DNA of 64,000 nucleotides from Alphaproteobacteria bacterium. Its GTDB lineage: Bacteria > Pseudomonadota > Alphaproteobacteria > UBA828. Where the stretch lies: the NCBI GenBank assembly GCA_965214705.1, contig OZ243972.1, forward strand, positions 1,568,001 through 1,632,000, in the 5' to 3' direction. Of this stretch, positions 1 to 64,000 are shown in pieces. A model generated the notes under the pieces. It saw only the letters and a program-made list of their open reading frames with translations. It was not told the origin of the DNA and ran no database searches. The position numbers and the translations under genes were made by a program. How positions within the stretch are numbered: the stretch's first letter is position 1; each line of letters opens with the position of its first letter.

Positions 1-95
1 CGATCGGCGCGAAGGACGTACGCAACTGGTTCGACGATCTCTCGGTCACGCGGGCGGGATCGGCGAACCGGGCGCTGGCGGTGCTGTCATCCTAA
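1..95 (+). pseudogene. Tyrosine integrase fragment, truncated by IS insertion (5' part outside window)
   Basis: Frame from nt 3 reads IGAKDVRNWFDDLSVTRAGSANRALAVLSS*, similar to IDRRDVRDWFASLRATPVAADRSMPVLS of the integrase at 3833-4954; the stop falls at the putative IS end. Confidence 0.7.
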
Positions 96-125
96 ATCCC
101 GCAGTTGGGGGCGATGATCGGTCGA

Positions 126-292
126 AAGGCTTATCCCTCTGGCTCCGGTTCCCCAACATGTTGTACCGGCCACCTCGGCGGCGGTACCCGACACGATCGC
201 AGTTCCTTCCGTGTCTCAAGGGGTTGCCCGTAAAGTGCCCAACGATCCGGCACCCCACATATGGAGAAGCCGGATGTAAGGGGATAAGCCTT
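126..292. mobile_element. 167-bp MITE (family A, copy 1)
   Basis: Terminal IR aaggcttatccc...gggataagcctt; 8-bp direct repeat tcggtcga at 118-125 and 293-300; same length and ends as 52433-52599. Confidence 0.85.
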
Positions 293-315
293 TCGGTCGA
301 TTTCCGGGCTCAATT

Positions 316-1576
316 TCAGCCTGCCAGCGCAGGCCGAGGCGGTGGAATCCAGGGCTGGCGACCCGGCTGGCGGCCCCGGAGGTACTTCTTCAGCGCTTCC
401 GCCAGGATCCGGCGCCAGCGATCCTCAGCGCTCAACTGCTCCGCACTTGTCAGCAGTGTCTGGAAGAAGCGGGTGATCCGCCGCAACGCCGCGACCACGG
501 CCCCCCGCCGCCCGTGGCTCGACGTCACCGTCAGCCGGGTTTGACCGGCGTGATGGGTCTGGCGGGCAACCCCATGCAGCAGGAGCGCTCGGCTGGTGAT
601 CGCCTCGCGGTGGTGATCGGGGTCCGCCAAGCGCACGAACAGGCTCCACCAATTGTAAATGAGCGCGATCAGCCGGGCCATGTGCTGGCAGCCCTTCAGG
701 TCTCGCGTGGTGAAGCCGCCCCAGCCCCACTGGTTCTTCAACTCGTCGAAGCCGTTCTCCGCGTCCGCCCGATCTCGGTAGAGCTGGGCGATCGAGAGAA
801 CCTCCAGATCCAGAGACGTCGCCAGAACCGCAAACTCCCACACCTTGGTGCTAGGCTGCGCGTCGGCCCAGAAGAGATCGCCTTGACCGTCGTCTGCGCG
901 CGTCAGCGCCACCGTCCCGGGAAGCCGACGGCGCAGCACCACCACGCGACGCGTCCGGCTCCAGCCATGCAAGCGAAGCTCGGCCTCGATCCCCGACCAG
1001 CCCGGGCCCGCGTCCGTCCACTCGTCCCGCGTCATCAGGCACTCGGCAAGCCGGCGCGCGCCCTTCGTCAGGCGCAGTTTGAACAGATAGTCGAGACCCG
1101 CCGCGGGTGCAATTCTCGTATGGCGATGATTGACTCTGCTTGATCCATGAGTTCCTGCGGTGCGGAGCATCCTCACCTCCCGGTCACGCCCACTGTCGTG
1201 ACAAAATCCTGCCCTGGAACGGGCGATTGTCACGAAACTACGATTTCGCCTGTTTGCCTCGACCCATGAACCGCGTTGTATCAATGGCTTACGATTGCCA
1301 TACGAGAACTACACCCCCCGCCGCCTCGCACGACGCCATGTTGCCCTCGTTGCCCCAGTCCTTGTCGCCCCGTACGAGCCGCGGCCAGTTCTCACGGCCG
1401 AGGCGCTCAAGCAAGGCCCACAGCGAAGGCGCCGCGTTCTTCGAGTGGTGACGGTTCCCGGGCGCGACATCGACGTCCAGCACAAGGCGCGTGCCCGCCA
1501 TCAGGAACGCATGGTAGGCATGCGACGGACGGCCCGGCTTCTTTGGGTTGTAGCTCACCACAGCCCCCTCCTGGTG
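316..1576 (-). pseudogene. IS1380-family (DDE group 1) transposase, interrupted and lacking its N-terminus
   Basis: HQEGAVVSYNPKKPGRPSH, RGDKDWG and YRDRADAENGFDELKNQWGWGGF motifs; removing 1105-1316 plus one target copy rejoins ASCEAAG-LDYLFK in frame. Confidence 0.85.
1105..1316. mobile_element. 212-bp MITE (family B)
   Basis: Imperfect 23-bp IR gggtgcaattctcgtatggcgat / attgccatacgagaactacaccc; 8-bp TSD cccgccgc at 1097-1104 and 1317-1324. Confidence 0.85.
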
Positions 1577-1758
1577 AGAGGGCGCAGGCTTTCAGCGGGG
1601 GTCGGGGCCTGATCCGCTCAGATTAGTTGGTGTATTGGGGAGGGTGCCCCCCGGCGATCTTGCAAGAAGTTCGCCGAGGGGCTTTGTCTCGGTGACGGTG
1701 AATCAACCTGAGACGCCCCAATGTCGCACACCCCATGCATCGGCAAAGGCACACTTTA

Positions 1759-2689
1759 GAGCCTGGCCGGAAATGAATCGTTTATTTTCCTAGTCTTGCG
1801 AGTCTACGGATGAAGAGCTGGATGCTGGCGACCAGGAGCCACGCGAGAGCGCTCTCGATGGTCGCCTCGAAATCCTTCGCAAGACGGCGGCTGCGCCCGA
1901 ACCATGCGAAGGTGCGTTCAACCACCCAGCGGCGCGGCAGCACAACGAACCCGTCCGCCGTTGTCGTCACGCTTGACGATCTCTACAGTCCAGTCGCCAA
2001 TCTTCTTCAGCGCCTCGGCCAGTTTCGGACCTGCGTAGGCGCCGTCGGCGAAGATATGGCTGACCTCGGGAAACCATGCCCCCACCTCGGCAAGCAGCGA
2101 GGGCGCGCCGTCGCGGTCCTGGATGTCGGCCTCGTGGACCGCAGCGCCGAGCAGCCGGCCACCGGTGTCGACCAGGATATGGCGCTTGCGGCCCATCACC
2201 TTCTTGCCCGCGTCAAACCCGCGCGGACCGCCGCTTTCCGTGGTTTTCACCGACTGGCTGTCGATCACGCCTGCCGTCGCGCCGGCGGCACGGCCCTCGG
2301 CCTCGCGCGTGCGCGCCAGGAGCGCGCGGTTGGCTTCGTGCCACGTCCCGTCGTCCCGCCACTTGTAGAAATAGTACTGGACCGTGCCGCGCGGCGGGAA
2401 CTCGCCGGGCAGCATGCGCCATTGGCAGCCGCTGCGGGCCATGTACAGGATCGCGTTCATCACTTCCCGCAGATCCGTCTTGCGCGGGCGGCCGAGCGAT
2501 GACGGCGGCGCCAGCAACGGTTCCAGCACCGCCCACTCCGCATCCGTCAGATCGCTTGCGTAGCGAAGCCCGCTCCGCTCATACTTCTCGCGAGTGGCGT
2601 CAGTCCACATCTTGTGTTCCCCTTGCTGTGGAACACAAGAAGTGAATCACAAAGGACTGATTCCACTCAATTCTTTTCCGGCCAGGCTC
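1759..2689 (-). mobile_element. IS5-family element (IS1031-like)
   Basis: 15-bp IR gagcctggccggaaa / tttccggccaggctc; tta on both flanks; encodes an IS5-type transposase. Confidence 0.9.
1782..2610 (-). pseudogene. IS5-family transposase with frameshift near 1960
   Basis: YASDLTDAEW, IDSQSVK and GKKVMGRKRH in ORF 1918-2610; [10 protein letters not shown] in ORF 1782-1970 in a different frame. Confidence 0.8.
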
Positions 2690-3829
2690 TTAGGTGTTCA
2701 TGAGGGTTGCGATGGCTTGCCCTACCCTCTCGGCCGCGTGCTCGACTTCCCGGTCCTTGAGATGGGCGTAACGCAGTGTCGTCCGCACATCGGAATGGCC
2801 GAGCAGTCGGGCGACCACCGGCACCGGCACGCCGTTCATCACTGCATGGCTGGCATATGTGTGCCGGAGGTCGTGAAGGCGAACGTCCTCAATGCCGGCT
2901 TCCCGCCGGGCGCGATCCCAGAACGCGATCTCGCGACTGCGGGGTCGGGCGGGGACTCCAGGCGACGGAAAGACGAACGGGCTTTCGCCGCGAGGCCGGC
3001 GCTCGAGAATGCGCCGGGCCTGGGTATTGAGGGGAACGATCCTGGGCCCGGTCTTGCCGTCGGCGAGGACCAGCCTATCGCGGTCTACCTCCGACCAGCG
3101 CAGCTGCAGTATCTCGCTCTTGCGGCATCCGGTCAGGAGCAGGAGCCGGATGATGTCCGCCTGCTCTCGGCGGCTGTCGTGGGTCTGCCTGTCCAGGACT
3201 CGATGGAGTCGAGCAACCTCCTCGCTGGACAGAAAGCGCGTGAGCATCCGTCTCGGGTTCCTGTCCACGCCCCGAGCCGGGTTGGTTTCGAGGTGGCCGC
3301 AGGCGATTGCGAAGTTGAAGATCTGCGTGAGAAGGTCGAGCGCGTGATTGGCGTTGCCCGGAGCGGTCCGGCTGAACCGGTCGAACCATTGTCCGACATG
3401 CGCCGGGGTAATCCGGTCGAGCGGCTTCGAGCCGAAGGCGGGCATCAACTGGCGGTCGAGCTGGGACTGAAAGCCCTTTCTCGTGGAAGGCTTGTATCCG
3501 TCGAAATGGGCTTCCTTCCAGGATCCCTCGACGAAGTCCCGGAACAGCGGAGCCACGTGCCTGGGCACGCCGACCGCTTCAGGTTCCGCCTTGCGCGCAT
3601 GGCATTCCCGGCGGACCTCCGCGACGGTTTTCAGCGACACCGGACCAAGAGAGACCCGCCGCGACCGCCCGCCGGTGTCCTCCAGCAGGACATAGCTCAG
3701 CCCACCGCTGGGCCGGACCCGAACCCCGAGGCCGACGAAGTGACTATCCCAAACCGTGTATTCTCGCTCGCGGGGGCGGAAACGGGCGATGGCACGGTCG
3801 GTCAGCCGCATGCGTTCTCTGCCGGCCAT
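2690..3829 (-). CDS. Tyrosine recombinase/integrase with N-terminal arm-binding domain
   Basis: LTDRAI...WD...GLGVRV N-terminus; catalytic TGCRKSE, KTG, HDLRH, LGH, RYAH. Confidence 0.92.
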   Translation of the reverse strand: MAGRERMRLTDRAIARFRPREREYTVWDSHFVGLGVRVRPSGGLSYVLLEDTGGRSRRVSLGPVSLKTVAEVRRECHARKAEPEAVGVPRHVAPLFRDFVEGSWKEAHFDGYKPSTRKGFQSQLDRQLMPAFGSKPLDRITPAHVGQWFDRFSRTAPGNANHALDLLTQIFNFAIACGHLETNPARGVDRNPRRMLTRFLSSEEVARLHRVLDRQTHDSRREQADIIRLLLLTGCRKSEILQLRWSEVDRDRLVLADGKTGPRIVPLNTQARRILERRPRGESPFVFPSPGVPARPRSREIAFWDRARREAGIEDVRLHDLRHTYASHAVMNGVPVPVVARLLGHSDVRTTLRYAHLKDREVEHAAERVGQAIATLMNT

Positions 3830-3832
3830 GGG

Positions 3833-4954
3833 TCAGGCCTCCAGCGCGGCACCGATGGTCTCGGCGGCCTCCATTACCGTCTTGTCGGCGAGGTGCGTGT
3901 ACTTCAGCGTGGTTTCCGGGTTCCGGTGACCGAGCAGCCTGGCGATGGTGAGGACGGTCTCGCCTTGGCGCAGGGCGATGCTGGCATGCGTGTGGCGGAG
4001 GTCGTGAAGGCGAACGCCGTGCAACCCGGCCTCGGCCCGGACCCTGTACCAGAACTTTTCGAGCCAGCCCTTGTTTCTTGGCCCCTTGCCGCGCGTCGCC
4101 GGAAACACCCATGGTCCGGTCCGGTTCAGCCCATCGAGAACGTTCCGGGCGGGCTGCGACAGCCAGACGGTGTGGGGCCCCGTTTTGGAGTCGCGGAGGA
4201 AGAGATGTCCGTCGCGGTAGTCGGACCAGCGGAGCGTCATGATCTCGCTCTTGCGGCATCCCGTCAGCAGGAGGAGGCGGACCGCGGCGACCTGCTGAGG
4301 GGCAGTCTCGGCATATGCCGACAGTCTTCCAGCCAAATGGCGTATCTCCTCGTCCGAGAGAAAGCGCGCGCGTCCCTTGCGGCGGTAGCGCCGGATGCCC
4401 AAGCAGGGGTTGGAGTCCTGCGGCCGCAGGCCCATGGCCTCCGCCTCCCTCATGATGACGGAGAGCACCGGCATGGACCGGTCGGCGGCGACCGGGGTCG
4501 CGCGCAGCGAGGCGAACCAGTCGCGGACATCCCGCCGATCGATGTCGGCGACTTGCCGTCCCTGGAAGCGAGGCAGGATCTGGTTTTTCAGGTAGCAGCG
4601 GTTCACATTCAGCGTTCGGGGCTTCCAGAGCCGCTGGTACCGCGCGAACACGGTCTCGGCGACGGCCTCGAAGAGGGTCTGGGCGGGATCGTGAGGCGGG
4701 TCCTCGCCGCGCCGGATCGCGGCGAGCGTGCGGACCGCGTCGGACCGCGCTTCGCCCGCACCCATGGTCGTAGCGTCGCCGACGATCTTCCAGACGCGTT
4801 CGCCTCGATGCTGGCAATGGACGAAGAAGCGCTTGCGGCCCGAGGGCAGAACTCGCACGCCGAAGCCCTTCAGCTTGGTATCGCGGACGGCGTAAGCGCT
4901 TTTGCGAGGCCGCAGCGCCTTGACGCGGGCGTCGGTCAGGATGACCTTGGGCAT
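3833..4954 (-). CDS. Tyrosine recombinase/integrase (tandem paralog)
   Basis: LTDARV...GFGVRV N-terminus; TGCRKSE, KTG, HDLRH, LGH, KYTH. Confidence 0.92.
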   Translation of the reverse strand: MPKVILTDARVKALRPRKSAYAVRDTKLKGFGVRVLPSGRKRFFVHCQHRGERVWKIVGDATTMGAGEARSDAVRTLAAIRRGEDPPHDPAQTLFEAVAETVFARYQRLWKPRTLNVNRCYLKNQILPRFQGRQVADIDRRDVRDWFASLRATPVAADRSMPVLSVIMREAEAMGLRPQDSNPCLGIRRYRRKGRARFLSDEEIRHLAGRLSAYAETAPQQVAAVRLLLLTGCRKSEIMTLRWSDYRDGHLFLRDSKTGPHTVWLSQPARNVLDGLNRTGPWVFPATRGKGPRNKGWLEKFWYRVRAEAGLHGVRLHDLRHTHASIALRQGETVLTIARLLGHRNPETTLKYTHLADKTVMEAAETIGAALEA

Positions 4955-5067
4955 GAACCTTCTCCCGATTGCGGTTGCAGCCGGGGAAGGGCAGGTTGCC
5001 CAATCCGTTCCTCTGCAACAGTTTCCAGGAGAAAAAACGCCCCGTTGTCAGTTAGTTAGCACCGCAG

Positions 5068-7104
5068 GTGCGTATGGTGGTGTGGGAGCAGGTCAAGGAC
5101 CAGGGCTACCGGCCCACCGGCTGGCAGATCAGGCGCATGCTGACCGACGACCGCATCCCCGCCGGCGCCGCGCTCGCCCGCTACGTCGGGGTGGACACCT
5201 ACGAGGCCGCCGGCGGTCCCGTGCTGCGCGACCTCTTCGCCGACGAGCACGAGAACGGCGTCTGGCTGGAGGACCCCGCGCTGCTGATGCAGCTCGCCAC
5301 GGACCGCCTCAAGGTGGCGGCGGACGAGCTCGCCACGCGGTGGAAGTGGGCCGAGGCCCGGCTCGACGTCGAGTGGTCCGATCTCGCCCGCTTCGGGCGG
5401 GTGCGCCCCACGCCGGCCGAGCAGACCTGCGAGGAGCAGGCCGAGATCGAGCGGCTGCACACCCGACAGGGCGAGTTCGCCGAGTTGGACGACGACGAGT
5501 GGACCGAGGCCCTGTCCGAGGAAGCCGAGGGCATCGATACCCGCCTCGCGGAGATCGACGAGGCCATCAAGGCCCGCGCCGTCTTCAAGCCAGAGGATAT
5601 CTCCATCGCCGGGTGCATCGTCACAGTCGGCAACGACGGCACGCTCCAGGTCGTGCACGGTCTGGTGAAGCCCGAGGACATGCCGGCCGATCCCGACACC
5701 GCCACGTCGGGCGCCGCCTCCCAGGACGGTGTCGGTCAGGACGACGGCCGACAGGTCGGCTCCGGCATCCAGTCCCCCTCCGTCTCCGGCCCGGCCATGC
5801 CGCCCGCGCGGCCCGACCCGGAGGTCGAGGCGCGCAAGGAGGCCGGCGTCGGCATCGGTCTCGCCGACGACCTCCGCGCTATCAGGACCACGCTGGTCAA
5901 GGCGCATCTCGCCGACGACTTCGGGGCCGCCTTCGACCTCATGCTGTTCCAGATGGCACGCGCAGTGTTCACCCCGGGCTATCACGACCATGCGCTCGAC
6001 ATCGCGGTGCGCGAGACCCCGGACCGGCCGCCGCTCCGCGCCAACGACGACACCTTCCACGAGTCCAGCCCCGGCGAGGCCATGCTGGAAGATCGCTCCT
6101 CGCTCCGCTTCGACTGGCTGGAGATCGAGGACGGCGCGGAATCCTTCGCCGCGCTGAGGGCACTTGCCCCTAAGGACAAGAAGCGGCTGTTCGCCGCCTG
6201 CGTCGCGCGCACGCTCAAGGGCCAGCTCGCCTTCGAGGCGAATGCGCGACCCGAGACGGAAGCGACGGTGGCGCGGCTCGACATCGAGTTCGCGGAGCAC
6301 GTCCGGCCCGGCGCCGAAATGTTCTGGTCGCGGGTGCGCAAGGACAGGATGCTCAAGGTCGCCCGCGAGACCCTGGGCATCGAGTGGGCGCACACCCACC
6401 GCAAGGACAAGAAGGCAGCGCTGGCCACAGCGATGGAGACCGCCTTCGCGGCCGGAGACGCAGTGCCTCTGGGCGTCCCGAAGGAAGGACGCGCGGCTGC
6501 GCTGGCCTGGGTGCCGCCCGGCTTCGCCGCTTTCGACACAGGCCACGCCGACGACGGCGATGCGGCGACTCCGGCCCAGGCCGAGGGCGCAGCGTCCGGT
6601 GAGACGGCGACGGAGCCCGCGCCCTGTGCGACCGAGGCCGACCCCGCGCAGGAGACTTCACCCGTGGACGCGGAACCTTCGGATGACGCGCAGTCCAGCG
6701 GACAGCAGGACGCCGCGGCGGAGCAGCCCGAGCCGGCCGCGGACGGCGAGGCCCCCGAGTGCCGGGCGCCCGATACCGCCGATGCAGAACAGGCTGACCC
6801 GTCCGAACCGCCCAACGGGACCCCTGCGCCGGAGACCACCGCATCGCCCGGCCTCCCCAACGCGGAAGCTGTCGCCCCTACGGGCCACGACGCGATCGAA
6901 GCCGTGAACGCGGTTCCCGTCGCAGGCGGCGGGCCCAGGGTGATCGTGAACACCATCGGCTTCGAGAACGGCGGTGACGGCGACGCCGATGCGTCCACCG
7001 AAGACGTCCCGCCCACGCCGCCGGTTCCCGGCAACGGCCACGATACCGCCAGCGTCAGCGGCGGCGACGCGATGGATATCCCCGCCTTCCTACGCCGGAC
7101 GTAG
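5068..7104 (+). pseudogene. ParB/RepB/Spo0J-family protein of the plasmid/ICE type, N-terminus missing
   Basis: ARYVGVDTYEAAGGPVLRDLF, LEDPALL, W-K-WAE and FWSRVRKDRML segments are typical of the C-terminal part of these long ParB-like proteins; no ParB N-domain; ends in an acidic linker plus DIPAFLRRT. Confidence 0.75.
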
Positions 7105-7121
7105 GCGAAGCGTTCCTTCCC

Positions 7122-7155
7122 TGCGCCCCGCCGGCCGATGCGGCGGGGCGCATTT
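7122..7155 (+). terminator. GC-rich hairpin after the parB-like gene (possible terminator)
   Basis: tgcgccccgccg-7nt-cggcggggcgca followed by ttt. Confidence 0.45.
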
Positions 7156-7186
7156 CCGCCCACCGCTTTCATGGGAGATCAACGCC

Positions 7187-8938
7187 ATGATCGATCGTTC
7201 ACGACTGCCCGCCACAATCCGGGCCCGCATCCACGATGGCGCCATCGACCGGGTCTCGAGATTCTTCAACGCTTCCATCGCGGACGCGGCGGCAGAGCTG
7301 ATCCAGAACTCACGCCGCAGCGGCGCGACGCGGCTCAACATCGCCACCGAGGCCGTGCCCGAGGGCGGCACCGTCGTCACCGTCACGGACGACGGTTTCG
7401 GCATCGCCGACCCGGCCGTGCTGCTGTCCTTCGGCGAGAGCGGCTGGAACGCCGCGACCGCGCGCCGCGAAGACCCTGCCGGCATGGGCGTCTATGCGCT
7501 GTCGAAGCGCGGCTGTGTCATCTCGTCGCGGCCGGGCACCGCCGGGCGCGCACCCATGCCCGGCTGGCGGGTCGAACTCACGCCCGAGTGCTTCATCGGA
7601 AAGCAGGAGGCCCGGATCGTGTCCTGCGAGAATGCCCCGCTGCCCAGCGGCACCGCGGTCTCGTTCCGCGCGGAAGAGGGCCGGGAAGGCATCCGCGCCG
7701 CCTTCGGCGCCGCGGCGCGCCACTGCCCGTTGGCCGTGGCCGTCAACGGCGAGGTCGTCGAGCGCAAGTCCTTCCTCGACGGCGCCGTCCATGTCGAGCG
7801 CTGGCAGGGACTCTCCTTCGGCGTCTTCGACAGCAGATTCCCCGGCTTCAACCACTCCGACCTCAACTTCCACGGACTCACGCTCTCCGTATGCCTGCCC
7901 ACCATGGACACCATCGACGGTGGCACCTGGTCGGTGCTCGCCGACGTCGACGCGTGCCCCGAGCTGGAACTGGTCCTGCCCGCCCGCCGCGAGGCCGTGC
8001 AGACGCCCTTCCTGGAAGAGATGCGCAAGGCGGCCCGTATCGCCATCTACCGGGCGATGCGCCGCGCCGACCGCACGCCTGCGCTCTCCCACGCCCGCTT
8101 CACCGCGGCCCGGAAGGCGGGCATCGACATGCCCAGTGCGCCTGCCGTGCTCCGCCCCTGGCGCCCGGCCATCGCCGATATCGACGACTGGCGGGACACG
8201 CCGGACCGTGAGCCGGTCCGCCCCGACACCCTGGTCATGGCGGTCGATGCAGAGACCCAGGACCAGCAATGCCTCTGGCGGGCAGCGGAACGGGCAGGGA
8301 TCGCCGGCCGCCTGTTCGAGGCCGACGCGCGCCTGGAGGGCTACGCCTGGTACGACGCGCTGGCGCGGGTGGAGAGCGTGCGCATCGACATCACCGGGGC
8401 CGGCGTTACCCATCCCCTCGATGCGCTCCGCGACCTGTCCGAACCGTGCTCTGACGTCCCCACCGCGCCGGGCCTGCCGGATACGCTGGCGCGGCCCGAG
8501 GCCATCCAAATTCACCTTGACGTAGCGCACGGGGACGGGCCGCCCGAGACCATGGCCATCCCCGCCGACGTCGCCTTCATCGGCGAGGACGGGGCCTGGG
8601 TCGAGGACGCGCATCCGCTCGTCACCAGGGACAGCGACCTCCAGCCCTCGGCACTCTGCCAGCTCCTGCAGGCGGCGTATTTCTCGGCCTCCGACGACGC
8701 GGACGCGGACAGCCACGACACCCAGCGCCGCCGTTTCCGCGAGGACGCCACCCACATGGCGATCAAGCTGCTGGCCAGCGAGGAAGAGGCCAGAAAGCAC
8801 ACCATCGCGGAAGCCGTCTGGCGCGAGATCCTCTGGGTGATGCCGCGCGACCGCGAGGTCTCCATCAAGGTCAACGGCGGCAAGGTCGCGGTGGAGTTCG
8901 GACCCGAGAGCCCGGCTCCTCAGGGGGTAGCGGCATGA
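7187..8938 (+). CDS. GHKL (HATPase_c) ATP-binding protein with uncharacterised C-terminus
   Basis: ELIQNS (N box), DDGFGI (G1), GMGV (G2), SGT (G3); ggaga RBS before ATG 7187. Confidence 0.8.
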   Translation: MIDRSRLPATIRARIHDGAIDRVSRFFNASIADAAAELIQNSRRSGATRLNIATEAVPEGGTVVTVTDDGFGIADPAVLLSFGESGWNAATARREDPAGMGVYALSKRGCVISSRPGTAGRAPMPGWRVELTPECFIGKQEARIVSCENAPLPSGTAVSFRAEEGREGIRAAFGAAARHCPLAVAVNGEVVERKSFLDGAVHVERWQGLSFGVFDSRFPGFNHSDLNFHGLTLSVCLPTMDTIDGGTWSVLADVDACPELELVLPARREAVQTPFLEEMRKAARIAIYRAMRRADRTPALSHARFTAARKAGIDMPSAPAVLRPWRPAIADIDDWRDTPDREPVRPDTLVMAVDAETQDQQCLWRAAERAGIAGRLFEADARLEGYAWYDALARVESVRIDITGAGVTHPLDALRDLSEPCSDVPTAPGLPDTLARPEAIQIHLDVAHGDGPPETMAIPADVAFIGEDGAWVEDAHPLVTRDSDLQPSALCQLLQAAYFSASDDADADSHDTQRRRFREDATHMAIKLLASEEEARKHTIAEAVWREILWVMPRDREVSIKVNGGKVAVEFGPESPAPQGVAA

Positions 8939-9465
8939 CCTGGTACACGGTGCAAGCTTCTTATGCCGCCTACCACGCCAACACGGTCTCGGTCGAAGCC
9001 GAGACCCTCGAGGAGGCGCTGGAGAAGGCCATCGAGGTGGCCAACCAGGACCCCAACTGGAAGCCGGTGGACCACTGCGGGCCGAGCTTCGTGGATGCTT
9101 GTTGCATGGGCCAGGACGAGGATCCGTGGGACGACGGCAAGTCTCTGCCCGTGCCGGCCAGGTTTACGGAGAAGGGCGAACCGCCGGTTGTCACCCTCAC
9201 CGGCCCCCGCCCGCCCGGCGTCGTCGAGGTGACAGGGGGCACCGCGCGGATCCGATTCGTCGATGCTGAGCCCGCGAACGCCACCGGTCCGAGAGAGCGG
9301 GCGAAGGCGACGGTCACCACGGAGGTTTCCGATCCGCCGCCGCCCCCCGGCAACAAGCCGGTGGTCACGGTCCGGCCCCGCCCCGATCGCGCCCCTGAGG
9401 TCGAGGTCGCCGGCGCCACGGCAATTGTCCGCGTCGAGGGTTGGGAGGGAATCGACCATGCCTGA
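8935..9465 (+). CDS. Hypothetical protein
   Basis: ATGA overlap with the upstream gene; strong GC3 bias; internal duplicated PVVT...EV.G.TA motif. Confidence 0.7.
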   Translation: MTWYTVQASYAAYHANTVSVEAETLEEALEKAIEVANQDPNWKPVDHCGPSFVDACCMGQDEDPWDDGKSLPVPARFTEKGEPPVVTLTGPRPPGVVEVTGGTARIRFVDAEPANATGPRERAKATVTTEVSDPPPPPGNKPVVTVRPRPDRAPEVEVAGATAIVRVEGWEGIDHA

Positions 9466-9874
9466 ACCCGGCAACACCGCCGCATTCGGCCCCGCGATTT
9501 CCACATACTTTCGCGCCCAGGCGATCGAGGACGGCATCCTCGTCGACGTCTCAGACACCGCGCGCGAAGCGGGCTTCAACATCCCCGTCGCGCTCACGCG
9601 CACCGTCTGGGAACGCCTAGTCGCCTTGCCCGAGGGGTACCGCGGCTTCCAGGACGAGCGCGGCCGTCTGTGGGACGTGCTCTGGATGGCGCGCCACTAC
9701 GCGCTCCGCGCCTCCAACAGCGACCGCGTGACCATGTGTGTGCTGGTGCGCGACATCCGCAAGGACCTCCGAGACAGCAACCGGCCGCCCCGCAAGCACT
9801 TCCTCATCGTGACGATCGGCGCAGGTGATGCCGGAGAGCCCGTCGTGACGGTGATGTTCCCCGAAGACGACTGA
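9458..9874 (+). CDS. DUF6573-like plasmid/ICE protein
   Basis: Y.RAQAIEDGILVDVS..AREAGF.IPVA.T, QDERGRLWDVLWM, TVMFPED; RBS ggaggg. Confidence 0.75.
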   Translation: MPEPGNTAAFGPAISTYFRAQAIEDGILVDVSDTAREAGFNIPVALTRTVWERLVALPEGYRGFQDERGRLWDVLWMARHYALRASNSDRVTMCVLVRDIRKDLRDSNRPPRKHFLIVTIGAGDAGEPVVTVMFPEDD

Positions 9875-10055
9875 GCGCGCCTTCCGCCTGGTCTCTCCGG
9901 CGCCACCAGGAGCGAAGTCGGGCTCCGGTCGGGCGAGCGGCGCGGAACCTGGAGGACTCCTGCGCCGCCTCACGCTCTCCTTCGGCGCCCCGCCGCGGTC
10001 TCTCCTCCCGCGGCGGGGCGTTCATTCCCTCCACTCCGTCACATGGAGCCGTGCC

Positions 10056-10400
10056 ATGCCCCGTTCGAGCGCCGCCCTCGCGATCCCGGACCTGCCTCCC
10101 GCACCGCCCCCGGCGATGCACCCCATGGACCCGCGCCGGGGCCAGAGCCTCTCGCCGATGTTCGCCGCATTCCTGTGCTGGCTGCTGGTCCTGGAACCGA
10201 TGACCGATCCCGCGATCACCGGCATCGCCGTCTCCGGCAACTCCGTCCTCGCGGCCACGTCCGAGGATCCGCTCTTCAACGCCCACCTCGGCGCGCTGGA
10301 CGATTTCGAGCGCAACCTGCGCCGCTGGGGCCAGGTCTGCGGTGCCGATCCGCACATGATCGATGCGCTTGTGGCCAAAGTCCGGAGGGCAAGGCGATGA
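10056..10400 (+). CDS. Hypothetical protein
   Basis: ggag RBS; stop overlaps the radC start (ATGA). Confidence 0.55.
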   Translation: MPRSSAALAIPDLPPAPPPAMHPMDPRRGQSLSPMFAAFLCWLLVLEPMTDPAITGIAVSGNSVLAATSEDPLFNAHLGALDDFERNLRRWGQVCGADPHMIDALVAKVRRARR

Positions 10401-11140
10401 GCGTCTTCGATGCACCAGCCCCCGGCCTCCGCGACGTGACGCCTTTCCCCGCGCCTTCCGCGCAGCACCCCGGCGACACCTGCCACGACGAACTGCGAGC
10501 GCGCTTCCTCCGCGCCGGGCGCGAGGCGGTCGACGACCGGGAGCTTTTGCAGCTCCTGCTGGCGGGATCGCACCCTCCCGCCGAAGCCGCGCACCTTGCC
10601 GGGGTGCTGCTGGACACCTTCGGCTCGCCCGCCCGCGTCCTCGCCGCCCGTCCCGGCACGCTGCACACCGTAGCGGGACTCGACGATGCCGGCATTGCCG
10701 CCATCAAAACCGCCGAGGCGCTCGGCATCGCCATGGCCAGGGCCGCCCTGCCGGAACGGGTCCATCCACAGCTCGCAACCTACGAGAAGGTCGTAGAGTA
10801 TTGCCGCACCCTCGCGGCCCACCGCGACGTCGAGGAGCTGCATGTCCTCTTCCTCAACACCAAGAACGCCCTCATCTGCGACGAGGTGCACCAGAGGGGC
10901 ACGATCAACCACACCCCAGTCTATCCCCGTCAGGTCTGCGTCCGCGCGCTGGAGGTCGGCGCCACCGCCCTGGTCGTCGTGCACCAACACCCGTCGGGGG
11001 ACCCTTGCCCATCGAGAGCGGACGTCGAGATGACCACCCGCCTGCGGGACGCCCTCAAGACGATCGACGTCGATCTCCACGACCATATCGTCGTTGCGCC
11101 GGGCGACGCGTTCAGCTTCCGCCAGAAGGGCCTCATCTGA
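10397..11140 (+). CDS. radC: RadC-family JAB-domain protein
   Basis: D.ELL.LLL, GTINHTPVYPR, HQHPSGDPCPSRAD, LHDHIVV. Confidence 0.93.
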   Translation: MSVFDAPAPGLRDVTPFPAPSAQHPGDTCHDELRARFLRAGREAVDDRELLQLLLAGSHPPAEAAHLAGVLLDTFGSPARVLAARPGTLHTVAGLDDAGIAAIKTAEALGIAMARAALPERVHPQLATYEKVVEYCRTLAAHRDVEELHVLFLNTKNALICDEVHQRGTINHTPVYPRQVCVRALEVGATALVVVHQHPSGDPCPSRADVEMTTRLRDALKTIDVDLHDHIVVAPGDAFSFRQKGLI

Positions 11141-11218
11141 TCCTTCTCGCAGTCGCACCGACCGAGCGGCCGGCGCGCTCCCGCCCACCGCCTGATCGTC
11201 CGCCTGCGGACGTCACCG

Positions 11219-11986
11219 CTACCGCGGGTCGAACGGCTGCACGACGGTTCTAATCACGGCCAACAGCGGAGTGCCTTCGACGTCCAGCGTCCGCTCCCAA
11301 CAGCCCGCGTCGATCGCGCCGTGGCAATGCTCCACCAGGACATCTCTCCAGTCGTTGCCGGATCCGAAGGGATTGCCCTTGTCCTCCATCTCCGCGGCAT
11401 CCAGGAACCCCAGGTAGACCAGCACGACCGGCACGCCGAGCGTCGCCAGCTTCCAGGACCAGGCGAACCGGTTGGAGAGCTGGTAGTGGTGCTCCGCCGA
11501 CAGCTCCCACGAACCGCCCGTCACCTCTCCAAGGCCGGCATTCGCTTCCGCAAGCGCGCGCTCGATACGTTTCCGGTTGGCCGGCGTGGCCCCGCATCGG
11601 TCCCGCTTCGACAATTCCTTCGAGTGCGCCTTCGCCTCCACCAGAAGAAGACCCTTCCTGCCGATCACCGTGCAGGTGCTCGCGATGTCCCAGTTGGGCG
11701 TCCTCGAGCTGCCCGCTGCGCTCGCCATCCACCACCTCCTCAACTGCAGCCGCGTTTCCTCCGGGAGCAGAGCGGCGCCTCCCGAAACCGCCTTGTCCAA
11801 CTCGGCTTCCCTCACGTCCGCCACGCCCTGCGGTTGCCACTGGTCCCTGGCTGCGACCAGGACCTCCGGCCTGCCGACTATCCCCGTCAGCCGCGCAGCA
11901 ACTCCGTCCCGACCTCCGTTCGTGAGAAGTACGCAGCGCGGCCGGCTGCCCCGGTTGTCCTTTCCCAATTCTCTCAGCCAGTCCAT
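11219..11986 (-). CDS. Putative PD-(D/E)XK nuclease-fold protein
   Basis: PNWDI...LLLVEAKAH motif and YQLSNR; isolated gene opposite to its neighbours. Confidence 0.6.
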   Translation of the reverse strand: MDWLRELGKDNRGSRPRCVLLTNGGRDGVAARLTGIVGRPEVLVAARDQWQPQGVADVREAELDKAVSGGAALLPEETRLQLRRWWMASAAGSSRTPNWDIASTCTVIGRKGLLLVEAKAHSKELSKRDRCGATPANRKRIERALAEANAGLGEVTGGSWELSAEHHYQLSNRFAWSWKLATLGVPVVLVYLGFLDAAEMEDKGNPFGSGNDWRDVLVEHCHGAIDAGCWERTLDVEGTPLLAVIRTVVQPFDPR

Positions 11987-12250
11987 CGCCGATACCCGCG
12001 TTTTTCCCTCGCCAAAGCGTCCTCGCCGCCCATCACGGGCTGCGCGATGCCAGCCGCAGCCGAACTCTTAGTCCCGACTCGCAGCCGAAGCATCCCCCAA
12101 CGCCCGCTCCGGCCCGCATGCGCAACCGCGCCCCGCGGCGCCGAGAGTACGGGTGGCGGAGACGGGGCAGGCCGGACGGAGCGTTGCGGGAGACTCTTCC
12201 CGCGCCGCTTCGGTGCCGGCTTCCCCGCAGCCCGTCTCCGGAGCCCACTC

Positions 12251-15200
12251 ATGCTCGACGCCCGCCCGGCGCCGCCCGACCCCGCTCGTCCGCCCTCCGC
12301 CGCACTCCCCGCCACCGCGACCGACGAACCCGCCGCGCCGCAGCCCGCCTCCGCGCCCGCCGCGCTGTTGGCCGCGGCCCGCACCCTGCTGCCCGTCCTG
12401 GAAGCCGGCCGCGCGCTCGATGCCCGCACCCTGCGCGAGGCCATGACCTCCGCCTTCGGCGCCTCCGACGCGGACGGCGCCTGGCTCTGGAAGGATTCCT
12501 ACGAGGCGGCCGAGGCGGTGCTGGTGTTGTTCCTCCAACGCTACGGCCGCGCCATGCGCCGCGAGGCCGGCGCCGATCCCGGCGGACCCGCCGCCATGCT
12601 GCGGATGCTGGAAACCCTGGCGGCCCTGGAGCCCTCGCAGACGCGGCGCTCCGAAGAGCAGCTCAAGTACCAGCAGTTCTCGACGCCGCTGCCCCTGGCC
12701 TACACGGCGCTGCAGGCCGCCATGATCCGCCCCGGCGACGTGGTGCTCGAACCCTCGGCAGGCACCGGAATGCTGGCCGTCATGGCGCAGCTTGCCCTCG
12801 GCAAGGACACCAACGCGCTTCACCTCAACGAGATCGCCGCCGTCCGCGCCGGCCTCCTCGCGGGGCTGTTTCCGGGCAGCACCGTCACCCGCCACAACGC
12901 GGAGTCGATCAGGGACCGGCTGCCCGAGCTGCGTCCCACCGTGGTACTGATGAACCCACCCTTCTCGGCCAGCCCCGGCGTGGACCGCATCCGCCATCAC
13001 GCCGATCTGCATCACATCCGCTCGGCTTTCTCGACGCTGCCGCCGGGCGGGCGGCTGGTAGCCATCTCGTCAGCGCACTGCGTCCCCGGCGATACCGCCT
13101 GGCAAGACGCCTTCGCATCGCTCGACCCGCCGGCACACGCGGTGTTCACCGCACCCATCGACGGCCGCGCCTATGCGCGGCGCGGCACCACCTTCGACAC
13201 CCGCCTCACCGTCCTCGACAGGGGAGGCGAGAAGCCTGCGCGGGTCTATGCCGGCCACCCCGTGCGCGACGCCGGCCACCTTCTTCAGGCGCTCACCGGC
13301 ACCGTGCCGGCGCGGCGCCCGATCGAGCCGGTGCCGGGCGCCGACCTGTTCGGCCAGGCGCCAGCACCGTCGAGACGGTCCCGGCCCACGCGGGCCAGGC
13401 GCACCGGCACCGCCGCGCATCCGCCGGAGCCAAACGACTGGGGCTCTGTCTCGGAGCTCGCCTACGAGGCGGTGCCTGCCGGCGGCGGTCCCGCCAAGGG
13501 CGCCCAACCCTCCGGCCCCTACGCGCGGTGGCGGGCATCGAGCATCCACGTGCCGGGAGCGGTCCAGCACCCGACGCCGCTCGTGCAGTCAGGCGCGATG
13601 GCGGCAGTGCCGCACCCCATGCCGTCCTACCGCCCGATGCTGCCGGAGAAGGTGGTCACCGAGGGGCTGCTGTCCGACGCCCAGCTCGAGAGCGTGGTCC
13701 TCGCCGGCCAGGCGCATGAGAAGCACCTCGCGGCCGAGTACCGCATCGGCGCCGGCTGGGAGACACTCGTGCCTGAGACGGTGCGGCCCGTGGACGCCGA
13801 TGCCGATGACGACGGCGATGAATCCGCTCCGGCTTCCGAAGGCGACATTCAGATCGTCGATGCCGACGAGCCGCTGTCCGACCCGGTCCGCTTCCGGCGC
13901 GGCTGGATGCTCGGCGACGGCACCGGCTGCGGCAAGGGCCGGCAGGTCGCCGCCATCGTCCTCGACCAGTGGCTCAGGGGACGCAAGCGCGCGCTCTGGC
14001 TCTCGCAGTCTGACAAGCTGCTGGAGGACGCGCGCCGGGACTGGTGCGCCGTCGGCGGGCGCGCCGAAGACGTCATCCCCCTCGGCAAGGTGCGCCAGGG
14101 GTCCGACATCCCCCATGCACAGGGAATCCTGTTCGCCACCTATGCCACGCTGCGCTCTCCCGCGCGGCAGGGCAAGCCCTCGCGGCTCGACCAGATCGTG
14201 GCATGGCTCGCGGACGGCGAGGACGAAGACGAGCGGCATGCCTATCAGGGCGTCATCGTCTTCGACGAGGCCCATGCCATGGCCAACGCGGCAGGCTCCA
14301 AGGGCTCGCGCGGCGAGGTGAGACCCTCGCAGCAGGGCCGCGCGGGCTTGCGCCTTCAGAACGCACTCCCCGATGCCCGCATCCTCTACGTCTCCGCCAC
14401 CGGGGCCACCACCGTCCCCGGTCTCGCCTACGCGCGGCGCCTCGGGCTCTGGGCCTCCGGCGAGACCCCCTTCGAGACCCGCACCGCCTTCATCGCTGCC
14501 ATGGAAGCCGGCGGCGTCGCAGCCATGGAAGTCGTAGCGCGCGATCTCAAGGCTTTGGGTCTCTACCAGGCCCGGGCTCTTTCCTACGACGGAGTGGAAG
14601 TCGACATCCTGGAGCACCCGCTCACGGACGAGCAGCGGCGCATCTACGACTCCTATGCCGGCGCCTTCAAGATCATCCACCAGAACATCCAGGAGGCGCT
14701 GAAGGCCACCGGCATCGTCGACGGGGAGTCAACCCTCAACAAGAACGCCAAGTCCGCCGCCCTCTCCGCCTTCGAAGGCGCCAAGCAGCGTTTCTTCGGC
14801 CACCTGCTCACCTCCATGAAGTGCCCCTCGCTGATCCGCGCCATCGAGGCGGACCTGGAGGAGGGCCGCTCCGCCGTGGTGCAGCTGGTCTCCACCGGCG
14901 AGGCGCTGATGGAACGCCGCATCGCCGAGATCCCGGCCTCCGAATGGGACGACCTTTCCATCGACCTGACGCCTCGCGAGTACGTGCTCGACTTCCTGGA
15001 GCACGCCTTCCCGGTGCAACTGCAGGAGCCCTTCGAGGACGATGACGGCAACCTCATGTCGCGGCCGGTCTTCGATGCCGACAACAACCCGGTGCTCTGC
15101 CAGGAGGCACTGGCGAAGCGCGACGCGCTGATCCAGAAGCTCGGCGCCCTGCCGCCGGTGCAGTCGGCGCTCGACCAGATCGTTCATCGCTTCGGGCACG

Positions 15201-16792
15201 ACGCCGTGGCCGAGATCACCGGGCGCTCGCGCAGGGTGCTCAGGATCGAGGACGCCAGGGGCGAGCGCCTGGCGCTCCGCCCGCGGCCCGCCTCGGCCAA
15301 CATCGCCGAGACTGCCGCCTTCATGGACGGGGAGAAGCGCATCCTGGTGTTCTCGATGGCGGGCGGCATCGGCCGCAGCTACCACGCCGATCTCGGCTGC
15401 CCCAACACCGAGCGCCGTATCCACTACTTGCTGGAGCCCGGCTGGCGGGCCGACCAGGCGATCCAGGGGCTGGGCCGGACCCACCGCACGCACCAGGCGT
15501 CCGCACCGCTGTTCCGTCCCGTCGCAACGGACGTGAAGGGCGAGCGCAGGTTCATCGCCACCATCGCGCGCAGGCTGGACAGCCTGGGCGCCATCACGCG
15601 CGGACAGCGCGACTCGCAGACCGCCATGGGCGACGACGACACCGCGCTGTTCAGGGCCAGCGACAACCTGGAGAGCCTCTACGCCAAGTCGGCGTTGCGC
15701 CAGTTCTACATCGCCCTCTCGCACGGCCACATCGAGGACTGGTCCCTCAAGGACTTCGAAGAAGCCACCGGGCTCAAGCTCACCTGGGAGGGCAACCTCA
15801 AGGAGGACCTGCCGCCCATGCCGCAGTTCCTCAACCGCCTCCTGGCGCTCCCCATCGACGAGCAGAACCAGCTCTTCGGTGCGCTCGAGACCCGGACCGA
15901 GGCCAACATCGAGATCGCGATCGAGTCCGGCACATTCGAACGCGGCGTCGAGACCATCGTTGCCGACTCGCTCTCCGTCGCCTCGCGCGAGTCCGTGTTC
16001 ACCCACGAGGGCTCCGGCGCCGAGACCGAGATCGTCGAGATCGCGCGCAAGGACAGGCTGGAGCCGCTCACCGCCGACGGGGCGCTCTCGCTTCACTCCC
16101 AGACCTCCAGCGGCAGGCCCCGCCTCATGGTCAACGCGCAGTCCGGCCGCGCCGCACTCGTGATGTCCGCGCCGTCGCGCATGTTCGACGACGGCGACGT
16201 GCAGGAGCGCGTGCGCCTGGTGCGTCCCGCTGTCCGCGAGACCATGGCGCGGAAGGCCCTCGACGCATCGCAATGGCGGGATGCGGACGAGGATCGCTGG
16301 CGCATGGTCTGGGACACCGAGATCGCCGGCCTGCCGTCCCACCGCGAGTCCCGTTTCTGGCTGGTCGCGGGCCTGCTGCTGCCGATCTGGGACCGGCTGC
16401 CCGACGAGAGCATGCGGGTCCGCCGCTTGGTCGCCGACGACGGCGAGCACCTGATCGGCCGCGTCCTCGGCCCCGCCGAGGTCACCCAGTTCCGTGCCGC
16501 ACTCGGTCTCGACGGCGGCCCCGGCCTCACCGCCGCCGAGGTTCACGACGAGATCATGAAATGCGGCGCCTCCTTCCATCTCTCCAACGGCTGGAAGCTG
16601 GCTCGGCGCCGGCTCATGGGAGCCTTCCGCATCGAAATCGAAGGCCCCGCGGACGGCGACACCGACACGCTCAAGCGCATGGGCTGCATCGCCGAGATCG
16701 TCTCGTGGCGCACCCGCCTGTTCGCGCCCGACCGCGACACGCTGGAGCGTATCACGGACCGCTGGCCCATCGCGCCACCGGAGGCGTCCTGA
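12251..16792 (+). CDS. Strawberry-notch family DNA methyltransferase/helicase fusion
   Basis: QQFSTP, VLEPSAGTG, NPPF (MTase); GDGTGCGKGR, DEAH, SATGA, QGLGRTHR (helicase-like). Confidence 0.92.
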   Translation: MLDARPAPPDPARPPSAALPATATDEPAAPQPASAPAALLAAARTLLPVLEAGRALDARTLREAMTSAFGASDADGAWLWKDSYEAAEAVLVLFLQRYGRAMRREAGADPGGPAAMLRMLETLAALEPSQTRRSEEQLKYQQFSTPLPLAYTALQAAMIRPGDVVLEPSAGTGMLAVMAQLALGKDTNALHLNEIAAVRAGLLAGLFPGSTVTRHNAESIRDRLPELRPTVVLMNPPFSASPGVDRIRHHADLHHIRSAFSTLPPGGRLVAISSAHCVPGDTAWQDAFASLDPPAHAVFTAPIDGRAYARRGTTFDTRLTVLDRGGEKPARVYAGHPVRDAGHLLQALTGTVPARRPIEPVPGADLFGQAPAPSRRSRPTRARRTGTAAHPPEPNDWGSVSELAYEAVPAGGGPAKGAQPSGPYARWRASSIHVPGAVQHPTPLVQSGAMAAVPHPMPSYRPMLPEKVVTEGLLSDAQLESVVLAGQAHEKHLAAEYRIGAGWETLVPETVRPVDADADDDGDESAPASEGDIQIVDADEPLSDPVRFRRGWMLGDGTGCGKGRQVAAIVLDQWLRGRKRALWLSQSDKLLEDARRDWCAVGGRAEDVIPLGKVRQGSDIPHAQGILFATYATLRSPARQGKPSRLDQIVAWLADGEDEDERHAYQGVIVFDEAHAMANAAGSKGSRGEVRPSQQGRAGLRLQNALPDARILYVSATGATTVPGLAYARRLGLWASGETPFETRTAFIAAMEAGGVAAMEVVARDLKALGLYQARALSYDGVEVDILEHPLTDEQRRIYDSYAGAFKIIHQNIQEALKATGIVDGESTLNKNAKSAALSAFEGAKQRFFGHLLTSMKCPSLIRAIEADLEEGRSAVVQLVSTGEALMERRIAEIPASEWDDLSIDLTPREYVLDFLEHAFPVQLQEPFEDDDGNLMSRPVFDADNNPVLCQEALAKRDALIQKLGALPPVQSALDQIVHRFGHDAVAEITGRSRRVLRIEDARGERLALRPRPASANIAETAAFMDGEKRILVFSMAGGIGRSYHADLGCPNTERRIHYLLEPGWRADQAIQGLGRTHRTHQASAPLFRPVATDVKGERRFIATIARRLDSLGAITRGQRDSQTAMGDDDTALFRASDNLESLYAKSALRQFYIALSHGHIEDWSLKDFEEATGLKLTWEGNLKEDLPPMPQFLNRLLALPIDEQNQLFGALETRTEANIEIAIESGTFERGVETIVADSLSVASRESVFTHEGSGAETEIVEIARKDRLEPLTADGALSLHSQTSSGRPRLMVNAQSGRAALVMSAPSRMFDDGDVQERVRLVRPAVRETMARKALDASQWRDADEDRWRMVWDTEIAGLPSHRESRFWLVAGLLLPIWDRLPDESMRVRRLVADDGEHLIGRVLGPAEVTQFRAALGLDGGPGLTAAEVHDEIMKCGASFHLSNGWKLARRRLMGAFRIEIEGPADGDTDTLKRMGCIAEIVSWRTRLFAPDRDTLERITDRWPIAPPEAS

Positions 16793-16886
16793 CCGCCCCG
16801 CCTGCGGCGCCGGTCCGCCCGTCGCCTCACGTTGCCGCCCGCCTTCACGAGGGCGGCTCCGCCCCACCGCAACAAGGACATATTCG

Positions 16887-17147
16887 ATGACAACGCACGA
16901 GCTTCCCGAGGAGCCGGTCTTCGCCTTCACGCCGGCCTACGAGCTGCCCGACGAGCCCCAGCAGATCCGCATCGTCTTCGAGGGGATGGGCGGCTACATC
17001 CCCACCGCGCTCGTCGCGCTCTCGCTCGCAGATGCGGAGCGGCTGTGCGACAAGCTTAACCGTCGCCTCGGGCTCGACCGGGAGGCATGGAGCAGGCTGG
17101 TCGCGCGCTCCATGGCAGCGGGCCGGGGCGATGTCCCGCTTCATTGA
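16887..17147 (+). CDS. Hypothetical protein
   Basis: aagga RBS; coding-like codon usage. Confidence 0.65.
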   Translation: MTTHELPEEPVFAFTPAYELPDEPQQIRIVFEGMGGYIPTALVALSLADAERLCDKLNRRLGLDREAWSRLVARSMAAGRGDVPLH

Positions 17148-17306
17148 CCCCGGTCTGCGCACCAATCACCCAATGCAAGACCCCCGGACACGCCTCCGGC
17201 GAATTCCCGGGCCTCCGCAACCGCCGCAGCGCGCCACCGGCTTGCCGTCGGCGCCGCCCGCCGGTAAGAATATCTGATATTCCAACTCATGCCGCGCGAG
17301 GCCGCC

Positions 17307-17600
17307 ATGCCCCTGGTCACCGTCAAGTCGAAGTTCCAGGTCACCATTCCCGCCGGACTGCGAAAGGGCATCGATCTTCGCGAGGGCGACATCATGGAGG
17401 CCACCCTCATGGGTGACGGCATCCTCTTCCGCCCCAAGCAGGTGGTGGACCGCGACGCGGCCGCCGACCGCATCGCGGCCGCGCTCGCCTCAAGACCGCC
17501 CTTGCCCGAGGACATCGGACGCTCCGAAGACGAGATCATGCAGGACGTCATCGCCGATATCGACGAATCGCGCCGGGAACGCCGCAGCCGTGAGACATGA
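17307..17600 (+). CDS. AbrB/MazE/SpoVT-family antitoxin
   Basis: VKSKFQVTIPAGLRKGIDLREGD swapped-hairpin signature. Confidence 0.88.
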   Translation: MPLVTVKSKFQVTIPAGLRKGIDLREGDIMEATLMGDGILFRPKQVVDRDAAADRIAAALASRPPLPEDIGRSEDEIMQDVIADIDESRRERRSRET

Positions 17601-17989
17601 AGGTCGTCCTCGACTGCAACGTCGTTGTATCGGCGGCACGCATCGACGGCACCTGCCGGGCGGTCGTCGACAACGTGCTCCGGCACCACGATATCGTCCT
17701 CTCCGAGCCCATCCTGGCGGAGTATGAGTCTGTCGCCGCACGGACCAAACACGCTGCGTTCCGCGATGACTTAAAGGCGATGATCGGCGACATCGAGCGT
17801 GTTGCCGTCATCGTCGAGTCCGCCGATATCGCGTTCGGTCTGCGCGATCCCGACGACGAGATCTATCTCGCCACCGCGATGGCCGGCGGCGCCGTTCTGA
17901 TCACGGGCAACACGCGCGACTTCACCGAGCCGCGATACGCGACGGTAGACGTGCTCTCTCCACGCGCCTTCCTCGATCGGACCGCGTGA
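17597..17989 (+). CDS. PIN-domain (VapC-like) toxin
   Basis: MKVVLDCNVVVS, RDPDD, ITGN.RDF; ATGA overlap with the antitoxin. Confidence 0.88.
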   Translation: MKVVLDCNVVVSAARIDGTCRAVVDNVLRHHDIVLSEPILAEYESVAARTKHAAFRDDLKAMIGDIERVAVIVESADIAFGLRDPDDEIYLATAMAGGAVLITGNTRDFTEPRYATVDVLSPRAFLDRTA

Positions 17990-18270
17990 ACTGCTTCCGG
18001 ACGGGCTGACGCCCCCTTCCTGCCAGACTCTGCCCGCTGCGCCCCAGTTGGTACGTTCATCCCGCACCTTCGCGGTCTCTTTCCTGCACGCAGGACACGC
18101 ATTGCCGATCCGTGACCCGGCCGTGCCGTGCCGCACCTGTCCCACCAGCCGGCGACCGCTGCTCCCCTTCCCGGCGTTCCGACGAGCCCCGTCGCCGTTA
18201 TCCCGGACCCGGGAGGAGAGTGGGTGACGAGCTTCCTTCGGGTGAAGCCATCCGAGGAAGGAGAGGACCC

Positions 18271-18819
18271 GTGACACAGCTCGTCTATGCCGGCATCGGA
18301 TCGCGCGCCACTCCGCGGCCCGTCCTCGAAGCGATGACCACCATGGCCGCCTAGCTCGCACGCCGCGGCTGGCACCTTCACTCCGGCGGAGCTGCCGGGG
18401 CCGACTCGGCATTCGCTGCTGGTGCCACTGCCCGCTCCCGCACCCTGTTCCTGCCGTGGCCCGGATATCGCGGCTGCCGGGGGCCCGACTGCCGCACGCT
18501 CAGCGCCGACCACATGCGCACCTGCCTCGCCATCGCCGCCGATCTGCATCCCGCGTGGCACCGCTGCTCGCCGGCCGCCCGCAAACTGCACGCGCGCAAC
18601 GCGGCGATCCTGCTCGGCCAGGACGCCGACACGCCGGTCCATGCCGTGGTCGCGTGGACTTCGCAGGGCCGCATGTCCGGAGGCACCGGACAGGGTATCC
18701 GCATCGCGCACGATCGCGGCGTTCCGGTGCTGAACCTGGGCTCTATGCACCCGCGCGCGGTGTGCGAGCGGCTCGAGGAGATCCGCGCCGCGGCGTCCCC
18801 CGGCACTCGTCGCGCTTGA
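18271..18819 (+). pseudogene. SLOG/DprA-like protein with in-frame TAG at 18352-18354
   Basis: YAGIGSR.TP, SGGAAGADSAF, LHARN, GGTGQ; ORFs 18112-18354 and 18514-18819 share one frame. Confidence 0.8.
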
Positions 18820-18853
18820 TCCGTTCCCTCCGCCTGGAAGATGGGAGCATGCC

Positions 18854-19930
18854 ATGATCCGTTTCACGCACGGCGACCTCTTCGCCCAGCCCGTCGAGGC
18901 CATCGTCAATCCCGTCAACTGCGTCGGCGTCGCAGGCGCCGGCCTCGCTTTCCAGTTCAAGCGCCGCCACCCCGACGCCTTCCAGGCCTACCGCCGCGCC
19001 TGCGCCGAGGGCCGGCTGCGGCCGGGCCGCATGTTCGTGTTCGACACGGGTCGCGACACGCCCCGGTGGATCGTCCATTTCCCCACCAAGCGTCACTGGC
19101 GCGACCGCAGCGCGATCGGCGACATCGAGACCGGGCTGCGCGGCCTCGCCGCGACCCTTGCCGGCCACGGCATCCGCTCCGTCGCCATCCCGCCACTCGG
19201 GTGCGGCCTGGGCGGTCTCCACTGGCGCGCGGTGCGCCCTCTCATCTCCGCCTGTCTCGCGGACATGCCGGGCACGGTCATCGTTCTCGAGCCGGCGCCG
19301 GAGGCGGAGCCATGCGCAGGGGCGGGCGTCCGCTTACGGGAGGAGAGAGAGACCATGACCCGCGACACCACGAGCATCTTCGACCACGGCGCCACGCTGG
19401 TGCCCGACGTCGTCACCGAGCCCGAGGAGGAGCGCATCCTGCTGCGCATCTCCCAGGCGCCCTGGATGACCGACCTCAGCCGCCGCGTGCAGCATTACGG
19501 GTTCAATTACAACTACCGTGGCCCGACCAACGGCCGGCACGACCCGGCGCCCCCGTTCCCTAGGTGGGCCGAGGTCATCGGGGCCAGACTCGCACCGTAC
19601 TTCGACGGGGCCATGCCCGAGCAGTGCATCGTCAACGAGTACCGGCCCGGCCAGGGCATCGGCATGCACGCCGATCACGCTTCCTTTGGGCCCGTCGTCG
19701 TGTCGCTCTCGCTCGGCGACGCCTGGACGATGAACTTCCGGCCTCGTTCGGCCCGCCCCTACGTCCGCGACGGGCTGGCGTCCGACGAGGTCGCCCGGCT
19801 GCCGCGACGCTCCGCACTCGTCCTGCGAGGACCTGCCAGGAGCGGATGGATGCACGGGATCGATCCCGCCGCCAACACCGGGCGCAGCGAGACCCGAGTC
19901 TCCGCCACGTTCCGGACCCTGGCCGCTTGA
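18854..19930 (+). CDS. Macrodomain (DarG-like) fused to AlkB-family 2OG-Fe(II) dioxygenase
   Basis: GDLF, VNPVNCVGVAGAG, FPTKRHW, PPLGCGLGGL; then VQHYG, NEYRPGQGIGMHAD, WMHGI, RVSATFR. Confidence 0.88.
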   Translation: MIRFTHGDLFAQPVEAIVNPVNCVGVAGAGLAFQFKRRHPDAFQAYRRACAEGRLRPGRMFVFDTGRDTPRWIVHFPTKRHWRDRSAIGDIETGLRGLAATLAGHGIRSVAIPPLGCGLGGLHWRAVRPLISACLADMPGTVIVLEPAPEAEPCAGAGVRLREERETMTRDTTSIFDHGATLVPDVVTEPEEERILLRISQAPWMTDLSRRVQHYGFNYNYRGPTNGRHDPAPPFPRWAEVIGARLAPYFDGAMPEQCIVNEYRPGQGIGMHADHASFGPVVVSLSLGDAWTMNFRPRSARPYVRDGLASDEVARLPRRSALVLRGPARSGWMHGIDPAANTGRSETRVSATFRTLAA

Positions 19931-20113
19931 TCTCCGCCGGTGTTTTCGTCCGTGCCGCAGGCAAGGCCGTCGGCCACCCGGCAGGCGTTGGGGCGGACGG
20001 CGAAGGAGAGGTTGAGAGGAGCTTTGGAGGGGTGAACGGGAAGGGGACCGAGAGGGGTTCCCGGCCTGTTCGTCAACCCATCGTCATCAACCAGGATGTG
20101 AAGGAGACGAACC

Positions 20114-20569
20114 ATGGCTTTCGGAGAGAACAGGGTCCAGCTGATCGGCCGCCTCGGCGACGACGTCGCCATCAACCACCTGGCCTCCGGCGGGCGCGTT
20201 GCCAACATGAGCATCGCGACCGACGAGAGCTACATCGACAAGCAGACCGGCGAGCGGGTCGACCGGACGGAGTGGCACCGCTGCGTCACCTTCCAAAACG
20301 GGCTGGTCGACATGCTGGAGAAGCACGCGAAGAAGGGCCGGCTGGTCTACGTCGCGGGCAAGCTCCAGACCCGGCGCTGGCGCAAGGACGGCGAGGACTC
20401 CGACCGGTTCTCGACCGAGATCCTGCTGGTCCCCGGCGGGCGCGTCCAGTTCCTCGACAAGCCGGCCGGCGCCAACGGCAACGGCACCCCGCCCGCCAAC
20501 GGTGAGGCGACGGCCACCGCCGACGCCGCCCCGTCCGACACGGACGACGGCTCCGGCATCCCCTTCTAG
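20114..20569 (+). CDS. ssb: Single-stranded DNA-binding protein
   Basis: NRVQLIGRLG, TEWHR, GKLQTRRW; acidic tail ending GIPF. Confidence 0.95.
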   Translation: MAFGENRVQLIGRLGDDVAINHLASGGRVANMSIATDESYIDKQTGERVDRTEWHRCVTFQNGLVDMLEKHAKKGRLVYVAGKLQTRRWRKDGEDSDRFSTEILLVPGGRVQFLDKPAGANGNGTPPANGEATATADAAPSDTDDGSGIPF

Positions 20570-20593
20570 CGGGCTCCTCCCTCCCGCTGACCC

Positions 20594-20636
20594 TGGCCGG
20601 TTCCGCGCTCCTCCCGCGCGGGACCGGCCATTTTTT
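20594..20636 (+). terminator. Rho-independent terminator after ssb
   Basis: tggccggttccgcgc...gcgcgggaccggcca followed by tttttt. Confidence 0.75.
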
Positions 20637-20840
20637 CTGCTGCCTTGCCCGAGACGTCCCCGGACGGACGGCACGGCTCGCGCTGCGCGCGGCGCCCGCC
20701 GCCCCGGCGCCGGCAGGAGCCGGAGAGGGGCCGGGACCCGGGCGTCCCCCCGGCAGCCGCGAGCGAGGTGCTCCCATGCTCTCCGATCCTGTCCGTCGTC
20801 CCGGCTTCGCCGGTACCGTCATGCGCGCCGGAGGCGCGCC

Positions 20841-21020
20841 ATGAACGCCACCGCCGTCGCCGCCGCCCTCGGCGCGCGCGCCGAGGAGGTCTGCCGGCGC
20901 TATCTCCCCCACGGCCGAAAGCACGGCCGCTACTGGACCGCCGGCGACGTTCGCGGCGCCCGCGGGCGATCGCTCTTCGTCCGCCTGGCTCCCCCCGGCG
21001 TCCCCGGCAAGTTCACCGAT
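20841..21020 (+). pseudogene. Toprim/primase-like gene, 5' fragment
   Basis: MNATAVAAALGARAEEVCRRYLP.G...GRYW.AGDV...GKFTD, then breaks at the inserted repeat. Confidence 0.85.
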
Positions 21021-21972
21021 TATGTTGCGCCGGTGGTTATGTTGCGGCCCGGCGCTGGGCGGCGCAGCTGCACGCGCTTTGCGGTTTCTCGGCAACATAA
21101 CCTCAGTCCCGCGGGGAGGGTCGCGTGATGCCGCGCGACGCTTCCGAGCTGGCACGGCGCCTCGCGCGCGACGCCGAGGCGGTCTGCCGCCACTATCTGT
21201 CGAAGGGTCGGCGTCAGGGCCGCTACTGGATGGTGGGCGACGTGCGCAACACGCCCGGCCGGTCGATGTACGTGCGGCTGAGCGGGCCGGAGGCCGGCCC
21301 TGGGGCCGCCGGGCGCTGGAGCGATGCGGCCTCGGCCGAGCACGGCGACCTGCTCGACGTGATCCGCGAGAGCTGCGGGCTCACGGAGTTCCGCGAGGTC
21401 GCCGAGGAGGCGCGGCGCTTCCTGTCGCTGCCCCGGGCCGAACCGCCGGTCGCGTCAAGAGCGCCCGCCCCGAGGGGCTCGGCCGAAGCTGCGCGCAGGC
21501 TCTGGGCGATCGCCAGACCGATCGCCGGCACGCTGGCCGAGGCGTACCTGCGCAACCGCGGGATCGTACATCTGACGAGCTGCGAAGCGCTCCGCTTCCA
21601 TCCGCGCTGCTGGTATCGCCCGGATGGGCATGCGCCGACCGAGACCTGGCCGGCGATGATCGCCGCCGTCACCGACCTCTCGGGCGCGATCACCGGCGTG
21701 CATCGCACCTGGATCGCCCCGGACGGGTTGGGCAAGGCGCCGATCGATACGCCGCGACGCGCGATGGGCGACCTTCTCGGCCATGCCGTCCGGTTCGGTG
21801 CGGCCGGCAACGTCCTCGCCGCCGGCGAAGGCATCGAGACGATGCTGTCGCTGCGATGCGCGCTGCCCGCCATGCCCATGGCGGCGGCGCTCTCGGCGAA
21901 CCACCTCGCCGCCCTCGAACTGGCTGCCGGTCTGCGACGGCTCTACATCGCGCGAGACAACGATCCCGCAGG
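21019..21972 (+). repeat. ~954-bp inverted repeat, left arm (pairs with 25616-26569)
   Basis: Identical translations in several frames on opposite strands; begins ttatgttgcgccggtggttatgttgcgg. Confidence 0.95.
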
Positions 21973-22171
21973 CGATACGGCGGTCGCGGTGCTCACCGAA
22001 CGAGCCGAAGCGGCCGGCATCGAAGCGCTAGCCCTCGCTCCGCGCCTCGGCGACCTCAACGAGGATCTGCAAGCGTTCGACTTGGGCGCCGTCCGCGCAT
22101 TTGTGCGCATCCAACTCGCCCCCGAGGACGCGGTTCGCTTCATGCGCCGGCGGACAGTTGGGACGGGGTGA
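21125..22171 (+). CDS. Toprim-domain primase-like protein (copy 1)
   Basis: GEGIET and DND toprim motifs; EHGDLLD; homologous to the split resident gene. Confidence 0.88.
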   Translation: MMPRDASELARRLARDAEAVCRHYLSKGRRQGRYWMVGDVRNTPGRSMYVRLSGPEAGPGAAGRWSDAASAEHGDLLDVIRESCGLTEFREVAEEARRFLSLPRAEPPVASRAPAPRGSAEAARRLWAIARPIAGTLAEAYLRNRGIVHLTSCEALRFHPRCWYRPDGHAPTETWPAMIAAVTDLSGAITGVHRTWIAPDGLGKAPIDTPRRAMGDLLGHAVRFGAAGNVLAAGEGIETMLSLRCALPAMPMAAALSANHLAALELAAGLRRLYIARDNDPAGDTAVAVLTERAEAAGIEALALAPRLGDLNEDLQAFDLGAVRAFVRIQLAPEDAVRFMRRRTVGTG

Positions 22172-22195
22172 CCGAGGCCGGTGCCCCGTCGCCGC

Positions 22196-23191
22196 TTACA
22201 ACGCCTTCAGGAAGGCCATGAGGTCCTTGTCCTCCTTCCATGACCGAGCGGGTCGCGGCTGGCCCACCTCGCACATCGCGACGGCGTTGGCCTTCAGCGT
22301 CAGGTCGATCTCGGTATAGATGTTGGTCGTGCTGATCGAGACGTGTCCGAGCCAGGCACGGATGGTGTTGATGTCCACATCGGCGAGGGCCAGGTGGCAG
22401 GCCGTGGTGTGCCGGATCACGTGCGGCGTCACCGTCCGATCGGCCAGTTCCGGGACCTGGGCCGCACACCGCTCGATCAGCCGATAGACGCCGAAGCGGG
22501 TGAACGGTGTCCCGAGCCGGCTGACGAACACCGCGTCATCGCCTGCGCGATCGCTGATCTCCTCCGCGAGTACGCGCTCGGTTTCCGGCCATAGCGGGCA
22601 CTGGCGCGTCTTGCCGCCCTTGCCGTGCAAGGTGGCGAGATCGTGCCCGCCTTTCCGCGTTCCGATCTGCAGATCGCATACCCTCAGCTGGATGGCCTCG
22701 GACACTCTTGCGCCGGTGTTGTACAGGAAGAGCATAAGCGCGTACTCGCTCCGGCCCCGCCGGGTCTTGCGGTCGGGCGTCGCCAGCATCGCCTCCATCT
22801 CCGCCCGGGTCAGCCATCCGACCGGCGGCGGCACCGATCTCTTCGACGCGATCGCCCGGATATGACCGCACCATTCGACATGGACCGGGTCGCGGCTGCC
22901 GACGAAGCGCGCGAAGGCCTGGATCGCAGCCAGTCGCTGATTGCGAGTCCGGACGGAGCAACCTCGATCCGTCTCGACATGGGCGAGGAACTCCCGCACG
23001 CATCCGGATGTGATGTCCCATACCGCGAGCCGGTCTACGGGCTTGCGCACCTTTCGGCTGACGAAGGGCAACAACAGGCGGAAGGTGTCGCGGTAGCTCT
23101 TGCGGGTGTTCCTGGCCAGATTGCGTTCGGTGACGATGTGCTCGGTGAAGAACCGGCGGAGCCACGGGCCGAGGGTTGCGGGCTCAGGCAT
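22196..23191 (-). CDS. RIT tyrosine recombinase C
   Basis: RN...NT..SYRDTF.LLL, RNQRLAAI, GARVSE, HVIRH, LGH, IY. Confidence 0.9.
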   Translation of the reverse strand: MPEPATLGPWLRRFFTEHIVTERNLARNTRKSYRDTFRLLLPFVSRKVRKPVDRLAVWDITSGCVREFLAHVETDRGCSVRTRNQRLAAIQAFARFVGSRDPVHVEWCGHIRAIASKRSVPPPVGWLTRAEMEAMLATPDRKTRRGRSEYALMLFLYNTGARVSEAIQLRVCDLQIGTRKGGHDLATLHGKGGKTRQCPLWPETERVLAEEISDRAGDDAVFVSRLGTPFTRFGVYRLIERCAAQVPELADRTVTPHVIRHTTACHLALADVDINTIRAWLGHVSISTTNIYTEIDLTLKANAVAMCEVGQPRPARSWKEDKDLMAFLKAL

Positions 23192-24134
23192 GCCGACCTC
23201 CCGCCGCATAGCGGGCGAACCGTAGCGACGCCTCTTCCAGGAGCTCCGGCGTCATCGACAGATAGATCTTCGTGCCCTCCAGATCGGCGTGACCGAGATA
23301 GGTGGAGAGCACCGGCAGCAGCCGTTGCACATCAGCGCCTTGCCGATACCAGCTCGTCAGGCGGTGGACGGCGAAGCTGTGCCGCAGATCGTGCAGCCGC
23401 GGGATCGTCCGCCCCGCCGCGGGACGGTGGACCCCGGCGAGGCGCCTCAGCGTGTCGAACGCGGCCAGCACCGTGCTACTGGCGAGCCGCGTCCCGTCCC
23501 GGTTCGCCAGGAGCAACGCGTCCCGGCCTTCCACCAGTCCGGCGCGCTGGCGCAGGGTCACGTGGCTTCCCAGAAGCGCTGCAAGCTGAGGGCCGACCGG
23601 GACCAGCCGGCTCTTGTAGAACTTGGTGGCCCGGATGGTCAGGACGGCGTTCGCCAGATCGACGTCGGCAAGGGAGAGGCGAGTCGCCTCCCCGAATCGT
23701 AGGCCCGCGCCGTACAAGAGCAGAAGCAGCGTCCGGAACGTCACCGCGTCCAGCTGGACTGCGCGGCGCCGGCTCGCTTCCACGGTCGCGGGGTCGAACA
23801 GGCGCGCAAGTTCGTCGCGCGAGTAGATGTAGGGCGGCGCTCGGACGGGCGATCTCGGTGCGTCGGCCGGCATCGGTGAGCGGGACGCATGGCCGCGGCT
23901 GATCGCATGGCGCCAGAAGCCGGCAAGCGCATAGTATCTGTTCTCGCAGTGGCGCCTCGACACGCCTTCGCCCGCGAGATACGCCCGTACCTGCCCGGCG
24001 TTGATCGCGTCGCAGGCGGCTTCGCCATCGGCATGGTGAAGGAAGCCGCGCAACAAGCTCGCGCCGCTCGTGAACTTCGCGCCGTGAGCCTGTCGCCAGA
24101 GCACGTAGCGTTCGATCGCTTCTCGCAGGTTCAT
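23184..24134 (-). CDS. RIT tyrosine recombinase B
   Basis: PYIYS, GLRFGE, TKFYKSRLVP, HDLRHSFAV.RL..WY, LSTYLGH. Confidence 0.9.
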   Translation of the reverse strand: MNLREAIERYVLWRQAHGAKFTSGASLLRGFLHHADGEAACDAINAGQVRAYLAGEGVSRRHCENRYYALAGFWRHAISRGHASRSPMPADAPRSPVRAPPYIYSRDELARLFDPATVEASRRRAVQLDAVTFRTLLLLLYGAGLRFGEATRLSLADVDLANAVLTIRATKFYKSRLVPVGPQLAALLGSHVTLRQRAGLVEGRDALLLANRDGTRLASSTVLAAFDTLRRLAGVHRPAAGRTIPRLHDLRHSFAVHRLTSWYRQGADVQRLLPVLSTYLGHADLEGTKIYLSMTPELLEEASLRFARYAAGGRHA

Positions 24135-25378
24135 ACCAGGCCCTCCATGTCGAGAGCCGCTACTTCGCGAAGCGCAGCGAGGTCGACCTTGGCGTAGATG
24201 GTGGTGGAGGTCGGATCTCGGTGCCCGAGGAAGTCGCCGATCACCTTCATCGACGTGCCCCGATCCAGCAGATGCTGGGCTGCGGCATGCCGCAGGGCGT
24301 GAGCCCCGCGTCGCCCGGTGACGACGCCGATGCCAGCCAGCCGATCGCGGACGATCTTGCCCAAGGCCTTCCGGTCGAGCGGTCGGATCGGCGCGCGTGT
24401 TGTCAAGAAGAGACTGCGCCCGAAGCCGGACGGCCGCGCCTCCCTGATGTAGCACAGGATGGCGTGGCCCACGCCCTGCGACAGCGGCCACAGATGAGTG
24501 CGTCCCGGTTTCGGACAGCGGACCCGGAGCATCGCGTTCTCCCAGTCCAGGTCATCGAGCTGCAGCCCGCCGACCTCTGCCGTCCGAAGCCCGTATGCGA
24601 TGAACAGCATCAGGATCGCCCGATCGCGCTTGTCGATGGCCCGGTCGCCCGTAACCGACGCCAGCAAGCGCACGACATCCTCGCGCGGCAGCCCCTTGGG
24701 CACGGCCTCGTCGGCCATGAAGCGGGGCGCCACGATGCCCGCGGCAAGGCCCTCTCGGCACCAGCCGCGCATCTCGGCGAACAGGAAGAACGCTCTCAGC
24801 CGCTGCGCATAATCATGCCGCGTCCGGCGGCTCCAGGCACCCCGCTCATGCTCCGCCGCCATGGCATCGTCGATGTCGGTCATGCCGACCGCGCTCAACT
24901 GCACGCCCTTGGCAGCCAGGTGCAGGAAGAAGTGGTCGGCCGCTTTGCAATAGCTCTGCACGGTCGCATCGGAGAGCCCGTGTTCCTCGCGCGACCATCG
25001 TGCGAAGGCCTGGACCTCGGCGTGATGCGGATGGCGGTCGTCATCGACCTCGTCGAGCCAGCCCAGGAAAGCGAGCCAGCGAACACCGTGGCTGACGAAG
25101 CGGTCGCGCGTCTTCGGTGTTGCGGCTCGGTCGCACCGACGACCTCCGGGCCGCGCCCATATCGTCGCGGCTGCCTCGATCCGCGACCGGTCCACCGGTT
25201 CGCCATCTTCGAGGTTGAGAAGACGCACCAGACTCAGCTGATCGTTGGCGCACTTGCGCAAGGTCGACCGTCTCGCGCCGGTCGCCTTGAGATGAGCGAG
25301 GTATCGCTCCCGCTGCTCCACCAGCGGCGCCTCTCGATACTTGTCGGCGGTGTAGGGGAAGAAGATGTCATCGAACAT
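24131..25378 (-). CDS. RIT tyrosine recombinase A
   Basis: RDRAIL, YGLRTAE, HALRH, LGH, IYAKVD..ALREVA; ggagg RBS. Confidence 0.9.
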   Translation of the reverse strand: MFDDIFFPYTADKYREAPLVEQRERYLAHLKATGARRSTLRKCANDQLSLVRLLNLEDGEPVDRSRIEAAATIWARPGGRRCDRAATPKTRDRFVSHGVRWLAFLGWLDEVDDDRHPHHAEVQAFARWSREEHGLSDATVQSYCKAADHFFLHLAAKGVQLSAVGMTDIDDAMAAEHERGAWSRRTRHDYAQRLRAFFLFAEMRGWCREGLAAGIVAPRFMADEAVPKGLPREDVVRLLASVTGDRAIDKRDRAILMLFIAYGLRTAEVGGLQLDDLDWENAMLRVRCPKPGRTHLWPLSQGVGHAILCYIREARPSGFGRSLFLTTRAPIRPLDRKALGKIVRDRLAGIGVVTGRRGAHALRHAAAQHLLDRGTSMKVIGDFLGHRDPTSTTIYAKVDLAALREVAALDMEGLV

Positions 25379-25434
25379 GTTGGCCTCCTTGTGGTTGGAG
25401 GCGCGAGTTTCCCGACGATGCAGGGTGATGGAAG

Positions 25435-26463
25435 CTATGTTGATCCCACGAGGGGCCTATCGGTCAGCGCGAGTTGGGTATGCAGGCGGCCACTCAGCAC
25501 CTCGACGCCGAGCCGGCGCAGGTCGCCGTTGAAGTCGTCCAGCGCGGGCACGAGCGTCAGCGCCTCGACGCCAGCGCCCCGCGCGCGATCGGCCAGGGTT
25601 CCCGCCGCACGCCGTCCTGCGGGATCGTTGTCTCGCGCGATGTAGAGCCGTCGCAGACCGGCAGCCAGTTCGAGGGCGGCGAGGTGGTTCGCCGAGAGCG
25701 CCGCCGCCATGGGCATGGCGGGCAGCGCGCATCGCAGCGACAGCATCGTCTCGATGCCTTCGCCGGCGGCGAGGACGTTGCCGGCCGCACCGAACCGGAC
25801 GGCATGGCCGAGAAGGTCGCCCATCGCGCGTCGCGGCGTATCGATCGGCGCCTTGCCCAACCCGTCCGGGGCGATCCAGGTGCGATGCACGCCGGTGATC
25901 GCGCCCGAGAGGTCGGTGACGGCGGCGATCATCGCCGGCCAGGTCTCGGTCGGCGCATGCCCATCCGGGCGATACCAGCAGCGCGGATGGAAGCGGAGCG
26001 CTTCGCAGCTCGTCAGATGTACGATCCCGCGGTTGCGCAGGTACGCCTCGGCCAGCGTGCCGGCGATCGGTCTGGCGATCGCCCAGAGCCTGCGCGCAGC
26101 TTCGGCCGAGCCCCTCGGGGCGGGCGCTCTTGACGCGACCGGCGGTTCGGCCCGGGGCAGCGACAGGAAGCGCCGCGCCTCCTCGGCGACCTCGCGGAAC
26201 TCCGTGAGCCCGCAGCTCTCGCGGATCACGTCGAGCAGGTCGCCGTGCTCGGCCGAGGCCGCATCGCTCCAGCGCCCGGCGGCCCCAGGGCCGGCCTCCG
26301 GCCCGCTCAGCCGCACGTACATCGACCGGCCGGGCGTGTTGCGCACGTCGCCCACCATCCAGTAGCGGCCCTGACGCCGACCCTTCGACAGATAGTGGCG
26401 GCAGACCGCCTCGGCGTCGCGCGCGAGGCGCCGTGCCAGCTCGGAAGCGTCGCGCGGCATCAC
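25435..26463 (-). CDS. Toprim-domain primase-like protein (copy 2, alternative C-terminus)
   Basis: Identical to copy 1 up to ...ARDNDPAG, then a diverged but homologous tail. Confidence 0.85.
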   Translation of the reverse strand: MMPRDASELARRLARDAEAVCRHYLSKGRRQGRYWMVGDVRNTPGRSMYVRLSGPEAGPGAAGRWSDAASAEHGDLLDVIRESCGLTEFREVAEEARRFLSLPRAEPPVASRAPAPRGSAEAARRLWAIARPIAGTLAEAYLRNRGIVHLTSCEALRFHPRCWYRPDGHAPTETWPAMIAAVTDLSGAITGVHRTWIAPDGLGKAPIDTPRRAMGDLLGHAVRFGAAGNVLAAGEGIETMLSLRCALPAMPMAAALSANHLAALELAAGLRRLYIARDNDPAGRRAAGTLADRARGAGVEALTLVPALDDFNGDLRRLGVEVLSGRLHTQLALTDRPLVGST

Positions 26464-26569
26464 GCGACCCTCCCCGCGGGACTGAGGTTATGTTGCCGAG
26501 AAACCGCAAAGCGCGTGCAGCTGCGCCGCCCAGCGCCGGGCCGCAACATAACCACCGGCGCAACATAAT
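25616..26569 (-). repeat. ~954-bp inverted repeat, right arm
   Basis: Reverse complement of 21019-21972. Confidence 0.95.
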
Positions 26570-26879
26570 GAATTGGCCTGTATCGGTCGTGCGCAGCAGG
26601 ACCGATACAGGCATTGAGCTGAGCCGCGCTGCACGGCCGTAGTGCCGGGCTATGGGGAAAGTAACCGCTGGGTGGGAGCCGATTAGGCCGAAGCGGTGCA
26701 ACCTGTTGGTGTCGCTGGCGGCGCCGGCACTCTGAATCTCCACTTATCAGGTTGCGACGCGGCTGTGCAGGGGCTCGCGACGATGTTTCGCCGCCGGGCA
26801 GCACGAAGCGGGCGCAGGAGCGGTCGCGGCGCGGCGGCCGGGGGGACTGTTGTCGGACCTTGTCGGTTCTGACGCATCG

Positions 26880-28100
26880 TCACGGCGGTCGGGTATTCGT
26901 CGCCCGCATGGCTGCTTGGGGCTGCGGCTCAAGAATGACGGTTTGCCGCAGCGTTGCCTCGCCGCACTGGCGGCACACGGTGATGTCGATCCCCGTCAGT
27001 CGCAGCATCATCTGCTGCGTCGTTTCCGGCTCCCGCGGTTCAGGGGCAGGCTGGCCGAGCAGGTCTCGGCAGCGGGCGAGCTTGCGAGCCCGGCAGCGAT
27101 TGGCGAGCAAGCCGTAGTGGCGCAGGCGGGTGAAGCCGCGCGGGAGGACGTGCAGGAGGAAGCGGCGGATGAACTCGTCGACGTCGAGACGCATCACCTT
27201 GACCTTGTTGCCGTCAGCGTAGTCGCGCCAACGGAAGCGAACGTGCTCGCCGTCGAAGTCGACGAGGCGATGATTGGCGATGGCAGCCTTGTGGGTGTAG
27301 CGCCCGAGATAGGCCAGAACGTGCCCGGCGCCGGCGAACGGGGCCTTGGTGTAGACCACCCAGTCGTTCGACCGCAGCGCGGTCTTCAGACACTCGAACT
27401 CGCGGCTGTCGTCACCACCGCCGACGACCTTGAGCCGGAGTTCGCCGTCGCGGTGCGCGGCGCCGAGGAAGTCGAGATACTTGCCGCGGAAGACCTTCGA
27501 GAGCGCGACCGTGGGGAACAGGAAGCCCTTGCGCGCGGGAGTGAGCCAGCGCTCTCTGTCCGGGCTCAGACCGCCGTCGGTGACGATACAGTGGACATGG
27601 ATGTGCTGTCCCAGATTCTGCCCCCAAGTGTGCAGCACCATGGTGATGCCGAGCTCGCCGCCGAGCCAGCGGGGATTGCGGCCGAACTCGAGCAGGGTCT
27701 GGGAGGCGGCCTTGAAGAGCAGCCTGTAGATGAGCGCGGTATTGCCCTGGGCCACGGGGTTGAGCTCGTGGGGCAGGGTGAACACGACATGCCAGTAGTC
27801 GATGTCGAGCAGATCGGCGCACTGACGCTCAACCCACCTGGTCTGCGAGAGGGTCTGGCACTTGGGGCAATGACGGTTCCGGCACGAGGCGTACTGGATC
27901 GTCACCGCCCCGCAGTGATCGCATTCTGCCTTGAACCCGCCGAGCACAGCGGTGCGGCAGTTCACCAGCGCGTCGACGACCCTCTGCTGCTGGGCCGAGA
28001 GCAGATGTGTCTCGCCATAGGCGTCGCCGCGCTCGCGCAGGATGTCCGCGACCTCCAGCGCCGGCCGTGTGGCTGGCGCCGCGTGGCCGACATGAGCCAC
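26880..28100 (-). CDS. IS91-family rolling-circle transposase
   Basis: SCRNRHCPKCQ zinc motif, HVVFTLP, LHTWG, HIHVH (HUH), YLGRY (Y2), RHYGLL. Confidence 0.93.
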   Translation of the reverse strand: MAHVGHAAPATRPALEVADILRERGDAYGETHLLSAQQQRVVDALVNCRTAVLGGFKAECDHCGAVTIQYASCRNRHCPKCQTLSQTRWVERQCADLLDIDYWHVVFTLPHELNPVAQGNTALIYRLLFKAASQTLLEFGRNPRWLGGELGITMVLHTWGQNLGQHIHVHCIVTDGGLSPDRERWLTPARKGFLFPTVALSKVFRGKYLDFLGAAHRDGELRLKVVGGGDDSREFECLKTALRSNDWVVYTKAPFAGAGHVLAYLGRYTHKAAIANHRLVDFDGEHVRFRWRDYADGNKVKVMRLDVDEFIRRFLLHVLPRGFTRLRHYGLLANRCRARKLARCRDLLGQPAPEPREPETTQQMMLRLTGIDITVCRQCGEATLRQTVILEPQPQAAMRATNTRPP

Positions 28101-28103
28101 CGG

Positions 28104-28958
28104 TCAGGCCTGGGCAGGACGCGGAAACTCCAGCAGGTCCAGGGGCGACGGCGTGGCGGACGTCTTGTCGTGAGCAAGGTGAAGGTAGCGCATGGTCGAG
28201 CGGATTGAGGTGTGCCCGAGGCGGCGTTGGATGACATGCAGCTCGACGCCGGCCTCGAGGAGCCCGGTGGCGTAGCAATGGCGCAGCGTGTGGATCCCGC
28301 CGGGCTTGGCGATCCCGGCTTTGTCCTTGGCTCGATCGTAAACGTGTGCTGGCCCATGGCGCGTCATCGGCCGGCCGGGAATCCGACCGGGGAACAGCCA
28401 GTGCTCGGGCCGTACCCGCTGCCAGTACTCGCGCAGCTCGTCGAGCAGCCGGGGCGAGAGCGGGACGTAGCGGTCCTTGTTGCCCTTGCCCTGATCGACG
28501 CGCAGGCACATCCGCTGTGAGTCGATATCGCTGATCTGCAACCGGCCGAGCTCGCTCGCCCGAAGCCCCGCTGCATAGGCCGTCATCAGCAAGGCGCGGT
28601 GCTTGCGGTTGATGGTGACGCTGAACAGCCGCACCAGTTCGTCTTGGTTGAGCAGTACGGGCAGGGTGGAAGGCGTCTTGGCGAAGGGCAGATAGAAGTG
28701 CGGCTCGGGCAAGCCCAGCGTGATGCGATAGAGGAAGCGGATCCCTTGGCGAGCGCTGTTGCAGCTCTGCCAAGCCAGCCCCCGCTCTTCGTGAAGAAAG
28801 ATGAGGTACTCCTGGACTTCCTCCGCTGAGATGTGCTCGGGGCTGCGACCGTAGTGAACCGCGAGCCCGGAGACCGAGTTGAGGTAGGACTTCCTGGTGT
28901 TCTCGGCGAAGCCGCGAACCGTCATGTCGTTGATCATGCGCTGGCGAAGTGCCGTCAT
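28104..28958 (-). CDS. Tyrosine recombinase (IS91-associated type)
   Basis: MTALRQRMI.DM, GLRASE, GKGNKDR, HTLRH, LGH, RYLH. Confidence 0.93.
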   Translation of the reverse strand: MTALRQRMINDMTVRGFAENTRKSYLNSVSGLAVHYGRSPEHISAEEVQEYLIFLHEERGLAWQSCNSARQGIRFLYRITLGLPEPHFYLPFAKTPSTLPVLLNQDELVRLFSVTINRKHRALLMTAYAAGLRASELGRLQISDIDSQRMCLRVDQGKGNKDRYVPLSPRLLDELREYWQRVRPEHWLFPGRIPGRPMTRHGPAHVYDRAKDKAGIAKPGGIHTLRHCYATGLLEAGVELHVIQRRLGHTSIRSTMRYLHLAHDKTSATPSPLDLLEFPRPAQA

Positions 28959-29281
28959 GGGGCGTCTCCCTCTGGGTTTGGTCTGTCACGAAGACACGCC
29001 CATGCTCTTGCTCGCCGGCTTGGCGGTCGACGACCATCGATCAACGAGGGAGAAACAGGATTCGACCCTGCGCCCAGACGCTGGAGCGAACGGCCACACT
29101 CAACTTACGCGCGGCAAGGAGATCACTCTGGGCACCCGGCGGCCGAGGCGCCCCGCCGCGGAACGCGGCTCAGTTCAATCGGTCTTATGTGCAGTTGAAC
29201 AGTAAGCGTTACGCAGACCCCATGCCGGAATCTGGGTTGACTACGAGGGGGACTTGTTGAGGAGCGCCGTGAGCGCGCGAG

Positions 29282-30997
29282 TCAATTTGTCTCGGGCTCG
29301 AAGTTCCACGGCAGCAGTTCCTGGATTTTGGACTGCGGGTGACCCTTGGCGATCTTCTCGAGCGTGCTCCGCATCCAGGCGTAAGGCTCGACGCCGTTCA
29401 TCTTGCAGGTCTCGATCAGCGATGCGATGCGGGCCCAGGCTTGCGCACCCTCGTCGTTGCCGGCGAAGAGCGCATTCTTGGCGGTGAGCTTCAGCGGGCG
29501 GATTCGGTTTTCCACCAGGTTCGAGTCGATCTCGACGCGGCCGTCGTGCAGGAACTCCAGCAGCCCGTCCCACTGGTTGGCGATATAGGTGAGCTTCTCG
29601 CCGAGACGCGAGCGCGGTGAGACCCGCGAGCGCTGTTCGTCGAGCCAGACACCGAAGGCGTTCACGATCGGCGCCGACTCCTCCCAGCGGATCGCCTGAC
29701 GCGTCGCCGGCGGCTCGCCCCGGATCTTCTCCTCGATCGCATAGAGCGTCGCGATCCGCTTCAGGCCAGCCAGCGCGATCGGCGAGGCGCTCGAGTCGTA
29801 CACCTCTTTCAGCTTGCGCCTGACGTGCGCCCAGCACAGAGCCCGCGTCACGGGGCCGCCGGGCCGGTCCGGCCGCGCCAGGATGTTGTGGCCCGAGTAG
29901 GCGTCGAGCTGCACCGTCCCCGAAAAGCCCTTCAAGAGCCTGGCGCCATACTTGCCGCCGCGACCGGGCTCATAGCGATAGACAACGCCCGGCGGGTCGG
30001 CGCCGCTCCAGTGGCGCTCGTCGCGCACAAGGGTCCACATGTAGCCCGTCTTCGTCTTGCCCCGGCCCGGGTCGAGAACGCGGATCGTGGTCTCGTCCAG
30101 ACCCAGGTGATCCGACTTCTTCAGCTCATCCTTCAGGCAAGCGACCACGGGGCGCAGGTGAAACGACGCCTGCCCCACCCACGTCGCCAGCGTCGCACGG
30201 TGAACCTCGATCCCCGAGCGCTCGTAAATCTGCGACTGACGGTAGAGCGGGCAATGATCGCCGTACTTCGCGATCAGCACCTGCGCCAGAAGAGCCTCGG
30301 TGGGAAGGCCGCCCTCCACCAGAGAGGCGGGCGCCGACGCCTGCACCACCCCGCCGCCCTTGCACTTGTTGCAGGCGTAGCGGGGGCGCACGGTCTCGAT
30401 GACGGTGAACTTCGCCGGCTCATAGTCCAGCCGCTCGCTGCGGTCCTCGCCGATCTTCGTCATCTCGCCGCAGCCGCAGGGGCACATGATCGTGTCCGGC
30501 TCGATCACCTCCTCGCGCCGGTCGACCTGGGGCCCGAAGCGCACCCCGCTGCGCGACCCCCGGGAAGAGCGCCGCCGGCGCTTGCCGCCAGCCCCCTCGT
30601 CCTGCTCCTGGTCATCTGCCTCGGGCCGACCGCCGGCTTCAGCGATCGCCGCCCAAAACTCCTCGAACGTAAGCTGGCGCTCGTCCTCGTTGAGCTTCTC
30701 GGAGCGCGGACCGAACAGCGCCTTCCTGAGCTCCTTGTTGAGATGCTCAAGCCGGCTGATCTGCTCCGCGCTGTGCGCGTTCTCGGCCTCCAGCCGTGCC
30801 GCCCGCGCTTCCGCCGTCTGCCTCGCCGCCTCCGCCGCGCCGCGTGCCTGCTCCGCTTCGCATAGGGCTGCTTCGGTCGCACGGCGCGCCGCGCGCTCCT
30901 CGGCAAGCTCCGCCTGCAGGGTCGCCAGCGCCGCCGAAACCACCGCAGGCGACGGCGAACCGGCGCTGCTGAGGGGTGAGGGCGTGACCTTCGGCAT
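29282..30997 (-). CDS. tnpC: IS66 transposase TnpC
   Basis: FGPRSE, KYGDHCPLYRQ, DET, CWAHVRR, IETCKMNGVEP. Confidence 0.93.
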   Translation of the reverse strand: MPKVTPSPLSSAGSPSPAVVSAALATLQAELAEERAARRATEAALCEAEQARGAAEAARQTAEARAARLEAENAHSAEQISRLEHLNKELRKALFGPRSEKLNEDERQLTFEEFWAAIAEAGGRPEADDQEQDEGAGGKRRRRSSRGSRSGVRFGPQVDRREEVIEPDTIMCPCGCGEMTKIGEDRSERLDYEPAKFTVIETVRPRYACNKCKGGGVVQASAPASLVEGGLPTEALLAQVLIAKYGDHCPLYRQSQIYERSGIEVHRATLATWVGQASFHLRPVVACLKDELKKSDHLGLDETTIRVLDPGRGKTKTGYMWTLVRDERHWSGADPPGVVYRYEPGRGGKYGARLLKGFSGTVQLDAYSGHNILARPDRPGGPVTRALCWAHVRRKLKEVYDSSASPIALAGLKRIATLYAIEEKIRGEPPATRQAIRWEESAPIVNAFGVWLDEQRSRVSPRSRLGEKLTYIANQWDGLLEFLHDGRVEIDSNLVENRIRPLKLTAKNALFAGNDEGAQAWARIASLIETCKMNGVEPYAWMRSTLEKIAKGHPQSKIQELLPWNFEPETN

Positions 30998-31090
30998 GGC
31001 CGATCCCTTAATCCGATTCGCCAATGCGTGACCAGGGAAAAGTGCAGGCGGGACCTCGACAAAAATCTGCGGACCCGCCTGCGTCTCGCC

Positions 31091-31441
31091 TCACTCCGCC
31101 GCCAGCGGGCGGCGAACCGGGCGGGCCTTCACCCGGCGCCAGTCGAGGCCCTCGAAGAGAGCCTCGAACTGGCCCTTCGTAAGGCGAATCACACCGTCCT
31201 CGATCCGGGGCCAGGCGAAGCGGCCTTGCTCCAGACGCTTGTAGGTCATCACCAGACCGGTCCCGTCCCAGGTGAGAAGCTTGAGCCTGTCCCCGCGGCG
31301 CGAGCGGAAGATCACGATCACCCCGGAATAGATATCGAGGTCCAGCTCCCTCGCCGCCGTCGCCGCAAGCGCGTCGTGGCCGCGACGAAAATCAACCGGA
31401 CGCGTCGCCAACACGATGCGAAGCGAGGGCACCGCGATCAT
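31091..31441 (-). CDS. tnpB: IS66 accessory protein TnpB
   Basis: PVDFRRG, FRSRRGDRLK, WDGTG, KRLEQGRFAWP. Confidence 0.93.
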   Translation of the reverse strand: MIAVPSLRIVLATRPVDFRRGHDALAATAARELDLDIYSGVIVIFRSRRGDRLKLLTWDGTGLVMTYKRLEQGRFAWPRIEDGVIRLTKGQFEALFEGLDWRRVKARPVRRPLAAE

Positions 31442-32040
31442 GACGACGCACGACCCAGGCCCGAGGCCACAGCCACGATCCGATCGACCGCGCTCTCCAC
31501 CGGAAGGCGAACGACGACGCCCAGCGCCTCAATCGCGACCGTCCGCTCGGACGCAGACCCGTCAACTACAACCGGAATATAGGGGGGCGAAGACCCGGCT
31601 CCCTGCCGATCGCCACCAGCGTCACTCGCCGCCTGGCGACGCCAGGTGCGCAGCGTCTTCTCGCTGATGCCGTGACGGCGGGCAACTGCCGATATCGATG
31701 CATCCGGGCGCTCGCTCTCCGCAACAATCCGCGCCTTCACATCAGCCGGCCAAGGCCGGCCACGCCGCTTCCCGGAAGCCGCTGACCGACTGCGCCACTG
31801 ACGAAGAGTTTGTGCGCTGATGCCGTGGCGAGCCGCGACCTCCTTCTGCACAACTCCCGGCCTGTCGCTCTCCGCGACGATCCGTGCCTTCTCCTCGGCG
31901 GACCATGACCGCCGAGTGTGATCAGCCGGAACAGTTGCCGTAGATGGGGCTGCGGCAGATGGGGCGGCCTCTTCAGGCGCTCGCGCCTCGACCGAGTGAC
32001 CGCCGAACTCGTGGCCACGCAGAAAATCCAAATCCTTCAT
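31438..32040 (-). CDS. tnpA: IS66 TnpA with two tandem HTH modules
   Basis: Two copies of W...KARIVAES..P....VA.RHGIS..TLR.WR. Confidence 0.85.
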   Translation of the reverse strand: MKDLDFLRGHEFGGHSVEARAPEEAAPSAAAPSTATVPADHTRRSWSAEEKARIVAESDRPGVVQKEVAARHGISAQTLRQWRSRSAASGKRRGRPWPADVKARIVAESERPDASISAVARRHGISEKTLRTWRRQAASDAGGDRQGAGSSPPYIPVVVDGSASERTVAIEALGVVVRLPVESAVDRIVAVASGLGRASS

Positions 32041-32142
32041 CGCGATGCCTCCTCCAAGGCTCCTTGCCAAGGCCAAGAGTCAGCCGCGAAATCAGATGCG
32101 TTGGAAGTATGGGGCCTCGATACCGCTTACGTTGAACATAAG

Positions 32143-32985
32143 ACGGATGCGGCCACCGGCGAGCACGGCGACCTGCTCGACCTCATCCGCATCGCCACCG
32201 GCGCGGGCTCGCTCCTCGCCGCCCTCGCCGAGGCGCGCGCCTTCCTCTCGCTCCCGCCCGCGACCGCCACCGATGGCGGCTCCGACTCCTACGACCGCAC
32301 GGAAGCGGCGCGCCGCCTGTGGCAGCGCTGCCGCGCCATCGACGGCACCCATGCCGAGGCCTATCTGCGCGCCAGAGCGATCCACCGCTGCCGCTTCCCG
32401 GCGCTTCGCTACCACCCCGCGCTCTTCTACCGCGACGGCGGCGGCATACGCCGCCTGCCGGCGCTGGTCGCCGCCGTCACCGGCGCCGCGGGGGAACACC
32501 CCGGTCACGGGTCCGTTACCGGCGTCCACCGCACCTGGCTCGATCCCTCGCGCCCGGCCAAGGCGCCCGTGGCGCGCCCGCGCAAGGCGCTCGGCCGCGT
32601 CCACGGGCTGGCCGTGCGCTTCGGCAGCCCGGCGCCGACCACGCTGCTGGTGGGCGAGGGGATCGAGACGGTGCTGTCGCTGGTCACGGCGATGCCGGAC
32701 ACCGTGGCCGCCGCCGCGCTTTCCGCCGGCAGCCTCGGCGCGTTCGCGCCTCCGCCCGGCACAGCCCGGCTCGTCATCGCCCGCGACAACGACCCCGAAG
32801 GCGAGCGGGCGGCGGAACGCCTCGCCCGCCGCTGCGCGCAGGCGGGCGTCCCCGTCCATGTCCTCGTTCCCGAGGGCGAGGACTTCAACGACGACCTGCT
32901 CGCGCTCGGCTCCGCTGCGCTCGCTGCGCGCGTCGCGCCCCTCTTCCGCTTCGCGGGAGAGAGAGGGGAGCGGGAGTCGGTGTGA
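32143..32985 (+). pseudogene. Toprim/primase-like gene, 3' fragment
   Basis: TDAATGEHGDLLD continues GKFTD from 21020; GEGIET, DND, DFN. Confidence 0.85.
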
Positions 32986-33041
32986 ACAAGGCGGGGGAGG
33001 AGAGAGAGAACCCGCCCGCCAGGCACGAAGGGAGCACCCGG

Positions 33042-33281
33042 ATGGGACGCTATCGCACCGACCTCACCTTCCGGCGCATCACGCCGGAGGAATCCCGCAT
33101 CTACCAGGACGGCACCATCGTAGGCGAGGTCTACCGGCAGGAAGACATCCTGAATGCGGGCGCGCACTACTACGTCATCCATCTTTCCGAAGACCATCGC
33201 GGCCCCTTCAAGGTGCACGACCGCTCGCGCATCCGCGCCGAGGCGCAGCGTCTCGTCGACACACATCCGTTGTGGCCGTGA
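33042..33281 (+). CDS. Hypothetical protein
   Basis: ggag RBS; MGRYRTDLTFRRITPEESRIY...; coding-like GC3. Confidence 0.6.
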   Translation: MGRYRTDLTFRRITPEESRIYQDGTIVGEVYRQEDILNAGAHYYVIHLSEDHRGPFKVHDRSRIRAEAQRLVDTHPLWP

Positions 33282-33992
33282 TGACTGCCCCCTCGACCAT
33301 GCCATGCCCTCGTGGATTGTCTTGCGGCCTTCAAGGAAGACTTTGGGCGAGCCGCTTCGCGGCCGAGCTACCCTGCCGAGCCCGCTGCGCGGTCTCGTCC
33401 CTTCGGGCGGGTATCCCTCTCGCCTGCGCTCGCTGCCGCTCGCTGCGCGCTGCGCTTGCCAAAGACAAAGAAGGAGGGGCTTCCAACAAAGGCTCTTCCC
33501 GTCGTTTCGTCCAATCGTCTCACACGTGCTCGCTGCAGCAACCCTGCGGGTCCTACGGTCGCTCCGCTCCCTCCGGCCTGGCCCAGGAAACTCTAAGGCG
33601 GGCCGTGAAGGTCGCCGACCGTGAAGATGGCTTGCGTGTAATCACCGACCTTCCCGTCCTGCAGCGCGCCGGCCCCTGGCGCGGGGCCGCCGCGTCACGC
33701 TGCACCGCATCAAATCCATTCGCGGAACCATTCGTGGCGGCGCCTAGACGCCGGGCAGGCCCAAGCGGGCCCGCCCGGCACGGCGCCGTAATGACCACTG
33801 GAATGGACTTGCTGCGGAGCACCGTTCCCACCGGCACGGCGGCGCCATCTTCCGCACCGAAATCGGCGACCTTCCGCACCGACTCCCGCCCAAGAGCTTC
33901 CAGGGCCAGGTGCTTCCGCTGCGCGCGCGTGACCCGAAAAGGACGTCACGACGGGGCATACCGCCTCGGAGGACGAACCGAAGGAGATCGTC

Positions 33993-34913
33993 ATGATCGA
34001 TACCACCAGCGCTACCGCATCCGCTTCCGCCACCGCAGCAGTCTGCGACAGCATCGCGCTCTATGGCGCCAGCCCTGAGCGCGGCGAGCTCGACAGCCGC
34101 GAGGTCTGGGACGAGGACGACGCCCTCGATGCGCTGAGCGAGGCCATCCGCGTCATGGTGGACGGCGTCACCGTCGACGGCACCCAGATGGCCGACGAGC
34201 GCGAGGCCCTGATGTGGGGCCTGACCAACATGCTGCACTCGCAGGTCACCCGCCTCGACCGGGCCGTCGACCGCATCGCGCCCGAGATGCGCGACCTCGA
34301 GCGCGCGCAGGACGGCACCGAGGTGAAGGCATGGGAGCTGCAGACTCTGACCGACCGCGCACAGAACCTCGGCGACAGGCGCGACGCGTTCGAGAAGCTC
34401 CGCGACGTCGCCGCCGACGCCTACCGTGTCGAGACCGGCGACGTCTGGCGCCCGCGCCACGGATCGCACACCTCGCAGACCGGCCAGCTCACCTCAGCCG
34501 CCATCGACGCCCGCGACTTCCGCCGCGCCCGGCAGGACCGCGAGACCCGCGCGCACCTGCCGGAGGGGACGCTCGTCGCCATCACCGGAGGCAAGACCGT
34601 CAGCGATGCCGACGCCGTCTGGACCACGCTCGACTCCACGCGCGCGAAGTACGGCGACATGGTGCTGCTGCACGGCGGCGGCCCCGGCGTCGAGAAGATC
34701 GCGGCGAGCTGGGCGGATGCGCGCGGTGTCGACCAGGTCGTGTGCCGCCCGGACTGGAAGGCGCACGGCAACGCTGCCCCCTTCCGCCGCAACGACGAGC
34801 TGCTGAACCTACTGCCGAAGGGCGTGATCGCGTTCCCCGGCTCGGGCATCACTGGCAACCTGGTCGACAAAGCGAAGCAGCTCGGCATCCCGGTCATGAG
34901 CGTCGCCGCCTGA
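33993..34913 (+). CDS. DUF2493 (SLOG/YspA-like) domain protein
   Basis: VAITGG, VLLHGG, GVEKIA..WA, AAPFRRND, AFPGSGI; aaggag RBS. Confidence 0.88.
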   Translation: MIDTTSATASASATAAVCDSIALYGASPERGELDSREVWDEDDALDALSEAIRVMVDGVTVDGTQMADEREALMWGLTNMLHSQVTRLDRAVDRIAPEMRDLERAQDGTEVKAWELQTLTDRAQNLGDRRDAFEKLRDVAADAYRVETGDVWRPRHGSHTSQTGQLTSAAIDARDFRRARQDRETRAHLPEGTLVAITGGKTVSDADAVWTTLDSTRAKYGDMVLLHGGGPGVEKIAASWADARGVDQVVCRPDWKAHGNAAPFRRNDELLNLLPKGVIAFPGSGITGNLVDKAKQLGIPVMSVAA

Positions 34914-35079
34914 TGGCGACGCTTCCACCTCAACACCGGAGCCGGTCGCTGCCTCAGCGGCGATCGGCTCCCCCCTTTTCGCCGTGCCCACCACCGCGCT
35001 TCGCAGCTCGGCGCATGCGCGCCTGCGCCGCTCTCGCTCACGCCGTTCACCCGTGGCGACCCGTCGTGCGCCGCCGGCT

Positions 35080-35354
35080 CGCGTCAGGCTCGGCGCTAGC
35101 GCGCCATCGCCCGACGCTCGCTCCGCCGGTTGTGCCGCCCGACCCGTCACCTGGCACCGCCGAAGTGCGGCACCCGCGCCGCACCTCGCGCTCACAACTG
35201 CGCCCTCAAGCGACGGACACCGCTCGTCCGCTACGCGTCCGGCTCGGCGCTTGCGCGCCGTCGCCCGACGCTCGCTGACCACACCGCGTCACCCGACGCG
35301 TCACTCGGCACCGTCGAAGTGAACGACCGCCGTCGCACTTCGCGCTCGCAACTG
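35080..35354. repeat. Two imperfect ~120-bp direct repeats (35080-35200, 35234-35354)
   Basis: cgcgtc(a/c)ggctcggcgct(a/t)gcgcgcc(a/g)tcgcccgacgctcgct...gcacc..cgaagtg...tcgcgctc(a/g)caactg occurs twice. Confidence 0.75.
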
Positions 35355-35559
35355 ACGCGTTGCCTCGCACGATCTGTCGTGCTCGCGTGCGCTTCGCGCC
35401 TCGCTCGTGCGTCGTCGCCGCGTCCTGCGTGACGCAGTGCCGCGACGTCCCCCCCTCGCATCGATCACCCAAGCTGGGGCCTTGACCGTCTTCATGGCTG
35501 TCATAGGCCCCGGCTCTACGGCGGAGCCGCTTTGGCTCTCACACCTAACGCACCCAGGT

Positions 35560-35900
35560 GCAATCCGATGTCACCGATACTTACTACTACGCGGGGGATA
35601 CGGTTATCTACGACAATTTGTCGCAATTCGTAGCTCTTACATGCCGGGAAAAGTTACCCTTTATGGGGAACAAATATTGGGCAGTGTTTTCAACATTCTA
35701 CACTGAGATTACCCAAGAACGTCCCAAGACATACTCTATGACAAAACCTGAGTTTCCCAAAATATACCACGTATCTGGGCCCAATACCTGCTACAATGTG
35801 CCGCTCTAATCGCCTTGCACCTACCGGCGTAAACGTCACGAATCAATCATCTAACCTCAGTGTACGGCGTCCTTGTAACGGTCCCACAGATTGCTTTTCG
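35560..35900. promoter_or_regulatory. AT-rich noncoding region, candidate oriT/regulatory region
   Basis: Sharp GC drop; palindrome cgacaatttgtcg (35611-35623); next to an RHH-like gene; no nic site recognised. Confidence 0.35.
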
Positions 35901-35956
35901 TCCAGTCCCGTTCGGCCGTAACCAAGTTAAGGAAAACAACGCAGGAGCACCGGGTG

Positions 35957-36253
35957 ATGGCAAAATCGGTTGATAGGCACATCCGGATACATCCCCGACA
36001 CTGGAAGCGCATCCAAGACGTCGCAAGGGAGCGCGGCGTGCCAGCAAATCAGGCTTTGGTCGATCTTGCGTTGGAGGCACTCGACAGCCGCCAATGGCCG
36101 CGAGCCGGTCTCGAGATCCTCTTGTTGCGCTCATGCATGTTCACCGCGCAGGCCGTTGCACGTGACATGATCGCCGCCGGGCGCGAGAACGAGGTGAAGC
36201 AGATAGAAAAGAGCATCTCCACAGTCGCTCCCCAACTGCCGTCGGACCTGTAA
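35957..36253 (+). CDS. Putative ribbon-helix-helix DNA-binding protein
   Basis: Alternating RHIRI strand, then W.RI..VARERGV.ANQALV.LA; aggag RBS. Confidence 0.6.
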   Translation: MAKSVDRHIRIHPRHWKRIQDVARERGVPANQALVDLALEALDSRQWPRAGLEILLLRSCMFTAQAVARDMIAAGRENEVKQIEKSISTVAPQLPSDL

Positions 36254-36729
36254 CTCCTACACCAAATCGTTCCGGTCTTGACGGCTATCGCAATCCTGAT
36301 CCAGCTTCCAGTTTGTCGTATACCATTGTCTCTGGACGGGACGTCGTGTCTCTCGTCAGCGCAAGGTCGCGCCATCGATATGCTCTGGGCCCGATCTGCC
36401 GTGTGCAACAATGCTCGGACGCTCTCTGATTTCGTCGCCGGCACGCAGAGCTGTGTGCCGCCTGGTTTCAAAACCTAAGGATGGACCAATTCGACGGGGG
36501 AGAATCAGGTGGCTCAAGAGCACGGGTTAGGGAGTCTTCGGCTGCGCGAGACCGTACGATCGCGTCCGGGAGTTGATGCCGATGGTCTCCCCGGTGTCAG
36601 CGGCGGCAGGATTATGTACCGTGGGCCAATCTTCCAAGCCGGTCGAAAGATGGAGCAGCGACGGGCGCCATCACGCAAGACCAGGGGAGACGCAACGGTT
36701 CGACATTCAGACAGCTCAGGAGCACAGCC

Positions 36730-37758
36730 ATGAGATTGAAGAGTATCGCGAGTGCAATCGCGGCGGCCGCAGCGCTGGCAGCGGCAGGGTCGGTGCAGGG
36801 CGAGGCAGCGACCCTCGACGACGTGATGGCCAAGGACGAACTCTCTTGTGGCATCAACCACGGCGTTGTGGGCTTCGCCTTCACCGACGACGATGGCAAC
36901 TGGACCGGCTTCGACGTCGCCTATTGCAGGGCGCTGGCGGCCGCCGTACTGGGGGATGCTGACAAGGTTTCCTACACGAACCTGACTGGGAAGAACCGCT
37001 TCCCGGCGCTGGCTTCGGGCGAGGTCGATATTCTGTCGCGGAACACCACCTGGACCTTCTCGCGCGATACCGACCTCGGCTTCACCTTCGTCGGCGTCAA
37101 TTACTATGACGGTCAGGGATTTCTGGGGCGCAAGGCGCTCGGCATCTCCAGCGCCAGGGAACTCGACGGCGCCTCGATCTGCATCCAGACCGGCACCACC
37201 ACCGAGCTCAACCTCGCGGATTTCTTCCGCGTCAACCGCATGTCGTACGAGCCGGTGCCGATCGAAACCAATGCCGAGGCTCGGGCTGCCTATGAAGCGG
37301 ACCGTTGCGATATCTACACGACCGACGCGTCCGGCCTGGCGGCAACCCGGGCGTCGTTCGCCGACCCGGATGCACACATGCTGTTTCCCGAGATCATTTC
37401 GAAGGAACCGTTGGCACCTCTGGTGCGCCAGGGTGACGACCAGTGGGCGGATATCGCACGCTGGGTGCTGAACGCTTTGATCACGGCGGAAGAGCTCGGC
37501 GTAACCCAGGCTAGTGTCATGGAGATGGCCGAGGGGACGGATCATCCGGAGATCAACCGGATGCTCGGCACCGAAGGTTCGCTCGGCGACATGCTGGGCC
37601 TCGATTTCCGGTGGGCCGTTCGGGCGATTGCGGCGGAAGGGAACTACGGCGAGATCTACGACCGATACATTGGGCCGGAAACGGCAATCGGTCTGCCGCG
37701 CGGACTGAATGCTCTTTACCGAGACGGTGGCATCCTCTACTCGCCGCCCTTCCGATGA
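36730..37758 (+). CDS. aapJ: General L-amino acid ABC transporter substrate-binding protein (AapJ/BztA-like)
   Basis: Signal peptide; [54 protein letters not shown]. Confidence 0.9.
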
Positions 37759-37837
37759 AGTCGAGAGTGCGCGCATCATTTTTCGCACGCCTTGCGCATT
37801 CGCTGCCAGAAAGCAGGCGAGGCAGGGAGCGCCGGAC

Positions 37838-38176
37838 ATGTCGGAGCGCGACTACGAGCTGCTGGTCATAGGATCAGGACCCGCCGGCCATCGGGCAGCG
37901 ATACAGGCGGCGAAGTTCGGCAAGAAGACGGCCGTGGTGGAACGCCAAGCGGTCGTCGGCGGTACCTGCATCAACACCGGCACCATCCCGAGCAAGACGC
38001 TCCGGGAGGCGGTGCTGCACTTCTCCGGCTACCGGGAGCGCAATATCTATGGTGCCTCATACCGGGTGAAGAGGGACATTTCGATGGCGGACCTGCTGGT
38101 CCGCACCGACAACGTCGTCGCCCACGAGCTTGACGTGAACCGCCATCAGCTGCTGCGCAACCGGTCGCGGTCATGA
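37838..38176 (+). pseudogene. sthA: Soluble pyridine nucleotide transhydrogenase, N-terminal fragment
   Basis: [31 protein letters not shown]; ends after ~110 aa. Confidence 0.8.
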
Positions 38177-38360
38177 GCGGGTTCGATTGGATCAGCGCCC
38201 GCTCAACCTGCACGGTCAGCGGGGCGTTCAAGCAACTTGAGGAGGATGTCCAAACTGACTTGAGCGATTTCGCTAAGATGTCGGGGATTATATACCTAAG
38301 TGCCACGGCGCTGGACGCCCGGCACAATATCCGGTGCCGATTGACCGGTGGTGTCCTTGG

Positions 38361-38855
38361 TCAGCCGTCTCGTCGCAATATCAAGTTCCTCCCATCCATT
38401 ATATATTCCGTATAGTTCAGACGCTGTTTGAGAGAAAACCTAGCTCTCCTTTCAATCTCCCTCTCCACTTCGCCCCGACTTTCAATATAGCTCTTTATAG
38501 CTGTGACATCTGCACCCCGTGATTCATAAAGAACATCATCCATTCGACTGCTTATCCGCTCTGTTGGCACCAAGCGCCTAGGAAGAAGTGCAATGAATAT
38601 CTCCATGACACGCACGTGATTGTATTCCGGGTACAGTCTCGCCATGTCAGCCAGCACATAAAGGCCGCGCACGCGAGCTGCCATATTCTCACTGCGCACC
38701 AGTTCAACGGCCATTTTGAATCTCTCGTCAAGAAGACCTTGCTTCGCTGCGATTTGCTGCTTCTGCTCCGTCAAACCCCTGTAAACCGCAACCACCACGC
38801 CCAAAGCTGCCACGATGATCGTTACGATGAACCACCAAACTGGGGCCTCGATCAC
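38361..38855 (-). CDS. Membrane-anchored hypothetical protein
   Basis: N-terminal TM helix; ERF..A.EL..S.....RV.G.Y.L resembles the domain preceding pentapeptide repeats; low GC. Confidence 0.6.
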   Translation of the reverse strand: MIEAPVWWFIVTIIVAALGVVVAVYRGLTEQKQQIAAKQGLLDERFKMAVELVRSENMAARVRGLYVLADMARLYPEYNHVRVMEIFIALLPRRLVPTERISSRMDDVLYESRGADVTAIKSYIESRGEVEREIERRARFSLKQRLNYTEYIMDGRNLILRRDG

Positions 38856-38867
38856 AAGCGCCTCTCC

Positions 38868-39116
38868 TCAGCTCACCGCGCGCTCACCGGCAGCATTGAG
38901 CGTGACGTACTTCGCCAGCTTCATGCCCTTATAGACTTCCGTCTTATGGGGGTCCGGCACGCATGACTGGCGGACGAGCTGAGGGACAGAGACCCCGCAT
39001 CGCTCAATCTCGTCGGCATACTTGATCCCGAATAAGTGGACCATCGCCATGGCTTCACGATGAGGGGCATTGCGGTAGAAGCGGGAGAGGATGGCTGCGA
39101 GTTCGTCCGGTCTCAT
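38868..39116 (-). CDS. Small HTH-like conserved protein
   Basis: Y.NAP...A.VHLFGIKYADEI...TEV.KG.KLAKYV pattern; ggaga RBS. Confidence 0.65.
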   Translation of the reverse strand: MRPDELAAILSRFYRNAPHREAMAMVHLFGIKYADEIERCGVSVPQLVRQSCVPDPHKTEVYKGMKLAKYVTLNAAGERAVS

Positions 39117-39649
39117 GATCTCTCCGCGCTCGCTGCTATCCCGTGAATCACGCTGACGGCCGGCTGGCTCAACAGCTCGCGGTTCTCCGCAATGTCCGCG
39201 TCGATACGGCACACCTCGTTATAGTCGCCGCGGTGAGCTGCCGCCATGCGAAGCACATCAAGGTCGTTCAAAATGCTCTTAGTGAATTCATCCGTGACAG
39301 GCTCCTGAATTGGAGCCCCGGCTTGACATCACCGTGCCGTGCCCATAGAGAAGACAAAGCCGAAGCGTGGCCAGCCGAGGCTCGCAGTTGATCAACAAGC
39401 GCCCGCAGTTCCCGCTGCGGGCGCTTGGCGTTCTAACAGGATTCGTCCGTCACTTCCATTCAGCAAGTGTCAGCGTTCACCCGCAAGAATTCGTCGACAA
39501 AGCGATCAACGAGCTCCGATACATTCGACAGGATGTAGCCTGCGTCCCCGCCGTGTGTACCGGTGCTGCCAGTTTCCCAGGTTCTGGCGAAACCTTCTCT
39601 GCCGGATACCGGGTCATTGAGCCATTTGTTGTAGGCTAAGCCGATGCTA

Positions 39650-39931
39650 TTACGCTCGGCCCACTACAGCCACGTTCACATACACATATGTGAACGGAGC
39701 GTCGGCCTCATATAGCCGGGCCGCACGAAGCCTGCTGCGCACGGCAATCGTGATCGACTCCTTCGTCAACCCAATGTCAGCGGCGTCCTTGTGCAACCCT
39801 TCGATGACCAAGTCCGTGGGCAGACAGTATTGCCAGAGCTGAAAACGGTCGTAGTCACTCACCTCCTCGGCCGATGCCGGTGCGGTGGTGAGTGCGAGCG
39901 CCGCAGCGATCATGATGGAGGCTACTCGCAT
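39650..39931 (-). CDS. Putative exported protein, probably truncated
   Basis: Signal peptide MRVASIMIAAALALTTAPASA; aggag RBS. Confidence 0.5.
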   Translation of the reverse strand: MRVASIMIAAALALTTAPASAEEVSDYDRFQLWQYCLPTDLVIEGLHKDAADIGLTKESITIAVRSRLRAARLYEADAPFTYVYVNVAVVGRA

Positions 39932-40309
39932 GGTGATCTCCTGATGGAGGCAGCTGGGCAGGGACTGTCGAGCCGGCCCACCGACCGTCTGCTAATGGCC
40001 AAGGGCCAAGAGGGCCGCCAATTCTATGAAAGCAATGATGCTGAATCCAAGCACATATCCGAGAAAATTCATCAGCTGATAGTTCCAAGATAATTCTACC
40101 GTGCACTGGATGTTGGGGCAGAACTCCGCAAACCCTGGGAGCGTCGAAGCGGCGCTTTATCCGGCCGGAATTAGGTTATCGTGGCCGGTTTCAATCCAGG
40201 CAGTCAACCAAGGCCGGAAGCATGCATCGTACGAAGCTGGCGATAGGAACTGCATTGGCGCCCGGCAGCGTCTGGAGCCTGCGCCGCGTACTCACAAATC
40301 AATTGCCGG

Positions 40310-43249
40310 TTAGAGCTCGAGCTCCAGTTCGGGCCCCTCCCGGACCTTCTCCCGCCCCGGCTTCCTGCCCGATTGCTCGGCCGTCGGCCCCGCCGGCGCC
40401 GGTTCCGGCATCTTCGGTTCCGACTTGCTTCGGCCGCCTTCGCGTGCGGGTGCCCGTCCCAATCCTTCTTCGACCGGCCTGTCGTGCTCGCTCTCGAGTG
40501 CTTCCAGCGCCGAAATGCGTTCGCCGGTCACCGCCTCCAGGCGCTCGCGCAGCGCGTTTCGATCGTCCGTGACCAACTCGGCGCTGTAGCGTGCTCGACT
40601 GATCTCCACATAGAGCGTCTTCTGTGTCGTCAGGTGGGGATGATTGGCCTCCATCGCGGCGATCACACGATCCACCGTACGACCCTGGAACGCATGCACG
40701 GTGGATGCCCATGCTCTGTCGATATGCCGCAGCTGCGGATCGTCCGCACGCAAGTTCAGCTCCCGTCCGCTTTCGAGCCTGAACGCGACCTTGCCGCCTT
40801 TCACATCGGTCACCTCTGCCGTGCCGCTGTTGACGAGCCGATGGTTCGCATCGTTTCGTGTCCAGCACACGCGGTCTCCCCGACGCAGCTCCAACGTGTC
40901 CGCGGCATAGACCTCGACCCCGCCCGTTCTTGCCGCCAAGCGTTCCGGCTCCCAGGACACCTTGTCGCCGTCTCTCGACTTCAGTTCGACCACGCCCGCC
41001 TTATGCTTGACGCCCGCCACGCGAAGCTCGTCGCCTTTCTCGACACCGAGACGTTTGTAGGATCGATGAAAGGCCACCACGTCGCCGACCGCGTAGTTGG
41101 CCGCCAGACACTTTTCGGCATTGGTGTAACCGCGAGAGACCAGGCGCTCCGCGTTCATTGCCGGTCCGACGATGGCACCGTCCCGTATCAATCTCTCCCG
41201 CACGATCTCGTTTATCCTCTCACGCAAGGCTTGGCTCGGAGCCATCAGACCCGCGTTGTCGCGCTCTTCGGCCGACAGCGCGAGCCATCGCGCCGCCGCC
41301 GCACCGGCGAGATTGTCCGGCTGAACCTCGGCCACATTCGAACCCAGCTTTTCGAACGCCTTGCGGACATCCCCCGCGAGGCTCGCTTCGACTGCTTCCT
41401 TCAGGGCCGGGTCGCGCTGACGCACGATCTCGTCCATGACCGCGGTTTTCATGCCCGCACCCTGCAACTGCGCGAACGGCTTGCCGGCATCGACGGCATC
41501 GAGCTGCTTCTCGTCGCCCACGAGGACCACCCGCGGCAATCGCAGCGTGTTGGCGATCTTCAGCAGACTTCGGGTCTGCGCTGTCGAAGCCAGAGAACCC
41601 TCGTCTACCACGAACACGGTCTTCGCGAACCTGGCCCGCATGTCGCGCTCGCCCCTGTCCGTCAATCTTCCCTCGGCGACACCGGCATAGCGTGCCAGGA
41701 ACCGCTGCAGGGTCTCGCTCTCGATCCCGGCTTCGCCGGCAAGCGTTTGCGCGGCAGACGCGGACGGTGCCAGGCCCTTGACCTCTAACCCCCGCTTTTC
41801 GAGAAGCTCCCGCGTTCGCTTCAGCATGGTGGTCTTGCCGGTGCCGGCATAGCCCTGGACCCCCACCACGCGATCCTTCTCCGACACGATGAGCTTCACG
41901 GCCTCCTTCTGTCCGACCGTGAGCGGACCGTTTCGCAGTGCCTTCCCCACAGCACGTCCGCGCATCGGAGCGGGAGCTCGTCCCTGGCCGCGTTCCATGA
42001 GCGCGATGGTCTCACGCTCGTCCGCCACCGCCTTGTCGGTCGTGAACGACTCTCCAGGTACCGGGAGAGCCGCCGCGTGCAGCGTTCCCGCCCTCTCCAG
42101 CCGGGCGACGCCAGCCTCCGCCTCGCCGATGGTCACGACGCCCGGCCGCCAGGCGAGAGAGGCGGCAAGCAGCGACGTTCGGGAGAACACTGCCTCGCGC
42201 TCCGACAGGTGCGCCACTGCCCATGCGACGGCGGCGTCGGCATCGCGCTGCGCCGCCGACTTCGAGCCTTCCAGCTCATCGGACCGAGCGACGTTCTCAC
42301 GCTCCGTCTTCCGTTGCGCCGTGCGCCGCGCAGCCTCGTCTGCGAGCCTGTCAACCTCCAGACCGAGATCGGCCGCCTGCCTCTGCCAGCTTGTCCGCAG
42401 CTCCTCCTTGTCCACATCTCGCTTGTGCGCGCGGGTCATCAGGGAGGCGCGCTGCGCCAGTCGCTGGTTCTCTGCCGGTCCCCCAAGACCCTGCGCCGCC
42501 ATCGCCGCTTCGATTTCCGCCCTGCGTGTCGAGAACGCCTCGATCGTCATGCGCGCCACGCCCGCGATCTCGAAGCGTCCGTCCGCATGCGTCTTCTCGG
42601 TCGCGTAACCCAGCGTATCCAGCTCTCTCGCCAGCTCCGCGCGATACAGAGCGCCGATCAGCATCTTGGATGCATACAGCTTCTCGTTGGCCATGGTGCG
42701 CCACTTGCCGTCCTCGCCCTGCACCATGTTGGCGATCACGGCATGCGTATGGAGCTGGGGATCAAGATTGCGAGAGGTGTCATGGCGGAAGGTGGCGATC
42801 AGCGCCTTCTGGTCCCTGGCCCGGGTCATGCGGCCCGTCTCCGCATCCCTCAACCTGGTCTCGACGACGTTCTCCTCGATCCAGGCGAGCGTCCTCCGCA
42901 CCGCCTCGTCATGGGCGGCGACGATACGGGAATCGCCACCGATCAGGGCTGCGATGGAAACCGACTTCGGGGCGGAGAAGGTGACGTCCCGCCCGGGTCT
43001 GTGACTGAACGTGCCGTCCTTTTCGCGCCGGCCCAGCCTGCGTCCCGATCCGTCGGGAACCGTGCCTTCCAGCACGCCCTGGAACGTGTCCGGATCCACC
43101 GCGCCCGACAGTCCCAGAGCCTCGGCTCCTTTGCCCGCCCAGGCACTGGCGTCCCGATGCTCGGGATCGTCCTTCGCGTAGTACCCGTCCTTCTCGTAGT
43201 AGGTGACTCCCTGGGCGGGCGAAGCCACTGCGCCGATCGAGGCGACCAT
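40310..43249 (-). CDS. MOBF relaxase-helicase (TrwC/TraI-like)
   Basis: YY..D.YY, D.TFSAPKSVS, HDTSR..DPQLHTH, FSTRR; helicase GYAGTGKT, VDE, QG.T. Confidence 0.95.
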   Translation of the reverse strand: MVASIGAVASPAQGVTYYEKDGYYAKDDPEHRDASAWAGKGAEALGLSGAVDPDTFQGVLEGTVPDGSGRRLGRREKDGTFSHRPGRDVTFSAPKSVSIAALIGGDSRIVAAHDEAVRRTLAWIEENVVETRLRDAETGRMTRARDQKALIATFRHDTSRNLDPQLHTHAVIANMVQGEDGKWRTMANEKLYASKMLIGALYRAELARELDTLGYATEKTHADGRFEIAGVARMTIEAFSTRRAEIEAAMAAQGLGGPAENQRLAQRASLMTRAHKRDVDKEELRTSWQRQAADLGLEVDRLADEAARRTAQRKTERENVARSDELEGSKSAAQRDADAAVAWAVAHLSEREAVFSRTSLLAASLAWRPGVVTIGEAEAGVARLERAGTLHAAALPVPGESFTTDKAVADERETIALMERGQGRAPAPMRGRAVGKALRNGPLTVGQKEAVKLIVSEKDRVVGVQGYAGTGKTTMLKRTRELLEKRGLEVKGLAPSASAAQTLAGEAGIESETLQRFLARYAGVAEGRLTDRGERDMRARFAKTVFVVDEGSLASTAQTRSLLKIANTLRLPRVVLVGDEKQLDAVDAGKPFAQLQGAGMKTAVMDEIVRQRDPALKEAVEASLAGDVRKAFEKLGSNVAEVQPDNLAGAAAARWLALSAEERDNAGLMAPSQALRERINEIVRERLIRDGAIVGPAMNAERLVSRGYTNAEKCLAANYAVGDVVAFHRSYKRLGVEKGDELRVAGVKHKAGVVELKSRDGDKVSWEPERLAARTGGVEVYAADTLELRRGDRVCWTRNDANHRLVNSGTAEVTDVKGGKVAFRLESGRELNLRADDPQLRHIDRAWASTVHAFQGRTVDRVIAAMEANHPHLTTQKTLYVEISRARYSAELVTDDRNALRERLEAVTGERISALEALESEHDRPVEEGLGRAPAREGGRSKSEPKMPEPAPAGPTAEQSGRKPGREKVREGPELELEL

Positions 43250-43250
43250 C

Positions 43251-45470
43251 TCACAACCGGAGTACGGGCAGAGGCCGTTCTCCGTCCGCTACTTCTGCGT
43301 CGACGACGCCTTCGCCGGCTTCGCCTCGCTCAGCCACGCCTTCACCTGCTCCTGCGCCGTTCGAATCGCCTGCATCCTGCGCTTCGGCGCCTATCGCGGT
43401 TCCGGCGCCTTGGGAACGTCGCCGCTCGGGAAGGCCATCCATCGTTGCCACCTCATCGTCCCGCTCCCAAAGGGCCCATTCGTGCGGTGTCCACCCCTCT
43501 TCATGCCACCCCGCCGAATTCTCTCCATGGGAATCGTCCAAGCCCGTTTCCGCAATTTCAATTGCTCCATTCACGGTCCCCCCGGCTGGCATCGAATCCG
43601 CGACATCCGCAATCCTTGATGGAATCTCTCCACCGTCGTCGGCGGGTTCCGTGGCAGTGACGAACGTTTGCCCGCGCATCTCCTTCGAGCCCGCCCCATG
43701 CGATGGTGTCCGGGAGCGGTCACCGGCACCGCTCCGACCATCATTCCTGGGCACGAAGCGCTGCGCCACCGGGCTCCGCTCCTTGTACGTGAGCGCGATC
43801 CGGGCCACCGGCCAGGAGCCCGGGAACTTGAGATAGCCCGTCAGATTCTCGAGACGCGCCACCTCCGCCGGCAGCACCAGGGGGCGGAGGTCGCGGCGCG
43901 CGCTCAGCGTCACCCCGTCGCGGGGCGTGTCGTAGCTCACCCCCTCCGCGAGGGATTCCACCTCGACCCGCCCGAGGCTTTCCGCCGACCACTCGGACGT
44001 GTCCCTGTCGGGCGCCGCCAGCACCACACGGGTGCCGCAGAGGCCGGAGATCGTCTCCGCCCCGTCCCGGCCGTAGAGGTCCCGCAACGCCGAGAATACC
44101 TGGACGCCCAGCACGAAGCAGCCGCCGAACTGGCGGCTCTCGGCGAGGCCGGGACGGAGCGAGGGGAGCTGGTGAAGTGTCGGCAGCTCGTCCAGTATCA
44201 GCCAGGTGCGGCGCCCGTCCCGGCGGGGCAGCGAGAGCAGCGCGTTCACCGCGATCTCGAGCCAGGTCGAGATCAGGCCTCGCAGGCTTGCATGCTGGTC
44301 GCCCCGCGAGGTGAGGAACAGGAAGCCGGCACCCTCGCTCTCGACCCACTCTCGAATCGAGAAAGAGGGTCCCTCGTCGGGCAGCAGGTCCATGGCGCCG
44401 ATGTTGGCCGTGAGCATGGCGCGCACGGAGAGCGCCGTCTTGGGGTTCTCGGGATCGACGATAGACTGGGCCACGGTGCCCTCCATGGCTTCCGCCAGCG
44501 CCTTGAGCTCGGTCTTGAGCAGGTGGTCGACCAGCACCCGGTTGCGGGTCTCTCCCCGCTGCCATAGCACAGCCGCGCCGTGGGAGAAGAGCTGGCGGGC
44601 CGCGGTGATCCAGAAGGGATCTGCCGCATCCTTCTGCCTGGGGATGAGGGCGGCCGCCATGGTGTCGAAGTCGCGTGCGGTACGGGCTTCGACGAACGGC
44701 GACCAGCGCGGCGCGCGGGCGTCGAGGGGGTTGAGGAGGACGTCTTGCGCGGGGTCGTAGAAGGTCTCGGTGTAGGAGCCCATCTTGTCGTAGACAACGC
44801 AGCGCTCGCCTCTCTTCCGGATCTGCTCCACCAGATCGGCGATGAGCACGGTCTTGCCCGACCCCGTCGTCCCGGAGACGATGGTGTGGCGGGTCTCGGC
44901 GCCCGAGGGCCAGGGGATGCCCGCGATCCGGTATGAACAGGGTTCGTTGCGCCGGAGCAGCCGGCGCGCGCGGCGGTGCAGGGGCAGCGCGCGCCACGCG
45001 AGTTCCCCCGACGTGACCAGCTCGCCGCCTCTGAGCCTTCGGCCCCTTCGGAGACTCCCGCCCACGATGCGCATCGCCACCAGGTAGACGGCGACGAGGG
45101 CGGCACCACTGCCGAAGCCCAGCATGGCGGCGTCGAGAGCGTCCCCTGCGACGCGGTCGCGCAGCCTGAGAATGGGCTTGAACGTGACGATGTAGGCCAG
45201 ACTGCTGGAATAGACCTGCCCGTCCAGGTCCCGGATCTTCTTGCTCTTGTCCGGGTCGAACCCGGCAGCGAGCATGAACTCGCAGAGCGCGTAGACGCCC
45301 ATGACGTGCCAGTCGTGGGAGCTGGTCTCGTCCCAGGTCTTCCAGGCTGCTGCGATGAGCGCACAGGCAAGAGCAGCGAGCAAGGCGCGCTCGACCACCT
45401 TGCGCCAGGTGCGCAGGCCCCGAGCGGCAACACGGACGCCGCGTCCGGTGTCGCCGCCCACCCCGGTCAT
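43251..45470 (-). CDS. traD: Type IV coupling protein (TraD/TrwB-like)
   Basis: Two N-terminal TM segments; GTTGSGKT, LNPLDAR..W, DPFW, LDELPTL, ESRQFGG; long acidic tail. Confidence 0.92.
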   Translation of the reverse strand: MTGVGGDTGRGVRVAARGLRTWRKVVERALLAALACALIAAAWKTWDETSSHDWHVMGVYALCEFMLAAGFDPDKSKKIRDLDGQVYSSSLAYIVTFKPILRLRDRVAGDALDAAMLGFGSGAALVAVYLVAMRIVGGSLRRGRRLRGGELVTSGELAWRALPLHRRARRLLRRNEPCSYRIAGIPWPSGAETRHTIVSGTTGSGKTVLIADLVEQIRKRGERCVVYDKMGSYTETFYDPAQDVLLNPLDARAPRWSPFVEARTARDFDTMAAALIPRQKDAADPFWITAARQLFSHGAAVLWQRGETRNRVLVDHLLKTELKALAEAMEGTVAQSIVDPENPKTALSVRAMLTANIGAMDLLPDEGPSFSIREWVESEGAGFLFLTSRGDQHASLRGLISTWLEIAVNALLSLPRRDGRRTWLILDELPTLHQLPSLRPGLAESRQFGGCFVLGVQVFSALRDLYGRDGAETISGLCGTRVVLAAPDRDTSEWSAESLGRVEVESLAEGVSYDTPRDGVTLSARRDLRPLVLPAEVARLENLTGYLKFPGSWPVARIALTYKERSPVAQRFVPRNDGRSGAGDRSRTPSHGAGSKEMRGQTFVTATEPADDGGEIPSRIADVADSMPAGGTVNGAIEIAETGLDDSHGENSAGWHEEGWTPHEWALWERDDEVATMDGLPERRRSQGAGTAIGAEAQDAGDSNGAGAGEGVAERGEAGEGVVDAEVADGERPLPVLRL

Positions 45471-45673
45471 CAGCTTTCCCCGGTGCTCGGGACGCCGCCC
45501 GCCCCCCCGGCGAGCTGACTGAACCGTTCCAGCCAGCGCTCCGCCGCCTGCTCGGGCGGCATGGGCCGGACCGTCTTTCGCGACGGCGGGAACGGCGCCC
45601 CGCCGCCGACTCCGAGGTCGCGGCGCTCCGCCGCATCGGTCATGCGAACCACCAGCCGCAGCAGTTCCTCCCA

Positions 45674-47875
45674 CAGGGCAAATTTGTCCAAGCGGCTGGT
45701 AGGCAGTTGAGTTCTGGCCACGGGTTGTGCGGATCGGCTTTGTTGCGGGGTTTGCGGCGGGGTCTGGCCGAGCATCCGGTTCGGTCAGACGGTTCTGGCA
45801 TTACCGTGTGGGCGGTGCGGGCGGTGCCGTCGCGATTTGGCGGTGCCCCGACATGATGGATCGCGCCACCGGCGTGGTCGGGAGCGAGGGCAGGTACGAT
45901 CTTTGCGCCCGGCTTGCCGGGCGCCGGGGTTCAGGCCGGCGCGGCGCGCTTTGCGGTCCTCGGCTGGGTGTTCCCGGTCATTTTCAGGAAGTCGAGGACG
46001 GCGCGGACGTTGCGGGCGAGCCTGCGCACGGTCGAGGCGACCTCGAGCCCCCGGCCCTTGATCAGGCCGATGGCGAAGCGCCGCAGGCGGGTCATGTTCT
46101 CGGGGCCGAAGCCTGTGCGTATGCGGCTGCGGTCCTCGTCCCAGGTCCAGTCGAGGCAGTGGTGCGAGCTGTTCTCGATGCACCAGTGGCCGCGGTTGAG
46201 GGCGAGCAGGCTCTGCGCGTTGGCCGTGCCGGGCGTGTGGCTGGAGATCCCGTAGGCGGTCTCGGTGCCGGTCTCGCCGGTCTTCTTGTCCTGGCGGGAG
46301 CGCTCGATCATGAAGACCTGGCCGACGCCCGGGAAGTCGAGAAAGCCGTTCAACTCCGTGCTCGTCCAGATTGCCCGCTGCTCGATGCGTCCGTGCGACA
46401 GCGCGGCCTCCTCCTCGAAGTCGGGCTCACGCTCCGGCGCCTCTTCGAAGAGCAGCGTCACATCGTCCCGCATGGTCTTCTGGTTCCCTTTCACGATGAA
46501 CATGAAGTGCGCGCCCCGGTCGAGCAGGTAGCGGGCGAACTTGCGCTGGGTTAGCAGCGCGTCCGTCGTGACCGTCTTGCCCGCGATGTTCGGGATCAGG
46601 TCCACCAGCGCCGTCACGGTGCCGATCTCGTTGGTGCGCTTTGTCTCCTCGTCGGCCCCGACTTTCAGGAGAAGTTTTTTTGGGCGAGCGTGGCCTTGGT
46701 CTCGTGCCCGACCGCGCTCATGACATGAGCCTGGGTCCCGTCCTCGTCGATGGCCCCCCTCAGGGTCTTGCCGTCGATGGCAAGCGCCGCGTCGCCTGAG
46801 CCGTGGGCCTCCTGCCACTTGCGCAACGCCTCGTCCAACTGGTCCGGGTCCACCCGGATCACCACATTGCGGATGGTCGACATCGAAGGCGGCCGGCGCA
46901 CCCCGTCGCGCAGCCGCACGCCGAAGCGGGCCAGCGCCTTCTCGCCGAGATCGTCGACCCACTCGGAGATGGCCTTCCAGCCTCGCATGCCGCAGAGCGT
47001 CGCGCCACTCGCAAGCGCGAGCACGCTGGGCAGCGAATGCCGCCGTCCCTTGCGCGTGCGGGGGTCGTCGATGTCCTTGAAGTAGGCGTAGAGCGACTCT
47101 TGCTGAGCGGCGCTGATCATGGTTCTCGGAACTCCTTTCTTCCACAACTCCCGATCCAGCCCGGCAGCGGACAGCCGGCGGCAGGCGTCGGGAACCAGGG
47201 GGCGCAGCAGCACAAGCTTCGGCGTCGAGCCGGCGACATAGCCCGAGCGGTGGCGCCGGAAGCCGCGGGTCTGGCCGACCGCCAGCCATCCAGCCGCCCG
47301 GTAGACCGTGCCCCGGAACCTCGCCGCGTCCACGAATGTTTCCAGCATCAGCACGGGGTGGCCGAAGCGGGCCGGCCAGTCGCGCGCCAAGCGCCGCGCG
47401 CAAAGCCCCAGCACCCGCGAGCCGAGGTTCGGAACACCCCGTCCCGGCAGGATCAGGAAGCGCGCGTTGTTCGCGATCAGATGCAGCCGCCCGTGCTGCG
47501 TGCGGAAGTCCCAGCCGATCCACTCGTCCCGCGCCCGGCACTTGCGCGCCGCAGCCGAAAACACGGCCAGCGCCAGCCACTCGCCGCGCCGATGGGCGAC
47601 GTACCACGCCGTCGCCCCCACCTTCGCAGACGCACCCAGGTAGTGATGCCCCTCCATCAGCGCGCGGAACCGGGCCTCGTCCTCCGGCCGGACAGCAGCG
47701 ACATCGACCTCGGAAAGATCCACCGTAGAAACCGTCCCCCTGCTCGAAGCCGATCCGCAGCAGAACACCGCGAATCCAGTCGCCTCAATCCATAGCAGGG
47801 TTGGCGCGCGCTGACCAGACCCAAGGTCAACTCGTAGCGCAGAACTCAAAATCAGGCTTGGACAAATTCGCCCTG
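45674..47875 (-). mobile_element. ISAs1-family element
   Basis: IR cagggcaaatttgtccaagc / gcttggacaaattcgccctg; 10-bp TSD gttcctccca (45664-45673, 47876-47885). Confidence 0.93.
45931..47723 (-). CDS. DUF4338 (DruA-like) domain fused to ISAs1 transposase, frame change at an A7 run (46675-46681)
   Basis: HHYLG, RD.WIGW, NN.RFLILP, LETFVD, GT.Y.A.GW; then DPR...G.RH, IDGKTLRG; second frame NEI, DAL.TQ, VKGNQ, RGHW.IEN. Confidence 0.8.
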
Positions 47876-49011
47876 GTTCCTCCCACTCGTCCGGCAGGTC
47901 GGCAGCGAGCCCGGCAGCCTCGCGCACCGCCCTGTCGATGCGCTCGCCGTGGGTCCTGGCGCGCGCCGCCGCCCTTGCCGAGGCGGGGTCGGCGCCGTCA
48001 TCGTCGCCGAGCCAGGCGGCGCGTGCGTTTCCCAGTAGCGCGTGCAATGCCATGGCACGCCGGTCCGCGTCCGGGACACCATCGAGGGCTTCGATCTCCT
48101 CGGAAACGGCGAGCGCGTGCTGCGCGAGGGAGAGGAAGCGGCGGGAGCGCCCGCCCCAGCGGCAGGTGTTGGCCAGCACATGGGCGACGGCCTCGAAGTC
48201 GACGCTGCCGGCCTCGATGTTCTCCGCATCGTCCGGCCAGGAGGGCGGGGGTCCTGATTGCGCGGCCGTCCGCCTGCGGCGGCGTTTGGCTCCGGTGTCC
48301 TGTTCCGTCATCTGCGTTGCCCCTTCAATTCGTATCTCCCTCCTGTTGGAGCAGCGGCGGGCCGTTCGTGTCGGCCCGCCGCTGCATTCCCGGAGGCGCG
48401 GCCGCCCGCCTGTGGCGGCCCTGTCCATTGTTCGGCCGCATGCCTGGAGTTGCGCTCCCTGCGGCGGCGCTTGACCGGCGTTTCGCCTTCTGTGATCTTT
48501 TCGTCAGTACCCATTTGCGCTCTCCTTTTCGTTTCGCGGCGCCGGCGACCGGCTGCAGGGATCGGCCCCCGGCGTTCCGCGTATGGGCCGCTCTTCGTCC
48601 GTCTCTCTTCTGCGTCGAAGAAGGCCTGGGCACCGAAGTTGCGGGTGCCTCCCTGCCGCGCTGCCTCAGACGGCGCTTGACGGGGCATGCGCCTTTCGGT
48701 CACCCTGCCGGTCCTCGTGAAGCATGTTGAGTTGTGCTCTTACGTGCCGGGGGGTGCCCGAGGCCTCTGGTCCAGGGGTGGTCCCCGGCATCGCGAGGGA
48801 AGGCGGTCGTCCGGATTCGGCAGTGCCTGACCGGCTTCCCCTGTTCCCTGAAAGCGTTCCGCTACCGTTTGCGATTTCCTTTCAGTTCAGAGCCTCTTCA
48901 TGGTTTGTGCGCCGGGGGCCGCCCGAGTGAGGCGGCCCCCGGCAGCGCCTTCGCATGGGTGCCTGCAATCGCGGGCGGCCGGTTTCGGACCTCGTGCGTC
49001 GTTGCACTGCC

Positions 49012-51228
49012 TTATCCCCCGGATCCCGAGCCGCCGCGCAGCCGGCCGGTGAGCCGTCCGCTCCCGGCCCTGGCGATCCCGCCGGTGACCGCGCCTGCGA
49101 GGCGGCCCGCACCGTCGTCGTCACCGCCTGCACGCCCGCCGATCCAGTCCAGCACCGCCGCAGGCAGCAGGTCGATCAGCTTGAAAGCGCCGTTCATCAG
49201 CGCGTAGCAGATCATCACGTAGAGGGTGAGCATCGCGAGGAAGCCCACGGGCCCGAGGCCGTCCGAGGCGCCGGCGTCCCTGAGCTGCGGCAGCCAGATG
49301 GCGTTGAGCAGGCCGATGGCGGCGAGGAACACGAAGTAGCCGAGGATCAGCCCGAACAGCATCAGCGGCGGGCGCAGGATCAGGCCCGGCAGGAACAGCC
49401 AGCCCTGCCGGGTGGCGGGCACCGCCAGACCCCGGTCCTCGCCCCGCGTCACGTGCGCGGCGGCGAACACGGTGACGGCGAGCACCGCCTCGACCACGTT
49501 GAGCAGCCAGCCGAAGACGCCGAACAGGAAGCGGATGAACGGGAGCGCGGGGAGCACGAATGCCAGCACGGCGCCCGCGATCAGCATCAGCCCGAGGATG
49601 GTGGAGACGAAGCCGTCGGTAACCCGCCACACGGACTCGAAGGCATCCAGGCCCTTGCCGAAGAAGGGGATGGACTCCAGCAGGCCGGAGCCCACAGCGA
49701 CGCCGGAGATCGCGGCGATGGCGCCGAGCGCAGACGCGATCAGGTCGTGGCCGAAGCCCGCCAGGTCCGCGATGGGGTTGCCGCTGTCGGCGATGATCGC
49801 GGCGTCGAGGTCGATGAATTCGAAGAGGCCGGCGACCAGGCCGCCGTCGCCGCCGCCCGCCGCCGGCAGCGTGCCGGTGACGCCGGCGCCTGCGGCGAAG
49901 AACACGGGCTGCCAGGTGCGCGAGGAGGCCAGCGCGCCCAGCAAGCCCTTGACCGCCGCTGCGGCCGGAGGCGACCACTCCTCCAGGCTCGGCAGAGGAA
50001 GCGCCGCATCCGGGACATTGTGGGCTGCGGCCTGGAAGAGGCCGGTACGGGACGCGATGGTGTTGAAGAAGCCGGCGGCGGCGAGCCAGGAGGAGCCGGC
50101 CGCGTCCGCCGCCACCGCTCGTTCCAGTGCCAATCTCTCCTCGGAGGCCGCGCGGCCGAGCGCGTCGTCGAGCACCGCCTCGTAGGATTCGGCGAGGCCG
50201 CGCGCGTTCATGGCGGCCTCGACGTCCGGCAGGGGCTGGCCGTGGACGGGAGAGCCCGGCAGGAAGCGGTCGCCGAGACCTGCCGCAAGCTGCTGCAATG
50301 CCGGGAACAGCCCCTCCATGGCGCGGCGATGCCCGTGCGCCGCGATTCCCCTGGATCCGTCGGCGTCGAGGCCGTCGAAGCGCACCGCGCCGCACAGGTC
50401 GCGCGGCATGCCCCGCCCGTCGCCGTCGTAGCGCAGCAGCAGCGCACCCTCGATACGCTCCTCGTTCACCTCGATGTAGGGGTCGTCGCCGATGCGCCGC
50501 GCGTTGGCGTTGGCGACATGGGCACACGTCTCGGCCAGCAGCACGCGGGCGATGGCCGAGCGCCAGGCGGCGGCCTTGGGCCTGGGCGCGATGGGATCGC
50601 CCCGTCCCAGCGCCTGTTCCGAGAAGGGCGTCCAGACCGCGCCGGCGAAGTCGCCGCCGAGGGTGGCGAGGCCCACCACTGCGTGCTGGGCGCCGTTCAT
50701 GCCGCCGGGAAGGGGCGCCATGAGGGCGACGGCCGTCACGATCCGCACGATCTCCCACGCCCCGAAGCCCCAGCGGCCCGTGCGAGCGGTGTCGACCGCA
50801 CCGGCCACGGTGTGCCAGAGCAGCAGGAAGCCCGCGAGCACCAGCACCCCGCCGTTGAATACGAACAGCATGTCGCCGAGCACCGCGTGGCGGGCCACGT
50901 CGACGTCGCTCAGGAAACCCAGCAGGTCGCGAGTGGCATTGTCGGCGGTGGCGAAGATCTCCGGGTCGATGGTCTGGGCGTCGGCCGGTGCCACCGCGAG
51001 GCCGGCGGCGCCGAGGCCCGCGAGGCCGCCGCCGAGAGCAGTAAGGCCGAGCCCGAGGAGGGCGCGGTGGCGACGCTCCCGCTCCAGCAGGCGGCGCCAG
51101 CGCCAACCGTCCTGTTGCATCCCGTCCGAGAGGTAACGGACGTTCCGTCCGAAGTGCCGCGCGGCCCGGTGCAGGTCGGCCAGGCTGCGGCCGAGCTCCG
51201 GCGCGAACAGGAAGCGCAGGACTCCCAC
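49012..51228 (-). CDS. dotA: DotA/TraY-family inner-membrane protein
   Basis: Multiple TM segments; LP.LPFI.F, L.RP.LM.FGL, F.LI..LP..VL.WIG. Confidence 0.85.
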   Translation of the reverse strand: MGVLRFLFAPELGRSLADLHRAARHFGRNVRYLSDGMQQDGWRWRRLLERERRHRALLGLGLTALGGGLAGLGAAGLAVAPADAQTIDPEIFATADNATRDLLGFLSDVDVARHAVLGDMLFVFNGGVLVLAGFLLLWHTVAGAVDTARTGRWGFGAWEIVRIVTAVALMAPLPGGMNGAQHAVVGLATLGGDFAGAVWTPFSEQALGRGDPIAPRPKAAAWRSAIARVLLAETCAHVANANARRIGDDPYIEVNEERIEGALLLRYDGDGRGMPRDLCGAVRFDGLDADGSRGIAAHGHRRAMEGLFPALQQLAAGLGDRFLPGSPVHGQPLPDVEAAMNARGLAESYEAVLDDALGRAASEERLALERAVAADAAGSSWLAAAGFFNTIASRTGLFQAAAHNVPDAALPLPSLEEWSPPAAAAVKGLLGALASSRTWQPVFFAAGAGVTGTLPAAGGGDGGLVAGLFEFIDLDAAIIADSGNPIADLAGFGHDLIASALGAIAAISGVAVGSGLLESIPFFGKGLDAFESVWRVTDGFVSTILGLMLIAGAVLAFVLPALPFIRFLFGVFGWLLNVVEAVLAVTVFAAAHVTRGEDRGLAVPATRQGWLFLPGLILRPPLMLFGLILGYFVFLAAIGLLNAIWLPQLRDAGASDGLGPVGFLAMLTLYVMICYALMNGAFKLIDLLPAAVLDWIGGRAGGDDDGAGRLAGAVTGGIARAGSGRLTGRLRGGSGSGG

Positions 51229-51231
51229 GGC

Positions 51232-52407
51232 TCACTCCGGGGCTGCACCGGGATCGGTGAGGCCCGGCAGGCGGCGCATCTCTTCGGTCCCGAGCGCAAG
51301 CCGCGCCGCCTCCATGGCGCCCCGCCGCTCGTCGAGCCGGAATCGCTCCCAGTCCAGCATGAGCGAGATGGCCTGCAGCATCGCCAGCTCGCGCAGAAGG
51401 TTATCGGCCGACATCTCCTGCAGTTCCACGAACCGGGAAGGGTCGTCGAAGCGGCGGCTCGCAAGCAGTTCCAGGAGTTCGTAGCGACTCACCGGTCCGT
51501 CCCTGCTCCACGCGCCTTCTGGCGCGACTGCATCCTCACCGCCCGCACCTGCTACGGCATCGGCCCAGGCCCGGAGACCGACGCCGGGGACGCGCAGGCT
51601 CCTTGCGTACCCGAAATAGTCCGCAGCCAGCGACGTCCGCGCGTCCGCCGCACGCGCCAGCAGCACCAGGCGGCGCTCCCGGTCGGTCTCGGCGGACGCC
51701 AGGGGCAGGGGGTCGTGCACCACCGGGGCCGCGAGGTTGCGTGAAAGCTCCACGGCGGCGTGGAGCTCCGCCTCGTCCCTGAAGGTGCGGTTGTCGAGGA
51801 GAGTCGCGGGCTTGAGGTCTGCGCCGTGCCAGGCGTCGTCGCCCCGGCACGTATCCTCGCCGGCACGGGCCGGACTGCAGTAATGGCGCGTGACGGTATC
51901 GAAGCGGGCGGCGCCGTCGGCGGCGCTGCCCGCTTCGGCCACGACCGCCCGGTCGCTGACGATGCGCCCGGTCTCGACTTCTCCCGCAGTCCTAGCCGCG
52001 TTCTCCGCCGTGCTCCGCGCCGCTTCGAGCCCCGCGAGACCCGTGACCGTCGAGCACGCGCTGCGGCTCGGCGCATGCGCGCGCATGGTTCTCGTCTCCT
52101 CGACCTCGCGCGCGGTCTGCGCCTGCAGCCGCGTCTGCGCGTCGAGGGCCTGGATCAGGGCCCGGGTGCTCTGGGCGGTGTAGCCCGAGAGCTGGCCCGT
52201 CTGGAGCCTGAGCGCCTCTATGATGGCGCGTTCCATCTCGTCGATCTCGCGGGTGATCTCGCGGATCGTCCGGCTCGCCTCGGCGCGGTCGTTGTCGGTG
52301 CGGTCGCAGCGGTGCGCCGACGCCGGGTCCGCCGGCGCCAACAGCCCGACCGCCGCCAGCATTCCAATCCCGATGCGGCGGATGATCCGCCTCATGCGAG
52401 CGGTCAT
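51232..52407 (-). CDS. Exported conjugation protein (possibly TraW/IcmX-like)
   Basis: Signal peptide, coiled coil; position between traU-like and traY-like genes. Confidence 0.55.
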   Translation of the reverse strand: MTARMRRIIRRIGIGMLAAVGLLAPADPASAHRCDRTDNDRAEASRTIREITREIDEMERAIIEALRLQTGQLSGYTAQSTRALIQALDAQTRLQAQTAREVEETRTMRAHAPSRSACSTVTGLAGLEAARSTAENAARTAGEVETGRIVSDRAVVAEAGSAADGAARFDTVTRHYCSPARAGEDTCRGDDAWHGADLKPATLLDNRTFRDEAELHAAVELSRNLAAPVVHDPLPLASAETDRERRLVLLARAADARTSLAADYFGYARSLRVPGVGLRAWADAVAGAGGEDAVAPEGAWSRDGPVSRYELLELLASRRFDDPSRFVELQEMSADNLLRELAMLQAISLMLDWERFRLDERRGAMEAARLALGTEEMRRLPGLTDPGAAPE

Positions 52408-53061
52408 CGGCGACCTCCGACGATATGCCTGAAGGGCTTATCCCTCTGGTTCCGGCTCCCCAAGATGCTGTACCGGCTGCTTCGACGAAGTCATTTGCCA
52501 TGGATCCTGTTTTCTAGCCCTTTCATAGCGTTAGCAACTGCAGGGTGGGCAAGCTGGCATTCCACATTTGGGCAAGCCGTGCTCAAAGGGATAAGCCTTA
52601 TGCCTGAATTGCTCCGCACTCCCCCCTTGCACAGTTCCCTCCATCGTTCCGACCGGATCGAGGCCGGGGAGGACAACCGTGCGGGCCGCGTAGAAGGCCT
52701 GGTCCAGGGACCGGCCGATATAGCCGCTGTATGCCTCGCGCGCCGCCGCGCAGATGCGCCGCTGCACCAGCCCCAGCAGGTCCGCCATGCCGCGCCCCGG
52801 ATCGAACAGGATGTCGAAGCGCCGGAAATCGAAGAGGTCGTCGAGGCACGAGAAATCCAGGATCGAGTCCGGGTCGCGGATGCCCTGGTCGGGATTGCGC
52901 AGGATCGCCACGTCGCGCTCGACGCCCGCACGGGCGCTCTCGGCCAGCGCCCGTTCGACTTCCGGCGCGCAATCGGCCTCGCCGCCGGCCCCGGCCGCTG
53001 CCCGTCCCGGCAGGAGGGCGAGCGCGAGCACGGCCGCGAGCAGGAGGCCGGGCCTATTCAT
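52404..53061 (-). pseudogene. Exported Cys-containing protein, 3' end disrupted by MITE
   Basis: Signal peptide; without the MITE it ends EQFRHIVGGRR* overlapping the next ATG; with it the ORF ends at 52531. Confidence 0.7.
52433..52599. mobile_element. 167-bp MITE (family A, copy 2)
   Basis: Ends agggcttatccct...agggataagcctt; 8-bp TSD atgcctga at 52425-52432 and 52600-52607. Confidence 0.88.
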
Positions 53062-53749
53062 GCCCCGAGGCGCCGTCAGCGGAGGCTGCGGCGTGTCGAG
53101 GCGCCGCTGCGGCAAGAGCGGCAACCGATTCTGCCGGGCCGTCCGCCCCGCGGCCGGGCGCAGCATCGTTGTCGGCCGGCGCCGACGATCTTGCACCGGC
53201 GTCCGCGTTGCCCCCGCCTGCATCGTCTGCAGACTCGGTCGCGCGCTCTGGGCCTCCGGCTTCGCCGCCGTCCAGCGCGGGCGAAGCAGCGGCGCTCTCC
53301 GCCACGGCATCGGCACCACCCCCGTCGTCCGCGGCGGCCGCGCCGCCGACAGCACCGGCGGCAGCCCCGCCCGGCGGGTCGCCATCTCCGCCGTTCCCAC
53401 CGGCTTTCCTCTTGGAGAGCACGTTGACCGTGCCGCCGCGCCCGGCGACCACGATCTCGATGGCCCGCCGCTCGTTCCCGGCCTTGTCCTCCCAGGAGCG
53501 CGTGGCGATGCGGCCCTCCACCAGTACCGGATCGCCCTTGCGCACGCGCGTCCTCACCACCTCCGCCGCGGCACCGTAGGCCACGATCGTGTGCCACTGC
53601 GTGGCCTCGCCCACCGTGTCGTCCTTGCGCCGGAAGCGCTCGGTGGTGGCCAGGCTGAACTGCGCCACGTCGTCGCCCGACGGCAGCTTGCGCATCTCCG
53701 GATGCTTCCCGGCGAAGCCCAGAAGCGTCGCCCTGTTCATCGTCAACAT
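53054..53749 (-). CDS. ssb: Second single-stranded DNA-binding protein, lacking the IPF tail
   Basis: NRATLLG, SLATT, TQWH, VEGRI.TRSW.D; aaaggag RBS. Confidence 0.88.
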   Translation of the reverse strand: MLTMNRATLLGFAGKHPEMRKLPSGDDVAQFSLATTERFRRKDDTVGEATQWHTIVAYGAAAEVVRTRVRKGDPVLVEGRIATRSWEDKAGNERRAIEIVVAGRGGTVNVLSKRKAGGNGGDGDPPGGAAAGAVGGAAAADDGGGADAVAESAAASPALDGGEAGGPERATESADDAGGGNADAGARSSAPADNDAAPGRGADGPAESVAALAAAAPRHAAASADGASGHE

Positions 53750-53794
53750 GGTCGTGGTCTCCTTTCGTTGCGGTTGCGGTCGATGTCGTTGCTG

Positions 53795-56787
53795 TCAGGC
53801 CGCAATGGCCGGCCCCGCCAGCGCGTCGCGTGTGAGCTCGTCCGCGAGCCTGTCCAGCAGGTCGCGCTCGGAGCCGGCGTTGCGGGCGCCGCGCAGCTCC
53901 AGCCGGCGCAGAGCCGTCTCCAGCCATTCGCGTGCGCTGCCGGCTGGGAACCGCCTGGCCAGCGCGGCCCGTGCCGCGGCCGGCGGCAGCCTCTCGTGCA
54001 GCCGCTCGCGCAGAGCCGCGTCGCGAGGACTGGTGGTCAGCGCCCAGAGCTCCACCGGCCCCGGTGCGTTCACCACCAGCTGCTCGAAACGGCCGCGAGC
54101 GTCCGCGGCGATCAGCAGGGCGGGCGCGCCGTTCGGGCTCGGTCCCGTGAGCCGATGCGACACCGCATCGACCACTGTTCCGCTGAGCTCGAACACCTTC
54201 GAGAGCGCCTCGAGCTCGCCCGCCTTTCCGCCCGCCCCCAGCACCCAGATGCGGTTGGCGAGCTCCGCAAGGGCCTCGCCGAAATCGTCGAGGCGCTGCG
54301 AGGCGAGGCAGAGGCGCACCCCGTGCTTCCGTGCCTCGCGGGCGTCGCGCTCCACCTGGGCGCGCACGGCGGGTGCCGCGCCCGTGCGGTGGAACTCGTC
54401 GAAGGCGAGGCGCTTCGGGGTCTCGCGGATCTCCCGCACCCGCTGCCGGTGCCATTCGCGATAGCGCTCCGGCACCAGGTCGACGTCCTCCTCGGCGATC
54501 CACCAGTGCCGGGTGAGCGCGTGACGGGCCAGCATGTAGAAGGCGGCGGTCTGGCGGTCGGACTCCGCCGAGCCCCTGGGCGCCACCTCGCGCAGGTCGA
54601 TGGCGGCGATGCGCGCCATGCCGGTGTCGAACGCGGTGGGCGCGAACATCGCGGGCCAGGAGCCGGCAAGCGCGGTGAGGATGCGGATGAAGGCCTGGGT
54701 GACGGTCTCGCCGCCGGCTCCATGGCGGGCGTCGCCCACCAGGCCCTGCACCGCTGGCTCGCGGACCGCTGCCAGAAAGTCGCCCGGCACCGGCACCGCG
54801 TAGCGCTGCGCACGGGTCGCGCTCACCGGATCGCCCACGTCGAACAGCGCATCGACCACCTCCCACCAGGGGACGTCCACCGGCTTGCACCCGGCCCGCT
54901 CCAGGGCCTCGTCGACCTCGGCGTCCCTGCCGGGCGCGTAGACATTGGGCTCCGCGCCCGCAATCGCGTCGGAGCGGAGCGCGTAGGCCTCGCGACGGTG
55001 GGGCCGATCAGCTCGCGCATCCCGTCGGGGACGCCGCCCGCGCCCGCAGGCGTCAGGATCAGGCCCAGCAGGTTTTCCAGGAAGGCGCGCTCCGCCGGCA
55101 GCGGCGCGCGGCAGCCGAGCTGGGTGTCGCAGGGGTTGATGGCCCGCTCGGCGCTCATGCGCAGCGGGAACCAGCCGGCCTCGGAGTGCCGTTCGGGCGG
55201 CAGCGCCTCTCGGACCAGCGAGATCAGGCCGGCGGAAGACGGGCCGATATCGATGGTGGCGGAGAGCGGCAGCTTCGACTGGCCGGCCTGGAGGAGGTGG
55301 GCCAGGGTGAGGCTGTTCATCAGCACCGACTTGCCCCGGCCGGGGATTCCGTGAATCAGTTCGAAGCCGTGGTCCTCGCCCTCCTCGCAAGACCAGGGCA
55401 GCATCTTGCCGTCGGGTGCCCGGAACACGTGGTTGACGGCCGCGCGCGCGAGCGGCGCCGGGCGGCACACGGGCAGCAGGCGGATCGTCTCCGAAAGGGG
55501 TGAGAGAGCCGGCTCGGCGGTGCCGCCGCAGCAGAAGCCGGGCACCGTTGCCGCGAAGGCTTCCAGGGGATCGCCCACCAGCGGCGAGAACACCGCCTCG
55601 CCCCAGCCCTCGGCCAGCTGCTGCAGCCGCCCGAGCCGACGCGCCAGCTCCTCCTCTCCTTCCTCGGGAGACACCCAGGTGAGCATGCCGAGGCGCAGGC
55701 GCACCACGGCCTGCGCCGCCGCGTCCTGTTCCGCCAGAGATCGCATGGCGTCACGCACGGCGCGGCTGTCCGGGTGGGAGAAGGCGAGGAAGGCGGACGA
55801 TACCCGTGCCAGCGCCGCACTCAGGCGCCGCATGCCGCCGCCTTCGATCAGGATGGAGACGCGGCACGCGAGCCCGGCCTCGGCCAGCCGCTCCATAAAC
55901 TCGGCGAAAGGACGCGCGCGCCTGGGCCCGAGGGTCATGTCGAGAGCGCCATAGAGGCGGTTACCGATGCGGACGCCGTTTCCTGCACGCACGGGGTCCC
56001 GGATCAGGATCTGAGTGCTGAGCGGCGGCGGGAAGGCGCCCGCCTCTGGCGGCTCGGTGGCCCTGGCGTGGGCGTCGTTGACGGCTGTAACCGGGCGCCA
56101 GTCCGGCGCGGTGCTGTCGGGGCCGTTGAGCAGGACCCGCATGGTCCTGAGCGCCGCGTCGTCGCCGAGCCGCTCGGCGACGATCCCCGTCTCGCCGAAC
56201 AGCCCGCCCAGAGCATCCACCAGCGCTGCGTGGCGTGGCTCGAGGCCGTCGAGAACGGCATGGGGGCACTGGGACTCGCCCGCCTCCGGCGGCCAGTCCT
56301 TAAGCTGCCGATGCAGCCGTTTGCGGCCCCTCCTGGCTTCCGCTGCCGTCAGGCACGCGGGCCGGGTCCAGCAGGCGAGGACCGCGGTTTCGGCGGCGAG
56401 CAGGGGCGCGAGGAAACGCGACCGCTCGCCGAGAACGTCGCGCAACTCGAGGCCCAGCTTCGCCGCCTGGTTCCCGGTCCGCGCGCAGATGCGCTCCACG
56501 TGCGCCCCGGCCTCGTCGGGGGCCCGCTCCAGCATCAGGTGCAGCGCGTGGCCGGTACCGGCGAGGCGGCTGTTGAGGCGCCGGCAAGCGAGTTCGACGA
56601 AGCGCTCGAGCTCTTCGACCCCCGTCATCGAGCGCGCGCCGTCGAGGCGGAAGAGCGACACCAGCGAGCCGTCCCGGCATGCGAGCAGACCTTTGCCCGC
56701 TGCGGCCTCGGGCAGCAGGAAACTCTCCAGCGGCTTGCGCCGGAGCGTCCAGCTCGCCGCCAGCACGTCTTCGAGCGCGCGATGCAT
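53795..56787 (-). pseudogene. icmB: IcmB/DotO/TraU (VirB4-like) ATPase, frameshift near 54990
   Basis: DGSL.S, GIPGRGKS Walker A, IDIGPSS.GL, INP.DTQLG.R.PL in ORF 54823-56787; DEFH, RE.RK..V, LASQ, ELWALTT in ORF ending 53795. Confidence 0.85.
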
Positions 56788-56797
56788 CGATGCGTCC

Positions 56798-57160
56798 TCA
56801 GAGCCTGGGCCGGCTAACGGTCTGGTCGGCGCCGCCCAGGCCGAAGGTGTCGCCGAGCCCGTTGATCACCGCGGGCGCAGCGATCAGCGCCACCCCGATC
56901 AGGATGGCGATGAGGCCCGAGCCCAAGGTGGTCTGCTGCGGGTGGTCCACGTGGCGCTTGAGCTTGAGCAGCCCGAACCCCGCAACGGCGGCGCCCACGA
57001 TGTAGAAGCCGATGGCCAGCAGGCCCGGCACGGTGTCGAGGTCCGTCGCGGCCTTCTCCGCCATATCTCCCAGCGACACCGCCCATGCCGGCGAGACCCG
57101 CAGCGCCGACGCCCAGAGCGCCGTGCTCCCGAGGAGCGTCAGTGCGGTCCCCTTGGTCAT
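56798..57160 (-). CDS. IcmD/DotP-like (TraR/DUF6750) small membrane protein
   Basis: Signal plus two TM segments, KLK.H.D.PQ motif; position upstream of icmB. Confidence 0.65.
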   Translation of the reverse strand: MTKGTALTLLGSTALWASALRVSPAWAVSLGDMAEKAATDLDTVPGLLAIGFYIVGAAVAGFGLLKLKRHVDHPQQTTLGSGLIAILIGVALIAAPAVINGLGDTFGLGGADQTVSRPRL

Positions 57161-57170
57161 ATTCGTCTCC

Positions 57171-57707
57171 TCACGTGATCCGCAGAACCTCGATGCCGAG
57201 GCTGGTCTGCACCGCCCCGATCAGGCTCTCCGCGTGCCAGGCGCAGACGCCGCCCAGCATGTGCATGGCGGCTCGCCCGGCGCTGGCGCCCGGCTGGCCG
57301 TCGGCGGCCGCGCGCAGCACGAACACCCCTCTCAGGAAGGCCAGCAACCCGACCCAGCCGACGATTGTGAGCACGGCACCGAGCAGGGCGTCGTAGTCGG
57401 CGGCCGCGCTCCCGTGGCCGAGGCTCGCGGAGGCCGCGGTCCCCCCTGCGCCGAACAGGCTCTCTGTCCCGGCCGAGATCCAGGAGGGGAAAGACACCAT
57501 GACTAGGCAGACCATGAAGCAGAGCGCGGTGCCGGCGGCGGAGGGGCCGTGGAAGCGGTCTTCCGAAAGCCGCAGAAGCCGCGCGCACCCCTGGAGGAAG
57601 GCCAGCAATCCCAGCAAGTAGCAGGCCACCGAGATCAGCCCCATCAGGGCGGGATCCAGGTCCCGCACCAGGGAGATCAGCGCCTCGCCGATGCCGGTGC
57701 CGTTCAT
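57171..57707 (-). CDS. IcmC/DotE/TraQ-like membrane protein
   Basis: Four TM segments; G..AF.RG...L, A..H..GG. Confidence 0.7.
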   Translation of the reverse strand: MNGTGIGEALISLVRDLDPALMGLISVACYLLGLLAFLQGCARLLRLSEDRFHGPSAAGTALCFMVCLVMVSFPSWISAGTESLFGAGGTAASASLGHGSAAADYDALLGAVLTIVGWVGLLAFLRGVFVLRAAADGQPGASAGRAAMHMLGGVCAWHAESLIGAVQTSLGIEVLRIT

Positions 57708-58819
57708 CGGTTCTCTCCCGGCGGGGCGGCGAAGTGGCGAGCCACCATCACCACCAGAGGGGTGTTGCGGGGAATGTGGATCGTGGTCTCCCTGGGTGCG
57801 TCCACCGCAAGGATGTCGCCGAGTGTTCGCGTCGCCGCCGCGGCGCCCGCGTAAAGCGCCTCCTCGGTGCCGGCCTCTGCGCGATCGTGAAACACCGTGC
57901 CATCGTCGATCGTGACGGTCCTGGCGGGCATGGCCACGGCATTGAGAAACCCCTCGGCGAACCTTGCCGCCGCAGGCAGCACGACGCGCGCGAGGAAGTG
58001 CCGTTCCACCTCGCCCTCGATGCCGTAGCAGGCGCAGTTCGGATCCACCCCCCAGGCCTCTATGGGGAACGTCTCGCCTTGCCAGGTCAGGCTGGTGAGC
58101 CGCAGCACCAGGCGCTGTCCGGCCCGCTCGAAGCCACCGTGCGCCACGGCGCCCGCGAGCGGCGGCTGCAGCAGCTCCAGCACCACGGGTCCCGGATAGT
58201 CCGAGTCCACCGCGTAGAGCGTGCGGGCATAGAAACCGTCGCCCGCGCGGACCGGCAGCAGCCGACCGGCACCGTCGCCGTGTTCCGCCAGGGGGGCGTG
58301 GTCGCCGCCGGCCCGTGCCTCCGGTTGCACGTAACGCAGCCGCGCGATCGCAGGCGTGCGCGTCCAGGTCTCCAGAAGCACGCCCACCATCTCCGCGAGA
58401 CCGTTGTCGCCGGCGCGCGGGTTCCCATGCACCGTCCTCTCGTAAGGCGTGACCGGCCGTTCCACCGGCACATCCTCTTCCCTCGACGGAGCGGCTGTGG
58501 CCGCTGCGCCGTGGTTCTCGGGCCCAGCTGCAGGCAGCACCGCGCGCGGCGCCCGGCCCGTGCCGTGGAACATCGGCATGAACGAGTGGCCTTCCTCGCG
58601 GGCATCGTGGAGGCGCTGGCGGTCGCGCTCGTCGAGCGTGTCCCGGTATGCCGGCGAGACCGGGTCCTCAGGGTCGAGCCTCACGTCCCGGTTGTCCGGC
58701 ACCTGCGGCCAGGCCGCGTCCGACAGGCCGAGCCCCAGCAGCAGGGCGAACAGGGTGGCCGCAGGAAGCCGGCGGGTGCCGGCAGCGCCGGGATTTCTGG
58801 CGGTCCGCTCAATCGTCAT
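57704..58819 (-). CDS. DotG/IcmE/TraO (VirB10-like) protein
   Basis: AGD..YA....VDSD.PGPV......PLAGA...G.F; G.V..H. Confidence 0.8.
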   Translation of the reverse strand: MTIERTARNPGAAGTRRLPAATLFALLLGLGLSDAAWPQVPDNRDVRLDPEDPVSPAYRDTLDERDRQRLHDAREEGHSFMPMFHGTGRAPRAVLPAAGPENHGAAATAAPSREEDVPVERPVTPYERTVHGNPRAGDNGLAEMVGVLLETWTRTPAIARLRYVQPEARAGGDHAPLAEHGDGAGRLLPVRAGDGFYARTLYAVDSDYPGPVVLELLQPPLAGAVAHGGFERAGQRLVLRLTSLTWQGETFPIEAWGVDPNCACYGIEGEVERHFLARVVLPAAARFAEGFLNAVAMPARTVTIDDGTVFHDRAEAGTEEALYAGAAAATRTLGDILAVDAPRETTIHIPRNTPLVVMVARHFAAPPGENR

Positions 58820-59783
58820 CGCGGGTTCCTCCGCTCTCGGTCTCCGGGAACATCGAAATCTCTTCCCGTTCGTGGAACGCGAGGCGCGTCTCACTGCCGT
58901 CACGGGTCACGATCGCGTAGGGGGTGTCCGGCAGGCGGTAAGCCCAGCGTCCGCCGGCGCCGCGCTCCGCCGCCCAGGGAGCTGGGGAAAGAAGGTGCGC
59001 GCCCGTCACCAGAAGGAGCTCGCCGTCGAGGCGCCAGGCCCGGTCGTCCCGGCCGCCGCCCTCGATCGCCAGACGCTCCGCCCCCGGCGGCCCAATGCCG
59101 CCCAGCAGGTCCAGCAGCGCCCGATCGCCGGCATGGAAGCCCGCGACCGCAGGCGCTGCGGGGGCCGCGTTCGGACCGTGAAGGCCCAGCCTCACCTCGA
59201 CCCGGAAATCCGCCGTAGCGCCGCCGCCTCGCAGGATGAGGGCCAGCGGCTCGGCCAGCCCGCGCAGCTTGACGACGGCGTTGCCGTGCAGAGCGCGCGC
59301 CTGCGGCGCCAGGTAGAGCACGTGACCCGCCTTGCCGCCGCCGTCGCTCCCGTCCGCCTCAGGCAGAACTGCCTCAGGCACAAAGCGGCCGTCCACGAGC
59401 ACTTCCTCGATCGGCCAGGGAGCGCCTGTGGCGTCGGCGAAGGTCACCGCTGTCACGTAGCCCTTGCGCACCGCGAGCGCGGGGATCGCGCCGTCCCCCG
59501 GTACGCCGATGCGCACCCGCCGGATGCGCCCCTCCGGCGGCACGTCCGCCGCCCGCGCGATCGCGTCCTGCGTCTCCCGCAGCAGGCGGCCGAGAGCCTC
59601 GATCTGGTCTGTCGTGAACGGCATCGCCGCCCGCCCCTCGCGCGCCACCGCACCGTCCGGCGCCGCATGACCGGCCCAGACCTCGCCGGCAATCGGAGCG
59701 GCGTCCTGCGCCACGGCAGTTGCCGGCACTGCGCCCGCCATCAGAACGGCCGTCAGGAGGACGAGCGCCGGGCGCGTCGTCAT
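58809..59783 (-). CDS. DotH/IcmK/TraN outer-membrane core protein
   Basis: G.VT.V.F.D.TGAPWPI, GN..V.L.GL..P, GPNA, AW. Confidence 0.85.
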   Translation of the reverse strand: MTTRPALVLLTAVLMAGAVPATAVAQDAAPIAGEVWAGHAAPDGAVAREGRAAMPFTTDQIEALGRLLRETQDAIARAADVPPEGRIRRVRIGVPGDGAIPALAVRKGYVTAVTFADATGAPWPIEEVLVDGRFVPEAVLPEADGSDGGGKAGHVLYLAPQARALHGNAVVKLRGLAEPLALILRGGGATADFRVEVRLGLHGPNAAPAAPAVAGFHAGDRALLDLLGGIGPPGAERLAIEGGGRDDRAWRLDGELLLVTGAHLLSPAPWAAERGAGGRWAYRLPDTPYAIVTRDGSETRLAFHEREEISMFPETESGGTRDDD

Positions 59784-60424
59784 TGCGAAGGCCTCCGCTT
59801 CTCTGCGAGCAACTGCTCGATGCCAATGCCCGCGGGGCGCTCTGAAAGCGGCACGCGCATCACCAGCACACGCGCGATCAGATCCTGGCTCACGCTCCGC
59901 GCCCCGGCGGCGAAGGTCACCAGAAGCGGGAACTCGATGGCCCAGCCAAGACGGTCCTGGAAGTAGCGCGTGTCCGTCACCACCGGCGCGCCTTGCGCCA
60001 CCGCCGAGGCCACCTGCAGGTTGTCGCGCAGGCGGTCCAGGAACAGGCTCTCGTTCAGGCTCGCGAGGAAGGATTCGTAGCCATCGTCCGTAAAGCTCTC
60101 GCGCACCGAGGCGAGGCGCAGCCGCCAGTCGTGGTGGCCGAGGGTGAAGGCCTCGGTCACCGCCGCGACGGTCCAGTTCCTGAGCGCCGCGTCGGACATG
60201 ATCGGCTCGTCGAGCGGCGTCAGCGGCACCAGCCTGCCGTCGGGCGTCGCGGCCACGGTGACGTAAATCGGCGCGTATAGCGCGAGGGAGACGCCGAGGG
60301 CGGCCAGCGAGAGTGTGTTGCAGAGCAGCAGCCAGCCCGCCGCCCGGCGCCAGCCATGGTGCTGGTCGCGGTGGAAGGCGAAGCGGTTCGCCGCCTGCCT
60401 GATCGCGCGCAACCGCTCACTCAT
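59780..60424 (-). CDS. DotI/IcmL/TraM (VirB8-like) protein
   Basis: TM, AT.DGR..PL.PLD.P, FT..G..SF..SL, W....P, GIGI.Q. Confidence 0.88.
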   Translation of the reverse strand: MSERLRAIRQAANRFAFHRDQHHGWRRAAGWLLLCNTLSLAALGVSLALYAPIYVTVAATPDGRLVPLTPLDEPIMSDAALRNWTVAAVTEAFTLGHHDWRLRLASVRESFTDDGYESFLASLNESLFLDRLRDNLQVASAVAQGAPVVTDTRYFQDRLGWAIEFPLLVTFAAGARSVSQDLIARVLVMRVPLSERPAGIGIEQLLAEKRRPSQ

Positions 60425-61313
60425 GGGGCAGCCCCCCGAGCCAGGCCGCGATATCGTCGATATCGCCGAGATTGTGCGCGATGCGTCCGTCGCGCGCCTG
60501 CCAGGCGATGAGCGGCACGGCGCCGACGCCCCACTCCTCGAAGAGGGCGTTGTTGCGTTCGATCCGCCGCCCTCCCTCGGACCGGGCCGCCCCGGCGGCG
60601 CCTTCGAACCAGGCCAGCGCAGGATCGGGAGACGACGCGATGGCGGCGGCCTCCCGCGCAGAGGCGGCGCCGAGCACGCCCACGGGCACGACGAGGAGCT
60701 GCAGCTTTCCGTCCAGCGCCACGTGTCCGAGCCGCGCCACGGCGGAACGCGACCAGCGGCAGGCGGGGTCGGCGAACATCGTCACCAGCGGACCGTGGCG
60801 CCCCAGTGTGAACCCGAAAGCGTCCCTTGAGCGTTCGAATAGCGCCTCCGCGTTGCGGATCCCCGGACCCTTCTCGTATGCGTGCGCCAGGCGGGTCGTG
60901 CCGCTCATCGATCCACTGGAAGCAGCGCTCCGACCTCTCGGGTATTCATCTTCTGCGTGTCGAGCAGCCCTCGGTTCCCGATCTGCGCCGAGGCCTCCTG
61001 CGGCCGCGATCTGGCGGCCGGTGAGCAGCGTCCCGTCGGGTGCATAGAGCAGCCCGGCGACGGCGTGCCCGTCGGGTGAGAGATAGAGGCCGTAGGCGTC
61101 GCCTTCCCCAACCTCCACCAAGTAGCCCTCGAGCCCGCCCTGCCGGCCGAGTTCGATAATCCGTGCACCGTTAGCCTGCAGGGCCGATACCAGCCCCGAT
61201 TCCTTGGCTTCCTCGAGGGCGGAGCGCTCGTGGCTCGCCGTCTGGGTGGTCTGCGATACTGCGGCGAGCAGGAACCCCGCCATCAGCAGGAGAGCCGTCG
61301 CCGCACCTCTCAT
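60417..61313 (-). CDS. DsbC/DsbG-like thioredoxin-fold protein (CxxS)
   Basis: Y..PDG.A..G.L, F.DP.CRWS, VPVGVL, G.VP. Confidence 0.75.
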   Translation of the reverse strand: MRGAATALLLMAGFLLAAVSQTTQTASHERSALEEAKESGLVSALQANGARIIELGRQGGLEGYLVEVGEGDAYGLYLSPDGHAVAGLLYAPDGTLLTGRQIAAAGGLGADREPRAARHAEDEYPRGRSAASSGSMSGTTRLAHAYEKGPGIRNAEALFERSRDAFGFTLGRHGPLVTMFADPACRWSRSAVARLGHVALDGKLQLLVVPVGVLGAASAREAAAIASSPDPALAWFEGAAGAARSEGGRRIERNNALFEEWGVGAVPLIAWQARDGRIAHNLGDIDDIAAWLGGLPHE

Positions 61314-61858
61314 TGCCCGTGCTCCTGGGTGCGCGCCCGGTGCAGCACAGCGAAGGTGCGACGATCCGTCCTGAGCTCGCCCACCGGCGGGTGCGGCAGG
61401 TAGGAGAGGGCGTGAAACAGCGCCTCCGAGGCTTCCTCGAACGAGCCTTGGAACAGCCGCGCCTCGTGCAGCCGGTAGCGCCGATCCGTAAGGAAGAGAA
61501 CCTCGATGCCTCTACGCGCGCCCCAGCGGCCCAAGACCTCGCGCAGCGTCTCGTCCGCCCGGACGTGCCAGTGTCCGGCGTCGTGGACCGCTGGCTGCGC
61601 CGCGCGGTCCCGCGCATCCACCGATCTCCCGCCTGCGACGGTCACCGGCACCTGCAATGGAGGGGCGATTGCGCTGCTTGCCCGGTTGCCGATGCCGTCC
61701 TCGACCGAACGGACACCGGCTCGCCCCGCCCCGGTGCCGATATCGGAACCGCTCTCGAGCGTTGCGTCCCCGGCCGGTTGGTCCGGCGGCACGTACACGA
61801 ATTCTGCGCGTGCGGCGGTCGACATGCACATGATGACCAATGCCATCGCGCCAGCCAT
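61310..61858 (-). CDS. TcpQ/PilL-like domain protein (start uncertain)
   Basis: Signal-like N-terminus; W......TLR..L..W....G.......Y......F.GSF.EA. Confidence 0.7.
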   Translation of the reverse strand: MAGAMALVIMCMSTAARAEFVYVPPDQPAGDATLESGSDIGTGAGRAGVRSVEDGIGNRASSAIAPPLQVPVTVAGGRSVDARDRAAQPAVHDAGHWHVRADETLREVLGRWGARRGIEVLFLTDRRYRLHEARLFQGSFEEASEALFHALSYLPHPPVGELRTDRRTFAVLHRARTQEHGQ

Positions 61859-61866
61859 CGAGACGG

Positions 61867-62211
61867 TCAGCCAAAGTCGACGAAGCGCCGCGCCCGTCTT
61901 GCATGCAGTGCCGGCCGCCGCCCGGCCGACCGTGCGCGCACCGCCCTGAGCGCCGCACGCAGCCGGTAGCCCCGGGCCTCCGCCACCCTGAGCGCCCCCA
62001 GGGCCAGTACCACGGCGGCCGTGGTCCACCACGTGGGCACAAACAGCCAGAACACCAGCAGTATCAGCAGCCGCGCATCGAACAGGTAGAAGCGCACCGG
62101 CCGCATGCTGTCCCGCCACAGGGGAACACCCTGGTGCAGGGGAACGCCCTGGTGCAGGGGAACGCCCTGGCGCAACGGGCCTTCCTGGCAGGGTGTTTCT
62201 TGCGCCCTCAT
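61867..62211 (-). CDS. icmT: IcmT/TraK-family protein
   Basis: WRDS.RP.RF...DAR, TM, G......LR..R. Confidence 0.85.
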   Translation of the reverse strand: MRAQETPCQEGPLRQGVPLHQGVPLHQGVPLWRDSMRPVRFYLFDARLLILLVFWLFVPTWWTTAAVVLALGALRVAEARGYRLRAALRAVRARSAGRRPALHARRARRFVDFG

Positions 62212-62474
62212 GATCGGTTCCTGTCCTCACCGCCGGTTCTCCGTCGTCGTGCCGGGATCGATTGCACCGCCGGTCTGCGGCGGCGTGGCCGCCGCAGCGG
62301 CTTCACCCGGCGCCGGTCCGCCTCCTCGATTCGACCTTCGCGGAAGGCGCGCTCCGCCGCCGTCGCCAGATCGTTCCCGCTTCGCTGCAGCGCCTGTGTC
62401 ATCAGCCCCGGCCAGCGTTCCTGCGGCTCCTCCATGAGCGCCTCCTTGAGCGCGCCGTCGAAGACGAGCCACTC
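62208..62474 (-). pseudogene. C-terminal remnant of DotB/TraJ-like ATPase, cut by IS1634
   Basis: EWLVFD..LK..L...P...WP...A...F..GRI; ATGA overlap with icmT; sequence switches to IS at 62475. Confidence 0.6.
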
Positions 62475-64000
62475 CCCAAGTTGGCACTTTTTCCGGTTGC
62501 TCAATGCCGGTCTGCCCATATTTTGCGGACCGAAGTACCACATATTGGGGTAGCTCCGAGATGATGCCACTATATGTGTAATTGAGGCGCTGGAAGCGCG
62601 TTGTAGTGCCAGGATTTGTTAGGTATTGACGATTTTCCCTTGACCCCAGACCCCAAGCCGACAAATCTTGGCCCCTCGCAACAATCTCGCGACGGGCGAC
62701 ATGTTCATCAGGGCAACCAAGACCCACACCACCGACGGCAAGCCCGTCCGAAGCCATCGCCTCGTGCTCTCCCAGCGCATCGGCGACAAGGTCAGGCAGC
62801 GCACGCTCCTCAACCTCGGCACCGACTATCCGGTGCCGAAGGAGAAATGGCGCGAAGTGGCCGAACTCGCCGAGGCGCTGCTGCACGGCCGCCCGCCGCT
62901 GCTCCAAGCCGTCCCGGACGTGCAGGCCGCAGCCGAGGACATCGTCGCCAAGCTCAGGGCCAGGGGGTTCCGTGCCGAGGCGATGCAGGAAGAGGCGCGC
63001 AAGCCCGAGATCGCCACCGTCGACCTCGATACCCTGGAGCATGAGAACCCGCGCACCGTCGGCTGCGAGCGCCTGTGCCTCAAGGCCCTCGACGACCTTG
63101 GCTTCGCCGAAATCCTCCACGGCCTCGACATCAAGGGCCGCGACGGACGCATCGCCAGCGCGCTGATCGTCGCCAGGATGGTCCATCCCGCCAGCGAGCG
63201 TGATACCAGCCGCTGGCTCCGCCACGACAGCGCGGCCGCCGAGCTCCTGGGCCTGGAGGGCGACCGCAAGGCGCTGCGGCGCAAGACGCTCTACCGCATC
63301 GGCGACCTGCTCTGGCGCCACCGGGCCGCCATCCAGAGGGAACTGTTCAACCGTGAGCGCGCGCTGCTCGACCTGCCCGAGACGATCGCCTTCTACGATC
63401 TCACCAACGTCCACTACCACGGCCACACCGACGGCGAGCTTCCCAGGTTCGGGCGCTCCAAGCAGAAGCGCGACGACTGTCCCCTCATCACGCTGGCGCT
63501 CGACGGTGCGGGCTTCCCGCGCAGTTGCGAGATCCTGCCCGGCAACGTGAGCGAGCCGGGCACGCTGCACGAGGCGCTGGCCCGGCTCGAGGCGGTATGC
63601 GGCGGCACGGCGGCGAAGCCCACGGTGGTCATGGACGCGGGCATCGCCACCGAGGAGAACATCGTCTGGCTGGGCGAGCAGGGCTACGACTGGATCGCGG
63701 TCAGCCGCGGTGCCAGGCCTGCGCCGCCCGAGGGCGGACCCGAGGCCCTGCTGATCACCAGCGCGCGCCACGAGGTGCGGGCCTGGCGGCTTGCCAGCGA
63801 GGACGGCGAGGCGCGGCTCTACGTCGTCAGCGAGGGCAAGAAGAAGGCCGAGAACGCGATCATCGGCCTGAGGCGGAACCGCTTCGAGGCGGCGCTGCAA
63901 AGGCTCCACGGCGGCCTTGCGGTCAAGGGCCGCCTCAAGCGCTACGACAAGGTGCTGGAGAGCATAGGCCGCCTCAAGCAGCGCTTCTCCGCCGTCGCCA
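62475..64000 (+). mobile_element. IS1634-family element (extends beyond window)
   Basis: Starts cccaagttggcac at the dotB break; AT-rich leader, then transposase. Confidence 0.8.
62701..64000 (+). CDS. IS1634-family transposase (partial)
   Basis: MFIR..., RQRTLLNLG, P.SER.T..W, YDLTN, FGRSK.KR.DCP, PGN.SE, VMDAG; frame runs off the window. Confidence 0.88.
   Translation, partial: MFIRATKTHTTDGKPVRSHRLVLSQRIGDKVRQRTLLNLGTDYPVPKEKWREVAELAEALLHGRPPLLQAVPDVQAAAEDIVAKLRARGFRAEAMQEEARKPEIATVDLDTLEHENPRTVGCERLCLKALDDLGFAEILHGLDIKGRDGRIASALIVARMVHPASERDTSRWLRHDSAAAELLGLEGDRKALRRKTLYRIGDLLWRHRAAIQRELFNRERALLDLPETIAFYDLTNVHYHGHTDGELPRFGRSKQKRDDCPLITLALDGAGFPRSCEILPGNVSEPGTLHEALARLEAVCGGTAAKPTVVMDAGIATEENIVWLGEQGYDWIAVSRGARPAPPEGGPEALLITSARHEVRAWRLASEDGEARLYVVSEGKKKAENAIIGLRRNRFEAALQRLHGGLAVKGRLKRYDKVLESIGRLKQRFSAVA

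Follow-up and report, generated by a model that had tools for sequence, protein, structure and literature searches.

Bacterial genomes and plasmids commonly contain RIT elements, and we know of nobody who has reproduced their movement. In Tn916-type coupling sequences, a 6-bp stretch beside the element is carried from the donor to the new site. Lambdoid phage 21 and e14 in icd, like integrators of tRNA genes, supply coding sequence for the gene that they interrupt, leaving the insertion harmless, and the tyrosine recombinase switches of the R64 shufflon (Rci) and of hsdS inversions have inverted recombination sites flanking a segment. RITs themselves are defined, in the portion of Van Houdt et al. 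(2012, PMC3414803) available to us, by overlaps of 4-8 bp between three reading frames. Their recombinases form three subfamilies, RitA being distinguished by an additional core-binding domain at the N-terminus and RitC by an additional C-terminal helix, in the available portion of a second account (PMC8138268). A 2023 comparison (PMC10214605, Table 1, consulted as an excerpt) lists the target specificity and movement of RITs as "not tested."

The element analyzed here lies in a window of 64,000 nucleotides (contig OZ243972.1 of the alphaproteobacterial assembly GCA_965214705.1), and all coordinates are window positions. Phage 21, e14, and the tRNA-gene integrators duplicate only the 3′ end of the target, fused in frame, whereas this element has a whole diverged gene at either end with a stop/start overlap to the discarded 5′ fragment. 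As in the shufflon and hsdS systems, inverted sites flank a segment; here inversion is deduced solely from the presence of both orientations, and the segment is itself a transposon. The likeness to canonical RITs, as far as the available text of PMC3414803 describes them, extends to the overlapping ritA-ritB-ritC genes, the motif-built terminal inverted repeats, and the presence of several identical copies per genome. Canonical RITs, however, are 3.4-3.7 kb long and hold the trio only, whereas this lineage has two full toprim genes between the repeats and the trio; it also has a defined protein-coding target homologous to the cargo, and the cargo start codon is locked to the target frame. Tn554 and the strand-biased circularizing elements resemble it in site-specific insertion by tyrosine recombinases and in an adjoining 6-bp sequence that travels from the donor to the new site (PMC10214605), but they have other recombinase families and gene sets, and none is described in that excerpt with an external palindrome, symmetric long repeats, or a replacement target gene. 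No published connection of RITs with toprim genes emerged from the literature searched, which did not cover the main RIT survey (Ricker et al. 2013), a work that may describe repeats, palindromes, and accessory genes.

Organization of the element and its repeats

Positions 21020-26568 constitute a 5.55-kb RIT element in which ritA-ritB-ritC lies between two inward-facing toprim genes of DnaG fold. The inverted repeat arms (21019-21972 and 25616-26569) are 954 nt each, 100% complementary, and spaced 3643 nt apart. The preliminary description had set the boundaries at 21019 and 26569; the arms are real, but their outermost base pair belongs to the 6-bp flanks, so that the element proper is 21020-26568, and the right boundary lies further out than 26569. 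The left arm runs from one flank base through the terminal repeat to about codon 282 of toprim gene A, and the last base of the right arm (T at 26569) is the first base of an inverted crossover copy (O′). The left terminal inverted repeat, of canonical RIT type (21020-21106, + strand), contains TTATGTTGCG twice in direct orientation and the inverted GCAACATAAC 75 nt further in. The outer ∼88 bp of each arm share the motif design (two direct copies and one inverted) of the other RITs of this genome, which are 3.7 kb long, number six copies, and have terminal repeats of 86-92 bp.

Toprim gene A (21125-22171, + strand; 348 aa, with DUF7146 and Toprim_3) is followed by ritC (22196-23209), ritB (23184-24137), and ritA (24131-25378), all on the − strand, and by toprim gene B (25435-26463, − strand; 342 aa), which has the same direction as ritABC and lies 56 bp upstream of ritA. 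Phage_integrase domains were detected in the frames 22196-23209, 23184-24491, and 24131-25378 with E values of 6e-21 to 2.7e-28. The ritB start overlaps the ritA stop by ATGA, and ritC, if it starts at its second ATG (the likely start, 23191), overlaps the ritB stop by ATGCCTGA. RitA (415 aa) has a long N-terminal extension, with ∼120 residues before its SAM-like domain; by length, it and the other two proteins (317 and 337 aa) would fit the RIT subfamilies. NCBIfam gave only Xer-type matches below cut-off for the trio, from libraries without Rit-specific models. The three same-strand recombinase genes, their overlaps, and the RIT-type motifs of the terminal repeats bear out the earlier assignment to the RIT elements. 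The gene content agrees as well, the reading frames and Pfam domains showing a full-length toprim homologue directly after the insert-start repeats and then the trio, and alignment showing an inverted copy whose first ∼282 codons are identical and whose C-terminus (the last 60 residues of B) is different but homologous (89% identity overall).

The ∼954-bp inverted repeat of the preliminary description is perfect, but it is not a terminal repeat as such. The terminal repeat measures ∼88-109 bp (109 bp in the closest relative), and the perfect outer repeat, 953 nt here, is 600, 550, about 420, about 280, 119, and 10-14 nt long in relatives, with the remaining arm sequence there 82-87% identical. 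These values suggest that a canonical RIT repeat was extended by gene conversion between two old toprim paralogues, in which case the perfect repeat would be a recent conversion tract running inward from the ends.

Interrupted gene, insertion site, and relatives

The 5′ fragment of the resident toprim gene (20841-21019, + strand) consists of 59 codons and two further bases, those that begin the Asp codon of GKFTD, and its last 6 bases (CACCGA, 21014-21019) form the left crossover copy, O. The break at GKFTD had been recognized earlier; it falls at 21018-21020, and the same codon is the cut point in three other paralogues of this genome. The 3′ part of the target (32142-32985), which had been overlooked, is still inside the window, far from the break because an IS91-type element and an IS66 element pushed it away. 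Both are later insertions outside the RIT, and they have split and displaced the inverted crossover copy and a 20-bp palindrome. The IS91-family element (26570-29179, − strand; Y2 transposase 26880-28100, integrase 28104-28958) lies within O′, between the RIT end and the palindrome, and it is absent from a contig of run X3 in which 26566 is joined to 29177. The remainder of O′ (CGGTC, 29180-29184) and the initial 17 bases of the palindrome, TTATGTGCAGTTGAACATAA, follow at 29180-29201 (+ strand), arranged as in an IS-free relative, G027, and at 19 junctions of relatives. The IS66-family insertion (29202-32138, − strand) comprises IS66 at 29202-32130 and the second copy of its 8-bp target duplication, GTTGAACA, at 32131-32138. 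It is succeeded by the last three palindrome bases (TAA) with the right crossover copy O (GACGGA; together 32139-32147, + strand) and by the 3′ remainder (32148-32985, + strand), which with the preceding O reads (K)TDAATGEHGDLLD.... The junction sequences indicate that the right side of the element also includes the 6-bp crossover copy and the 20-bp palindrome beyond 26569. The window further encodes a TrwC relaxase, a coupling protein, an SSB, RadC, and a strawberry-notch-like helicase.

Eight near-identical element ends (99.9-100% identity) with different flanks were found in the genome, consistent with an element that moves as a unit. Four of them adjoin four different toprim 5′ fragments, each reading ...ACCG/ATTATGTTG (the slash marks the junction) and cut at the same GK(W/F)TD codon, as the earlier report of an interrupted toprim gene implied for one paralogue; one adjoins a look-alike site, GGGGAGTGGATCG/ATTATG; and three adjoin IS91-type elements. 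Four matching 3′ remainders, each starting AAG ACSGAY GCG, are also present, and 14 further toprim paralogues are intact across the insertion site. In the targets, insertion follows ...GGC AAR T(GG/TC) ACC GA, and the palindrome always lies toward the 3′ part of the target. The candidate site preference of the element is the GGCAARTGGACCGA site in the toprim target. The trio occurs in both orientations relative to the target, among near-identical copies in the genome and among relatives, in line with the suggestion that the long repeats would let it invert, although inversion itself is read from these orientations only. Two rearranged half-copies (C1:9380-12237 and C3:2310570-2313269) both adjoin target 5′ fragments.

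A search with RitA yielded 73 loci from other alphaproteobacteria, finished plasmids included; these loci are related to one another, and the counts therefore overstate independence. Inward-pointing toprim sequence lies inside the element on at least one side in 51 loci and on both sides in 29, and cut target toprim fragments lie outside it in 32. Of 30 plain ends in other genomes, 29 adjoin a toprim 5′ fragment. The trio was found elsewhere with both the linked gene and the insertion codon named in the preliminary description. The palindrome is present at all 19 remainder-side junctions. The unit measures 5549-5729 bp in 10 loci and has the order terminal repeat, toprim A (rightward), ritC ritB ritA (leftward), toprim B (leftward), terminal repeat, 6-bp inverted crossover copy, and 20-bp palindrome. 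Finished plasmids (e.g., NZ_CP051294.1) are annotated with three recombinases and two toprim genes adjoining a strawberry-notch helicase gene. G027 has an IS-free trio (97% identical) at the same target codon, with junctions GACCGA/RIT/TCGGTC/palindrome/GACCGA; it retains relics of both toprim genes, and the toprim-bearing form is therefore taken as ancestral. Two further derivatives without toprim genes (L071 and L072) still sit in toprim genes, and four distant members (L080, L096, L103, and L104) have C-terminal toprim relics only. An SSB gene upstream of the target was dropped as a general context; it was seen only in G027 and L110, and elsewhere a strawberry-notch-like helicase gene precedes the target. 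At L110, the G037 locus, the RIT sits in a macro/AlkB gene.

Pattern searches of the genome and all relative loci gave no match to a circle junction (the palindrome with terminal repeats on both sides) or to an empty site (the palindrome only). The circle pattern did occur in 10 metagenome contigs. Every one of these belongs to another RIT family (RitB/RitC identity 45-51% where visible); they are ambiguous and were given no weight, the fold-back being perfect to the contig end in four, possibly as an assembler artefact, and the arms diverging after 6-40 nt in six. The 6-bp copies next to the palindrome are often unlike the target's own 6 bp. Coupling of the palindrome-centre orientation to that of the trio, as predicted by a single-strand panhandle model, was ruled out, both centres being found with either end.

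Coding properties of the toprim genes

Each element end carries a full toprim gene whose ATG overlaps the TGA of the truncated target frame, with GGAGG in front. Here the target frame is open across the left terminal repeat (21020-21106) and closes at a TGA (21126-21128) that shares a base with the toprim A ATG at 21128, GGAGG lying 8 nt upstream. The target frame ends at the TGA of GTGATG, overlapping the element ATG, in 23 of 27 junctions, and the run-through falls into three length classes (39-41 codons), each of them in frame. Since frames of 40 open codons are not rare at such a high GC content, weight is placed only on the fixed end point and the in-frame length classes. The dN/dS values of the element A and B copies (0.16-0.34) indicate that both are under purifying selection. 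GEGIET and DxD are invariant, with E235, D278, and D280 unchanged in 18 sequences.

The two element genes matched Toprim_3 with E values of 8e-21 and 3e-21, no NCBIfam family matched above cut-off, and no solved PDB chain matched by sequence. A fold model (pLDDT 84.1) placed a small strand and helix domain at residues 1-100. Its best PDB fold match was the Aquifex primase 2au3 (E 1.4e-9), and all 39 matches at E ≤ 0.001 were DnaG, T7 gp4, T4 gp61, or Twinkle primases, with TM over the matches of only 0.3-0.46. The name primase used earlier is thus suggested by the modelled DnaG RNA-polymerase-domain fold, at the level of fold only. A zinc-ribbon had no Pfam match, and the zinc-binding motif of true DnaG is not evident in the element proteins, C21 and H73 being the only invariant Cys/His in the first 80 residues (18 sequences). 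Element and resident toprim proteins are only 48-53% identical in this genome, and the element-borne copies form a separate lineage, marked by an insertion of four residues and by G(H/R)W(T/S)D (all 39 copies), where residents have GK(W/F)TD. We considered self-immunity of the element genes through an altered crossover and ruled it out: of 40 motif matches (39 element-borne and one target 5′ fragment), 28 read TGGACCGATG, in which GACCGA is kept and the sole change from the target site is the preceding Lys codon.

Interpretation and rival explanations

We consider it likely that the locus is one copy of a widespread RIT lineage whose insertion target is the DnaG-like toprim gene in conjugative elements of alphaproteobacteria and which carries its own copies of that gene. 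With a spare copy at each end, readable straight from the broken gene, the element probably repairs its own damage: whichever end lies next to the target promoter and 5′ part would yield a complete toprim protein through transcriptional read-through and translational coupling. The function would therefore be kept by the host conjugative element, and insertion would cost little; two copies would be needed since the element may lie, or be flipped, in either orientation. Movement by RitABC would proceed through conservative site-specific recombination at the 6-bp region, probably via a circle with the palindrome between the two terminal repeats. The target-complementing element proposed in the preliminary description fits this design, to judge from the frame-locked junctions, the dN/dS values, and the invariant Glu and DxD. 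Complementation would not be obligatory, since the toprim-less derivatives (G027, L071, and L072) are still in toprim genes.

Misassembly is a well-known risk with long, perfect inverted repeats, and short-read contigs break at this repeat, as do the runs covering the stretch, which consist of contigs only and, compared with 20800-33000, are blind to orientation. An artefactual second arm or arrangement is nevertheless close to inconceivable. The genome has four or more copies with different flanks, and the same order recurs in finished plasmid records and in the 29 loci where both sides can be seen. The repeat moreover assembles as one 956-bp contig at depths of 39.8 and 17.1 in two runs from two studies, against 14.9-17.9 and 6.99 for the centre, a ratio of ∼2.2-2.7; the misassembly of the second arm that the preliminary description had raised is not borne out. 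A biological alternative, which we regard as unlikely, is that the element uses the toprim genes for its own ends, for instance to prime the replication of a single-stranded or circular transposition intermediate. The toprim target would then be a separate matter, chosen perhaps because it offers a conserved and safe site within conjugative elements, and complementation would play no part. Retention of both copies under purifying selection would suit such a role, as would their standing as a lineage of their own, and hairpin or protected intermediates are proposed for RITs in the consulted part of PMC5737581. Canonical RITs of this genome and of relatives, however, move without a toprim gene, as their identical 3.4-3.7 kb copies attest, and toprim-less derivatives of the same lineage persist at the same target; self-service also leaves unexplained why the start codon is locked to the target frame at both ends and why the target is a homologue of the cargo. 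Still less credible, and in our judgement very improbable, is that the genes are chance passengers captured from earlier targets and have no role, with the long repeat a recent duplication. Homology of cargo and target, the deletion derivatives, and the C-terminal relics of the distant members could be read in this way, but the genes are full-length, with invariant catalytic residues and low dN/dS across elements whose RitA proteins are only 72-88% identical, and the unit length is narrowly kept. Their starts, moreover, lie 19 bp within the repeat and not at the break point of the target, so that they are not target remnants.

A more far-reaching reading, which we hold only tentatively and think rather doubtful, extends to RITs in general and this lineage in particular. 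The mobile unit would be the body plus an external mini-palindrome, in the order O, body, O′, palindrome, O, giving a two-site palindromic junction. In the closed circle the palindrome would lie between the terminal repeats, flanked by two inverted crossover sites; integration via either site, or inversion between them, would leave the body, and likewise the 8-bp centre of the palindrome, in either orientation, and the palindrome would nevertheless always end on the same target side. The toprim lineage might then have a built-in switch: with the A end at the target promoter, toprim A would be made and ritABC read antisense (off), and with the B end there, toprim B and ritABC would be co-transcribed (on), changing the expressed toprim C-terminus. 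The same junction may in turn be hunted by IS91-plus-integrase elements.

The lineage amounts to a natural experiment, with dozens of independent insertions in a target that is known and can be aligned. From them come a candidate attachment site (∼14 bp), a crossover region of 6 bp, an insertion polarity, and a previously unremarked companion palindrome, all usable directly in a transposition assay. The element also accounts for short-read assembly breaks at this place in many alphaproteobacterial plasmids. It clearly exemplifies a transposon that seems to offset its insertion with a working copy of the gene that it destroys, in an arrangement that, being symmetric, would work in either orientation, and thus offers a way of persisting within other mobile elements that leaves them functional.

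The RIT element and its relatives

The RIT transposon in the window (21020-26568) is bounded by two 954-nt arms that form a perfect inverted repeat (21019-21972 and 25616-26569, with 3643 nt between them). Inward from the left repeat end lie 106 nt of non-coding sequence that start with TTATGTTGCG, show the same motif again 17 nt on, and carry the inverted GCAACATAAC ~75 nt in. These are followed by toprim gene A (21125-22171, + strand; 348 codons, with DUF7146 and Toprim_3 domains), three tyrosine recombinase genes (22196-23209, 23184-24137, and 24131-25378, all - strand), and toprim gene B (25435-26463, - strand). The recombinase genes overlap one another by ATGA and ATGCCTGA; short reading-frame overlaps are described for ritA-ritB-ritC in PMC3414803. 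To the left of the repeat, the 5' part of the resident toprim gene runs from 20841 up to a break after GKFTD. The repeat, the gene content, and this break bear out the preliminary description of a RIT that interrupts a primase-like gene and holds two toprim homologues within ~954-bp inverted repeats. Its claim of an inverted copy is likewise confirmed by comparison of toprim A with toprim B, which are identical over the first ~282 codons and 89% identical overall, with C-termini that differ yet are homologous. The finding is real, and the interpretation first given to it is supported.

No toprim gene was present in six other RIT copies of the source genome (three families, each copy ~3.7 kb), the terminal repeats of which are 86-92 bp long and contain a 10-nt motif in two direct copies and one inverted copy; at two further RIT trios of this genome, a terminal repeat was looked for and none was found. 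Exactly this layout recurs in the outermost 88 bp of the 954-bp arms, so the canonical repeat can be placed at 21020-21106, with the toprim start 19 bp to its inside.

A RitA search of 44 genomes of the family located the clade in seven, all from one genus. In the related genome G027, a trio of 97% identity occupies the same toprim codon without IS elements, and the junctions read ...AAGTG GACCGA / TTATGTTGCG ... CGCAACATAA / TCGGTC / TTATGTTCAACTGCACATAA / GACCGA / T TCA GCA.... The terminal repeat of this copy is only 109 bp; the last 16 codons of toprim A stand directly behind the left repeat, and on the right side MPRDASEL is joined in frame to the C-terminal 70 codons of toprim B. Because relics of both toprim genes are retained, the toprim-bearing form is ancestral and the G027 copy a double-deletion derivative.

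A wider RitA scan, using one genome per species, yielded 73 loci (RitA identity 46-97%) that share kinship, such that their counts are not independent events; the record titles name Xanthobacter, Hansschlegelia, Rhodopila, Rhodoplanes, Mesorhizobium, Bradyrhizobium, Reyranella, Acidocella, and other taxa. Toprim sequence pointing inward was found beside the trio on at least one side in 51 of the 73 loci (on both sides in 29), and cut toprim fragments lay outside the element in 32 (both halves in 10 of these). The 22 loci without toprim beside the trio include many contigs ending ≤200 bp from it, and toprim-less derivatives also persist at the same target. The full unit spans 5549-5729 bp (10 loci), and the same order recurs in finished plasmids, where the annotation lists three tyrosine recombinases plus two proteins with a toprim domain; in Mesorhizobium plasmid NZ_CP051294.1, a strawberry-notch helicase gene precedes the target. 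The copy in Aminobacter plasmid NZ_CP015007.1 (140658-149537) spans 8.9 kb, and annotated SLC13 permease and potassium-channel genes lie under the match, suggesting that the element can take up extra cargo.

Probable replacement-gene design and target choice

At 23 of 27 5'-side junctions (21 loci plus the window, with locus L045 counted at both ends), the target frame continues uninterrupted across the repeat until the TGA in GTGATG; this stop overlaps the ATG of the element toprim gene. The open target frame is 39-41 codons long, in three length classes that are all in frame; the four exceptions comprise three G027-type deletions and one deletion in locus L048. GGAGG is located ahead of the element toprim start. 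Since the TGA/ATG design is present at both ends, a full gene would stand behind the target promoter whichever way the element is oriented. Judging from dN/dS values of 0.16-0.34 for 14 pairs of toprim A and B copies, the element genes are under purifying selection, and they retain the toprim Glu and DxD. These sequence features support, at the level of design, the proposal of a replacement gene that complements the target. The resident and element toprim proteins of the source genome are only 48-53% identical. The predicted structure (pLDDT 84) matched only DnaG-type primases at E ≤ 0.001 (39 chains, TM 0.3-0.46), with the Aquifex primase as best fold match (E 1.4e-9). None of the sequence families and solved chains searched names the protein, so that "primase" is a putative label resting on the fold.

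The 7.9-Mb source genome (three contigs, C1-C3) contains eight element ends of 99.9-100% identity. Four adjoin four different toprim 5' fragments, each interrupted at the same codon (...ACCG / ATTATGTTG), one adjoins a look-alike site (GGGGAGTGGATCG / ATTATG), and three adjoin IS91-type elements; the four matching 3' remainders start at AAG ACSGAY GCG. Among 19 sites with the GK(W/F)TD codon pattern, four are occupied, 14 continue as toprim, and one is otherwise damaged. Half-copies at C1:9380-12237 and C3:2310570-2313269 both adjoin 5' fragments and are read as the product of later rearrangement between copies. At least five insertion events are implied, and the sequence comparisons argue that the element moves as a unit into a fixed target.

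About 20 toprim paralogues (36 tblastn matches) were counted in the source genome; each conjugative backbone apparently has one. The target in the window lies in such a backbone, and the window also contains a strawberry-notch-like helicase, RadC, a macro/2OG-oxygenase fusion, SSB, a TrwC relaxase, and a coupling protein. The fusion gene (18854-19930; macro domain joined to an AlkB-like 2OG-Fe(II) oxygenase domain) lies upstream of ssb in this backbone, and in genome G037 another RIT lineage uses it as target.

Junctions, palindrome, and proposed movement

A 20-bp palindrome between two 6-bp stretches occurs at 19 of 19 remainder-side junctions found by pattern (L034 and L042 among them are the same contig). 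Plain ends, without the palindrome, adjoin a toprim 5' fragment in 29 of 30 cases, the thirtieth being a contig start. By our reading of the loci, the palindrome is beside the ritA-side end in 10 and the ritC-side end in eight; locus L098 is exceptional in having one at each end. Toprim 5' fragments at both ends were seen in L045, L048, L072, and the source genome (C1:12237 and C3:2313269), and these copies, along with L098, are probably products of recombination between inverted copies. The 8-bp centre of the palindrome is found in both orientations (~10 to 8), unlinked to the adjacent end. On the 5' side, the 6-bp stretch belongs to the target itself. Those beside the palindrome are mutually inverted, agree with each other in 11 of the 19 junctions, and frequently depart from the target's by one base. 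The palindrome with its flanking 6-mers thus moves together with the element. Footprints of 6 bp reported for Tn554 and SEs in PMC10214605 are similar.

The simplest movement model that we infer is a circle with the palindrome between the two terminal repeats, providing two inverted crossover sites. The circle junction would read terminal repeat, 6 bp, 20-bp palindrome, 6 bp, terminal repeat, and the predicted empty target site is GGCAAGTTCACCGATGCG. Integration via either crossover site, or inversion between the sites, would generate every observed combination, and either route would always put the palindrome toward the 3' part of the target. A pattern search of the source genome and related loci found no circle junction or empty site of the toprim-bearing lineage. 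Matches to the predicted circle junction among metagenome contigs come from other RIT families, and assembler fold-backs could explain part of them.

Every RIT family examined shares an outer order of 6-8 bp, element, inverted 6-8 bp, palindrome, and 6-8 bp again, the palindrome being 16-22 bp long and composed of the family-specific repeat motif in two copies (C1:2621546-2625241, C1:2694368-2698106, and C1:4091054-4094757; loci L035-L040 and L114-L123). This external palindrome architecture may be a general, mechanistically telling RIT feature. Other RIT lineages use fixed codons in conserved genes of mobile elements, none with a replacement gene (L035, ~8115 and ~11527; L036, ~11468; C1:2694368, C1:4048663, and C1:4089397). 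One lineage follows PPFPRWA in the macro/2OG-oxygenase gene, one follows PLYR in an IS66 transposase gene, and one family has three copies, each right after NLVDKAKQLGIPVMH.

Later insertions and the long repeat

The 3' part of the resident toprim gene is still present at 32142-32985, separated from the element by two later insertions. An IS91-family element (26570-29179; 2610 bp) encodes a Y2 transposase and a tyrosine integrase, and an IS66-family element (29202-32130, or to 32138 with the second copy of its 8-bp target duplication, GTTGAACA) sits inside the RIT palindrome. After removal of both, the right junction reads ...CGCAACATAA / TCGGTC / TTATGTGCAGTTGAACATAA / GACGGA / TGCGGCC..., and one metagenome-run contig represents the IS91-free form, linking 26566 straight to 29177. 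The IS66-in-palindrome junction also occurs at C1:~4100; duplication or recombination therefore links these two loci. The IS91-family element is placed exactly between the RIT end and the palindrome. Among 11 copies examined, nine have ...ACRTA(A/G)T from a RIT-type palindrome or a RIT end ahead of their left end (other copies are at C1:1986296, C1:3503379, C1:4094884, C2:498018, C2:576240, C3:317034, C3:1790899, and elsewhere in this genome). At the same position in a Mesorhizobium plasmid (L124, 1354-3995) lies an IS91-plus-integrase pair of different sequence. The IS91-family element looks like one that hunts RIT junctions. A second IS91-like element with an integrase has on the order of a hundred copies in the source genome, and these have split or shuffled several copies of the RIT element.

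In relatives, the perfect outer stretch of the arms measures 600, 550, ~420, ~280, 119, or only 10-14 nt, and the arms beyond it are 82-87% identical; the break points of short-read contigs fall at residues that match between the two sides (e.g., 122/122, 92/92, and 40/40). The variable perfect stretch and matched breaks indicate that toprim A and B are old paralogues homogenised from the ends inward, and the conversion tract of the source genome is the longest seen. No report of a RIT with this toprim/primase arrangement was found in the literature searched, which did not extend to the main RIT survey (Ricker et al. 2013); that survey may affect how new the palindrome and the accessory genes are. 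The evidence supports a variant of RIT not seen in the literature searched, and the element offers a concrete account, open to testing, of target selection and entry by RITs.
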